Origin: Zancudomyces culisetae HAW-14-8
Taxonomy: Eukaryota; Fungi; Kickxellomycota
Reading direction: 5' to 3'
Length of the DNA: 64,000 bases
Assembly: GCA_052426225.1 (NCBI GenBank)
Contig: JBNJNM010000008.1
Coordinates: forward strand, 868,001 to 932,000
The notes under the pieces are model-generated. The model was not told the origin of the DNA, did no database searches, and saw only the letters and a list, made by a program, of their open reading frames with translations. This document shows positions 1 to 64,000 of this stretch, piece after piece. The position numbers were made by a program, and so were the translations under genes. Within the stretch, counting starts at the first letter, position 1, and each line of letters starts with the position of its first letter.

Positions 1-67
1 CAAGATAAATCGCATTGAAAGTGTATAATCTCAACAAGTTCGCAAACAACAGAGCGAAAGTGCGAGG

Positions 68-1492
68 ATGGTTTTTTTGCTGAGCTCTGTAGCTCTTTCT
101 GGATTTAGTCTAATAATTCCGGTGATTTTTGGCAGCTGCTGTGGCAATGTGGTTTTTCTAGAGTCATTTCTAAAGTAAAGTATCATTTCTGAATTATTTC
201 TTCATGGCCGAGTCCTTAAGTGTATAATTAAATGTTGTTGATTCTCAGTACAACGAATTCAAGCATGTTTTTCCTTGGGCATTGAAATTATATAAAAAAT
301 AAGCAATTAATGCTAAAACGCTGTTGTAATATAGAACGAACAAAAACTGTGGTTCCTTGCTTACGTTTTTACAGTTTGTGCTACTAGCGCTGCTCACATT
401 TCCATTCCAGGCAAGGTTCGAAAAAACGAATAACAAATATATATTTTTCAAACTCAAACTAATTAAGGGGCATGTGCCGCTTAAAAAATGGTTTATCATG
501 GTTATAATGTACTATGCAAGCTCAATGTTCAACAACATAGCATATAACTGTAGTATATCTGTGCCGCTACACATTGTGTTCAGATCTAGTAGCTTGATTG
601 CGAGTATGCTGTTGGGAAAACTAATAATGAAGAAAAAGTATACGGTACGACAGCAAATTGCGGTGGTTATCGTCACAATCGGTGTAGTATGGGCCACATT
701 GGTTGCGCAAAAAGCTATGAAACACGATTCTAAGAACCTCAGGGACTCGACTATTGTAGCGGACGGGTTGGATGAAAGTACAAACAAATGGGCTTTTGGG
801 TTACTTGTTCTTTCCATGTCGGTTCTTACAGCTTCGTTTCTGGGTATCTATCAAGAGGGTTTGTATAAAAGATACGGCGGGGATTGGAAGGAGAGCATGT
901 TTTATTTGGTAAATATCTACTTTTATTACCACCTGAGATATTTACTGATACAAAAAAAATATAATAGCGGCAAAAAACTGTTCAAGTAATTCTATCTATA
1001 ATAACTTTAATTATCTTTCATGTATAGCATTTTCTTGCGCTTCCGCTTTTTTATTTTTCGTGGTCAGATATTAGGCAAGAATCGACAATAATAGGCCTCA
1101 ACTCGACAAACACATCATACAGCTTCAATGGGCAGGCAATACCAGCGGATGGCACTTGCAGCCCAAGTGGATTCCTATCTCTTCCAATTGTGTCGAGCAA
1201 CTGGTTTTATCTGATATCCATACTGGTATCCCAAATCATCTGTACAGTTTCTGTGAATCTCTTGGCGATAAAAACCACATCTTTGACGTTGAATCTTGTG
1301 CTTACCATGAGAAAAATGCTCAGTCTGGTTATTTCTTTTGTTATATTTAAAAGCAACAATTCCATTGGATTTGTCTTGGGGAGCCTACTTACTATTTTTG
1401 GAACATTCCTTTACGCTTACGACCATGCTGGTACCTTGAAGCTCATTTCTTACTTTAATAAGCGCACTGAGCGCAAAGAAAAGCGTGAATAA
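68..1492 (+). CDS. YEA4: UDP-N-acetylglucosamine/UDP-xylose transporter (YEA4/SLC35B4, UAA family); exons ~68-174, 335-908, 1028-1492
   Basis: Spliced translation gives IFGSCCGNVVFLE..GSLLTFLQF, ISVPLHIVFRSSSL, LGIYQEGLYKRYG..WKESMFY|HFLALP and TSLTLNLVLTMRKMLSL, all typical UAA-family motifs. Two GT-AG introns join the ORF fragments in frame. Confidence 0.9.
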
Positions 1493-1888
1493 GATACTTG
1501 GTTATGTAACTAGTAGTTTGTCAAATGTATAGAATTATTTTCTGTTATACCTATATTTTATTTTATTTTATTTTATTTTATTTTTGGTACTGTTTGTGTT
1601 ATATGCTAAAATTTAGCGAATTGATTTGTGTTTGAAAGAGCTAAGCATGAAATAAGTGGACGAGAATGAGATGAATTGAAGAGGTTAATAGGCGGCTATT
1701 ACGCCAAAAAATGCTAACTCCTTGAAATTACTAAAAGTGAATAAAATCAACCTCCACAGTTCATAGTATATTCGACCAGGTATTAATTCCAACAAGAAGC
1801 GTGATTCACATAGGTAAAGTCGCAGAAAAAAATCACATTACACGACATTGGCGAATAAAAAAACTCAAGTATACAATAGAGAAAAAGA

Positions 1889-3425
1889 ATGTTAAAGCAG
1901 TGTATTACCGCATTCCTGTTGTACCAGCTGCCATGCTTGGCAAAATTCGATTGCAGCAAATTGGCGATTGGAGACAATACATATGATTTTAGCGCACTCA
2001 ACACGTAAGAGCAGTAAAGATATTTTTAGTAATCATTTGTAATTGATAGTGAACATAATTAAAATGGAAAACATTCAAAAAAAAATAGGGAATTTAATGC
2101 CACTTTCAAAGTCCAAACTCCACCAACTCTGAATATCTTTTCATACACTATTAACATATGCGGAAAGCTAAAAGAGGATAGCGAACTTCCAGAAATAGAT
2201 CAATGTCCAAAGGGAACATGGGGCTGTAGAAAAGTGACTAATTTCAAGGAGGAGAAACCTAGGGTAGTCGAAGTGGGCTCATTTGCTGGCGGTAGTAGTA
2301 GCAGTGGCGCTGAAGAACCAACTATTATTCATAAAGAGAAAAGCGAGGGATCAGAGGGTTAGTATTAGCACCAGAATTCTTGATATTTGATGTATTCTTA
2401 AATATTGGTATTCCTGAGTTTACTTAGCGAAGCACGATATATGGGAGAACCCTTCAACTAATACAACAATAATTATTGTACAACAATAGGAGGCTATTTT
2501 TGGAAGATGGAGGGACAAAAGTTAAACAACGAGGTTTTATCAGCTGAAATCAGTCTTCGCTGTAATGATACACACACCGACACCGTACGTATTCCCAAGT
2601 TTTTTTAACCATTACTATATATATTTTTTATAAACTTTCATAATATATGTGCGTATGTGTATGTATGATACTCAATGTCTTGGTACCAACCGAATAAAAT
2701 TGTAGGAATATGGCTTATCAAAAGTGATTTTTAAGGACAACCACTTTACCGCAGAGCTTTACACCAAGGAGTTTTGCGAGTAAGTATAGAAACAAAATGT
2801 GTTTTTATGATTGGTATCGGATCAACACCAATAAAAAAGTTAAGAATGTTAAATTGACGATGGTTAATGTAGACTCTATAAAAAGCCAGAGGGTGATAAG
2901 CCAGGAGAAAAAGAGCCAGAAAAAAAGAAGCCGGAAGATGGCGACAAAAAGAAAAAGGAATCGTGGGGTTTCTTTTCGACAGTTCTATTTTTGTAAGTAT
3001 TCTTGTAGCTTTAAGATGTTAAGGTAGTTCTGTGTTTATCATGTAATATTTATTTGAACTATATGAAATATAGCATGTTTTCGATCCTGGTGATATATTT
3101 CCTCGTGGGAATGATCTACAACCACTATGTAGTTGGGTATACAGGTTTGGATATTATACCAAACAGAGGCAAGTCACCTAAATATCATACATTTTTTTAA
3201 TAAAAAGCCGCAGAAAATTCATGTGTTTGGTTTGATAATACTCAAATAGATTTCTGGTTCGAACTCCCTCGACTGACTATTGTAAGCCATATACTATGTT
3301 GATTGATATATCGTGAGTTATTAGGCATCTCTAACATTAACGTTTTTGTACAAATATAGGACTTTTTCCGGCACTTGTATGACATGGTCGCCAGACCAAG
3401 CCGCAGTGGCTACAACACAATCTAG
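1889..3425 (+). CDS. ATG27: Autophagy-related protein 27 (M6PR-like type I membrane protein), missed by the ORF track; 8 exons ~1889-2004, 2089-2357, 2490-2584, 2706-2779, 2873-2992, 3074-3168, 3250-3281, 3360-3425
   Basis: Manual splicing gives a signal peptide (MLKQCITAFLLYQLPCLA), a Cys-containing luminal domain (FDC..YDFSAL, TPPT..INICG..DQCPKGTWGC), a K/E linker, SWGFFS plus a TM helix, YNHYVVGYTGLDIIPNRDFW, and a C-terminal YxxPhi sorting motif GYNTI*. Confidence 0.85.
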
Positions 3426-4093
3426 ACGGTTTGTTGGTTTTAGATGCTTTAATCAAAGTCTCTGGTTTTAATATTATTTTCAAAAAATATAAAAGTTAAT
3501 ATTTTTCGTATTGGTTTTATCATTTAAGGGTGCTACCACAAACATCCCGGTGTTGAAAGTAAAGGGATAATAAATCAATATTAGGAAGGTATAATAAATA
3601 AAATACACGTTCAGTTGGATTTTTTTGTTTTTTCTGGATTTTTTGAAGCGACATATCCTAGTACAGGAATAGTAAATGTACAAAAGCAAGCGGTATGGGA
3701 CAGGAAACGAAGTGTTATACATGCTTTATACAATAGTTTGGCATGCTTAGTATTTATAAGAGAAAATTATAAATGGAAAAATCAGCTTTGATGTGACTTT
3801 CTCACAAATAATTTCACGAATAAGGTTTGGCGCAGTTACAAAATAAATTGAACAAAAAGCTTGAACTGGATTATTTTTTATTTGCTGTTGTGATATTGTT
3901 CCCAGTGATTGTTTGTGCAAAATAATAATAATAATAATAATAATATAAATAGTTCAAAAGTATCGAGTCTGAGCAGTAGTAGATAGTAGGAATATATAGA
4001 ATTCTAGTAGGGTTTTGTAAAAATACAAATACATATAGGGTCATAAAAAACAATAAAAAAGAAAAGGCATAGAAAAGGGCGCTAACACAGAAA

Positions 4094-7000
4094 ATGTCGG
4101 GAATCGGAACGTATTTCTTGTCTTCCATTTCGAACATAGTGATGGGTACAAAGATACCCAATTTTCCATACACTATTGGTGAGCTAGTTATGGAATACGA
4201 GGGCAGGTCCATGTGGAGTTTGTACAACGGAACCAAAAATGTGAGTTTATGCTTGTAAAGCGTTATTGAATATATTTGGAGTCATCACTATAAAAAGAAA
4301 GTATAAAAATGCAAATTTACAATATATAAAAGAATAACTAAAGGTTGCAATGATAACAATGGTAATAGGACGATAAGAGCGAAGTTTCGATTTTTGTGTT
4401 TAAAGGGAAAGAACCTGGCTTGCAGCGAGAACTGGCAAATAATGGTCTAAAAAGATTGAAAACACTGCGACATCCTGACTATTTGCTGTACATTGGTTCG
4501 GCAGAGACGCCCGAGGCTATATATGTGGCAACAGAGAAAGTGTATCCATTTTCAGAGAATATAATAAACAAAGAAAATGGAATATTTTTTGATTGGGGTT
4601 TATACAAATTATTCGTAAGTATAACGTCTATTTATATGCAACATTTTCATTTGTATTTAGTGAGGAAGGGGCGGAGGGTGAATATTGAAAATGACTTTTA
4701 ATATTGTCTTGAACTATACAATCTGATTTGGTGTAAAAAAAAACTGTAGAGAGGATTGAGATTTCTGAACAAGGAGTGTAGACTAGTGCATGGAAATGTA
4801 CAAAAGACTTCAATATTTCTGACTAAGGCTAATGAGTGGAAGCTAGGAGGATTTGATTTGGTGGATAGCGTTGAATCTGTTAATCCTAGGTTTGCGGTAA
4901 GTAGCACAATGGCTAGAACGGCGATAAATATCATACTTGAGTTGCTTTGATGTATATATGATTACAGCCAAAACAGAAAATAAAAAAAGTAGTGCTATGG
5001 TGAATAAAGTTGAGTAACGTTTTTTGATTGATAATTTGCAACCATAGGAAATTGGAAGTTTAGGGTCGATATATTCTAGTATTACAACGCCAGAGGTGCG
5101 AAATAGAACAACCAATATACTGAAAAAGTAAGAGAACACTATTGAAATAGGCTTAAGAGTCGGGCGATGTTAATATTAACAGTATTGATGAAAAACATTA
5201 GAGTTGATATCGGGGTTACAGATGCGTATCAGGTTGGAAAGCTAATAAACCAACTGATTAGTGGTAAAAATATGAATAACACTGAGGTAAGACTAAGGTG
5301 GTGAAAGGAGCGATGGATTTATGATATTTGCCGGTTGTACAAATGTGAATATAGAGATTATCACAAAATAGAAATTGAAACGACTCACGCAAAAGATGGT
5401 TATGGAGAATGGGCTTCAAAGGATGAATATAAGCGATGCTATGGATGAATTGATGATGCCCAATGGAGCGCTCAACACGATTTTTGTGCAGCTCAATTTG
5501 TTTATGGAGGAAATATCGGTAAAAACACCAGAGCAGATAGTTGAATTTGTAAAGTAAGTTTTGGTGGAGTTAGGGGAGGAGAATATAGCAGGATATGGTT
5601 TTAAAGAGAATAGAAGTTCTTTTTTTTGAGACTAACGAGTTGTTTTGTCAAATAGAAATCTGAACGAAAAGTATGAAACGATTCCACAAGAGTATATGCA
5701 GTACAAGGTATTGCCAGAACTCCTGAAAATTGTAGGGATAGGGGGAGGAGACATCCAAGTAATTAAGGCAATAATTCGAATAGGAAAGTCGCTAAAAAAG
5801 GAGGAATATGAAGCGACTGTGACACCAAAGATTATAGAAATGTTTGGTTCAAACGATCGAAAGCTCCGATACAATCTTCTGAGGAGTTTAAACGATATAC
5901 TGGGACAAGAAAACGAGAATATGTCAGGAGAAACGCTGGTCAAAGGCGTGTTTAGCAACTACTTGACGGGATTTCAGGACATGTCACCAGCAATCCGCGA
6001 GGAAACAGCCAAGGCGTCGATACTCTTTGCAAAACATTTAGGGGAAAAGGCTATAAACGGCGATTTGATACGGAACGTGTCAAGGCTCGGGTCGTCGGAC
6101 CCGGAGCCTGGCATCCGTGCAAATTCATTGGTTTGTATAGGCAAGCTGTCTAATCAGTTGACGGAAAAGGCAATGCAGTATATCGTGACACCTGTTTTGC
6201 TGACAGCGCTTAAGGATCAGTTTCCACCGGCCAGGGTTGCATCGCTGAAGGTGATTATTGCGTGTTCAAAGAAAATCGACGCTGTTGAACTTGTCAGGAA
6301 GGTGATTCCAATGATATGTCAATTATTATTGGATAGCGAAAAGAGTGTTAGGGAAGCTGCGAGAGGAACAATTAATGTGTTGTTGGGTATAGTTGATGAG
6401 TATTGTAAAAAATTGCCCGATACAACCGTTCCATTGGCAAACACAAATACAAATAAAAGTACAGCCGGGGCTGCGGTAGCTGCGAATGGCTCCTCTGGTG
6501 GTGGAGCTGCTAAGCAGGATGGACTATCGGCAGCAATTCAAAACAAATTGGTAGAAACAGTTACTGAAGGCATTAATTGGTGGGGCGGGTCTGGATCGAG
6601 TCATGCAGATGTGGATACCAGCATTAAAGCTGACACAGACTCAAATGTAATTGCGGATACCAACACAAGCACCACCGAAAACAAGGACACAAGTAAGAAT
6701 TCTACTGCTGGACTCAAACCCATGTCACTGACCAACAAAAAACCGGCAATCAACAAAACGTTTGAGTACAACAGCTATGGTGATGACGCGTTTGGGGTAC
6801 AAGAAAACAAACAAGGCGCACAGGATTTGCTGGGCTGGAATGAAAATTTAGATTTTGAACTCGACTTTGAACCAATAGACAAACCGATAGCTTCACCGAC
6901 ATTCCCGGTGATGACACCTCAACAAAAGCCACTGTCGAGTCCAATGCAATCAAGTCATAATACTGGGAATAAAGGTTTGGGGGGCTCATCGATATTAGAC

Positions 7001-7309
7001 AAGTTTATTCTTGATCAACAGAAGGAAGAGATGGAGAAAAAGACAAGAGTACATTCACAGCCCCCATTCCAACAAACACAGCAACAACAGGGGCCCAGGA
7101 GTGGGAGTATGGGATTAGGCATGGGAATGGGAATGGGAATGGGACTTGGAGCGAATGCCAATGGTACCAATAGTACCAATAGTACCAATAGTCCAAGTAC
7201 AGGTCCAGGGTTTGGATTTGGAAGCATTGGTGCAAGCAGCAGCACTGGTGGTGGTGGTGGTAGTAGCAGTAGAAAAAAGAAGATGGGAGCCATTAAACTA
7301 AATAAATGA
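4094..7309 (+). CDS. CEX1: SCYL1/CEX1-like pseudokinase with HEAT repeats; exons ~4094-4240, 4369-4614, 4750-4896, 5048-5127, 5202-5286, 5372-5553, 5656-7309
   Basis: NFPYTIGE..WSLYNGTK, LKRLKTLRHP, VHGNV..SIF..EWKLGGFDL (degenerate kinase), HEAT region DPEPGIRAN..LKDQFPPAR, disordered tail ending KKMGAIKL. GT-AG introns are in frame. Confidence 0.88.
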
Positions 7310-7868
7310 TAAAGATATTCTTGAGAGGTTTATTTATTCATTTACTTTTTTTTTTTTAAATCGTTTTTTCCAGAGTGGAAACATAATAGTTAGATCTAAT
7401 TATTTTTTTTTTTACCCTTTTATTTCCAGTATTTTATATTTTTTCTGTTTGGTAAAAGTATAAAAAGGTAAAATGGAAAAAAAAAAAGATCCTTTGTTAA
7501 CAGGAGAAGTTGGAAGGGGTGAGGTGAAGGTGAGGTGAAGGCGGAGGTTTTAAATATACAGCACTTTAGAATTATGGATCGAATTATTATTTATTTATTT
7601 TTGAACAAGTTTCCGCAAGATTGTATAAATTGATATTGAAATCAAAATACAAATACAAATACAAATACAAATACAAAAATATAATAAAATATAAAAAAAA
7701 AATTTTTTTTCTTTTTTTCTTTTTTTCTTTTTTTCTTTTTTTTTTCTTTGTTCCTGTTACTGACATATATTAATTATAGACAACATTTTTTATCCAAATA
7801 TATAAAATTATAATACTAGTAAATACAAATAAATATATAGAATCAAAAACCAAAAACTCAATAAAAAG

Positions 7869-8274
7869 ATGAGCGGAAATCAACAAAACCCAAAGGAATA
7901 CGTAATTTTAAGAGTCCCTAAAAAGGTAACATGAAATTTCCTCTTCTGTCAATTTCATAACTTTTATATCGTTAAATACAGTTATATATTACATTTTTAT
8001 AATAAATGACCATGATTAATTTAAATGTGTTAAATATATATAGTATAATATACAACAATTGCAAAACAAATCGCTCAACTCCTCGGAATTCATCCAAATC
8101 ATCGATCCAAACTCATCTTCAAATTCCGAAAAAACACAAACACAAGGTGTGTTTGGAGTAAACAGCGAAATGCTCAACTTTCGAATAATCGACAACCCCA
8201 GCAGCGGAAATAGTAGTGCCGAAGAGAATAAAGTATATCACTACTATTCTCTAGCCAACAAAGAAACCGTATAA
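7869..8274 (+). CDS. Small hypothetical protein (~95 aa), exons 7869-7925 and 8044-8274
   Basis: ATG in an A-rich context, MSGNQQNPKEYVILRVPKK, then a phase-0 GT..AG intron (7926-8043) joining in frame to ORF 8059-8274. Confidence 0.55.
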
Positions 8275-8400
8275 AACCTTATTAAAATCCGTTCTTAAAA
8301 ACCCTTTCTTTCCCCTTTCCCCTTTCTTTTTTACCTTTTATCTTTTCTTTTTTCTGTTTTGATTTGATTTTTACTATATATATAGAATGTTTTTTTTTGC

Positions 8401-11400
8401 TTAGGAATTACGGGCTTGTTGGTAGGCCAATTGTATTTGTTTCTTCATTGCAGAATTTCGAGATATTCTGGCTTTTTTCAGCTGCTCATCCAACTCTGGA
8501 TCGACACCCAACCTCAATAACCTGTATGGAGCCAACCATTTCCAAGTCCTAGGCCGCCTCTTCTTTTGCGCATCCGGTACATCAGAAGGTAGAACCACAT
8601 TGTCATAGAAATAAACCAGTACAAAGACATCGTTTCCCGTAGCCTTTTGTTGCTTGGCCTTGTCTTCGTGCACCTGTTTAGGAACATCCTTGCTCTTTCC
8701 ATCATAAATTTCAGCAGGATACCATGGGAACGACTGCATCAATGCCCACACAGGAGTTCCCACACTCCAAGATTCGGGCGGAGTAGTAAAGATTGCGGGT
8801 GAGGAGTTTGGAAGGGAGTAAACACCATCGATTTTTTTCGACTTTGGGCGGTAAAAATGGATAATAGGTGATGTAGCCTTTTCTTTTTCTTTTTCTTTCT
8901 CCTTTTCTTTTTCTTTCTTTTCCACCACATTTATTTCATGGTTTTCTATTTCAACAGGTTGTTCAACCTTTGGTGTAGTGTCAGGCAAGGGCTGTGGTTT
9001 TGCTTCACGCGACCGCAAAGTTCGGCCATTGATGTTGGTAGAGTTCTTTAGATTTTCAGTATTGTTTTCGTCCAATAAAGATTTTAGCAGCTGGATATCC
9101 GACTTTATTACACTTTCATTATCTACAGTGCAAGTAGAATTCACAGACGTGGATGTATTGGTAGTTGTTGGGAGGGTGGAGGGAGGCGCTGTAATGATAA
9201 GGTTTCTTAGTGTTCGAAGAAGTGTAAAGTTGGGATTGGGTGGGTTTGATGATCGTTTTTTATCACGAGCTTTGTTTTTGCTGTTTTGAGAAGAGGATGA
9301 CTGGCGATAAACAGAGTTGACAAGTCTAGACTTATCGGGAAATACCAAAGCAGGAACACTGGAATTGTCACTTTTATTATTGGCGGATTTGACACTGGAT
9401 TCAGAGTGAGGTTGAATATTCTCGGTAATATTTTTTGAGGTGTCAGATTGAAGATTTTCACCATCAACAGCTGGAGATAAAGTGGTGTTCATATTTGGGT
9501 TATCAGAGTTGGAACCAAGTGCGGTATTAACGAGCGTATTTTTGGGTGGAGGTGTAAGCGTCGAAGAAATGGGTATTGAGATATCAAAGTTCAGAGCAAT
9601 TGAATTAATCAGAGAAGCCCATTGGCTGTGTAAAGATTGATTGACAGTCAACAGCTGGGAATCGGATAGCTTGCGTTCGTATTTGGAGTTGGAGGGATAA
9701 GCACCAAGTGGGAAAAAGGAAGAGGGATCATCAGGATTGGAGGTGGATAGAACAACGTCATTTTGAGAGATTTCATTGATGAGGTCGGTGGTCATTTTCC
9801 TGAACCGCTTGGCAAGGTTGTGGTGATAGGAACGAGGTTCGTTGTAGCGCATGCAATTGGCCCAGATTAAATTGAGATCAGAGTGGAACTGGTCGAGCGA
9901 GAGGTAGCGGCAATTGATTACATTATCGAGAACAGTTTGTAGACACATGGGGCGGTCAATCAGCCGATAGTAGTCGGGAGCATCGTCCTGGCTTACAGGA
10001 TTCCAAAACGAATCTTGCTTATCTTTGTCTTTAAGAAAGTAAATGGCATCGATCATCAGCTGACGGAGCGGAGAGGCAAAGCCAAAGATAGACTTGGCAG
10101 TGTTGTTGAGAAGTTGGAGCTTGAGTTGCTCACGAAGAAGAACAAGATGTAGAATAGAACGTAACTGGGACAGATGAGATCTAATGGCATTTGCAGCAGC
10201 CATCTGGTCAGGGTCGGAGGAAAGCAGAGGAGGGGGAGAGTTTAGAGAGTTTGGCCAGGGCTCGATGTGTAGACGCTTAAGCAAAGGAGCACCATGACGT
10301 TGGCGTTTTTTAAGGGCCCAGTATCTGGACAACAGAGTAGCAAAATGAGACCATTGGGAAGAATGTTTGGAGTAGGAAGGAACAGAAGAGGCTAGGTGGG
10401 CAAGCAGTTTATCAAAGACAAATTTGTTGAGAACAGGGGCGTGAGGATCAAAGACACGCATGGTAGCATCGAGACTGGGGTTTGGTTTTGGAGGATCAGA
10501 AGGAGACGAGAGGGAAGGAGACGAAGAGGTGGTGGTAGTGGGGTGGGGTGGGGCGAGTTGGGGAGAGAGTTGAGGCAGATGAACGAGTTTGCGGGGACGG
10601 CCGCGTTTTCTGGGGGAGGAGACAGGGCTTGCGGATTTGAGTTGGCCGGCAAACATGCGGATGTTGAGAGAGTTTGCGGCAGAGTCTTCGTGATTGACAA
10701 GATTGAGGCTAGACAAACCAAGTAGTTTTCGAGGCGCGTTGAGGTCGAGAGGACGAGGAAGATCGGGAGGAGAGTGACGAGAGCAAAAGACAACAAACTC
10801 AGGCTCGTTGGAGGACTTGAGTTGCATTTTCATATAGAGTCTGGCTCTGCGGGCACACATGACATGGAAGGCAGTGAGGCATTGGCGTTGCGAGCATTGA
10901 ATACAGGCACCATCGCGTAGACCACACAGACCGCAGACAAGATTCCAGCGCGATTTGGGGATTTTGGAGACAGAGTCGATGGGCTCCATATAGACAGAGT
11001 TGAGGATTCCAACCTCAGGAATCCACAAGGCACACAACAGATGCGCCCACAGATTGTTGACAGTCTTTTTAAACGCGCCTCCATGCTGTGGACACAACAC
11101 ACACCGCACATCTTTGTCTGGCGAAAGAAGACACTTGCGACACAGCCACTGGCCTTCGGGAATATACGGCACGCCATAGCAGTCCTGGTGCACAGCCAAA
11201 TTGCAGCCGTCGCAAAACACAATCACATTGCTGTTGTCGCACTCCTCCTCTTCACAAATTGCGCATGCCGCGTCTTCTGGTGGCAGCTGCGCAAGATTGC
11301 GGGCCGTCAGCTCGCTCTGCACATCCCGCACTATCCCAAACCACTCGCGTTCCAGCACGCCTATCATCTCCTCAAACTGCTCCTCTGTCACCTCCAGCCG

Positions 11401-12738
11401 TGTCTGTTGCGCATTGACGTGGCTTAACCACTTGTAGTCCACCTCGTCCATCTCGTATTCTGCTGCATATACCACGTCGACGTGCCGAATATAATGCCCT
11501 GCTGGCCTTTCGTATCTGCCATATACATCACGTGCCACTTCTTCAAACTCTGCCTTGGGTTGGCTGCCATGTGGCTTCTTCACCGAAAGTCGCAGTGCGG
11601 CGTGTGTGCTGTTAACCAGCCCCGCCGGTTTACCCAGCTTGTACATCTTGCCCCTTTCCACTATGGCCATTTCCTGTTCCAGTTGCAGATCTGGAACAAA
11701 CTCTCGCCAACTTCTCTCCTCCCGTGGCCTTTCTGTCGTCAATTCCTCGCCTTTTCCATCAATTCTGTCTTCCTCGTGGCTTCGTTTTTCTCGTCTTTTG
11801 ATCGTTTCTTTTTTATCGTTTTTTCGTCCAATTCCGCTTTTCCTTCTACCCCGTCGCTCCCCCTCCCCTTCCCCTTCCACCTCCCCTTCTCTCTCCTCTT
11901 CTCTCATACTTTCCCTTTCTCCCTCCTCTTCCCTTTCCCTTTCTCTTTCCCTCTTTCTTTGCCTTCCCTTCTCTTTCTCTTCTTCGCTGTCTTGTTTCTT
12001 GATTATCCCCCCGCGAATTCCAAACCTAAACTTAATCCGCTCTCTCCTATCTCGTGTTCGCCGTCCAACTATTATATTGTTCTGTACATTTGTTATATCG
12101 ACTTGGTTTTTGTTCTTTGGTGGCCTCCCCCGTTTAGCCTGTCCTGCTGTCTTTTTTGGTGGTCTTCCTCTCCTCGGCGTGCTTACCACCACCGCTTCCT
12201 CCGCTTCCTCCTTTTCTTTTTCCACCTCCTCGTTATCTTCTACTCGAAGCCTGATCCTTTTCCTGGGTCGCTCATTTTCCTGCCCTTTGTCCCCCATACT
12301 CTCTCCATCCTCCTGTTCCTCTTCTTCCTCCTGTTCCTCCTCTCCCTTTTTCCCTCTCTCCCCATTCTGTCCCATTTCATCTTCAGTAATTGCCACTTTA
12401 TTCTTGTTTTTTCGTATAAACCCGTCATTTCCCTCGATTTCTTCTACCATCTTGCGCCCATTGAGTATTTCTTCTACTATTGTTTGCCCATTCACCACCC
12501 CTCTTTCCTCTAAAAGCTTCTTTTTCTTTTTCGCTGTATTATCTTCCAATTTTGTATTTACATTGTCTTTTTGTTGAAGCTTTCTGCTGGCAAGATTGTT
12601 ACCTGTATTACTACCATTATTACTTTCTTTGTCATTGCTCTTGTTGCTATTGCAAAGTTCACCTTTATTGTTATATAATGAATTCATAATTTCTACAGAA
12701 AGCATCTTGACTCCTTCTTTTATGCCAAGCCAGTCCAT
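8401..12738 (-). CDS. NTO1: NuA3 HAT scaffold NTO1/BRPF1-like protein (EPL1, PHD-Zn knuckle-PHD, bromodomain, PWWP); no introns seen
   Basis: [12 protein letters not shown] (EPC), [45 protein letters not shown] (PHD), [34 protein letters not shown] (bromodomain), [13 protein letters not shown] (PWWP). First in-frame ATG is at 12738, with an in-frame stop just upstream. Confidence 0.93.
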   Translation of the reverse strand: [1445 protein letters not shown]

Positions 12739-13735
12739 ATACACTTGTATCTTTTTCTTTTTTTATTTTAATCCACTAGTATTTTCAATTCATTTTCCAT
12801 CAACTAACTGTTTTTTCTACTTTTTCCTTGTTGAATATTCTTTAAATAAATACAGTGTATGATTATGGTCAACCTTTTATTTTTTTAGTTTTAGTTTTTG
12901 GTTCTAGTTTTGGCTTTTAGTTTTTGGTTTTTGGTTTTTGGTAACTCTCCTATCTTTTGTTTTGTTTTTTTCTTTTTTTCTTTTTTTTGCACTTTGTATT
13001 TTTTTTTATCGAGTTTTCGGCTCTTGCTTAATTTTTACTCTCATTTCTCTTTTATTTGGTTTCCAGTATTTTGAATTGTTTTCGCTAAACAAATACATTA
13101 TTATTAATTAAAATTGAATTTTTTTTTGTTTTTTCGTTTTTTTAAGTATTTATTAACTGGATTTTTCAAAATCTTTTTATTTAACAATTGTTTATTTTAA
13201 CACTTACCAAACCTGACTCTCATTCTCATTCCCATTCCTTATAACACTACTACTACTACTACTACTATTAGTATTACCATTACTGTTATTGTTATTGTTA
13301 TTGTTATCGTTTATTAATTTTTTTATTCACTTTAAAAAGTAGGGGAATCCACATTATATACGCATTTATTAATATACACATGCATCTACAATTACATTTA
13401 TACTAAACAGGATACCCAAGCTAGTTGCCTAGTTGCCTAGTTGCCTAGTTTTTGTTTTTGTTTTTGTTTTTCTTTTTGTTCTTTATTGTTTTATTCCATT
13501 TTATATTTTCGCTCTACTATACATTAAATACCAAACGTTTTTCAAAATGGCTAAATAATTTTGTAAATAGTTTTTAAAAAGTAGAGTAGGTAGATAGTCT
13601 AGAGGAAGAGGAAGGATGAGGATGAGATATGTTATGATAAAAAAATAAAATTCAAAAGTGAGTTTTATTTCGGTATTTTAATGTCAAACTAATATAAAAT
13701 AAACACAAAATACAAAGACAGTGACAAGAGTAAGT

Positions 13736-16700
13736 TTATTGTATGGTTGAGGGAGTAGACAACTGGGTTTCTACAAACTCGAAAAACTCCTCGACTTGTT
13801 CCTGTTGATCAAAATCTATCGGGTTTACAAACACCCCCTTGGCAATTGCTTGAGTTCCACCACCCTTACCAAAGTAAGGTCCATTACTACCATTAGTTTT
13901 GGTTTTGGTTTTGGTTTTGGTTTTGAATATGGCATTCAGGACTGAAAGTGCGGAAAGTCCACCATCTGGTCCTACCATACCCATACCATTCTTTTGACTC
14001 TGGTTGGCATTTGCAGCGTCGTTTGTATCGCTCGTGGTGATTGATTTAACAATAATATTCGAATCTTGTACTATTATCAGACAGTAATGAGATGGTAAAG
14101 TAGAAATAGACGAATCAGCCGCAGATGTGGATTGACCATTGACGCTATCATTTAGGGTACGAGAGAGTTCCAGTTTTTTAGAAATTTCTAGTAGATACTG
14201 GTTGATCCAAGAAGGAATTTTTATACCTCCATCAAATTTACCAAGACTAGGCAGGATATGAATTTGTAACTCAACAGTATTATTATTATTGTCATTAGCA
14301 CCAGGATTATTGTTGTGGTTATTAGGAATATCAATGTTAGTAGTGTGTAAATATTTTGGAGCAACCAGTTTTGGAAGCAGCGTGTTGTTGTATAGTGTTA
14401 ATACTTTGGCATTCTTCTCGGCTTTCAATAATGGTGTTTTTATAAACTCGTTGATAATAGCTGTATTAGCAAAATAAGGAGGTATCACTGAAGTCACAGC
14501 TTGATTTGACTGTTGTAATTGTGGTTGTGATTGTGATTGTGACTGTGATTGTGATTGTGACTGTGATTGTTCATCTAGACATGTTAGTAGTGTTTGGTTA
14601 AAGTTCAAAAGTTTTTCAGTTGCAAACTTGCCACATACAGCTTCTATTCGTCTTACTCCAGAAGAAACCGAAGTCTCATTAGTAATCAAAAATGGATAAA
14701 TATCCGCAGTGTTGTTTAAATGCGTCCCTCCACAACTTTCGGTACTAACTATCCTTGTCGTATCATTTGACTCAGCTCCATCGTCACCTCCTATAACCAC
14801 AGTTCGGGTATACTCCTGATCAATACTATAGGTAATGGGCAGACTATGTTTTGCCCACTCATTGATTGTCGCTTGGATATCCAAAATCTGTTGATTAGTT
14901 GGTTTTTTGTTAAATGTAAAATCAAATCTCAGTTTATTATATGAAAGCTGTGAACCCGCTTGTTTGATGGAATTTGAAATACCCGATGGCGCTTTATCCG
15001 CTTTTGCCTCATCTACTGCTGCCTTTGAATGTGGTAAAACTTTATTCAATGCTGATAGCAACATGTGAGTACCTGTATGGTGCAACGAACAACCATACCG
15101 AAACTCTCTGTCCACAAAACATTCGATTTCATCACCAACTGATGGAATAACACATGGATTATCCTGCGGCAATGGTAGCGATGATGAAGATCCTGTTTTT
15201 ATTGATGCTTGTGTCCTTGTATCAACTTTATCCGCTTCTACCAAAATTACAGAGTCGAATTCCGGATCTGTGTATCCACCAATAACATTAAATTTCGTCT
15301 TTTCAGCCGTACCCTCATTGTTACGAAGCGTTATATATCCAATGTCATTTGGTTGGCCACCACCAATAAAATAGAAGGGGTTTTGATCAATTTTGAGAAT
15401 GAATCTAGGATTGGATTGCATTCTTCCCTTTTTTTGATGGTTATTGACTTGCTCACTTTGCTCATGATCTATCCTTTCAATATAATTTATTCTTGCTCTG
15501 GAATGAATATACTTACTTGCCAGATCGTTTTTCAGAGAATCATTGAGATGGTATCCAATAAATTCACTCAATTGATGATTCTGGCTGTGACCTTGGGTTT
15601 GAGTTTGAGTTTGGGTTAAAGGTTGGCCTTCTGTTGATTGGCTCAAGGATTTCCACTTACTAAGCGTTTGTACAAGTTGATTGTTTAGTTGTAGTGCCAA
15701 AGAGTTCTTGTTAGTAATTTTTTTGTCAAGTTGAGACTTGTCAGATACATCTACATTTTGTATACTTGACGTACTTTTAGCCTTCCAACTATCCTTATTT
15801 TTATTTCTGAGAATCTTCAATTGCTCGTCGAACTCGTTCATATCAAATTCTAATCCATGTTCTTGAGCTATCAATAGAGTCGGATCTGGAGGTAATCCAT
15901 GTGTATCATACAGCACCACTACTGTATTGATATCAAGCTTTCCTGCCTTATTTGTGATATTATCGGATACCTGTTGAGTTCCTGACTTCGACTCCGATTC
16001 CGACTCCGACTCTATCTTTGCCTTTTCTATCTTGATTTGTTTGTTCAGAACTGCCAACCCCTTTTCTAAAGTGTTCAGGAATGTAGTTTCCTCACTTTCC
16101 AACACACTAATGATCAACTCGCGGTTTTCTACCAACTCCTTGTATACATGGCCCAGTGTTGCTTCGACATGGAAAAACACGTTTTTCATAAACCCATGCT
16201 TTACCCCCAGCTGATGTCCTGATCTTATGGCTCTGCGGAGGATGCGCCGTAGCACATAGCCTCTACCTGTGTTGCTGGGGTACACGCCCTGGCTAATCAA
16301 AAAGGACGCTGATCTGGTATGATCAGCAATTATTCTATAATACTGCTCAGTACGAATCTGGTCATTTTCAGCATCCTGACTGGCACCAATGCGCTTATCA
16401 TCGCTAACAGCTACACTACTATTTCTCTTGCTGTTATTGTTTTTCTTAGTCTTATTGGTGTTGACTAGTGATTTAATGCCATTAATAAGTGTTGCGAATT
16501 CATCTGTTTCAAAATTCGAGTGTTTATTTTGTAAAACACTGGCTAGTCGTTCCAAACCCATTCCTGTATCTATACATAGAGTATCCAGTTTCGTTATCTG
16601 ATTGTTCTTGGTTAGCAATTTGTCTATAAACACAATATTCCAAATCTCCAACCATTCATAGTCAACGCCCTCAACTTCTTGTACAGGAGCCTCCGTGCTC

Positions 16701-17512
16701 GTTGGGTTTTGATTATAGTGACGACTGCTGGGTTTGTGCATTTTGTAAAATATTTCGGTACATGTTCCACATGGTCCCTCGGTACCAACTGACCAAAAGT
16801 TATCAACATCACCTAGTTCTACAATCTGAGTTGGTCGATTTCCAGCTTTACCCATTTTTTCTCCCCCTTCTTCTTTTGCCTTGTTTTGATCTATATCGTG
16901 TTGGTTTTTAAAACTAGAATCAATTTGCTTTTCCCAAAGCCCCAACACTTCATGATCACCTTTGTATACAGAGACTCGTAACATATGTGGAGGGATTTGC
17001 AACTCTTCAGTCAAAAATGACCATGCAAGCTTAATTGCGGTATCTTTACCATATGCACCAAACGAAAAATTACCCAACATTTCAAAGTATGTCTGGTGCC
17101 GTGGAGTCTTGCCAACTTCGTCCAAGTCATTGTGTTTACCACCAGCGCGTATGCATTGCTGGATTGTGGTTACCCGTTTGTTTGCCGGAGCGACGGATTT
17201 GGGATCCAGAAACCAATTTTTAAACTGCACCATACCAGCATTGGTAAACAACAGCGAAGGATCGTTTTCTGGAACCAAAGGTGCGCTGGGAAATGGGGTA
17301 TGGTTGTGTTTTGCGCCAAAAAAATCTCGAAATTTGGTGCGTATTTCGTTTGTAGATAAACTCACTATACTTCGAAGGTTGTGGCCTGGATGATATATAC
17401 AGTTGTGGGCATTATGGGTGGGAAGCTTTCGTGTCGGAATTAGACCAATAGCTGAGCGTTTCGCGGCCGTGCTTATTGGGTATACCGACTTTGTTGCTAG
17501 TAGACCAAGCAT
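13736..17512 (-). CDS. ALA1: Alanine--tRNA ligase, mitochondrial, bacterial-type
   Basis: Basic/hydroxylated N-terminal presequence, DPSLLFTNAGMVQFK, CIRAGGKHNDL, FEMLGNFSFG, IDTGMGLERL, IADHTR, GRGYVLRRILRRA, editing motifs HHTGTH and CGGTH, GVRRIEAV, C-terminal GKGGG. Confidence 0.95.
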   Translation of the reverse strand: MLGLLATKSVYPISTAAKRSAIGLIPTRKLPTHNAHNCIYHPGHNLRSIVSLSTNEIRTKFRDFFGAKHNHTPFPSAPLVPENDPSLLFTNAGMVQFKNWFLDPKSVAPANKRVTTIQQCIRAGGKHNDLDEVGKTPRHQTYFEMLGNFSFGAYGKDTAIKLAWSFLTEELQIPPHMLRVSVYKGDHEVLGLWEKQIDSSFKNQHDIDQNKAKEEGGEKMGKAGNRPTQIVELGDVDNFWSVGTEGPCGTCTEIFYKMHKPSSRHYNQNPTSTEAPVQEVEGVDYEWLEIWNIVFIDKLLTKNNQITKLDTLCIDTGMGLERLASVLQNKHSNFETDEFATLINGIKSLVNTNKTKKNNNSKRNSSVAVSDDKRIGASQDAENDQIRTEQYYRIIADHTRSASFLISQGVYPSNTGRGYVLRRILRRAIRSGHQLGVKHGFMKNVFFHVEATLGHVYKELVENRELIISVLESEETTFLNTLEKGLAVLNKQIKIEKAKIESESESESKSGTQQVSDNITNKAGKLDINTVVVLYDTHGLPPDPTLLIAQEHGLEFDMNEFDEQLKILRNKNKDSWKAKSTSSIQNVDVSDKSQLDKKITNKNSLALQLNNQLVQTLSKWKSLSQSTEGQPLTQTQTQTQGHSQNHQLSEFIGYHLNDSLKNDLASKYIHSRARINYIERIDHEQSEQVNNHQKKGRMQSNPRFILKIDQNPFYFIGGGQPNDIGYITLRNNEGTAEKTKFNVIGGYTDPEFDSVILVEADKVDTRTQASIKTGSSSSLPLPQDNPCVIPSVGDEIECFVDREFRYGCSLHHTGTHMLLSALNKVLPHSKAAVDEAKADKAPSGISNSIKQAGSQLSYNKLRFDFTFNKKPTNQQILDIQATINEWAKHSLPITYSIDQEYTRTVVIGGDDGAESNDTTRIVSTESCGGTHLNNTADIYPFLITNETSVSSGVRRIEAVCGKFATEKLLNFNQTLLTCLDEQSQSQSQSQSQSQSQPQLQQSNQAVTSVIPPYFANTAIINEFIKTPLLKAEKNAKVLTLYNNTLLPKLVAPKYLHTTNIDIPNNHNNNPGANDNNNNTVELQIHILPSLGKFDGGIKIPSWINQYLLEISKKLELSRTLNDSVNGQSTSAADSSISTLPSHYCLIIVQDSNIIVKSITTSDTNDAANANQSQKNGMGMVGPDGGLSALSVLNAIFKTKTKTKTKTNGSNGPYFGKGGGTQAIAKGVFVNPIDFDQQEQVEEFFEFVETQLSTPSTIQ
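14522..14570 (-). repeat. Hexanucleotide coding repeat encoding poly-(QS) in AlaRS
   Basis: (tgtgat/tgtgac)n on the + strand; the protein reads QSQSQSQS. Confidence 0.9.
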
Positions 17513-18098
17513 ATCTATAACGTTTTTGTTTTTGTTTTTGTTTGTTTTTTTTTTTTTGCAATTCTATGTTTGTGTAAATGTCAGCTTTGGTGGAATATTT
17601 CGCATTTGGTTATGATTAGGTTTATTAACAAATTTGCTTGTTAAAAAGAAAATAGAAAAGTTGTATATTGATGAAAATACTAGGGGAAACGATAAACTTG
17701 TAAAAGTCTGGGTTATCAGTTAATTCGAGTATTTTTGAATTGAGGGTTTTTGGATAATACAAAATAATCTGAGATTTTTTGATTCCACTACTGTATTTTG
17801 GATCAAAAAGATCCAAATTGGCATAGTAAAGATACGGCGAATGGAATACAAACAAAAGTATAAATAAAAATATAAATGTGAAGGAGAACCAAATACTCCA
17901 CAACCTTTGCAAGTTGTCTGTTCATTTATCAATTTAACTGCAAAGGATAAAACAACAAAACAAAACTAAAAAAAATTTTCATAATACTTTTTTTTTTTAC
18001 AGGTAACATTTAATGCTTAAGCTAATCAAAAAAATATAGATAATTACATCAATCAAAAAAAAAAATTAAAGAAATATAACAAAAATAGAAATTGCAAA

Positions 18099-18674
18099 AT
18101 GTCGATAGCAGCTAGTTCGCTAATATCGGGTTCGAATCAATACCGAGTAGTTCAACAAGGGATTTTGGGGCTAGGCGACCTGATATCTACGTTTGGAAAG
18201 CTCAACTATGCACCTAAATCCAACGTCAATCAAAATGGAATCGAGATTAAGCGGATCCAATTGCTCAATCCATTAATTTCAGCCTTTGGACTAGACAGAC
18301 CCAACTACAATACCAAGCCTTCTGGGCAAAATAATTGTAAATGTCAACAATGCTCTTCAGCAGTAGCATCTTCATCCGCAACAACAATGACAGCAACAAC
18401 AACAATGGGAATGAACCTATCAACATCTATTTTGGGACTAGGTTCAATTCTTGGAGAAATCCTGGGTAAAGGAATATATTTGGCAGTTCCCAAGAAAAAG
18501 ACAACACATGCCAAGAAACGAATGCGAAGTAGCAACACGGGTTTGAAGTTGAAAAAAAACCGATCCGATATTTTTACGTGCCCAGTATGTGGAAAGTATA
18601 AATTGATGGGACATGTATGCCTGCATTGTTACAAGAACATTATTAAGAACAAGTTGTTGAATAAGTCTAGTTAA
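18099..18674 (+). CDS. MRPL32: Mitochondrial ribosomal protein bL32m
   Basis: Long presequence followed by LAVPKKKTTHAKKRMR and zinc motif CPVCG..HVCLHC. Confidence 0.9.
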   Translation: MSIAASSLISGSNQYRVVQQGILGLGDLISTFGKLNYAPKSNVNQNGIEIKRIQLLNPLISAFGLDRPNYNTKPSGQNNCKCQQCSSAVASSSATTMTATTTMGMNLSTSILGLGSILGEILGKGIYLAVPKKKTTHAKKRMRSSNTGLKLKKNRSDIFTCPVCGKYKLMGHVCLHCYKNIIKNKLLNKSS

Positions 18675-18962
18675 TCTTTTTTTTCTTTTTGCAAAGGTGG
18701 GTTCTAACAAAGTAGGTTGATCCTATTCTCTTTTTTTGCTTTTCTTTTGATGTTTGATTTTTTTTTCTTTGTTTTTTTAGAGTAATTTTGGAAAAATTCA
18801 TATTAAATATATAAATATATAATCACCATATAATGAATTTCAAATGATACTACTTGTGTAATTTAAAAATAATGAAAAGGTAAATATGATGATTGTAAGT
18901 TTTAGTTTTTCACAAGTTATTTTTTAATCTTTTTAAGGGAAAGGGAAGGGGAAGGGGGAGTA

Positions 18963-20249
18963 TTAGGCAGATGAGTTAGCGACAGGTACAAAGAATTTGG
19001 TTTCTTGCAACTTGCCGTAGATTTTCCAACCATCATTAATGTTCCTATCACTGAAAACAGTATTACCAGAAAACTCGCTCTTTTCAACAATGTTCTGGAA
19101 CACAATGTATTCGGTGACAGGAATAGCTTTGTTTGGATCACCAGCTATCAACTTGGAACGAGATCCAGCACTAGGTCTACCACTGTTGGAAGTAGAACCT
19201 GAGGAATAGATTGCCACAGCCTGTTCTTGAGTAATTCGCAGAACCACTTGGAAAATAAAACTGTCAGGACCAAGTTTTTTAGTAACTGCTTGAACAATAC
19301 GTGGCTTTTCTAGTGATGAGAGTTTTTGATAGTAATAAGTACCCACACGTTTTTTCATATCGCTTTTGAGTTTGGAAAGTAGTACTGGTTGACAAAGCAC
19401 TTGAAGAGTCTCACGATCACCCCTAAATAGAATGTTTTTGTTTTGAGTAAACTATGTTTGAATTGAATATGGATTATAAAAAGTATAAATAAAATGGTGT
19501 TTTACTTTGCAAAGGCAACGTTCATTTCGTCATACATTCGTTCTCCATCGATAAGAAATTGGTTAGGTGACCAGTTTTTGATTTGTCTTTTGATTGAACC
19601 GATTCTATTTCAGATATATTCAATAGAAATAAAAGATATGTATATAAGAAACCCAAAAACAATGATGGATATTTCCAAAAGCAATAAATGAATTGTTTAA
19701 AAAAGATATATACAAATAAAAATAAAAATACTTACGCAAAAGTTGTAGCCATAATATTCTTCCAGTGTTGTAGAGCAATTTTGAAACCAAGTTTTGAAGA
19801 GTAGAAACTTGGACGCTTTGATTTTGGCATTGGAACGAAATCGCCTATATAAAAAATAAAGAGTAAAGGGGGAGAAGGGGGAGAAGATTAATTAGTAACA
19901 AGCCATTGAGAATATTCAAGATAAGAATTGTGAATTGGAAAAAATATAATATATATATAATATATAATACATAGACGTTAATAAATATAGGGAGATTGAG
20001 ATATTTACTTAGTAGGCCATATTCGATTAGGTGAAATCTCGGAACATTGGATCTTGTTGCATATTGTCTAGTAAGATTAGAATAGGCCAAGCTAGTTACG
20101 GCTGGAGATTCGAAGCGACCATTAGTTGAGAGTTTGGAGGTTGGCAAAGAAAATAGAGAAGAGTAGTGGTAGTTGCGGGCAAGTATAGTAGTTGGTTTAG
20201 ATATATTGTAGAATAAAGGTTTTGGCATTATTAGGGTTTTTTTAAACAT
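18963..20249 (-). CDS. MBA1: Tim44-like domain mitochondrial ribosome receptor (Mba1/mL45); exons ~20249-20009, 19844-19736, 19604-19506, 19422-18963
   Basis: Mitochondrial presequence. Spliced translation gives YDEMNVAFAKGDRETLQVLC..QVVLRITQEQAVAIY..PVTEYIVFQ..WKIYGK, a Tim44-like fold pattern. Confidence 0.75.
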
Positions 20250-20506
20250 TGTTGAGTATTAATCTAGATTTTTTTTTACTTTTTTTTTTTTGCTTTTGTA
20301 TAATATATGAATTATTAATCTATAATGAAGAAAAAAAAGTTTGTGAATATCAACTATAAAAATAAAAAAAATCAAAGTAATCAGTTGTAGAAATAGTAGG
20401 CATTTATCAGGAGAGAAAAGCGAAAAAAAAAAAATGAAGGGAAAAATTGATTGATTCTGATTTATTTGATATAGAAAAAAAAAATCATAATAAAAGAGGT
20501 AAAAAA

Positions 20507-23500
20507 TTAGGTACAAAAAGTAAGAGTGAAGGAAGATCCATTAACATCATGGATATCTTGGATAAGAACAGAAGAATCCTGGGGAACAGGAACGAGGAAG
20601 ATTTCTTGTTTAAGCAAGGAGAAGAGGAAGGCCTCCTTTTTGGATAGAACAGAGAGGAGAGAGTCGTTTGGATCGGAGTTGAACTGCAGATAATAAGTGA
20701 CAGGATCGTTGGGTTGTAGACCAGCCTTCTTGCGGAGACGCTGGATGCGGTTAACCAATTCTCTGGCCAAACCTTCGTCAATAAGATCAGGGCTGAGGGC
20801 AGTGCTAAGGAGAATAACAACATCCTTGTCAGAATTTGCATGGTAGGATTTGTGCTTGTGAGAATCGCTGAGGCAAAGGTCGTCGAAAAAGCGGACAATG
20901 TTAATTTCGTCAGAAGTCAAAGTGATGTCATCAACGACAGAAATAAAGCCAGTAGACAAAGCGGCTTTAATTTCAGCAGCAGGAATGTTAGGCAAGGCAG
21001 CCTTGACCTTGGGTAGGTTTTTGCGGAGTTTTGTGCCAAGTTTTTTGTAGTCGGGTTCGGCCTTGTAGGAAATTCCATAGGCAGTCTCGTCTTGGGAGAG
21101 CACAAGGTTGCGGACGTTAAGCTCGGCGGAAATGTAGGAAGAAAGCTGGCGAATGTCGTCGAGATATTGAGGGTCAGAATGAACAACAACCAATTCGTCG
21201 AGAGGAGTCTTGAGGGACAAATTGTTTTTCTCGCGGACTACACGGGCAAGTTCAATAACAGACTGCATGCGCTGGACAGCACGTTCGATTTGAGGATCGA
21301 AATATTCGTCTTGGACTTCAGGGAATTGCAGGAAGTGGACGGAGCGAGAATCGGAAATATTCCAGGATTGCAGAGTGTGGGCAGAGATAAAGGGTCTGAG
21401 AGACTGATAAATCATTTCGGTAATATAAGGAGTGAAAGACGACATGATTCTACACATAGCCAGCAAAACAGAAAATAGAGTATTGGCAGCATCACAAGCG
21501 TTGCGTGGGCCGTCATCGCCCTTGAGTCTCTTGCGGTTGAAGCGTAGATACCAGTTGGTCAGCTGGTCAACCATTTTTACGAGAACAGGAACAACGGTGT
21601 AGAGTCGGTAGGCAGCCATTTCGGTGCGGACGTGGCGAATCAGCGATTGGGTTGCAGCCATAATCCAGCGATCCATAATGTTTTCTTTGCTGACGTGGTG
21701 GGACACAGTTTGGAAATCGACGCCCAAATCTTCTACACGAGACAGGAAGAATTTGGAGGCATTGAACCAAGGCAAAAAGACCTTTGACACAACTTCACGC
21801 ACTCCTTCTTCCTTGAACTTGAGAACTTCACCACGCACAACTGGTGAGTTGATGAGATACAGTCGCAGAGCATCGGCACCGTATCGGTCAATGACGATGT
21901 TTGGATCAGGATAGTTTTTGAGACGCTTACTCATCTTCTTTCCATCAGACGCCAACACCAACCCTGTACAAATCAAATTCTTCCATGGCGCTGTGTTGCG
22001 CAAGTGAACTGACAACACTAGTAGAGTATAGAACCAGCCGCGAGTCTGGTCGATTCCCTCTGAAATAAAGTCGGCTGGGAAGTTGGCCTCGAAGTGCTCT
22101 TTGTTTTCGAATGGATAGTGGTTTTGCGAGTATGGCATACTTCCTGACTCAAACCAACAATCAAACACCTCTTCAACACGTCGCAACATTGTGCCTGGAT
22201 TCTTCTTGCTTGGAATCTCCAACCCATCAATGGTGTCACGATGCAAGTCAACGATTCCGCTTACTCCTGTCAGCTCCTCCAACTCTGCTACTGATCCAAC
22301 ACACACTATCTCCGAATAGTCGCTGTTTGCCCACAACGGAATTGGTGTGCCCCAGAATCGGTTACGTGAAATGTTCCAGTCACGTGCATTCTCCAGCCAG
22401 TTGGCAAATCGCTTCTCTCGCACATGTCCTGGAACCCACCGTGTAGCCTGGTTGGCTGCTAGCAGCTTTTCCTGGATGTTACGTACTCGTACAAACCACG
22501 ATGGAACTGCTCTGTACAACAATGGTGTGTCTGATCGCCAGCAGAATGGGTAGCTGTGCACCAGTGTTCCCTGGCGAATCAACTGCCCTCTACCCTTCAG
22601 TGTTCTCATAATCTCCTTGTCTGCGTCCTTTACATAAATTCCACAGAAATCGCTTACTTGTTTTGTAAACCGTCCATCCTCATCAACTGGACATGGCAAG
22701 TCGTCTGCCTCGTCACCAATCACTCCATTTGCTTGGCACACTCGGAAATCGTCCTCTCCAAATCCTGGTGCTTGGTGCACAACTCCTGTACCGCTATCAT
22801 CTGTTACATAATCATCCTGGAGAACTTTGAACGCTCTCTCTTTGTATTCTTCAGCGAAATAGTCAAACAATGGCTCGTACCGCATTCCTACAAGTGCTGA
22901 CCCCTTCATCTTTTCTAGAACTGTCATTTTGGCCTTTGCTGGGTTCTTGTACAACTCGCACAGTCTCTTTTCTGCCAAGATATACACGTTTCCGCTCTCA
23001 GCATCCTCGATCTTCACATAGTCCATATCTTTGTGCACACACAATGCCAAGTTGCTTGGAAGTGTCCATGGTGTAGTTGTCCATGCTGCAAGATAAGTCT
23101 TCTCTTCTCCAGCAACTTTGAATCCAACTACTACTGCTGGGTCCGAAACATCCTTATAATTCTGACCTGCCTCGAAGTTCGATAATGGTGTTGTACAGCC
23201 TGTCGAGTATGGCATCACTCGGACTCCTCGATATACCTGTTCCTTTTCGTACAGTTGCTTAAATACCCACCATACACTCTCCATAAACGATGTGTTCAGA
23301 GTCTTGTAGTCATTGTCAAAATCTATCCATCGTCCCAACCGCTCTACTGTTGTTCTCCACTCGCCTGCATATCTCATCACAATTCCTCGACACGCCGCAT
23401 TGTATTTGTCAATTCCCATGTCGTATACCTGCTGCTTGTATTTGATCTCTAGCATCTTGTCAATCTCGTATTCTACTGGCAGACCGTGACAATCCCATCC

Positions 23501-23752
23501 AAACCGTCTCTGCACATAGTGTCCTGTATTTGCTGCAAACCGCGTTACCACATCTTTAACTGTTCCTGCCAAAAGATGCCCATAATGCGGAAGTCCTGTT
23601 GCGAAAGGTGGTCCATCATAGAATGTGTAGTGCTTGCGCCCTTCTGCTAGTTTCAACGATGTCTGGAACGCATCAATTTCCCTCCAATATTTGATGATCT
23701 TTTCTTCCTCCTTTGCAAATGTAAATTGCTCGGTTTCTTGTTCTGTTGCCAT
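20507..23752 (-). CDS. ILS1: Isoleucine--tRNA ligase, cytoplasmic; no introns
   Basis: FYDGPPFATGLPHYGH (HIGH motif), GWDCHGLPVE, AWTTTPWTLPSN, WNISRNRFWGTPIP, EGIDQTRGWFY, KMSKR. Confidence 0.97.
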   Translation of the reverse strand: MATEQETEQFTFAKEEEKIIKYWREIDAFQTSLKLAEGRKHYTFYDGPPFATGLPHYGHLLAGTVKDVVTRFAANTGHYVQRRFGWDCHGLPVEYEIDKMLEIKYKQQVYDMGIDKYNAACRGIVMRYAGEWRTTVERLGRWIDFDNDYKTLNTSFMESVWWVFKQLYEKEQVYRGVRVMPYSTGCTTPLSNFEAGQNYKDVSDPAVVVGFKVAGEEKTYLAAWTTTPWTLPSNLALCVHKDMDYVKIEDAESGNVYILAEKRLCELYKNPAKAKMTVLEKMKGSALVGMRYEPLFDYFAEEYKERAFKVLQDDYVTDDSGTGVVHQAPGFGEDDFRVCQANGVIGDEADDLPCPVDEDGRFTKQVSDFCGIYVKDADKEIMRTLKGRGQLIRQGTLVHSYPFCWRSDTPLLYRAVPSWFVRVRNIQEKLLAANQATRWVPGHVREKRFANWLENARDWNISRNRFWGTPIPLWANSDYSEIVCVGSVAELEELTGVSGIVDLHRDTIDGLEIPSKKNPGTMLRRVEEVFDCWFESGSMPYSQNHYPFENKEHFEANFPADFISEGIDQTRGWFYTLLVLSVHLRNTAPWKNLICTGLVLASDGKKMSKRLKNYPDPNIVIDRYGADALRLYLINSPVVRGEVLKFKEEGVREVVSKVFLPWFNASKFFLSRVEDLGVDFQTVSHHVSKENIMDRWIMAATQSLIRHVRTEMAAYRLYTVVPVLVKMVDQLTNWYLRFNRKRLKGDDGPRNACDAANTLFSVLLAMCRIMSSFTPYITEMIYQSLRPFISAHTLQSWNISDSRSVHFLQFPEVQDEYFDPQIERAVQRMQSVIELARVVREKNNLSLKTPLDELVVVHSDPQYLDDIRQLSSYISAELNVRNLVLSQDETAYGISYKAEPDYKKLGTKLRKNLPKVKAALPNIPAAEIKAALSTGFISVVDDITLTSDEINIVRFFDDLCLSDSHKHKSYHANSDKDVVILLSTALSPDLIDEGLARELVNRIQRLRKKAGLQPNDPVTYYLQFNSDPNDSLLSVLSKKEAFLFSLLKQEIFLVPVPQDSSVLIQDIHDVNGSSFTLTFCT

Positions 23753-26700
23753 TTATTTTTCTTTTTTCAATATACTCTATCCTTTTTTTTGTTATTCTTT
23801 TTAATGTTTTTCAAAATAAATCTTTAATAATTGTGCCTGTTATAAATGTTGTTTAGTTAAAACACTCCTTTATTTGCCTTTACCAAGGTATAATCTTTTG
23901 AAAAATTCAACATATGTTACAAATCTTCAATTTCTACTTCCTCCCCTTACCCACCCTATCCTCCACAGTGATGAAAAAAAAAATTTTTTTTCTCATGCAT
24001 ACAATTGTTTTGCTCGATTTTAGCATCTTACTCCGTCTTTTATTTTTATTTTTGCACTTTCATTTCACTCCTCTCCTCCTCCCCACCCCCGCCCACTTGT
24101 TTTTCAACTTTACAACTGATTCGTCACTATTTTGTCACTTTTTTATTTTTCTTTATTGTGTAGAGTATATTTTAGCATCTCCATTTTTATGCCTTTCTAA
24201 TTTTTCTCACACTTTAGTAAAAATAAATGATTCTTAATGACAGATTTTCTTTAATTTATGATGCATTCGTTAGTTTTAATCAAGCAATGTTTTAACACTA
24301 TGTAACTTTACCCAGTTGTCTCAACCAAAAAATATATATAGTTAATTAAATTGAAGAACCGATTTGTACCCAGTAAAACTATCAATATAGTCAAACAAAT
24401 ATAATACACGCCAGTACTAGCACTACCATAATATGTTTTCACATCCGAATAGAATAAAAAAAAAGGAAAACTCGGATACAATACCTATTTATTTTTGCCA
24501 ATGATTCCGTAGATATGTTATATATCCCTTAAGAATGACACTACGAACTGCCTTCAAGTATCTTCTCTATCACATCGAATATGTACTTCAAATATATCAT
24601 TAGCCTATACTATGTTGCTCAGTACAACTGGCCAACTAAAAGAAAAATATACTTTACCTTTGCTCAACATCTTTTCTTTGCAACCACTATTTACAAAAAA
24701 AATAAATATCAGTTACATGTGATGTCATTTGCTTTTACAACATACCAAGGTCGATCTTTCATCACATACTTTTTTTAAATACACTGTCCTGCCATTACAT
24801 TACCCTTAGTTATTTTTTAAAGCTTGATTATTTATGATTGATGAGCTGCATCTTTCTTTTAATTCACATGTCAGTGTTCATACCATGAAAAAACTCATTT
24901 TTTTTCTTTAAAAACACCAGAAAATGATAAACCGGATAATATAACCAAGACTTCACTTTTACTCGGATAGATCAAATCACATTTAGCAAGTTCATATAAT
25001 AAATATTCCCTTTATGTATATTTTTGTGTATATTTTTGTTTTGATACAGCCAAAGTCCTACTTTTACATCTTTTCCCTACATTCCCTCGTTATCTGTTTC
25101 CATCTTGTAGGAATTATAATTCCTACAAGATGGTATATCCCTGAGTATTCCACCGTATCAGAACCATATGCTATAAACAATTCCATCCTCTTCCCTTTTC
25201 ACATTCAAGCCTTTTACATAATTGGCTTCAATCTCCTTAAAATAATAATAGAAAAATAGTGAACAAAAACCAAAAACCAAAAACTTGCTCATCATTTCCA
25301 ATTAGCTAATGTCCAACACCTTCTAGAACCGACAGCTTGAGCTTGAGTCTGGAACCTCACTTGATTTATCCTATATTACCTTTTCTTTTTCCCTTCCTTT
25401 TGTACTTTTGTAATTTGCCTTCATCCAATACTCTAAAAAGTCGAATCTCGAATGTGGTGGCACACTTAACAGCGCCACGCAATTTTACCCTTCTCATCAT
25501 CCTTCCCTTTTTTCCTTCCCTATTTGATTTTCTCTGCACTCCCTGTTAATTTAATTGGCTTTTTTTTATTCTCTATGTTTTCATCTAGGGATTTGTACTG
25601 AATATACACTTTGCTGCTATTTGTACAAACCCTTTTTTTTTTGTCCATTCAAAGATAAGTTTCTTGAAAAAATACTCATATCAAGTAGAACACCAGATCT
25701 GTGATTATGCGGATACATTATTAGAGTTCAAAATTTCCCTATATATGTAATATATCTACACGTTTTTTAAATTTTGGTTAAAATACAACACACAAATTAA
25801 CATATGCTGAATAAGCACACACTATAAATAAAAGGGACATCTAATTCTCGCTATTTCTTCCAAAAAGCGTTATATTTTCATTAAAGTTGTTCACCAGATT
25901 CCAGACTTTTACTATATCAGTAAGAATAGATCTAAAAGTACCAAAGAGTTTGTAAACCAGTACTAGCATGTTTTCCAAACTCCAACTACTAGAAAAAATA
26001 ATGTAATGTTTATAGATTCTTATGACTGTTTTTATTGTTTTTTCATTGGTATTGCTTGATATAATAATTTAGATCCAGAAATCGCCCCCACAAGATGGAA
26101 CGTTTTGTGTTTCCAATCAAATAATAAAATTACAATAAAAGATCAGGCAACACATGTTGATGGAAAAAAGTTCAAGTTGATGTATTCAAGAATCAAACGC
26201 AAATATACAATGGTACAATATCTATGCCTGTAAAAATAGTAAGAAAAAAAAGCACTTTAACATTACTTTTTACTGACCTAGAGCTTGGCCTGAAGCCTGA
26301 CTTCACCAAAAGTAAGTGAATAAATGCTAAACGTTGCTATTTACTGAACTCAGAAATCCAAAAAAAAAAACCCTCTCACCTCCCCTCCTCCTTCTCCTTC
26401 TCCTTCTCCTTCTCCTTCAGATTACAGCTTACCTTCAACTCTATTACTTTGAATTCAATATTGGGAGATAGGTAGATCAACAAGTAAATTTGTTATCAGA
26501 AATAATGGCACTGGGTCAATTTAAGATGTTAAATGGTATCTACCCCAACCTAGTAATTGCGTGAAAAGGAGAACAATGGGCAAATGAAATGTATAACAGC
26601 CCATTTTAAACACACTTGATTTTCATAATACACCCAAATGTGATACAGATTTTTTTTAAACAAGCAAACAATCCATCGGCTAACAATGTCTTGTTGTGCT

Positions 26701-29034
26701 CTTTTGACATCCTGTGTAAGTTTATAAGTGTTGGGGAAATCGATTGTTCCGGTTAGCGAAAAGATATACCAACTACACTCAAACACTTACTATTTTTTTC
26801 GCCAGAGTGTATGCAGATTAAATATCAAGATTAATATAACTGAAATAAGGTATTGTTATGTTAGTAATAGCGATACCATTTTGTATAATAGACATTGGTA
26901 CTTGTTGGCAAAAAACATGTATTCTTTTTCCCTACTTACAAATTATACAATTTAGGCACGGATTTTGGGTTTTAGAGCTGAGTTTAAAAAACATATTTCG
27001 TAATAGTGTCGTAAAAATTCACCACAACCAAAAAAGCATCTAAAAACCGAAAGATTCAGGGAATAAAGCATTGTATCAAGCACATTGAGTTGATGTCATA
27101 GAATAAAGAGACAGCTGTACGTCTTTGATGAGTGTTTTAGGACTTACAATCCCTGTCATAATTAGTTTATTCAGCATTTTTAACAGGCGTCATCCTGTTT
27201 GTTGCAAGAGCTCGCTTTTTCTTTTGACATTTTCAAGTTGCGCTTATTTTTATCTATTTACTGGTCTCGAAAAGGTCCAGCTGCCCAATAAAGTGGAAAA
27301 GTGAAAACAAGGAAGGAAAGCGTCATAAAGTCATATAGTCACAAAATCATAAAGCTAAAATGCCAAATAGCCAAAGAGTCAAAGAGTCAAAGGGTTCAAT
27401 GGCAACTCCTTTTCTACCCGTAAAATCATCTAAATGGTTAGAGAAAAAAAACCAAGGTAACACCAAAACCAAGAGCTTTTCGTACAAACAAAAAAAGTCA
27501 TTCAATGTGAATTACAATGTAGAAGATTCATAACTGAAGCTGTAAATTGGCGAGGTTAAAAAAAACAAAACAAAACAAAAAGTGATGTACTTTGCTGTAT
27601 TGTGCAATGTGAATGCGATTGACGAAGGGTTTCGGCCTTGTTTTAAAACTACAAAAGGAAAAAGACCAACTGAATTGTGCGCAAATTACAAGGGATTAAT
27701 TAGCAAATGTAAAAAAGCTCAAAGGTTTAAGGTGGAATGCATGGTAGCAATAGCAAAGCTTTTATTTTATTTTTGTAGAATTTTGCGCCTTTTCAATTAA
27801 AAGGGTCTATTTTGTTAAATTTGTCTTTGTAGTTGAGTGGTCGCTTCTATGTCAATAAAGACGGTTGCAAGAGTGTACCAGGGTGCAAAAGAAATAAAAG
27901 AACATTTCTTTTTGGTTTTTATTTCGTTTTGAATACAGGTATATTATATGAAATACTGACAGCGGATTGGAATAAAGTGTTTACGGAAAAAATCTAAAAG
28001 ATACCCACCAGAACACGTAGACAAACATTGTAAATCATAACCAGGTACCATTATGCTTTTGTATTTCGCTATTTTTATTTTCGGAATAGGGGTGAAATTA
28101 GCACATACACGTTCTAATTGTCACAAAAGCAAAAACTCGATAGAAACACTATGACCTCTCCCCCCCTTTCTCCAATAAAGCCAAAACATAAAATTCTAAA
28201 AATGGGCTCAGGAGATTATATTTGAGAAACAGGATTACTATATTATTAAAATAAATTACAGCATTTTTCTACAGCATAATGGTGAATATAGCTTGATAAA
28301 GAAAAAAACACTGCCGAAAAAAAAAAGATTTCTGCAATTTGATTAGCAAATTCGCAGTTAATCTTCGAATGAATATAACCTGGAGTGGGAAATATGTTCA
28401 CATAATATAATGTAGGTAATTTAAATGTCACCGCAAAGTCACAATAAATTCAATTTAACGATCGTCTATGCTTACATAATCTCAATGGTTGTAACATCGC
28501 TTGTATGATACTCTTTATTGGATTTTTAATTTTGTAATCTTCAGATCTTTGTTTTTTTTTGTTGTCATTTAATTTTTTCTTTTTTGAAAAAGGCAATTCT
28601 AAATTCGAACAACTTAGTAATTAAACACCATACTTTGCCTTGAAATGGTTCGAAAATCACCAAAGGCAACTCAAAGAAATAAAACCAAGATAGTGAAACG
28701 GATTAAAAAGGGTCATCTCAATATACTTTAGCTGATAAACTTGGGCTTACAACTCATAAACCAAAACACAGCATTTAAACTAACAAATCCCATATTTAAA
28801 AGGGTTATAAGTACGCAGATAAAGTCAAAATAAAATTATCTCATTCACTGGAACTAAAATTCTTTCTTATTGTGTATGTTTTAAAGTCTTGGTATGAGTA
28901 TCTTTTAAGGTTACTATACCATCAATTATAAACCAAAAAAATAAAAACAAAAATAACATAACATTACATAACATAACACTCAGAACTTAAAGAAAGAAAA
29001 AACCAGATTAAACTCACATCGCAGTAATAGGAAA

Positions 29035-30315
29035 ATGGCTACTCACGCGGCAGTTGACAATAGCACTACTACAAACAATCAAAATAATGAAAACATGAAC
29101 ACCAAGTCCAGTAGAAAGAAGGGAAAGATGCTGGGCTACTCAATCGACCATGGAACCCTTCAGTTTGTTAAACTTATAGGGGTAGGAACCTATGGTGAGG
29201 TGTACAGGATATTTGACAAAAAGAAGCTCAGTGAATACGCAGTTAAGGTGTTACCAAGAAAAAAAAACAAGGCACCAAATAATCAGGACGAATCGCCGTT
29301 TATAGATGCAAGGATGCTGAGCCACGAGATTTCGCTTTATACAAGAATTCCACCACATCCAAATATCATTAAACTTGAAAGAATCTTGCACACAAATGAC
29401 CAAATTTTTATTGTGATGGAGGACTGTGCTGGAGGCGATTTGTATGAAAACATATCAAACAACCCATACTTCCACCTTCCTGGAAATGATGCGCTAATTA
29501 GAAGGTTATTTTTACAACTCATAAGTGCAGTAAGTCACTGCCACAGATACGGAGTCTACCACAGAGATTTGAAGCCAGAAAACATCCTGGTTACCGAGGA
29601 TGGCCTAAACGTAAAGATAATTGACTTTGGTCTTTCAACTGATCGACCACTGAGTAACGAACTTGGGTGTGGTTCAGCCTACTACATGAGTCCTGAGTGC
29701 CAGGGTGGTATCAATGGGGACCTCAAGTACTATGCTACTGGGCCCAATGATGTCTGGGCGCTTGGTGTGATTCTCATTAACCTTGCTACGGGTAGAAACC
29801 CATGGAACAGAGCTCATATCTCAGACCCTCTTTTCTACCGGTATTTGAAAAACACATCTTTTCTTTGTCAAGCCATAAATGCCACTCCAGCATTTGCCAA
29901 AATAATATGTAGCGCTTTGAATGTAGATCCTTCTCTACGCTGTACATTAGATGAGTTGAAGGATATGGTTGAAAACTGTCATGTGTTTGTCAATAAGCTC
30001 TATAAAAACGTCAAAGAGGCACCAAAAGAACACTACAAACTTAGTAACAACGGATTCTGTAATACAAAGGAGTATCTCACACCAAATAGAGGAAATGAAT
30101 TATCTGATAAAACTTGCAGGTCCAGCAATGAACATTTATCTCATAACAACACACTTTCTACAAATAACACCAATCACACCCATAATTTTTCGGGTAAAAT
30201 TAACGAGAGAACCGACTCATTAGCATACTTGCATAGCAGCACAAACATAACCAATTATAACTTTAATGGAAACTTTGTCAAAAACCATGCATCACAGTTT
30301 CCCTTTCATCATTAG
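29035..30315 (+). CDS. Ser/Thr protein kinase, Ran1/Pat1-SKS1/VHS1 family
   Basis: GVGTYGEV, YAVK, HRDLKPENIL, DFG, CGSAYYMSPEC and the family-typical NDVWALGVILINLATGRNPW. Confidence 0.92.
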   Translation: MATHAAVDNSTTTNNQNNENMNTKSSRKKGKMLGYSIDHGTLQFVKLIGVGTYGEVYRIFDKKKLSEYAVKVLPRKKNKAPNNQDESPFIDARMLSHEISLYTRIPPHPNIIKLERILHTNDQIFIVMEDCAGGDLYENISNNPYFHLPGNDALIRRLFLQLISAVSHCHRYGVYHRDLKPENILVTEDGLNVKIIDFGLSTDRPLSNELGCGSAYYMSPECQGGINGDLKYYATGPNDVWALGVILINLATGRNPWNRAHISDPLFYRYLKNTSFLCQAINATPAFAKIICSALNVDPSLRCTLDELKDMVENCHVFVNKLYKNVKEAPKEHYKLSNNGFCNTKEYLTPNRGNELSDKTCRSSNEHLSHNNTLSTNNTNHTHNFSGKINERTDSLAYLHSSTNITNYNFNGNFVKNHASQFPFHH

Positions 30316-33300
30316 AAAGGCGTATCATGTATCTCTAGTATGACTTTATTGTGAGCTCTGTGCTTTTGCCGTGTTATTTTACCCTGTAATTTTTATTTTT
30401 GGAGTGTATTCCTCGTTGGTATTACAAGCCATTTCAAAAGTAGCCATTTGACCTATTTTTGCTTGTATAGATATATGTTTTTCTTTTTTTCTTTTGTTTT
30501 ATTCCTTAACTTTAACACCATTATTAATATTAATTATTGTATACTGATAACTAGCATCTCCTTTCTTTTACACCTGTTCTACCTTTTTTGGAGTTCAAGC
30601 CACTGATTTAATTGTATCTTGACAAAAAAATAGCTCATTTGCGTTTACGCAAGTATTGACTTTGAACACACCTTTTTTGGTATCCAAAAGCTCCGCGTCT
30701 TACTTAACCGATTGAAACACTTTGTTGCGCAGAGTTATTGTTATACTATTACTATTCTTGTTATTAAAAACAAAATACATGTGTTTGCCCACATAAACTC
30801 CATTACTACTCTTTGATGTGTATTTTAAAAATCAGTCGCACTAAAGCAGAGTTAGTCCTTTTTTTTAACTATTGGTTGGGCGCAACATAATATCAATGGC
30901 TAGACCCTGAAAAAAAGGGGAAAAAGTGTAATTGTTCTTTTCAGGAAATATTTTTGTAGAAAGCGCTTAGAGAGCCCGTACATTTTGCGTAAAGTAGCAC
31001 AGGTTTTCTCAAATAATTTTATTTTTATAAAATAGCTCAACGGCGTATTTCACTACTTGTAAAAAAAGCTCCCATTTGCAATGTCCAGACTTGCACAGCT
31101 CATGTTTGTCTGCTCCATAACTATAAAAGAGCATTTTTTTAGTGGTTTTAGCAGAGGAAAAGGAGTTAGACAACCACCAATAAACCAACCATTTTATTTT
31201 GATATACAATATAGGAAATAGGCGGCAAAAGTTGGCATAATAGCTCCCGCCAGTAAAATGATCTCCTTCTAGAAAAACGGATGTGAAGCTTTTTGTCATA
31301 GGAATTGCAGACGTTTTTCCAAAACTAAACATTTTGAATGGAATAAATTGAAAAACCACAGTCGTACAGAGAAGCTTTTTGCAGCCAATGGTAGCAATAA
31401 TGCAGCTCTTCAGGGTTAAGTCTTTGAAGTACCGATCCAATACACGTTTTAGCGATGTTCCAAAATCCTTCTGGATTAGGTTACATCGTTTTGTAATTTC
31501 AACCCTGTTCTATTTTTCTATTTTGCCCATTACGTCATTGGGAAGGCATGAAAAAGAGGGTGAGAGGGTAGGGGAGTACGGAAATAAATGGGGGAGGGGG
31601 GAGGGGAGGGGGAGTAATCTAAACAAGCCGGTATTAGAAGCCAGAGTCGAATAAAATATAATTTTGCTGCGAGCATTTAAAACTCAGAGAAAGGGTGAGT
31701 GATTTCCAACTCTTTTCTAGTAGTACAAATTTACAGAAATTGTTTGTTATACATCACCACGCTTTAATTCGGTCATAGCTGACCTTTTCCCAGCCAAAAG
31801 AGGAATGATATGATGTTTTCTTTCTACAAACACATGTATACTTTTTTCTTGAGCTGTGTGTTCTCCTTTGTATATTTTGATTATTTAGCTTGCCTAGAGG
31901 TGTTGGGGTCACAAAATTAAAAGGTGATATTTTATCACAAATACAAGGTGAGTCATTTTATTTTTGTGTGATGAACCCGCTTTCCGCACTTCTACCCTAA
32001 AAGAGATTTAAATAAATGCCATAAAAAATCCTATATTAAAGTAGATATTTTGGTTTGGAAATCTGTAATTCCATTGAAAAGCAACATCAAAATAATACTC
32101 CTTTAAAAAAATCAGCATGGTAACGCGAACATGTAATCCTAAATGCCCTGTTTTATTTTATTTTAATACAAATCCATCTTGCCTTTTCAAAATGAGCTGA
32201 GAATTTATTGTAAAAGATCAAATAATACAAAATCTTTTTTCTATTTCCCATAGATTTGAAAGAGGAAGATACTCTGCTAAAGAGAAAATAAATAAAATAA
32301 AATAAAAAACCAAAAGGAACCAACTAACCAGTTAATTTATGAAGTAATAGTTAGTGCATCAGTTCTTTATAAAACTAATGCTGGTAGAGATGGCATCCTA
32401 GCAATCTGCAAAGCATCTTGTGTGTATAAAAAAGCAAAGATCTACTAAGGATAGTGGGGTGTATATTTTTTTCGACCAATGCAAGATTCATTATTGCTAT
32501 TAATACTCTCTTGACTTTTGAAAAGATGAAAGTGCAATATATGCTCTTCAGACACAGTCGTCGCTGAAAAGAAGTGGGCTTACTTGGAAAATCCACAACG
32601 TGCATTTCTCAGCTCTAGGACAAGCACTAGCTAAACTTATTTTTGGGTGTTTTATTGGCACATTTATCTTTGGGTTTCAACTCCATACGATTTTTTTTTG
32701 GTGTAGCGTTACAAAAACATCACGATTTACTATAACTATAGTTTTATTTTGTTGCTTTAAACCTGAGGTTTTGAATAAGGGCATCTAGTTCTGTGACTTT
32801 ACGTAACTGATTTTTTCTTTTTGCCACCCATTAAAATCAATACTTTGATTTAATCCTTGTTTGAAAGCGTAAATTGTATATTTCCATATTTGTTTTAGTT
32901 AAAAAGCCAGATAACACCTAGGAGTGGTCATGTGGTCATGTGTGCATGAATCTAGAATCCTGTATCATAATAATTAATACTTTTGTTTGTATTTTTCAAA
33001 ACACCTGCAATTATAGTGTATGCATATACTTTGAAAATAAAGTATTAAAAAATTGGGGATTGAAGAAAGGGATAAAGTAAACCAATATACATTCCGCCAA
33101 TATTGCACGTTTCCATCAGTAACGCATGCTAACTACATTGCCATGAATTCATAGGCCAACCCACGAGTCAGAATAAATATGCCACTTTTGCACATATTTG
33201 CGAGATAACAGAAAGAAATGGAGATGGGTAACATTGGGAGGGATTTTCCGTTCTTCATAAACTCACATAAATTTTGCCTATCATCTTTTTTCCAAAAGTT

Positions 33301-34836
33301 ATATTTTACTCTATTTACTAGAAAAAACCAATAATAACAATAATAACAATGATACTGATAAACTCTTTTCATTGCTTACTTGGATATCAGAATTGCCCAG
33401 TAAAACACTCTAACTTCCATGTTAATATCGACTAGATTAGTATTTACTAATGTATTGGGTCCGACTAGGGTTGTGAATGCAAATCTATCCTATACAAAGT
33501 CCAGAGTTAAACCGGCTATAGTTATGTTATATGACAAATTGCTGATAGGATGTAGGGATAAGTGAGTTAAAACCAGAATATTTTGGGGGTCAGTCAGTTC
33601 GCAAGATTGTTAGAAATTGGTAAAGAAAAATACCAATCAGGATACCCGAAAACAAGTTATGCATGTTGATGAGATTAGCGCCATCTTGGGTAGACAGTAT
33701 GTGAAAACATTAGTAAATCAAAAATCAATGGTATACACTAAAAACGGGTACATGATGTAATTCATGGTAGTTGTATAAGAGTGGAAAACAAAGATAGTAG
33801 GTTAATGGAAAAAAGATCAATTAGCATAATCTACTTGATAGCCACCTGTTTTTTCGCTTTTTTCATACAATTGGCTCCACTTGTTGTATCGGTTTTAGGT
33901 ATACTCGACCTCAAACAGCATTTTAACAAGAAAATTGCAATAAAGACATTTTCCACCATGCATACCTAGTAAAAACGAAACATCCGGCTAATATATATTT
34001 TTTCTCTTTACTTTCCCATTATTTAAATAATTTCAACTATCGGTGATATTGTGTTAGCGAGAGAAAAATGGGATGGGAGGAAATACAGTACATTTAGCCT
34101 GTTCATAGGTGCCACAAGATTCAATTTAACAAGTGATCACCATGAGTTGATATATTAAATTCAAGGTAAATCCTGTACTTTAAAATGTATTTTTTGCAAT
34201 TACTCTTTTTCTCAAGGGGATCTGCGTGATTGACAAGCGAATTTATCCAATTTGAACCAACAGCTGGAATGATGTACATATTAGCAAGCCCAAAAATATC
34301 ATTATTGGAGTGATTTACCTCTTTTATTTTTATTGTCTTGATTTGTAAACTTCCAATGGATGGTGAATAAAATGAAAAAATGAGAAATGGCTATTCAAAG
34401 TTGTGATCAAAAACCAAAAATCAAAAAAACCAAAATAATCATAAAAAAAACATACTCTGCCAATCTTCAAGATCCCGTTTATTGTAAACAAAATAGCGCT
34501 GCTATTTTACACCCTTCATTATCTGCCATTTGTTCACTATGTGTGTGTATTAGTGTTTGCATTTTATTGTACCCAATTAGCAGAGAAATAAAGCATGTAA
34601 CTCCGAGCGGGTTAATATCAAGTATTTACTTTAACCACAGGAGTTCATGAACCCTAATACCTGCTATTCAACAAATATATACAATTTTACCACATGAGTA
34701 TGAAGAGTAATCACGTCAATTTTCAAAAAAAGGCACTGAAAGGCAACTTGCCGTGTTTTTTATCTTTCTCCACCAAAGAATCCAAAATGATAAAAAAAAA
34801 AACAGTTACGGAAATATATACAAAAAGCAATAGTGG

Positions 34837-37800
34837 CTAAATACAATGCATATGATAAACTGTACTAGTCAACGGGTTGTAAGCAAATCCATCCTCATTA
34901 CTGATGTTAGCATCAATCATTGGTAGCTTACAAATAGTACATCTAGTAGACTTTTCCAAAACCACAAAGTTTTGTCTATTGAGGCTGTTTCCACACTTAC
35001 TTCCATACTCGCTCGGAGATTGCTCTGCAATGTGCGTTTTTTCCGTGTCCATGCAATGTATTAGCGATAACTGGATATCTGTAACGGCCAACTTCGAGGT
35101 TTGTGACTCAAAAGAGTTTAAAAAATAGGGCAAATAGAGAGAAGAAAGTAGAAAATCGTTTGGTAGGTGTTGTACAACAGAGGAAAGGCTAATACAGTCG
35201 CAAAAACGGTTAAGTAAGCGCGCAATGAGAGTATAGCAGGTGTCAAGGTCGGTAGGGTGGGTAGAGTAGAGTGTTATCAAGGTCAAGAGCTTTTTCTCAT
35301 TGGCTGAATCAGTTAATAACATCAAGGAGGATAAAGTGTGTTGCGGAATTAGTATTTTCAGGGTTATTGGTAAGCCCAAAGTCAATAAATTATGGTTCGA
35401 TTCTGTATTTAGTGATAGAAGGCACTCCGCCTCGCCATAGTCGCAAATATCATGAACCAATAATCGCAGTGCCTTGTCTACATCGCCGCGTTTTAAATAC
35501 AAGATTACAAGTTCCAAACCTACAACCAATGATTTTTCCGAACCTTGACCAAATCTATTGTAGATATAATCAACTACCGACTGCACGATCGAGTCCTCAT
35601 CGCCAGCACTATCTTCATGGTTTTTATTGTCAGTTTGTATTGATCTCAAAAATGATAATGACGAGTCAAGTAGCTTGTTAACAAGTTTTAAGCTATAGTA
35701 AAAGTCTTCATCTGTCCTATTTGCCTCCTGTGCCTTTAAGCTTTTGTGCAGGAAAAGTCTAAGCGGAACTAATCCATTTGTTGATTTATGTGACAAAAAT
35801 TCGTTTTCTAGCTTTATTAGCCTCGAATTTCCAACTAGCCTATTAGAATTATCGCCATCATAATCGTATTCTCGATTGTCACTAATTTGCTCAGTGGTAC
35901 TATAAAACCAAAAATATACCTCATCGATATAAACCATCAGCAGTTTTGTGTAGTGTTTGTAAATATCTGAGTTTCGGTTCTTGGTACTCGACAACCACCT
36001 TTCTAAAAAGCTCGTCAAGTAAGAATTGGTAGCACTGTTGTCATTGGTGCTAGCATTCGTGAGCGATTCGATTTTCTGCAGAATGTGATTAATGTCTAAA
36101 GAAGAGATTGTGTCGGATGAAAGTAACTCAAAAATCTGAACAGCTAGTTCTAGTGTCTTATCGGTCAGCAACTTATACAAACAATCAACCATCAAAAGCT
36201 CGTTTGATACTGACTTTAAATATTCGAGATATTCTTTATGCGTGAGTTTAAATTCCTCGTCATTGAGTTCACCAATAAGAAGCTGGTTCCATATTTTCAA
36301 GACTTCTTCAGGCTCACCGAATTCTTTATATACCCAGCTAGCCAAAAAATACATTCTGTGTGTCTTGTATAGGTACTGCGCCACAAATTCACTATTAATG
36401 TGACTAAACTCCGTAATCAACTTTTTTAATTTGTCTACTTCTTTTTGGTCAATATAAAGTATCGATAATACATTGTCCACAATTTCCAGCTTTTCAACCT
36501 CATGGCTATTTTTGATGATAGTCCTTCGACAAAATTTTAAGTATCTGCTTAGCAAGCTTATAAATCCCTGCTCATTTGTCTCATTGCTGATCGTTTCTTT
36601 CCTCACGTTAACCTTTGGAATCAAGTATGAGCCGTTCTTCATCTCTTGCAGCAATTTGTTGTACTTTCCTTCGTCCATCTCCGTAAACTCTCTAGCAACA
36701 CTCTCAATCCCTTTCTCAAGATCCATGCCATTCCTTACTTCAGCAAACAATTTAATTAACAAGATCGGATCTACTCCCCCCTTTCTAAAGTTTGTCAGCG
36801 CCTCTTCATATAATAGCTTTTTCATGCATACCAAACCTGCATATTTATAAATTTGGCGAAGATGTGTTTCAACAAATGTACCATACTCAGGTTCATCGTA
36901 CGCTTTTTTATCCAGCATGTCTTCTACCTTTTTAATCGCAATCTCTATATCCTCTTGTGCGAGAATGTCATATATTTTGGCTATTGAGGGTTTTTTCAGG
37001 ATAAGGTCTACTGACTCATTATTGTAGACTAGTGCCATGCAAGGTAACCGCGATTCTTCCTCCAAGCCAAGCATTTTGAGCAGTACATCGTCCTTTTTCG
37101 AACCAAAGCGTGTCGTACTTGTTAGAACACGTGGTGAAGTCAGCCAAACCATTTTTCTAAGTTTTTTCGTCTTTTCTGGTAATTCAATTGTTTGTTCAAG
37201 CGTGTTTTCAAATGTGAATGTGTTATGAATTTCTATTTTACCCGAAGAATAAAGCACCGCAATATATGGTTTCTCGTACATGACCGATTTCGGGGTCTCC
37301 AAAAACTGAAGGGTTGTTCGCTGGGCTTCGCCTGATGGTGTCACTATCACACCCAAACTCGGTTGACCTTGATCCTGCCCTTGCCCTCTTTCATCTTCTT
37401 TTTCACCTTCCTTTCCTTGGTTTTGTATTAGTGTAATTGTAACAAACATGAACTCTTCTGGTCCCACAACCTCTACTTTGGGTCTTGGTGGTCTTACAAT
37501 TTTACCCGTCCTTTCGTCTTTGTATGCCTCGGGTATTGGAAACATATCCAGCTCTTTGCCATTTTTTTCCAGTTCAATTATCTTGTATCCCTTAATGTCA
37601 GCCATGCATGCATAGTTGCCGCTGTGACAAATTGCCACCGCACCGTATTTCAGCCTGAGCTCCTTTTCCTTTGTTACACTTTCTTTTATTCTGTATACCT
37701 CCAGGGCTTTCCGTTTAGCTACACACATGGTGATTCCCATATCATGTTTTTTTTTTGGCCTTGTATATTTTGTTATCTGATCTATTGAAAAACAGCTTAT

Positions 37801-38541
37801 TCCGTTCATTAAATCCACCATATTTTCGTGTATTCGTGTCATACTTTCGTACTCATACCATATTATCCTGAAATCTATCAAACATATCAACTTTTTGTAC
37901 TCAGTAATCAGTTTGATTTGCTCCACCTTTTTCTTCCCACACCCCAAATCCACCCGATTAACTAGTGTAACACTACTAGGTTTCTCCACCCCATAAAACA
38001 CTTCTCCTACGTTGAATTTGAATAGCTGCCCCTCGTTGGTTCCAACAAATATAGCGTTTCCGTCGCACTCTAAACACTCTATTTTTATAGATTCTGTTCG
38101 AGTTGAGCTGCAAACGATGTTTTTACGCTTTTCTCGTCGCGCTCCCTTTCCACGTGTCTTTTCTTTTTTTCCACATTTGTCTATTACTTTCGCTTGCTCA
38201 GTATCCAGATTTGGAAGGCTTTTACTCTCGATATTGGCATTTATATTTGTTTTATTTTCAGGTTGATCCTTTTGACCATCATGTTTTTGTTCACCCGTAT
38301 GGCTAACACTCTTTGGCTGCTCAGTTATTTCCGCTTTTGCATCGGTTTTTGGCGTCTCCCCCTCTATATTCTCATTACTACTGCTAGATTGATTTATTGA
38401 GATATCTTTTAAAGATGGTTTATCTTTTGTTGTTTTCGCTTGCTCATCTGTAATGCATTTATCTGTTTTTGGTTGAAAATCCAGTTGTTCTAAGAAGGAT
38501 TGTAGAGTATATATCAAGCCATCATACTTGTCGTGATCCAT
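34837..38541 (-). CDS. Vam6/Vps39/Vps3(TGFBRAP1)-family tethering subunit (CNH domain, helical repeat, C-terminal Vps39_2/Zn motif)
   Basis: IECLECDGNAIFVGTNEGQL (CNH start), EKPYIAVL..IEIH, FRKGGVDPILLIKLF, ALRLLVHDICDYGEAE, C-terminal RCTICKLPM..VYHMHC. Confidence 0.85.
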   Translation of the reverse strand: MDHDKYDGLIYTLQSFLEQLDFQPKTDKCITDEQAKTTKDKPSLKDISINQSSSSNENIEGETPKTDAKAEITEQPKSVSHTGEQKHDGQKDQPENKTNINANIESKSLPNLDTEQAKVIDKCGKKEKTRGKGARREKRKNIVCSSTRTESIKIECLECDGNAIFVGTNEGQLFKFNVGEVFYGVEKPSSVTLVNRVDLGCGKKKVEQIKLITEYKKLICLIDFRIIWYEYESMTRIHENMVDLMNGISCFSIDQITKYTRPKKKHDMGITMCVAKRKALEVYRIKESVTKEKELRLKYGAVAICHSGNYACMADIKGYKIIELEKNGKELDMFPIPEAYKDERTGKIVRPPRPKVEVVGPEEFMFVTITLIQNQGKEGEKEDERGQGQDQGQPSLGVIVTPSGEAQRTTLQFLETPKSVMYEKPYIAVLYSSGKIEIHNTFTFENTLEQTIELPEKTKKLRKMVWLTSPRVLTSTTRFGSKKDDVLLKMLGLEEESRLPCMALVYNNESVDLILKKPSIAKIYDILAQEDIEIAIKKVEDMLDKKAYDEPEYGTFVETHLRQIYKYAGLVCMKKLLYEEALTNFRKGGVDPILLIKLFAEVRNGMDLEKGIESVAREFTEMDEGKYNKLLQEMKNGSYLIPKVNVRKETISNETNEQGFISLLSRYLKFCRRTIIKNSHEVEKLEIVDNVLSILYIDQKEVDKLKKLITEFSHINSEFVAQYLYKTHRMYFLASWVYKEFGEPEEVLKIWNQLLIGELNDEEFKLTHKEYLEYLKSVSNELLMVDCLYKLLTDKTLELAVQIFELLSSDTISSLDINHILQKIESLTNASTNDNSATNSYLTSFLERWLSSTKNRNSDIYKHYTKLLMVYIDEVYFWFYSTTEQISDNREYDYDGDNSNRLVGNSRLIKLENEFLSHKSTNGLVPLRLFLHKSLKAQEANRTDEDFYYSLKLVNKLLDSSLSFLRSIQTDNKNHEDSAGDEDSIVQSVVDYIYNRFGQGSEKSLVVGLELVILYLKRGDVDKALRLLVHDICDYGEAECLLSLNTESNHNLLTLGLPITLKILIPQHTLSSLMLLTDSANEKKLLTLITLYSTHPTDLDTCYTLIARLLNRFCDCISLSSVVQHLPNDFLLSSLYLPYFLNSFESQTSKLAVTDIQLSLIHCMDTEKTHIAEQSPSEYGSKCGNSLNRQNFVVLEKSTRCTICKLPMIDANISNEDGFAYNPLTSTVYHMHCI

Positions 38542-38899
38542 TATCGTTGTTAGTGGGAGGTTTGATATTTAATTATCAATCTACCAAGTATTGTATCTCA
38601 AACTTTTATTTTAATACCCTACTTTGGGCTAACACCATAAATGTACGTAGTACCGTCAAGACAAATAGGAGTAGAAATTACTTGAGAAATGTCCTAATTT
38701 TTCTTCACCCGCAAATCACATTCTATGTAAATTATTTGGCTTGTAATGCCTCAAACACAAAATTCTCTACCAACAAAACGAAAAAAAAAAAAACACTAAT
38801 AAATGGAAAGAGGAAGGAGTATCACTGAAAAAGGAGAGGAGAATATGCAGAGTAATATGATGAGGGTAATGTCACACATCTTGCTTTTCCTACCCTATA

Positions 38900-41800
38900 T
38901 TACTTTTGTTTAATGGAAAAGAATTTGTGCCCCAGCTCGGCCAACCAATGAGGATCCACAGCAGTAACACACATCATATATTCCTTCGAAATGTATAAGA
39001 GCTCGTGGTAAACTATATATTCAGGAGTATAGCCCATACCATAAAGGGCGGATGTGGGGTGAAGGAAGCATGGTAGACCAGTTCTTAGGTTGCTATAGTT
39101 TCCAATAGACTTTGCGAAGGCCGAGTTATGGTAGTACGCAGAGCAAATGCATTTCCGCACGACATCCCAGTTACCCGCAGAGTGAGCGAAGGTGGTTTGT
39201 TTATGAGCTGAGCCTCCGGATTCAGATGCGATCATGGTTGATGGTTTTGAATAGTATGCTTTAGAGGTAAGAAGTTCTGCTAGCTGGGTCCTAACTTCCT
39301 GGGCTTTCCGCATAGATTTGTACTGGATAAAGTGTTTATTACACCAACTTTCTCTCTTTCTATTGCTAATCCACAGGTTGTAGACGTTGAGTAACGTAAG
39401 ATGATCGCTTTCGGGCACTGAAAATTTTTCGCGCATCAAGTCACTTTGTTCAATACGTTCCTTTGGGCGATAAAATACAGTAGGAACAGAAAGCATCGAT
39501 ACAATGGTTAGCATCTCCTCTACACAGTTGTACTCTTCCAATGTGCTGTTGATTAGCAGTTTTGCCAAGCTTGGTTCTAACGGCAACTCTGCCATTTTGC
39601 GGCCAAGTTCAGTTATGTTTCCGTGGTCACCATCTAGTGCGTCGAGGATCCACAGTTGGTACATACTGTTGAGAATGCTGGCCTGGGGTGGTGGATCAAT
39701 AAAATCAAAGTGCAGCAGATCGTTTATCCCAATTGATTTTAGCATCAAAACTACATTGGACAGGTTTGTGCGTTGGATTTCAGGAATTGGGCTTTGGAAC
39801 ATCTCATTTCGGAAAGCTTGTTCAGTATACAGCCGATACGCTACACCAGGTCTTGTTCGGCCAGCTCGTCCGCTACGCTGGTTTGCATTTGCTTGTGAAA
39901 TAGGTGTGGCTTGTAAAGTATCCATTCCAATACGTTGGTTGTATACTTTAACTTTATAGTAGCCCGAATCGACCACATAGCAGATTCCTTCTATTGTTAA
40001 CGATGTTTCTGCAATGTTTGTGGCTACCACAACCTTACGAGCCGATTTTGAATCTGTCTTTTCAAAGATCCTGTTTTGAACGTCTGCAGGTAGCTGAGAA
40101 TAAATTGGAAGAACTACCAGCTCGGCTGCTCCTTCCACCTGTTCTAGTCTATCCATAATCTCCGTACAACATGCTTCAATGTCTTCTTGGCCTGTCATAA
40201 ACACCAATATATCCCCTGTAGGTTGTGAAAGATGTATTGCTATGGTTTGTTTTACTGCTGCGTCAACATAGTCTTCGCATGGAGTCTTGCTAAACAGCAC
40301 TTCTACAGGAAATGTCCTTCCCGGAATTGTATATACTGCTGCACTCGAAAAAAACATTGAAAATTTAGCGCTATTCATCGTAGCCGATGTCACAATCAGC
40401 TTCAAATCTCTTCGCCGAACAACCACTCTTCGCAACAATCCCAAAAGCACATCGGTATTAAGGGACCGTTCGTGTGCTTCGTCCATAATTATACAGCTAT
40501 ATTTGTCCAAATCAACATCAGTAAGCGTCTCCCGAAGAAGTATACCATCAGTCATATATTTAATTATCGTTTCTTTGCTCGTACAGTCTTCAAAACGTAT
40601 TACATAGCCAACCTCTTTACCCAGCTGCACTCCCATCTCCTCACTGACTCTTTTGGCTACTGACATTGCTGCCACTCGTCGTGGTTGTGTACACACAATC
40701 ATTCCGTTGTTTCCGTACCCTTCTTCATATAAAAACTGTGTCAGTTGTGTCGTTTTTCCTGACCCTGTCTCTCCCACCACTATCACTACTTGATTTTCTC
40801 GGATTAGTTCCATAAGTTCATCTTTACATCCGAATGCTGGTAATGATTCTCGTTTCTTTCTAATTACCTCGCGATCAAAAGCTTCACCATCATCCTTGTC
40901 TCTTTCTCTTTCTCTTTCTCTTTCTCTTTCTCTCTCTCTTTCTCTTTCCCTTTCTCTCCCTCTCTTTTTCTCCTTTTCTCTGGCCTTTTCCTTTATTTTC
41001 TCAGCTTCTGCATTCTCTACTTTTACCTCTTCCTCCTCAAGTTTATCTACCACTCCCATTACATTTCCAAGCGTGGTTCCTGCCATATTTGCTGCTGCCG
41101 CTGTTGCCTTTTCTCTCTCCCTCTGCGCCCTTTTTTCTGCGACTAGTCGGCTACCCTTTCTACAAAACACCGCCATATCACTTGTAGGGTCTCTGACTGT
41201 AATCATACCCGCACCACTTTGAGCCGATATCTCACTCTGCCCATGTAAAAACTTGGGTTTGGTGTCATGTACCACTACATGCACCCGTCCCTCCGACGAA
41301 TCATCATCTTCATCAATCTCATACCCACCTTTAGTCACGGCTATTCCTGATTGTAACATTCGGCTCCGTTCCCATCTATCTGTGTCCTGGTTGTACTGCA
41401 TCTGCCGAGCATTCATCTTTGGTCCCCGCTTTGCACCTGGTGTCTCCCCCCCCTTACTTTTTAGATATTCTTCACGTTGATTGTCTCTTTCTTCATATTC
41501 CGCAAACAGTGCTCTTACATCCTCTTGCCCTCCTCCTCCTCCTTCCTCATCTATATTATACCACTCCCTGTCTACTTTGACTTGCTCTTGCAATTCTCTG
41601 CGTTTCTCACCTGCTGTCATTCTTTTTCTATACTCATCATCGTCTTCATCATCATCCTCAACCCGTGTTCTACTCGTTGAGTATCCTCTCCCCCTTCTTA
41701 GCTCTACAATTCAATATTTTTACGTGTTAGCTTAGTAGATATTTCATAAATGCGTTTTCAAATATTCTTTTTAATACTTACCCGAACCGTCTCTGTTTCC

Positions 41801-42913
41801 GTGTCTATATCTACTTTTCGAATAATCTCTGCTTCTTTCTCTACTGACATACCTGTCACGAGTCCTGTCCCTAACTTCATCTCTAGTATTATCTCTACGT
41901 CTGCTCCTTGACCTGCTTTCATAGTCATCGTATTTTCCATATCTGTCAGCATATCTGTCCCTAAATCCACTCCTGTCCATATCTCTGTTTTTACTCCTAT
42001 CTCTCTCTCTGTTTTTATCACTACTCCTGTCTCTATCATCATAGTCATACATGTCTCCCCGCGCATTTGTGGCTTCATTTGTAGTGTACACTCTTTTGCT
42101 ATTTTCCTCATGTCTCCCACCTTGGTCATCCCTCTTATCTCCTCTTCTACGTACCAATCGCACCCCCTCTCCCTCGTCTTCGTTATTATCTCTTTCACCT
42201 CCTATCAGATACTCCCTTTCACGAATATTTCTTTTTCTACCTACATATTTTAGGCTTGGCTTTTTAAATTCCGGTTCAGGTGCATTTGTTTCTTTTTCTT
42301 TTTCGCGCGCTGGACCTTCAAGGTTTTTTGCCTCCTCACGCTTAGCCCTTGCTAATGCATCCAATCCCAACAATGAGCCCCTTTTCTTTTTCTTTTCTAT
42401 TTCTATTTCTCTTTTTTCCCCATCTTTCTCGGAATCATTTCTCTTTTTCATTATTATCAAACCCCCTTTAGACTCTTCATTTGAATCGTTATACCCAAAG
42501 GTATTTGTAGAGATATTTATACTTTCTTTACTCTTCTCTACTCTTTCCCCCCCATTATGCCCTGTCCTTTCACCTGTATCCCAATCGTCGCTAGATTTAG
42601 ACATCGAATCAGAAAAACTTGGTTGAATTTTTAATCTAGCCTGAGATCCTAGCTCCGATTTTATCCTGATTTCTTTTTCTAATGAGCTGGCCTTATTTGC
42701 CTTTTCGTAAATTCTTTTCAGAAATTCAGCACTGCTAAATCTACCAACCGCGTTACTTTTGAGTAAGAAATCCTGGTAATTGGAATTTTGTGCAAATTCC
42801 ACTATTTTTCGCGAAAGTACCTCCCCCCCGCTCGCCCATTTCAACTCTTTTGATATTTCTGTGGTCAATTCTTGTTTTAATTTTTGCAGCTCTGCTTCAT
42901 TTTGATTTTTCAT
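38900..42913 (-). CDS. PRP16: Pre-mRNA splicing DEAH helicase PRP16/DHX38; exons 42913-41782 and 41703-38900 (intron 41781-41704)
   Basis: SLLGLDALARAKR, DREWY, VRDPTSDMAVFCRKGS, GETGSGKTTQ, DEAH, SAT, QRSGRAGRT, MMCVTAVDPHWLAELG. The intron has a GTAAGT donor, a GCTAAC branch point and a TAG acceptor. Confidence 0.95.
40898..40965 (-). repeat. (GA)-rich coding microsatellite encoding a poly-(RE) tract in PRP16
   Basis: tctctttctc repeats on the + strand; the protein reads RERERERE. Confidence 0.9.
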
Positions 42914-43572
42914 TTTCTCTTCTTGTTGATTTTAATATTATATTTCTGTTGTATCTATAATGTTATGTTTGAATGTGGATTTGTAATTATTGAAACTGTA
43001 TTTCGTACAGTTATGGAATAAATCGCCAAATCAGTAATAGTTAATCTTTGTTGATGTCGTTCTTTATTTCGCGTTTTTCAAATCTGTTAGTAAAATATTT
43101 TACCACTATTTTACTGTCAGCGATTCAGCTATGCTTGATATTTCTGTGTCAGCTATTGGCTAGATTCCTCCTATTTTAAAGTTGGGTTTTGATAATTCAC
43201 CACCCCCTCCCTCGCATTCCCATCTGTGGCCAATTCGTTTTTTGGAAAGGTCTAAGTGGAAAAAGCTTGATTTGTAATTTTGCAGGAACAAAATAAACTA
43301 ACATACAGGCTTAATCACCAACTCGTAGTCATACATTTGGGACAGCTCCACTATTTCCACTTTAACTATGATTATTCACAATAATATCATCACTAGTGGA
43401 AACGCAGCAGAAAACAAAAACACTTCAGTGGGGATTATTGTCACCAAACTATCTTCCAACTCCTAATATTGTAACAATAATTCAATAGGTAACAATTCTG
43501 CTCTATCGGCTTGAATAAAGAAACGACTATAAATTACTTGAAACAACATAAATAAAATCAAAGTACGACAAG

Positions 43573-46500
43573 ATGGAGCCGATTCATGTATTCTTGCGTA
43601 TACGTCCGTTTATGAACAGTCCTGGTTTCATTGAAAACCAAAACGTCGAAACAGTGCAAATACTAGGCAAAAACAACGTTTCGATCCCTAGCCAATCTAA
43701 TGAAATATTTTCTTTTGACTTTGTTGGGAATAAAGACACGAAACAGGCAAGTACGCAAACTATACACACATCGTATATATACATTGTACTATCAGAAGAA
43801 AATTGTCTATTCAAGTACATACCAAATGCTTTCTTCGGTTTATTATTTTTATATATGTTTTTTAATTTCATACGCTAAAGCCTACGCGAGTCAGACTAGA
43901 GAAAAACGCTTTTAATTTATAATTAATATTTTATATTGCTGTCTAATTAGGTTGAAGTATTCAAGTAAGTATTACAACCGAGTACCATGTTTGCAGATAC
44001 AATAATGCTTTTTATATAGGGTTAATTTTATTATTGACCTCGAACGCTATTTGCTGTACCTATATTATAGTGCCATCGGAAAAAGAGCTGTTGAAAAGGT
44101 AGTTGAGGGATATAATAGTACAATATTTGCATATGGGCAAACCGGCAGCGGTAAAACGTATACTATGCAGGGGGGTTCACAAAGTACACTTTTGTCAAAT
44201 GTTGAGGAGCGAGGATTAATTCCAAGATGCTTTGAATACTGTAATTTCTATACATCTATTTTATCACTACACATTGAAAATGTATTGTCTATATAATAAT
44301 CAAAATAAAAATCCCTTTCAATGTCAACTAAATATGTTTATAGTGTTTGAAAAGATCAGGGAAAAGAGGGAACATTCGCTTAATCGGGTAGAATATCTAT
44401 GCCGCGTATCATATATTGAAATATACAATGAGAATATATATGATCTATTGGATATAAATACAAAAATGTGTATGCTAAGAGAAGATATCAAGAAAGGGGT
44501 ATTTGTAGATGGTGTAATCGAGGAGACAGTGTTTAATGCAGATGAGGCTTTTGCTGTAAGATTAGTTGCTCCCATTTAAGCTATAATTTGTGATTATATA
44601 AATGTTTGTCATACATGTATATTACTATATTCAAATGCCGCTACAAACTTTTTTTTATAAAAAAAAACAAAAGAAAGGGAGCTCATAAAAATATAATACA
44701 TATCACAATGTAGATTTTGATAAAGGGGGCAAATAACAGAAGGGTCGGAGAAACTTGTAAGTAAAAAATATATATTTCTCGATTAGACCAATGATGCATA
44801 TCTCTAGAATTACAATATCTGGTGTTACTAAACGCTTTTCGAATATTATCATTAGCAATGAATAGGGAAAGCAGTAGATCCCACTCACTGTTCACATTGG
44901 TGGTTCAATCGATGGTAACTGTTGCGTATTTATCCTTTTTCAATGAATTTTATTAAAAAAAAAGTCGGGGGCTTAACAAATACACACTTTAGACTATGCT
45001 GGATGGCGGTTTAAGAGAAATGCGAGAGTCAAAATTCAACCTAGTGGATTTGGCTGGTTCGGAAAGACAAAAGTTCACTGGAGCAGTCGGAACAAGGCTA
45101 AAGGAGGCTGCGAGTATTAATAAAAGTCTATCAGCATTGGGAACCGTGATAAATGCACTAGCAGAGTCTGCCATTACTGGCCGTCAACGGCATGTTAATT
45201 ACAGAGATTCGCGGCTGACATTTTTGCTAAAGGTATGTAGCTTTTTATCCATGGGAGGAATTATATTATTTGCGAAATATCTTTGATGATAAAAACATGA
45301 TACTGACTTGCTTTGAGTTTTTTATGCGCCTGATTGTATGATTGCTCATTATGATTATTGTTATTATAGGATTCTCTTGGTGGAAATTCGGTAACAGCTA
45401 TTGTGGCTAATGTTTCCCCTTCGATCTCTAGTGATTACGAAACTATTAGTACACTACGATTTGCTCAAAGGGCAAAACTGATAAAAAACAGGGTACGTTT
45501 AAACATGTGAGTTTGGTGTAGTGTTGGGACATTGACTTGAGCTGTATTTTTTTCTTTTACTTTGTTAGGTTGTTGTAAACCAAGATACAAAAGGAGACGT
45601 GGTTCAATTCCAGAAAGAAATTGCACGTCTAAGATCTGAAGTGTCGTTACTACGTGATGTGATCTCTAGGTCTAATTCGTCCGGCTCTCAAGGGGTTCAT
45701 ACAGGTACTGATGCTTGCTTTTTAACTACTTCGATTTGATAAATATTAGTTAATCGATCTTGCACTACGATAGTTGGCGGATATAACAATGCTCAGAACG
45801 ATCAAATCACTTCTTCCGACTGGTTGGCATATCTGGCTATTAGAAGACTTGATGAAGGTATAAAGATATAGGCTTTATTACTATTTTGCATACATAATAA
45901 CCATTGATGTCTATTTAATACACTGTGGCTTACTCCATCATATGATTTAGAATCTAGACAAAAAAGCATGCTATCTCAATCTTTGTTACAACTGCATTTA
46001 AAATCTAGAAAGCAGTACCAACAAATCCAAGTAAGTATTCTTACCTTGTTGTTTCCCTAACCACGGAGTATAATTCTTTGTGCCTTATTGCATTTTTACA
46101 ACTTTTTTAAAAACAACTGAATTTAACATTTAGCAACTTAAGCTCATTGTCAAATTGAGAAATTCAGAAAACCAAGCCCTTAGAAACCAATCACCTGCGG
46201 CTGAGCTTTCTCAGATGGAAAATGTACGTTTTTTTTTTGCCAACTTATTATTCTGCTTTTTGTTGCGATGTATATACCCACACTAATCATATACCGAATA
46301 TACAGTCTTCTTTACGAGCTGAAGTTGATTATTTGAGCCGTCAACTCTCTGCAACTAAAGGTAAGTTTTATTTTTTTCAGTGATTAGAATGATTCATCAT
46401 TTGATCTGTGTGGTGTATCGTGGATGTATAATACTATTTTTCAGTAATGGAATGAGTGGGGAGGAGAAGGGAGGGGGGGGGGGGGGGGGGGGGGTAAAGC

Positions 46501-47340
46501 TATACAGCTTAAGTAAAAATAAAATTATGGGATGATTTTGATTAGATATCGATGATTTGGTTCTCGAGAACATCCAACTAAAAGGTACTCAAGTTGTTTT
46601 ATGGTTTGTCTTAATTACGACTGGGAAGGCACTCCCACTATTTTTTTAAAAGCATTCTACCAATGATTTTGTGCGTTAAATATAGCAATGGTTGAGAAAC
46701 TAGAACTACTAAACCAAGGCTATCAAACTAATGGAAACGAACTACCGAAAATTGAAGAGCTGACTGATCACTTGGAAAACGTTATTTCTTTGAACTACTC
46801 TGGTGTTATGGACAAAATTCCAATAGAAATCGATCGTTCAGAAATAACCCTCCTCGAAAATAACATTGTGGTATGTGTAATTCACATTGATTCTGTAACT
46901 GGAGTATTTTGTTGTAATGTTGCTTCCTTTTTTTGTGCCTGGAGCCTGTTTTTCTTATAATTTTCAAACTATTAACTCACAAAAATATACACCTTAACTA
47001 CACTAGAATCTACAAAACGATATATCAGAGTTGGAGCTTCAGAGAGATCAGCTTTCTAACAAAATCGGCGGAATGGAGCATGACTGGGGCTTTGTATTGG
47101 TATTTCTCATCATTTTTTTATTTTTATATTCAATAACATGTATGTGGTTGGGCCTTTGGATTTTTAATTTCTATTGCTTAATTTTATCATGTATAGGATA
47201 CGATGATGAAATTAGAGGGTATTGGTGCGAATAGAAGGGGGTTGGAGTTGATTGAAAAAAATATAGCAAATGTTGTTTCCGATGAGCCGAAAAAAGCTCT
47301 TCTACTTTTAAAAAACATCGTTGCTTTCCAGGACACTTAG
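43573..47340 (+). CDS. Kinesin motor protein (kinesin-12/KIF15-like), ~17 exons; 3' exons approximate
   Basis: [91 protein letters not shown]|[22 protein letters not shown], assembled across GT/GC-AG introns, followed by short coiled-coil exons. Confidence 0.88.
46473..46494 (+). repeat. G22 homopolymer in a kinesin intron
   Basis: 22 consecutive G. Confidence 0.9.
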
Positions 47341-50049
47341 CCAATTCTAACATCCATTTCTATGTTTTATATCTATGCCCTTTCAATCAATCTTTATATT
47401 TCTCTTTTTATTTAATTTTTTATATTATTGTTGTTTATGTTTGTTTAGTTTATTGCAAATGGATGTAACCTTATAGTTCCGTAGCTAATAAAAGTAAGCT
47501 AATCTGAATCATGTAGTATTATCCTACTGGGAACTTAACAAAGTAAATAGTAAGCTTGGAGCAACACATCCTACATCGCCAGACATGTAGTTTAGTTTAG
47601 GAACTTGGGTTTTCTAATTGTGTTATGATGTATGCCCAAGTCATATGCCGAGAAAAAGTATTTAATTTCTACTGCAAAATAAATACTGTTTCTTATTTTG
47701 AAGGCATTCTAATCGGATGGCGATTACGCCAGATCTATCTCTTCTTACAAACATCAATGTGTATGAGCTGATATCCTTGCTTAAAAAAGCTTTATTTGGC
47801 CAATATAGCGGCTCAAATGTAATTGCCACCTTTATAGTCATTATTTACAACCAGTAACAAATACAAAGCTAAGAGCGTCAATGTTTTTCCTTTGAAGAGA
47901 ATTTTAACACAGCATTTTGATTTATGCGATTCGATTATCGGAGTTCAAAAATCCTGAAATGCCATGCTATGTAATTGCAAAAAACCGAAAAAGGCTATTA
48001 GCTGTGTATACACAGCCGAACGTTGCTACACTTTTTTAATGTAGAAATAGCGCATTTTTTCTCTAATGTCTTTGCGGTGTAACCTCAACAACGGCAAATT
48101 TTTAATGGAAGGTTTTGGTGGTTCAAATTGTGTAAAGGTTTTTCGCTTATAACTTTATGTGATATATATTCAGTAAATTCATTGAGCAGAAATAAAAAAG
48201 GTCATTAATTGTTTGCTTGAAAATTTTGGGGTTGTATCTCTATAAATTATAGACGATTTTCTACTACCACAAAAATTGGTAAACCTCCTTTGTTTCAGTT
48301 TTTCTGTCTAATGAAGTGCTTTACAAAAAAATAATAAAAGTAAACTCTGTCGAATTTGTAACAACAAATTTTGCGTAAGAGAACCACAATGGAACAAAGT
48401 TTTCCCACAAAATCTTTAATGTCCTCTAAACCGTTTAAACATTTGACAAGGTACACAATTTGAAGGCGGAGCTGTCAAAAGTATTGCTCTATTTGCCCAT
48501 TTCCTGTGTGTTACGTCAACTGCTCTGAAAAGGCAAAATACACATCGCCATTCTGGAATTTAATTGTAGCCAAAAACCTAACCCCAGATCAATTTTGCTA
48601 AAAAAGGTGTAAAAATTGATATTTACTTCCCCAATGTGATCACTAACACCGATAATATCGATGGTTCACTAAGCCCAATTTCAACGCATAATCAACAGCG
48701 TTTTGGAGCGAATTAGCTCTAAATAATTACTATGTATGTTTTTGTGTTTAATATTACAGCAAAATATAAATTCCAAAGAAATATGATATGAGATACAATT
48801 TGTTTCACTTTCCACCCGCACCCGCACCCGCACCCGCACCTTCCCCCTTCCCCTCCTCGCTCAAAGGCACATAAACATCCTTGGTATAAAGTTTTGTACT
48901 TATTAGTTTTATCATTCTCGAACCATATGCAAAAAAAAAACATCTACTGGGGTAGCTTTCACCAAATTTCAGCATCAAAGTCGAGTAAACTGGGTGGAGG
49001 GGGGGGTGTGTGATGATGGGATTAGGAACAAGTGGATGATCGGGTTTGTTGTGCATAAGAATTTATCCAATTAAAACTGGATTCGCAGCTACACTGCCAT
49101 TTTTTTTTCTCAGTCCCAAATTTTAGAATACACCCATCCCCACCTCTTTCACTCAAAAGATGTATGTATCATCTTGGATAAATAAATTGGTTGTAAAACC
49201 CAACTGTATCAATCAATTCCCGGAAAATATACCCACCGAGTAATGCACATCATGTGCGGTTGAGTACCAGCAAATGAAAGGTCCTCTTAAAAACCAATCC
49301 TGAACTCAAATATCATCATGCTTTTTAAAACTAAATAAATGCATATCAGGTACAAAGTTTTTACTAGGTACTTGTTTCCAAAAATTAAAAAATATGGCTG
49401 TGTAATACAACCTATTGAGTGTGAATTTGATTCTGATGTTTGTTTTAGGATAGAGTTGTTGGGTATATCTTTGCTTTGGTTGTCTTTATTTCGAAGCAGT
49501 ATTAAATCGCTTCAAACACCTTGATACCAAAAAACATTTTGGGGAAGTAGCATGTCTGACGCTTCAAATGGATAACAAAGCTCATGCATAGACTTTTGAG
49601 TTTTTGTAAGTGGTGAAAATTTTTTTCTTTCTGTATCAATACCAGTATTCAATCACTAATCCATATACTAGTATTCAAAAATCTCAGTTGTATATAATAT
49701 AAGAAAACATTCACATCTTAGGTAATTTACAAGACACAGAACAGTAGCGTAATACAAAAGTTCAGGTGTATTTGTTAGGACCTTTTTTATATGGGCAGCC
49801 TAACAACTGCGGTTCAAAATAAATTGATCATTTTGAAAAACAAATAATCACGAAGAAAAATCGACACCCAATACACGCGTTTATTAATGTGCGTTAGTTG
49901 ATATGTGCAACCCAACAAAAATTTATTACTAACTACTATTTGTATTGATATCGAAAGTTAGGGGTTTTTAAAAACCAAGTATGTTGATAGTATTGATGGT
50001 TTTAGGATTTTATAATATAGTTAAATGTTTGTTTTTTTCATTGCTACAG

Positions 50050-50061
50050 ATATATATAAAC
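50050..50061 (+). promoter_or_regulatory. Putative TATA box of the repeat-protein gene
   Basis: ATATATATAAA about 220 bp upstream of the ATG. Confidence 0.35.
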
Positions 50062-50277
50062 CAAAGATTCCTTATTAACTTTTATCATGTACATCCTTCA
50101 TACAGAACATTCAAACAATAGTTTTAACTATACCTATAAGTTATAATCATTAATAATATTCATACCATTTAACCATCCCAATCAAAACAGGCGCGAGATT
50201 CTTCAAATAGCTTGTTAGCACAAAACAGATATCTTAGATTCATCAAACACACACACACATACACATAAAAAAGCGAG

Positions 50278-52926
50278 ATGGGTAAGTTTATTAATCTTAT
50301 TGCACTCGGGGTTATTGTTACCCAAGACTTGAACATTGCTTCAGCATTTGCCATAAAAGACAGACTAGTAAAAAGACAAGAGTATGCTTATCCAAATGGA
50401 TCCACTGAAACACCAGTGAATATATACAACACCGCATCAACTTGGACAACAGCTGGATACCCACCAGCCCCAACAACCACAGCTGGATACCCACCAGCTC
50501 CAACAACCACAGCTGAGTATCCACCAGCTCCAACAACCACAGCTGGATACCCACCAGCTCCAACAACCACAGCTGAGTATCCACCAGCTCCAACAACCAC
50601 AGCTGGATACCCACCAGCTCCAACAACCACAGCTGAGTATCCACCAGCTCCAACAACCACAGCTGGATACCCACCAGCTCCAACAACTACAGCTGAGTAT
50701 CCACCAGCCCCAACAACCACAGCTGGATACCCACCAGCTCCAACAACAACCACAACTGGCTATCCACCAGCTCCAACAACAACAACAGGCTATCCACCAG
50801 CCCCAACAACAACAACAACCGGCTATCCACCAGCCCCAACTACAACCACAACCGGCTATCCACCAGCCCCAACTACAACAACTGGATACCCACCAGCCCC
50901 AACAACCACAACTGGATACCCACCAGCCCCAACAACCACAACTGGATACCCACCAGCCCCAACAACCACAACTGGATACCCACCAGCCCCAACTACAACC
51001 ACAACTGGATACCCACCAGCCCCAACAACAACCACAACTAGATACCCACCAGCCCCAACAACCACAACCGGCTATCCACCAGCTCCAACTACAACCACAA
51101 CCGGCTATCCACCAGCTCCAACTACAACCACAACTGGATACCCACCAGCTCCAACTACAACCACAACTGGATACCCACCAGCCCCAACAACAACCACAAC
51201 TAGATACCCACCAGCCCCAACAACCACAACCGGCTATCCACCAGCTCCAACTACAACCACAACCGGCTATCCACCAGCTCCAACTACAACCACAACTGAA
51301 TACCCACCAGCTCCAACAACAACCACAACTAGATACCCACCAGCCCCAACAACCACAACTAGATACCCACCAGCCCCAACAACCACAACTGGATACCCAC
51401 CAGCCCCAACTACAACCACAACCGGCTATCCACCAGCTCCAACTACAACCACAACCGGCTATCCACCAGCCCCAACAACCGAAGATAGTTGTGAGGGAAC
51501 CTCTACAGTCTATGTAACAGTTACTGCTACGCTTAACAGTCTTTGTACGGCAACATCTACTATTTACACAACACTAACAGCATTAACAACAAGTACCAAA
51601 TACGAAACAGTTACTGTAACAAGCAGCAGCACTACTACTTTCACGTCAACAACCACAACCGGCTATCCACCAGCTCCAACAACCACAACCGGCTATCCAC
51701 CAGCCCCAACAACCACAACCGGATACCCACCAGCTCCAACTACAACCACAACTGGCTATCCACCAGCCCCAACAACCACAACCGGATACCCACCAGCTCC
51801 AACTACAACCACAACCGGCTATCCACCAGCTCCAACAACCACAACCGGCTATCCACCAGCTCCAACTACAACAACTGGATATCCACCAGCCCCAACTACA
51901 ACCACAACTGGATACCCACCAGCTCCAACAACAACCACAACTGGATACCCACCAGTCCCAACAACCACAACCGGCTATCCACCAGCTCCAACAACAACCA
52001 CAACTGGATACCCACCAGCTCCAACAACAACCACAACTGGATACCCACCAGCTCCAACTACAACAACCGGCTATCCACCAGCTCCAACAACAACCACAAC
52101 TGGATACCCACCAGCTCCAACTACAACCACAACCGGCTATCCACCAGCCCCAACAACCACAACCGGATACCCACCAGCTCCAACTACAACCACAACTGGA
52201 TACCCACCAGCTCCAACAACAACCACAACTGGATACCCACCAGCTCCAACAACAACCACAACTGGATACCCACCAGTCCCAACAACCACAACCGGCTATC
52301 CACCAGCTCCAACTACAACCACAACTGGATACCCACCAGCTCCAACAACAACCACAACTGGATACCCACCAGCTCCAACAACAACCACAACCGGCTATCC
52401 ACCAGCTCCAACAACAACCACAACTGGATACCCACCAGCTCCAACAACAACCACAACTGGATACCCACCAGCTCCAACAACAACCACAACTGGATACCCA
52501 CCAGTCCCAACAACCACAACCGGCTATCCACCAGCCCCAACTACAACCACAACTGGGTACTCACCAGCTCCAACAACCACAGCTGAATACCCACCAGCTC
52601 CAACAACCACAGCTGAGTATCCACCAGCCCCAACAACCACAGCTGAGTATCCACCAGCCCCAACAACCACAGCTGAGTATCCACCAGCCCCAACAACCAC
52701 AGCTGAGTATCCACCAGCCCCAACAACCACAGCTGAGTATCCACCAGCCCCAACAACCACAGCTGAGTATCCACCAGCCCCAACAACCACAGCTGAGTAT
52801 CCACCAGCCCCAGCAACCACAGCTGAGTATCCACCAGCCCCAACAACCACAGCTGAGTATCCACTAGCCCCAACAATTTCAGCTGAATATCCTGGCGCAA
52901 CATCATCTCCAATACTCACTTATTAA
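50278..52926 (+). CDS. Secreted Tyr/Pro/Thr-rich tandem-repeat protein (extensin/mucin-like, putative adhesin)
   Basis: Hydrophobic N-terminus, dibasic LVKR site, ~70 [G/E/R]YPPAPT(3-5) units in two blocks around a two-Cys spacer, no C-terminal GPI or TM segment. Variation between repeats is mostly at third codon positions in this frame. Confidence 0.85.
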   Translation: MGKFINLIALGVIVTQDLNIASAFAIKDRLVKRQEYAYPNGSTETPVNIYNTASTWTTAGYPPAPTTTAGYPPAPTTTAEYPPAPTTTAGYPPAPTTTAEYPPAPTTTAGYPPAPTTTAEYPPAPTTTAGYPPAPTTTAEYPPAPTTTAGYPPAPTTTTTGYPPAPTTTTGYPPAPTTTTTGYPPAPTTTTTGYPPAPTTTTGYPPAPTTTTGYPPAPTTTTGYPPAPTTTTGYPPAPTTTTTGYPPAPTTTTTRYPPAPTTTTGYPPAPTTTTTGYPPAPTTTTTGYPPAPTTTTTGYPPAPTTTTTRYPPAPTTTTGYPPAPTTTTTGYPPAPTTTTTEYPPAPTTTTTRYPPAPTTTTRYPPAPTTTTGYPPAPTTTTTGYPPAPTTTTTGYPPAPTTEDSCEGTSTVYVTVTATLNSLCTATSTIYTTLTALTTSTKYETVTVTSSSTTTFTSTTTTGYPPAPTTTTGYPPAPTTTTGYPPAPTTTTTGYPPAPTTTTGYPPAPTTTTTGYPPAPTTTTGYPPAPTTTTGYPPAPTTTTTGYPPAPTTTTTGYPPVPTTTTGYPPAPTTTTTGYPPAPTTTTTGYPPAPTTTTGYPPAPTTTTTGYPPAPTTTTTGYPPAPTTTTGYPPAPTTTTTGYPPAPTTTTTGYPPAPTTTTTGYPPVPTTTTGYPPAPTTTTTGYPPAPTTTTTGYPPAPTTTTTGYPPAPTTTTTGYPPAPTTTTTGYPPAPTTTTTGYPPVPTTTTGYPPAPTTTTTGYSPAPTTTAEYPPAPTTTAEYPPAPTTTAEYPPAPTTTAEYPPAPTTTAEYPPAPTTTAEYPPAPTTTAEYPPAPTTTAEYPPAPATTAEYPPAPTTTAEYPLAPTISAEYPGATSSPILTY
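50452..52890 (+). repeat. Coding minisatellite, 30/33-bp units with a 60-bp higher-order repeat at the 5' end, interrupted by a unique spacer ~51481-51650
   Basis: Units such as ggatacccaccagctccaacaaccacaact. The lines starting 50521 and 50581 are identical, as are those starting 52621, 52681 and 52741. Confidence 0.97.
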
Positions 52927-53324
52927 GAATGACCATATAACCGCTTCTCTACAAAGTTGCCACACTTCTGGTTTTTGCGACTTCCATCATAAACACATGT
53001 TATTAACTGTACAATTCTTATTGATTGTTAGTACCATGTTTTCCCCCCCTTTAACAGATTATCTACATAACTAACTTTTTAGCTTTGTTTATTCAGTGCT
53101 TAGGATATAGTTACCACAACAATAACAATTAAATAAAACTTACATGAAACTAGCTTGCAAACCATAATTGACATTTACCACCCTTTAATGCGCCAAAAAT
53201 GTCAGATTGTTGATTATATTTGGAAATATTTCACTCACTTTATTTTGATATAAAAATGTGCTAAAAAAAACTAAATCTTATACTGCTGTAACTAAAATAA
53301 ATGAGATAGCTTAAGTGTCATAAC

Positions 53325-54305
53325 TTATTTAGCGTAGCACTTGGTGACATAGTGCACCTGAGTAGTTGTATAAACTGATGAAGTTGGTGGTGTTGGTGGT
53401 TGAGAGTTACACTGGACGCTAAGGCTATTAACATGCATTGTATACACAGTGTTTGGACCCCATGGAGTAGGAGTACCTGCCCATTGGGCAGTTCCATCCT
53501 GTCCTGAGTTTCCACCATCCCAGATCGAGAAGAAAAGTGAGTATTTAGTTCCAGGGAACTTGTATGTGTTGGTTGCGGCATCAAAAGTGCTTTGTTTTGT
53601 CAGTACTCTAGCTACTTTTCCGTCAACAATAAATTGCATTGAATCTTGGCCAACTACAAATGTGTAATCATGGAAATCTGCGGAGGTATTAGCACCAACA
53701 TCATGTGAAACCATGTTTGTGTAGTCTAAAACACCATTCCAGTAATAGTTTGTTTGAACTTCATTTGGCGATTTTCCTACCCATTCGAAATCCAATTCAT
53801 CACCATTGTTGTTATTGCGTAGCGCAAATGCTGACACAACACCTGGTGCAACACTTGCTGTTTTAATTCTAGCAGTATACGTGCCTACTCCAATATCGGA
53901 GTTGAGCATGACTGTGGACCCAAATCCCTTGTTGTTACCACCATTTGCCATACTCACCACTAGGTTTCCATTGGCAATTGAGGCGTTATCCGGCTGGAAG
54001 GTAGAGATAAATGGTGTGCTATCTGAGGATCCTGAGACATTAACTATGTTTTTCAAGCTAGATGAATCCTGGAATGTATAAGCCCGATTCTGGCATGTCT
54101 GAGCCGCCCAGCAGCTTTGAGGTGAGAAAGAGTTTGCAATTTCACACACGCCTGCCATACAATAGTTTGCGTCAGAGTTACAATACCCCTCTCGACAACA
54201 TGGTGAAGTAGATGGGCAATCCTGATCCCCACACTTCCCTGCTGCATATCTGCTGATACAAAGTATTGAGCCCAAAAGCACTGTTACTATTTTCTTATGC
54301 ATCAT
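53325..54305 (-). CDS. GH16 Crh/Utr2-like chitin transglycosylase with N-terminal chitin-binding (CBM18-like) module
   Basis: Signal peptide, CG..CP..SPCC..GYC..YC..C module, GVVSAF..GDELDFEWVG (ExDxE catalytic motif), EVQTNYY, DFHDYT, SIWDGG..GTAQWAG. Confidence 0.92.
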   Translation of the reverse strand: MMHKKIVTVLLGSILCISRYAAGKCGDQDCPSTSPCCREGYCNSDANYCMAGVCEIANSFSPQSCWAAQTCQNRAYTFQDSSSLKNIVNVSGSSDSTPFISTFQPDNASIANGNLVVSMANGGNNKGFGSTVMLNSDIGVGTYTARIKTASVAPGVVSAFALRNNNNGDELDFEWVGKSPNEVQTNYYWNGVLDYTNMVSHDVGANTSADFHDYTFVVGQDSMQFIVDGKVARVLTKQSTFDAATNTYKFPGTKYSLFFSIWDGGNSGQDGTAQWAGTPTPWGPNTVYTMHVNSLSVQCNSQPPTPPTSSVYTTTQVHYVTKCYAK

Positions 54306-56364
54306 CTTGTACGTACTACTCTTGCTCTATTTACTATTCTGCTATTCTATTCGGTTTACTTTTCTAGTGATAAAAAAGACCAAAAAATAAGTTATTCTGG
54401 ATAAAGAAACGATATCTTCCTGATATCGAATATGGGTTGTGATTCTTTATATATAAAATCTCTAGAGAATCGGCCAAGCTCATTAACCCTTAAAAGTGAT
54501 ATGGTCTCGGAATTTTTTTTTTTTGCTTTAGAACGTTTTTTTTACGCTACAGCTCCAATGACCATTGAGGATGTATGTGTTCTTTGTAGGAATTTATTAT
54601 CGGTATTTACCATGAGCTGTAAACAAGAACCAAATTCCATCAATACTGAGTGTTTCATTTAGATTTCAAAACCACACCTCTTGAGCTATAGATAGAAAAG
54701 TTGTGGAAAGGCAAGTGCTATTTAATAGCTGGCTTTTCCTTTAGCTAATGCTTCAGCTGAAAGCTACAGATGAGGTAGTAAAAGAGCGGTGATTGGCCAC
54801 CATCTTTCCTCAAAATGGAAGTGGGCTCCCAACTTGACGGCACTCTCATAATTTGGCAACTTGATTATTGACGCATTCCTTTTTACCCAATTGAATTATC
54901 CTTTCAATCTACTTTGTGTAAATATTAATCGTCAGGTATTGGGGATGGCTTTGTTACGCTTTTTATTTTTCTTTTGTCTTTTTACCCCCAAAATAAAAGC
55001 TGTCAATCAAAATAATTGTTTGCGCAGTTAAAGGCAAGGTGGATCATCCATTATTCCACTAAAGTTACGAGAAATGCTGGCTTTTTACCTGTGTCAAATC
55101 ATTGTTAAGAACGATGTAGATTGATTTTCCATTTTCTCCATCTATTTGCTTGAATATGCCATTTATTTGCCATTCTGGCACATCTTTAAAAAATTGCGCG
55201 TGATTTATCTCCAAAGTAGGATATTCAAGCTATATAACATATTACTCGATTCTTATAGCAATTTTTGGGAGCATCCGGATAGAATAATTGGTTGTTTCAC
55301 CCTTTTGCATCATATTTGTGTTTTCACTTTAGCATACATCTATGTTCTCCCTTCTTATTGAACCTATTGACACCCTATTTATTTCTGCTCTACCCCTAAG
55401 TGTTGTTGTTTCGGATTTAATGTATTCTGCAATTACCCAATTGACCTGTCAATTCTTAGGTTTATACAAATTATGTAAAATAGTGTACCAAATCTTGTCG
55501 GCAAGGCATCGAAAACATGTTATGGAGGCTATCTATAACTTAATGGTGTTATAGATCATCACTAGCTACTATTAACCCGATATACACCTTCTGATACACA
55601 ACACAATTTTAAGGGTACTATCCCTTTAACAAACACCATGTTTAGTAGAAAAGAAATGTGGAATGGGAAGAAGGGCTGGTTTTGTGTGAACCAGTTTTAG
55701 AGAGCGCAAGAGGCAAAATCACAACCCGCGTTTATTTAGCTGAATGAAAAGAACCTGTATTATATTGAGTAGTTTTGAACAAATGTAGTACAGGGACACA
55801 AGTAAAACAACAACCACATTTGTTCAAAGAAGCAGTGCAGTATCTCACATGTATTCGATAAACACCAATTCTTCCTATTCCCTGTTTGTTTCCCGCCTCC
55901 GCCGTGCCTATAGTTTTGGATTGTTGACAATTCCCACAAAATATAAACAAGGACATCAATAATCTACGTGCAAATCAATGTATTTTAGTGCGTTTATGCA
56001 CTGGTCTTTGTAATAATGATGGAAATAGATGAATTCGATTATATTCGAACTCGCACTACAAAGAAATCACAATAATATGTCCTTATACATGACCCCCTTG
56101 ACGAGGAATGTCAATATGTGTGTTAATTTCCATATTTATACTTTTCGCTTGGTAGATTCATTATGTACCACATAAAATTGTATTCATATTAATTTGATCC
56201 AATAAGATTTTCGGTTGTACTGAGCAAATGCATCATGCATAAATATATATCACTATTTTAAAAAAAAGACATCGACTTTTTCACTTTAATCAGTTCAAGA
56301 TGGATAAACGAAAAAGGGTTGGATAATAAATTGTTATGAAATGAATTGCGTAATTAAGTAGGAA

Positions 56365-59335
56365 CTAGCAGTAGTTTTGATCATATTTTCCTAATGCCCA
56401 TATAGAAAAAATAAATTTATAGTTTGGGTAGGCAATCATACAGTTTCTGTTGAATACACCCTCAATTCCTTCCTGTAGCCACTCACCATTTGGTTGCTGT
56501 CGATCCATTAAAAGCTACAACAAAATATAAATACATTCATTAGTAACTCGAAGAATGTGTAAATAAGAGAAAGGTAAACTCAGAGCTAAAAAATTGAACA
56601 ATAATATGAGTGCACATATATGTATAGCAAAGGCATATATATACAGCAGAAACCTACCTTTATACCACGTGAAAGTGGCTCTTTTTCAGGATATTTGGCA
56701 GCAATCAATGCTAGTAAAGCAAACGCAGTGTTAACCACCTGCGATCCGTCAGGATGTGGTGAATACACTCCTGTTTCGCAGCTAGCGTAGGATTCACCCC
56801 ACCCTCCATCTTCATTCTGGTGTGATAACAAAAATTCACAAGCCTTTTTCACATTGGTATCGTTTGCGTAAGATTTATCAACATATGACAGGCTGTTTAG
56901 TGCAAACATTGTCGCATAAGTGAAACAGATTCCCCACGAACCAAACCAACTACCATCACTTTTTTGATGGGCGAGTATACTGGCTACTGCTGATGAAATA
57001 ACCCTGTCTATATCTTGGCGCCTATATGTAGGATATTTTGCTTTAAATTCAGAAAGTCCTAATACAACAGAAGTTGTACATTCAGGATAGGTGTACTCTG
57101 TCATTATATCACCAAACACCTCCGCCGCATTTAGCATTTCTAAAGCATGTGGTGCCCTGACTTTTTCGTATGAAGCAAACCCGCCACACGGGTTTTGCAT
57201 GTCCAGCAAAATATCAACACAGTCTTGTAGTCGCTCTTTGCTTATCAACGGCTCAATAAAGTCAAGATTTTGCAGCATAATTGTAGCTTTTAGCGCTTCT
57301 GATGTTGTATCGGACACAGTGTATCCTTGGTCGCGCGTGGAAAAGGGCCATGCTCCCTTGGATTTCTGCCTATAACACCGACCAAAATCACGCGGGTTCT
57401 CCTTTATCTGTGTAACATCAAGGAACTCCAAAGCTTTTACCATACTCTGTCTGTTCTCTTTCATCTCCCCCAGTCCCGTAGAAACTACAGCCTGAACGGC
57501 AAAAGCAGTGTCCCAAAGTTGTGATCCGTTTGTACCACACCCAGCAAGCCCTTCGCGGCACAACCACATCACATCGTCTCTTCTTGCAAGCATTCCCTTG
57601 AACCAAGTGCTATCTTCGCCATGTTCAAAGTACATCACTACCATGTTCACAGCAAAGTTTACAGGCGCAAGGCAGAGATATTTTGTGTTCTCAAGTTCCA
57701 AATGTATTTGTAGGAGTGTTTCCTGGGTTGCCTTTTTTCTCAAGTACGTTGAATGGTATTTTTCGTAGAATGATAGTGCTGAATTAAAAGTTTTCAGTAT
57801 AAAGCTGTTTGGAACGTATCTATCCGCCTCACTAACATTGTCCTTTTGGTTTTTCCAATCAATTTCATCATAGTTTTCAGTATATAGTTCCTAGTTGGAA
57901 ATACAACGTTGAGGCTTTACTTGTGTGTGCTTGTGTATGTATGTATGTATGTATGTATGTATGTATGTATGTATGTATGTATGTATGTGTTTGCATATTT
58001 AAGCTCCGTAAAGAAATAACTTTGCAGGCATAAGAAAAGATCAGTAAATAAGTACAAAAAGCAAAGCAAACTGAAGCCAGTGAGCATGTTGACTTACCTC
58101 CCTCAATGATCTCGTCAGCTTGTTCAGAGGCATAGACCATTTCATTGCGTAAACATGACACATACCCAAAAATACAGCTCTAGTGTGAACCCACCAATTC
58201 CCCGGGTTGAGTGGAATAAGTGAAGGTAATAGCCATGGCTCTGGAGGAACCGGGTTCATCCCCTCCCATTCGTAGACGCCAAGAACACTGAGCCAAAATT
58301 TGCCCCACGAAGCTATTGCCTTTGCCGACCCTTAAACATATAAACATACATAGATACGTATTATCTCTAATATTACGAAGCCACCCCCTCCCTCCCCCAA
58401 AAGTGCTTGTACAGGAAAACATTGGATTCCTAGAGTGTACACCACTAAAAAAAACAACTGCCATTTCCACTTACCTAGCTTGTGAAGTGTGTTTCGCGCC
58501 TTTATCATAACGGGGTGATCTGGTTGTACACCAAGTATTCTTAATGCTACATAGTTCATTGCTGTTCCAAACACAGTAGATTTTCCCTCAAAGTGCCTAA
58601 TTTTGTTTATTTTTTTGTATTCGAAAATTAGTATTTTAACTACCGAGTAGCAATGATTACGCTATTTGCTGGCACCTTCCTTCCATTGATAGCTTTGGAT
58701 TCAATCCATTTACTTGTAGATATGTTCGAGGTGTTCGACAAAGACTAGATATGTTCAAGATAAAAAAAAAGCATAATGTGACAGCGATACCTACAATCCC
58801 CAACCTCCATCATCTGAATGTGCTCTGTTGAAGATATATCTTATCATCTCCGAAATCTGAAACTCACTGAATTTCTGTCCACTAATATAACTTGCTATGA
58901 TTATACCAGGTGTAATAAACATTGGCCCATCATACGCCCCAGCCCAATGTCCATCTTCAGTTTGAAGATTTCTAAAGAATCTGTATCCGTTTACTGCAGC
59001 CTCTCTTGGAGTCTTGGGTGTTTCAAAATTTTCGGAATTCTATTTATTTTTAGGCGTTTTTGTATCTTAACTCCACATTCTAGCTATTACTTTATGATTA
59101 CAAGTGAGGATAGAGACGATTCTATATCTGAAGAATTTTGAAGACTTAATGTAGAATAGATAACATTATTTACATAAGACAAGCCTATCCAATACTTGTC
59201 CACAAAGGTCTGTGGATTTTGGAAATCATCTTGATCTGTTTCTAAGTATGTCCAAACCTGCCGTCCTTCATCGACTCTCAATCTCCATTTTAAGAGATCT
59301 GTCTGATATTCCTCCGCAAATTTGTTCTTATTCAT
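56365..59335 (-). CDS. ERG7: Lanosterol synthase (oxidosqualene cyclase); exons ~59335-59174, 59079-58795, 58596-58475, 58330-58098, 57890-56658, 56514-56365
   Basis: [34 protein letters not shown]|[35 protein letters not shown] repeats ([29 protein letters not shown]), [14 protein letters not shown]. Confidence 0.95.
57933..57988. repeat. (TATG)n microsatellite in an ERG7 intron
   Basis: About 13 tandem TATG units. Confidence 0.95.
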
Positions 59336-59982
59336 TTAATTTTAGTGCTGAGAGCAGTATTGTTTTTTGTTTCTTTTGTTTCTGTCCTTTTTTTTTGAGA
59401 AAAGTTGGTTTACTAAATACTTATTAAGCTCTTGGAGTTAAGTGCGATTAACCTTCAAGCTGAGCTCAAAAAACATTCACATTGCTATTTAATTTAACTG
59501 CATTTAGCTTATTTTGTCAACAAATCTAATTTTTCGGGAATCCCAATAAACATGTGAAAATTATATGACATGATACTGAACTCCCAAATAGTCGGATCCC
59601 TTGGAGACCCAATAATTTTTTTTTTTACAACAAAGGCAAGAGTAAAGGAGATATTATCCTACAAGGTATACAATCAAATAAGGCCACTTTGATTTAAGCA
59701 ACGTGGAGACATGGTAGATTCTCTCTCAAAAAAACCAAACTAGGACAACTATTAGTATTATCGTTTTGCATTGGGTAAAAGAAAGGTTGCATTTTACTAA
59801 TCTATACTACTTCAAGAGCCGCATTGCTATTTCTTTGCTTTTAAAAAATAAATATTATTTCTAGGGAAAAAAGGAAAAACCTTAATATCAAGAACAGGTG
59901 ATAGTCCGGTAAACGTAGCTACAACAGTCGTATATATATATTTTATGTTTGTGTAAAAGCAATTACAAGTACATACCATTTA

Positions 59983-61884
59983 CTATATCCATATGTATCT
60001 TGGTTTCATTTTAAATCTAAGAGCCAAGTATGCGACCAGATAAAAAACAAGTGCAGCGAGAGCCAACATGGAAAAATTAACAGCATACGAAACTCCACCT
60101 AGCCCATAGGCATCTAGCAGCTCTTGTCCTTTATCGGGACATGATTCAAAGGGACCACAATTAGTTTGCACACCCTTAAACTGACTCGTCACTACATTGG
60201 AGTAGGCGTAATATACATAAGAAATGTATCGCAGCCAGCTAAGTGCTGGTGTTAAAAGCTGGAGATTTACTAAATATCCCCCAAACATCACAAACAAGCA
60301 CAAAATCAATGGTGCAATCACGGTCGCAACTTCTACACTTGAGGTTATTGAAGATATAGCTAGTGCAAAACCAAAGGAGCAGATCACTGTCAGTAAGAAC
60401 GTCAGAAGAAAAATCACATATAGCAGTCCGTCTACTCGAAACTTTGCCAAAAAGTAAACGCTGGTTAAGAATATAGTATGCATAACCAATAAGATAGGAA
60501 GTTTTGTGAGCGTTAAGGCTAGTCCAAATGTTGATACTCTATACGTTCCACTTGCCCTTTCCCGATTCATAACAGTTTTTTCCTCAATAAGCATTGGTAG
60601 TATTGGCATCACTACTGCAAATACCTCATTCAGCGTGAGCAAGAATATTAGACCATTCTTATTTTGTATGTTGACAAAGCCACTCACATTGTTAAAATAT
60701 GTAAACCCAATCAGAACCGTTGTTACTACTACGGAAGCAAAAGTAGAGTATATAAACCTCTTATCCCTTAGTTCGCGTCTCCACGATCGTCTAAGCAAAA
60801 ACCCAAGCTCTCTGTGCCATGAATTAACCCATGTTGTCTTATAGCTAGCAAAAAACCCCTCAGTGACCGTTGAAATCCTGTGTTGAATGGCAGTTCTTGC
60901 TCGTTCCATTGAAATCTTTCGAAATAAACCACCACCACTTGTGTCCTCTCTTTGCTTCTGTTCACTCAAAGGTCGTATTGGTTCGTTCTTTTTTTCCAGT
61001 TTGGCTTGATGTTCAAGCCATTTTCTCTTTAGCTCTTCGACCCTGTCTGTTGATGTTTGCAGTCCTTTTTCGGTATTTGTATCGATGGTAATAAGATTGA
61101 TAAAAAAATTTGGCGCGTTTTCGTGTTCAGGGCATGTATACCCAATGGAGGAAAAATATTCCATAGACTTGCTCACTGGTCCATTATAAACTATACCCCC
61201 CGGCGCCAAGATAATTATTTTGTCAAACAATCGGAATACTTTTGAACTGGGCTGATGGATAACAGTTATAGTCGCCAGCTTTTGCCTTTTTGTGATACTT
61301 CTAGCAAGTTTTATCACCATTTCAGCAGAGTTGCTATCTAGTCCTGTGGTGGGTTCATCCATTATTAATATTTTTGGATCAGTAATCAATTCAACGCCAA
61401 TGGAGGTCCTCTTTCTCTCACCACCGCTGACCCCTCGAATCTTATTATCACCCACAAGCGTATCCGCGGCTTTGCTTAGCCTAAGGTTGTTTAGCAATAC
61501 CCTGATCCTTTCTCTCTTCTCTGTTGGCGAATACAACTTTTTGTCCAGCCGGAATTCTGCTGCATACTTTAGCGTTTCTTGTACTGTGAGTGTAGGATGT
61601 AGTATATCGCGTTGCTCGACATATGCAACTTGTTTTTTGAATTTTCCAGGATTTCTTCTTTCACCATCAAATAATATTTCGCCTGTTAATATGCCAGATG
61701 ATATTCGGCCTGCCAATATGTTAATTAATGTCGTCTTTCCAGAACCCGAACTACCAATAATCGCAACTATTTCTCCTGCATTCACTTCTCCACTTACATC
61801 AACCAGTATTTTTTTGATCCCACTTGGGTTACCGCTACTCTTTCCAACGCGGACACTGTAGTTTATATTTTTGAACGTCAGCAT
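59983..61884 (-). CDS. ABCG (White-type) half-size transporter, NBD-TMD; no introns
   Basis: Walker A GSSGSGKTT, signature VSGGERKR, Walker B ILIMDEPTTGLDS, H-loop IHQPS, ABC2 membrane domain with RERASGTY and six TM helices. Confidence 0.95.
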   Translation of the reverse strand: MLTFKNINYSVRVGKSSGNPSGIKKILVDVSGEVNAGEIVAIIGSSGSGKTTLINILAGRISSGILTGEILFDGERRNPGKFKKQVAYVEQRDILHPTLTVQETLKYAAEFRLDKKLYSPTEKRERIRVLLNNLRLSKAADTLVGDNKIRGVSGGERKRTSIGVELITDPKILIMDEPTTGLDSNSAEMVIKLARSITKRQKLATITVIHQPSSKVFRLFDKIIILAPGGIVYNGPVSKSMEYFSSIGYTCPEHENAPNFFINLITIDTNTEKGLQTSTDRVEELKRKWLEHQAKLEKKNEPIRPLSEQKQREDTSGGGLFRKISMERARTAIQHRISTVTEGFFASYKTTWVNSWHRELGFLLRRSWRRELRDKRFIYSTFASVVVTTVLIGFTYFNNVSGFVNIQNKNGLIFLLTLNEVFAVVMPILPMLIEEKTVMNRERASGTYRVSTFGLALTLTKLPILLVMHTIFLTSVYFLAKFRVDGLLYVIFLLTFLLTVICSFGFALAISSITSSVEVATVIAPLILCLFVMFGGYLVNLQLLTPALSWLRYISYVYYAYSNVVTSQFKGVQTNCGPFESCPDKGQELLDAYGLGGVSYAVNFSMLALAALVFYLVAYLALRFKMKPRYIWI

Positions 61885-62964
61885 AGTGATTGAGTATCCA
61901 AATCTATTACTTATACTGCGTTACTTTGTGTTATGCTGAGTTTTATAAAGTAGGTTGCAAAGAGCTTTGTACCAGCCAGAGGCTAGAGATAACAGTTGTG
62001 CTAATGTCTTCCCAGTGTATACAGCAGTGACTGAGAGATTCGAAAGGGCTTAAGTGAAATATTGAGCAATTTATTCTCTCCGGTTCCAACCCAATAATAT
62101 TGGTAATGATATACTAATTTATTCAGGGACTATACCTCTTTAAAATCTGTTTTTATCCAATGTATCTGCGCCTATGTTATATCTAAGCAGGTTCTCTTCT
62201 ATAAAACAAGAAACCCAACTGTCTAGCCCCTCGTTTTCCTTTCTTTTATCATGTATAGTTTAAATATCTGCTGTGTAAATACCCAAAAGTACAACTTTGA
62301 ACAAAAATTATTTATAAGCTGTAATTAGTTTGTAAATTAAACAAATTCAAAAGTAAATATTTATAAGTGAATAACCCTGCCCTACGCAAGTCTTGCTTCC
62401 ATTCACGCACCATAAATAAACCAACATAAATAATACCCCTTCAAGGCCATTTTATCTGTAAAAAAAAGTCGCGTTATTCGAAGAGCTTTAATGTTTTGTT
62501 AATGCACTGTTGGTTATATTACAAAGTCAGCATTCAAAGGGTGAGCTGCACTAGTAGTTGGGCTTGCTTTTAAAGTGTGGTTTTAAAGGTGCATATCTAG
62601 ATTAAACTTATATCCCGCTTTTTTTTTTCACTCGAAAACGCATGTGTTTTTTGTAGTTAATAGTTGTGCAACTAACTCACAATAACCTAGGTGCTGCTTA
62701 ACCAAGTGTGTTGATAGTTCATAATTATAACCAACATCTGCAGGTACCAATTAAACACCAAATAACCCGCATAAATCGCCCTACAAACAATAAAAAAAAA
62801 GAAATAGATAAAAGCTAAATTGACATGCATCTACTACAATTGTTCAGCTCTTTGTTTACAGAAACCAATAAAGTGTAACAAAGGACTAAAATGTTCCTCC
62901 TACCCCCCATAAAAAAAAATTGGCATAATCAAAAACAAGCTGGTCGGTAAATATACATCTGGAT

Positions 62965-63905
62965 TTAAGTACACTTAGTTATGTTTAGGGGTTCGAAAGG
63001 CGTAAAATCGCGCTCAATATCACATATATCCTGAATCAGCGATGTATTAAGTTGGGTATACAAACCTCCATCACCAGTAGAAGCACTTTGGTCATCTTTT
63101 CTTGGTATATTAAACAGCTGACTGTGTGAATACGCTTTTTCAGCAAAGCTTTCGAATTGGGCTACATATTCTTTGTACTCAAGTGCCTCAAAAGTGCTCA
63201 AAGTGGGAATGTGAACGTGTGGAAGATCGTTAAATAACTCACTCCTGTCAAAGGAAACAGATGCTGTATTTTTGACGGATTCTATGTCAAACAAGGTCCA
63301 ATCCGTAGATATTGTTGAGGATTCGGAGTTGTCATCACAGGCCCGACCATGAGTAACCAAATGTGGGTCCAAGCCGCGTTGGTTTTTTGAAAATATCTCT
63401 AGCAGTTCATCTCGAACCAACTCGTGACGTTTTGATTCGGTCAGACTGGCAAGGGGTATGTCAGGGTAGAAGGACTGGTCTGCTGATCGACCTTCAGGAA
63501 TATTAGTAGGTCCCATTGGATGCTTCGTTTTTAGGTAATCCAAACGTACCACATCGAGGTTTGTGTCCAAACCAAAGCGCCTGGCAAAGAAATAGTTAGA
63601 GCTAAACTCCTCAGGAACCAATGTACTTGGGCCAGCCTTTATCAATCCACGAATGTAATTCTGTCTCTTCGAAGGTCTTTTTTCATCGCCGGATTTGGAA
63701 GAAAATGGGCTAGCATTTACATCACCTGAGGCAGGACTATAGTGTGAATTAAAACTAAATCTAGGTGGGCTTATCGAGGCTAGAGAGGTGTATGAGTGTG
63801 GATTATAACATTGGCTCCAAATGTCGACATTTGGATATTTTTGTTCGTAGCCACCTACATGTATGCTTTCAACCCCATCAAACCTGGAGATGTCACTTTT
63901 AGCAC
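62965..63905 (-). CDS. Last exon of a hypothetical protein; the gene starts beyond the window end
   Basis: The frame of ORF 62965-63645 stays open upstream to a CCTAG acceptor near 63906 (AKSDISRFDGVESIHVGG...). No domain recognised. Confidence 0.6.
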
Positions 63906-64000
63906 TAGGATAAATGTAAAGATATCATGTAGATCAGTTAAACATATGCGTATACAAAATATATGTAAAATAAGTAAGGAAAGTAAGTTACGTTTTTGAA

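What the first reader, a model, noticed from the sequence alone, without database searches (positions are those of the whole stretch)
50278..54305. Candidate fungal adhesive module: secreted YPPAPTTT-repeat protein tail-to-tail with a chitin-binding GH16 cross-linker
Seen: an 882-aa protein with a signal-like N-terminus, a KR site and ~70 Tyr-Pro-Pro-Ala-Pro-Thr(n) units, with no GPI or TM anchor. It converges about 400 bp from a CBM18-GH16 Crh enzyme, and the pair is flanked by 2-3 kb gene-free gaps. Established: regularly spaced Tyr in YPP/Pro-rich repeats mediates oxidative cross-linking or adhesion in plant extensins and in mussel foot protein-1 (AKPSYPPTYK), Thr runs are O-mannosylation sites, Crh enzymes graft chitin onto glucans, and Harpellales attach to the chitinous insect gut lining with a secreted holdfast. 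Inference: the repeat protein is an adhesive, holdfast or spore-appendage matrix protein fixed by dityrosine/DOPA chemistry, possibly co-deployed with the chitin-binding enzyme.
Basis: partly seen in the sequence, partly recalled or inferred. Interest (0 to 1): 0.8.

Follow-up and report, generated by a model that had tools for sequence, protein, structure and literature searches.

The report
Secreted tyrosine-proline-threonine repeat protein, gut fungus
The mosquito-gut fungus Zancudomyces culisetae really does encode a secreted 882-residue protein built from 72 near-identical Tyr-Pro-Pro-Ala-Pro-Thr units. It is most likely a sugar-coated, cross-linkable surface or matrix polymer, but nothing ties it to the neighbouring chitin-remodelling enzyme or specifically to the attachment glue.

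Summary
Window 50278-52926(+) is an intact 882-codon ORF in Zancudomyces culisetae (Harpellales; long-read assembly). It has:
- a signal-like N-terminus (ASA|F) and one KR site;
- 72 YPPAP units spaced 10 or 11 residues apart;
- one 60-residue Cys/Thr/Val spacer;
- no hydrophobic C-tail.

Differences between units are mostly synonymous, so the frame is under coding constraint. The stop codon lies 398 bp from a convergent 326-aa GH16 Crh2-like gene. That enzyme's N-terminal Cys module is only weakly hevein/CBM18-like.

The "module" reading is not supported:
- a 729-aa paralog on another contig has no GH16 neighbour;
- the Smittium GH16 ortholog has different neighbours;
- the two promoters share no motif.

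No ortholog was found in two very large protein libraries. No RNA run was listed.

The cross-linking chemistry is feasible. The genome holds at least 6 signal-bearing tyrosinases, 8 O-mannosyltransferase loci and P4H-type domains.

This scan had already flagged several other secreted Tyr-rich repeat families elsewhere in this genome, so this gene is one candidate among many.

Verdict: a real, lineage-restricted, mucin/extensin-like secreted polymer. A holdfast role is plausible but untested.

The parts
50278..50346 (+). Signal-like N-terminus (aa 1-23): K3, hydrophobic core F4-V14, A-S-A at positions -3 to -1
   Evidence: Sequence read directly, with a hydropathy peak of 2.86. The public annotation of another strain uses the same start (P0071). 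SignalP was not run.
50347..50376 (+). Short pro-region ending in K32-R33, the only dibasic site (a Kex2-type site by inference)
   Evidence: Sequence read directly. There is no other KR/RR/KK in the mature chain.
50377..50454 (+). Unique N-terminal stretch (aa 34-59) with the single N-x-S sequon (N40)
   Evidence: Sequence. No Pfam hit.
50455..51480 (+). Repeat block 1 (aa 60-401): 9 'A-type' units (G/E-YPPAPTTTA), then 24 'T-type' units (G/R/E-YPPAPTTTT(T), the last cut short at the spacer)
51481..51660 (+). Central spacer (aa 402-461). It holds the only two Cys of the mature protein (C405, C423) and beta-branched T/V/I stretches (TVYVTVT, ETVTVT).
   Evidence: No Pfam family. The paralog has analogous Cys/TVTVT spacers.
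51661..52884 (+). Repeat block 2 (aa 462-869): 28 T-type units, then 11 A-type units. Seven of the A-type units are an identical 30-nt unit that also occurs once in block 1.
   Evidence: order of DNA unit types.
52885..52926 (+). Non-hydrophobic C-terminal tail ending in Tyr, plus the stop codon
   Evidence: The tail is conserved in the other strain.
52927..53324 (.). 398-bp convergent intergenic region
53325..54305 (-). Neighbouring GH16 Crh2-like gene (326 aa). Signal-like aa 1-23; Cys module aa 24-73 (54087-54236); GH16 domain aa 99-276 (53478-54011); DEXDXE motif aa 169-174 (53784-53801). No Ser/Thr stalk and no GPI-like tail.

Best explanation
The gene encodes a secreted, unanchored, mucin/extensin-like structural glycoprotein.

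Shown:
- An intact ORF under coding constraint.
- A signal-like N-terminus and one KR site.
- 72 G/E/R-YPPAPTTT(T)(T) units and no C-terminal anchor signal.
- A second family member in the same genome.
- Genes for O-mannosyltransferases and for signal-bearing tyrosinases in the genome.

Inferred mechanism:
1. The signal peptide and the short pro-region are removed.
2. The Thr runs are O-mannosylated. With three Pro per unit, this keeps the roughly 850-residue chain extended and resistant to proteases. Every Tyr is followed by Pro, and the mature repeats contain only 4 Arg and 1 Lys.
3. The Tyr that recurs every 10-11 residues is the reactive or sticky element. It could be oxidised by secreted tyrosinases or oxidases to DOPA/quinone or di-Tyr cross-links, or it could stack on polysaccharide. 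Either would make the polymer insoluble in an extracellular layer such as the outer wall coat, the holdfast cement or spore-associated matrix.
4. The central Cys pair and the T/V-rich segment could provide dimerisation or beta-aggregation.

Which extracellular structure it sits in is not known. The adjacency to GH16 is most likely incidental.
For: - The ORF and repeat anatomy are real.
- Coding constraint: there are 33 distinct DNA units among 70. Pairwise codon differences are 6434 synonymous against 1331 non-synonymous. Tyr is kept in 70 of 70 units with both codons in use, and all unit lengths are multiples of 3.
- The same start and N-terminus, and the same C-terminal tail, are kept in a strain that is 98.85% identical.
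- A 729-aa paralog has a signal-like start, GYPTVAPTTTTT units, Cys/TVTVT spacers and a C-terminal Tyr.
- AlphaFold2 gives no fold (mean pLDDT 31, no secondary structure). This fits an extended or disordered chain.
- The genome has 8 full-length PMT loci, at least 8 tyrosinase-domain loci of which at least 6 have signal-like N-termini, multicopper oxidase hits and P4H-type domains.
- Harpellales spores release a glue whose molecular identity is open (PMC5954228).
Against: - There are no expression or protein data, and no RNA run was listed.
- No ortholog was found outside Z. culisetae, so conservation cannot speak to function.
- The chain is neutral to acidic with no Lys in the repeats, unlike cationic wet adhesives. 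Dense glycans next to each Tyr might shield it from oxidases.
- Heavily glycosylated mucin-like chains can be lubricating or protective rather than adhesive.
- The secretion call is heuristic. The single-sequence AlphaFold2 result is weak evidence.
- The scan's earlier notes list several other secreted Tyr-rich families in this genome, so nothing singles this one out.
Confidence: 0.55

Rival explanations
1. Dedicated holdfast or spore glue. The protein is stored and released at spore extrusion or thallus attachment, then cured by secreted tyrosinases into a DOPA/di-Tyr cement on the hindgut cuticle.
For: - The organism has a glue-releasing attachment stage.
- The protein is secreted-looking and unanchored, with periodic Tyr.
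- At least 6 signal-bearing tyrosinases are encoded.
- Both family members sit behind long ORF-poor upstream regions, 2.9 kb and more than 8 kb. That would suit tightly regulated genes, but this is an inference.
Against: - No stage-specific data are available.
- There are no Lys or cationic residues.
- Many other Tyr-rich secreted candidates occur in the same genome.
- No ortholog was detected in other Harpellales.
Confidence: 0.18
2. Functional two-gene module. The repeat protein and the adjacent chitin-binding GH16 transglycosylase are co-deployed, for example with the enzyme fixing the polymer or the wall to chitin.
For: - The two genes converge with 398 bp between stops and are set off by gene-free gaps.
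- This GH16 is the soluble paralog, with no stalk or GPI signal.
- A second GH16 paralog lies 6.6 kb from another secreted Tyr-rich repeat gene.
- In Smittium angustum a secreted P/Q-rich repeat protein lies two genes from the GH16 ortholog.
Against: - The paralog on contig C11 has no GH16 within the 15 kb examined, and none of the five GH16 loci is on C11.
- The Smittium neighbours, their order and their orientation all differ, and its repeat protein is unrelated.
- There are no shared upstream motifs (longest shared word 12 nt, within the null range).
- Crh enzymes act on polysaccharides, and no protein substrate is known (PMC6458159).
- The other GH16 loci have no such neighbour.
Confidence: 0.08
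3. Passive protective coat. The protein is a protease-proof, hydrated glycocalyx that shields hyphae or spores from gut proteases and alkaline pH, with Tyr playing no chemical role.
For: - Every Tyr is followed by Pro, and the repeats hold only 4 Arg and 1 Lys.
- Thr is 37% of the chain and there are 8 PMT loci.
- The chain is predicted to be disordered.
Against: Tyr is kept in 70 of 70 units despite synonymous drift, and is also kept in the diverged paralog. That argues that Tyr itself is selected.
Confidence: 0.15
4. Not a gene: a coding-looking minisatellite whose open frame is a by-product of the repeat.
For: Other frames of the array are also open for 120-390 codons. There is no family hit and no RNA evidence.
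Against: - Only this frame has an ATG with a signal-like start and ends in unique sequence.
- Synonymous differences far outnumber non-synonymous ones.
- Only 30- and 33-nt units occur.
- The ends are conserved in a second strain.
- A diverged paralog keeps the same protein design.
Confidence: 0.03

Closest known systems
Fungal tandem-repeat Ser/Thr-rich (mucin-like) secreted and wall glycoproteins, such as Flo11, the Als stalks and Metarhizium Mad1
   Same: It shares the signal peptide, the long O-glycosylatable Thr-rich tandem array, repeat differences between strains, and short beta-prone T/V/I segments like the amyloid cores of Als adhesins (PMC9306254).
   Different: It has no GPI signal, no Pir repeat and no globular ligand-binding head. 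It has a strictly periodic Tyr-Pro-Pro core and no sequence homology.
Plant extensins / hydroxyproline-rich glycoproteins
   Same: Both are Pro-rich extended rods with regularly spaced Tyr that can be cross-linked oxidatively, and both are glycosylated between the Tyr positions.
   Different: It has no SPPPP blocks and no YXY motif. Thr would carry the glycan rather than hydroxyproline. There is no homology, and the oxidases available here would be tyrosinases rather than class III peroxidases. This comparison rests on general knowledge.
Mussel foot protein-1 (about 80 decapeptides, AKPSYPPTYK)
   Same: It shares the unit length, the copy number and a Tyr-Pro-Pro core next to Thr, and tyrosinase-type enzymes are available in the genome.
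   Different: It has one Tyr and no Lys per unit and is not cationic. The only Pfam repeat hit (PF25296 'Decapeptide repeat region') scores 17 bits against a cut-off of 45. Modifications are untested.
Pro-Thr linkers (Pfam PF04886 PT repeat) of secreted glycoside hydrolases
   Same: The composition is similar, and these are what the database searches actually retrieve with the paralog.
   Different: Those are short linkers between domains and lack Tyr. Here the repeat is the whole protein.
Crh2/Utr2-type chitin transglycosylases (GH16_19: CBM18 + GH16), for the neighbouring gene
   Same: It shares the GH16 fold, and the DEXDXE motif is present. The order signal / Cys-rich module / GH16 is the same. 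AfCrh5 (6ibu) is among the best sequence and fold matches.
   Different: There is no Ser/Thr stalk or GPI signal. The Cys module is only marginally hevein-like. The second Crh motif reads GTAQWAGT rather than GTIXWXGG.

Membership tests
Fungal GPI- or Pir-anchored wall mannoproteins / adhesins | N-terminal secretion signal | tested here: inconclusive
   The n/h/c layout and A-S-A site are visible, but no SignalP-type predictor was available.
Fungal GPI- or Pir-anchored wall mannoproteins / adhesins | Ser/Thr-rich tandem repeats | tested here: met
   72 units, Thr 37%.
Fungal GPI- or Pir-anchored wall mannoproteins / adhesins | C-terminal hydrophobic GPI signal or Pir (DGQ-type) repeats | tested here: not met
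   The tail ...SSPILTY is not hydrophobic. Only two Gln occur in the whole protein (Q16, Q34), so no Pir motif is possible.
Plant extensins | SPPPP(P) blocks and YXY / VYK cross-link motifs | tested here: not met
   Ser is 1.8%. No SPPP or YXY occurs in the repeats. No Pfam hit at E <= 0.01.
Mussel foot protein-1 type adhesive | Tandem decapeptides with a Tyr-Pro-Pro core | tested here: met
   10/11-residue units, YPP in 69 of 70 parsed units.
Mussel foot protein-1 type adhesive | Lys-rich cationic units with two Tyr each; sequence relatedness | tested here: not met
   No Lys in the units and one Tyr per unit. PF25296 scores 17 bits against a cut-off of 45.
Mussel foot protein-1 type adhesive | DOPA and hydroxyproline in the mature protein | not testable with these tools
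   Only feasibility was checked: tyrosinase and P4H-type domains are encoded in the genome.
Kex2-processed repeat proteins (Rep1 / RiPP-type precursors) | Dibasic sites between the repeat units | tested here: not met
   A single KR lies at residues 32-33, ahead of the array. The four R-type units carry a lone Arg.
Crh chitin transglycosylases (GH16_18/19), neighbouring gene | GH16 beta-jelly-roll with a DEXDXE catalytic motif | tested here: met
   PF00722 at E 1e-32. D169, E170, D172 and E174 are invariant in 24 homologs. The model has pLDDT 84 and matches 6ibu and other GH16 structures. The motif definition comes from PMC6458159.
Crh chitin transglycosylases (GH16_18/19), neighbouring gene | GTIXWXGG motif | tested here: inconclusive
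   Here it reads GTAQWAGT, matching 4 of 6 fixed positions. This variant is conserved in zygomycete homologs.
Crh chitin transglycosylases (GH16_18/19), neighbouring gene | CBM18 (hevein) module after the signal peptide (GH16_19) | tested here: inconclusive
   Pfam Chitin_bind_1 gives E 1.8, and 5 of 24 homologs match with best E 0.016. A profile search against PDB sequences gives 12 hits, 11 of them hevein-type, but all at E 0.4-10.
Crh chitin transglycosylases (GH16_18/19), neighbouring gene | Chitin-to-glucan transglycosylase activity | not testable with these tools
   This needs an enzyme assay.
Co-deployed gene pair / functional cluster | Linkage conserved in paralogs or related species | tested here: not met
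   The C11 paralog is not next to a GH16. The Smittium angustum GH16 ortholog has other neighbours.
Co-deployed gene pair / functional cluster | Shared regulation | tested here: inconclusive
   No shared upstream words beyond chance. No RNA run was listed.

The most novel reading that the evidence does not exclude
This protein, with its C11 paralog, is a fungal counterpart of extensin or mussel-type curing polymers. It would be a glycosylated polyproline rod whose periodic Tyr is oxidised by the fungus's own secreted tyrosinases to cement Harpellales spores or thalli to the chitinous hindgut lining. That would make it the first molecular component of the long-unknown trichomycete holdfast glue. 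It was invisible until long-read assembly, because the array broke the short-read assembly at both ends.
Probability: 0.15. Interest if true: 0.8.

Novelty: new variant of a known kind. Interest (0 to 1): 0.45.

Why it matters
The glue that fixes Harpellales to insect guts has been described by microscopy, but its molecules are unknown. The only published candidate is a fasciclin-domain protein (PMC5954228).

Genes like this one were split across contig ends in the short-read assemblies used for earlier comparative genomics, so they were never considered.

A Tyr-periodic, O-glycosylated, unanchored polymer together with a family of secreted tyrosinases gives a concrete, testable hypothesis for extracellular curing chemistry in an early-diverging fungus.

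Against that, the genome holds several such candidate families. This gene alone is a lead, not an answer.

Tried and rejected
1. Family scans. Pfam gave nothing above cut-off for the repeat protein, its N-terminus, its spacer or the paralog.
2. Word-index search of 5.8 billion proteins with the whole protein. It returned 4 low-complexity hits and no relative.
3. Exhaustive HMMER search of 1.84 billion representatives. It returned 636 hits. Among the best 150, only the same gene's 116-aa fragment from the other strain is a true match. The rest are compositional, and only three unrelated proteins carry any Tyr-Pro repeat.
4. The same word-index search with the paralog. It returned only PT-repeat linkers.
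5. ESM Atlas look-alikes. The best score was 0.88, unnamed clusters, a lead only.
6. RNA evidence. No run was listed.
7. AlphaFold2 of the whole protein. No confident structure.
8. Shared promoter words between the repeat gene and GH16. None above chance.
9. Shared flanks between the two paralogs. None.
10. Kex2-processed polyprotein reading. Rejected because there is only a single KR site.
11. Spurious-ORF reading. Rejected on codon evidence.
12. tRNA and Rfam features in the gaps. None.


Full report
**Identity of the DNA**

The 326-aa GH16 protein of the window is 100% identical over its aligned part to 'putative glycosidase crf2 [Zancudomyces culisetae]'. The window is G000:C8:868001-932000 of a 27.09-Mb, 25-contig assembly. 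The older short-read assembly (strain COL-18-3) is 98.85% identical over 11.4 kb of this locus. The organism is therefore a Harpellales mosquito-gut symbiont. Its spores are reported to release a glue in the gut (PMC5954228).

The ORF 50278-52926(+) encodes 882 residues. Tandem Repeats Finder finds one array at 50449-52876 with a 30/33-nt period. Parsing gives 72 Tyr-Pro-Pro-Ala-Pro cores, spaced 10 residues (38 times) or 11 residues (32 times), with a single 68-residue gap.

The layout is as follows.

| Residues | Feature |
|---|---|
| 1-23 | Signal-like: K3, hydrophobic F4-V14, A-S-A |
| 24-33 | Short stretch ending in K32-R33 |
| 34-59 | Unique stretch with one N-x-S sequon |
| 60-401 | 9 'A-type' units (G/E-YPPAPTTTA), then 24 'T-type' units (mostly G-YPPAPTTTT or TTTTT; four start with Arg; the last is cut short at the spacer) |
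| 402-461 | 60-residue spacer |
| 462-869 | 28 T-type units, then 11 A-type units |
| 870-882 | 13-residue non-hydrophobic tail ending in Tyr |

The spacer holds the only two Cys of the mature chain and beta-branched runs such as TVYVTVT. The composition is Thr 37%, Pro 25%, Ala 11% and Tyr 9%. There is no Lys in any unit.

**It is a gene, not just a minisatellite**

- The 70 regular units comprise 33 different DNA sequences.
- Tyr is kept in 70 of 70 units, using both codons (37 TAC, 33 TAT).
- The three Pro positions are kept in 209 of 210 cases.
- Pairwise codon differences are 6434 synonymous against 1331 non-synonymous. Most of the non-synonymous ones fall at the first (G/E/R) position.
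- Unit lengths are only 30 or 33 nt.
- In the other strain the same N-terminus (P0071, 116 aa, at a contig end) and the same C-terminal tail (a 119-aa fragment at another contig end) are present.

The short-read assembly therefore broke on both sides of the array. The full protein is absent from both protein libraries searched.

The order of G and E units at the N-terminal end, and the number of A-type units at the C-terminal end, differ between the two assemblies. This may be real strain polymorphism or a short-read artefact at contig ends.

**A small family, apparently confined to this species**

A six-frame search of the genome finds one more locus, G000:C11 (L022:3480-5669). It encodes a 729-aa ORF with a signal-like start, GYPTVAPTTTTT and related units, several Cys/TVTVT spacers and a C-terminal Tyr. 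The two genes share no flanking DNA.

Neither protein has a detectable ortholog. The word-index searches return only Pro-Thr linkers and other low-complexity proteins. In the exhaustive profile search, only the gene's own fragment is a genuine match among the best 150.

Caveat: other Harpellales genomes are mostly short-read assemblies, where such arrays collapse, and unannotated genes are not in these libraries. Absence is therefore weak evidence.

**The neighbouring enzyme**

The gene at 53325-54305(-) has the following features:

- A signal-like start.
- A 50-residue Cys module.
- A GH16 domain (PF00722, E 1e-32).
- The catalytic D-E-x-D-x-E motif, invariant in 24 zygomycete homologs. That motif is one of the two Crh signature motifs (PMC6458159).

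A model built with an alignment reaches pLDDT 84 and matches GH16 structures, including the Crh5 transglycosylase 6ibu.

The Cys module is conserved in position and Cys pattern across Kickxellomycotina, Glomeromycotina and Mortierellomycotina homologs. This is the architecture described for GH16_19 (CBM18 + GH16; PMC6827312). Its assignment to CBM18 is only suggestive, however:

- Pfam gives E 1.8.
- 5 of 24 homologs match, with best E 0.016.
- A profile search of PDB sequences gives 12 hits. Eleven are hevein-type domains, but all are at E 0.4-10.

Two paralogs in the genome (386 and 400 aa) carry a Ser-rich stalk and a hydrophobic C-tail. The window's copy and its best Smittium angustum match (P0024, 47% identical) lack both. 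This is therefore a soluble Crh2-like enzyme.

**Is the pair a module?**

The geometry is as described. The stops are 398 bp apart. The flanks, about 2.9 kb and 2.06 kb, hold no ORF over 83 aa, no tRNA, no Rfam hit and no publicly called gene. Every test of linkage that I could run came out negative or neutral:

- The C11 paralog has no GH16 near it. The five GH16 loci lie on C8 (two), C13 and C9 (two).
- The S. angustum ortholog sits among an FSH1 hydrolase, an FKBP/NPL protein and glycogen synthase.
- The 2-kb upstream regions of the two genes share no word longer than chance predicts. The longest is 12 nt, against a null mode of 11-12. Shared 10-mers number 11 against a null mean of 10.

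Two observations keep a weak form of the idea alive:

- In S. angustum, a 904-aa secreted Pro/Gln-rich repeat protein lies two genes upstream of the GH16 ortholog.
- In Z. culisetae, the GPI-type paralog at C8:1.647 Mb lies 6.6 kb from a secreted Tyr/Lys-rich repeat protein of more than 1,296 residues.

Such repeat genes appear common in this genome according to the scan's earlier notes. Chance therefore explains these cases adequately.

**Feasibility of the proposed chemistry**

| Enzyme family | Finding in the genome |
|---|---|
| Tyrosinase | At least 8 domain loci; six intact ORFs of 366-493 aa start with signal-like sequences, and five of them share the C-terminal ending GYVSPY(I/L) |
| Multicopper oxidase | Domains at 2 loci (3 matches) |
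| P4H-type 2OG-Fe(II) oxygenase | Domains at 4 loci (6 matches) |
| Protein O-mannosyltransferase (PMT) | 8 full-length loci |

Extracellular Tyr oxidation and dense Thr mannosylation are therefore enzymatically plausible. None of these genes is linked to the locus. Tyrosinases also serve melanin synthesis, and tyrosinase enrichment in Zoopagomycota has been discussed in that light (PMC10079182).

**What it most likely is**

The design is a secreted chain with no anchor, about 770 residues of Pro-stiffened and Thr-glycosylated repeats, one conserved Tyr per unit, and one small Cys/beta-prone spacer. This is the design of an extended extracellular structural polymer.

Every Tyr is followed by Pro, and the repeats contain four Arg and one Lys. 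By inference from protease specificities, the chain should resist the chymotrypsin- and trypsin-type enzymes of the larval gut.

The invariance of Tyr in both diverged paralogs argues that Tyr is the functional residue. It would be either a cross-linking point or a stacking surface.

Single-sequence AlphaFold2 gives no structure (pLDDT 31). This is consistent with an extended chain, but only weakly.

I therefore commit to this reading: a mannosylated, protease-resistant, Tyr-cross-linkable matrix or surface polymer (confidence 0.55). The specific holdfast-glue version is at about 0.15-0.2. The GH16-partner version is below 0.1.

**Comparison with known systems**

It works like fungal mucin-type wall proteins, plant extensins and, in unit length and YPP core, mussel foot protein-1. 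It is a member of none of them:

- It has no GPI or Pir anchor.
- It has no SPPPP or YXY motif.
- It has no Lys.
- It has no family hit above cut-off.
- It is not a Kex2-processed polyprotein, because there is only one dibasic site.

**Novelty and score**

The full-length protein is not in the protein libraries I searched and has no detectable relatives outside the species. Its Tyr-periodic, unanchored design is unusual for fungi. I class it as a new variant of a known kind.

It bears on an open question, the molecular nature of trichomycete attachment. However, the evidence is purely sequence-based, and the proposed gene pairing is unsupported. The scan has already flagged several other Tyr-rich secreted families in this genome as glue candidates (s1-666760, s1-634529, s1-676041, s1-639038). 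Interest: 0.45.

No spliced model was needed, because both genes are single ORFs.

Noticed in passing
G000:C8:1440526-1442007 (L023:1327-2808), G000:C8:1368985-1370346 (L024:1330-2691), and loci L029-L032: There is a family of at least 6 tyrosinase-domain proteins (366-493 aa) with signal-like N-termini. Five of them share the C-terminal ending GYVSPY(I/L). At least 8 tyrosinase loci exist in a 27-Mb genome.
   Followed up: partly
G000: C21 (4 loci), C11 (2), C15, C8:1908365: There are eight full-length protein O-mannosyltransferase (PMT) loci. That is many for a reduced genome and fits the abundance of Thr-rich secreted proteins.
   Followed up: no
L022:3480-5669 (G000:C11:814479-816668): This is the 729-aa paralog, with GYPTVAPTTTTT units and several Cys/TVTVT spacers. 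It is preceded by more than 8 kb without any ORF over 96 aa and followed by a reverse-transcriptase-like ORF fragment (L022:5864-6232).
   Followed up: partly
L003:5578-8292 (Smittium angustum MBFU01000993.1): A 904-aa secreted-looking Pro/Gln/Tyr-rich repeat protein, with an assembly gap inside it, lies two genes upstream of the GH16 ortholog. It is unrelated in sequence to the window's repeat protein.
   Followed up: partly
L034:1-3890(-) and L035:459-1619(+) (G000:C8:1637000-1648619): A secreted Tyr/Lys-rich repeat protein of more than 1,296 residues (KYYESKYY-type units) lies 6.6 kb from the GPI-type GH16 paralog. It belongs to the Tyr-rich cluster that this scan followed up earlier (s1-666760).
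   Followed up: partly
L002:11233-11594 and L042:6001-6349 (LSSK01001083.1 and LSSK01000244.1): The public short-read assembly ends inside the array on both sides, so the gene is annotated there only as 119-aa and 116-aa fragments. Unit order and number at both ends differ from the long-read strain.
   Followed up: yes
window 54087-54236(-) and alignment A2/A3: The N-terminal Cys module of zygomycete Crh2-like GH16 enzymes is conserved from Mortierellomycotina to Kickxellomycotina. Coemansia and relatives have replaced the second Cys of the Cys-Cys pair (PCF/PCY/PCS).
   Followed up: partly
window 50455-52884: The array is mirror-like at the protein level: A-type units at both ends, T-type units inside, and the spacer in the middle. 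One identical 30-nt unit occurs once in the first A-block and seven times in the last. Higher-order 4-5-unit duplications occur inside the T-blocks.
   Followed up: yes
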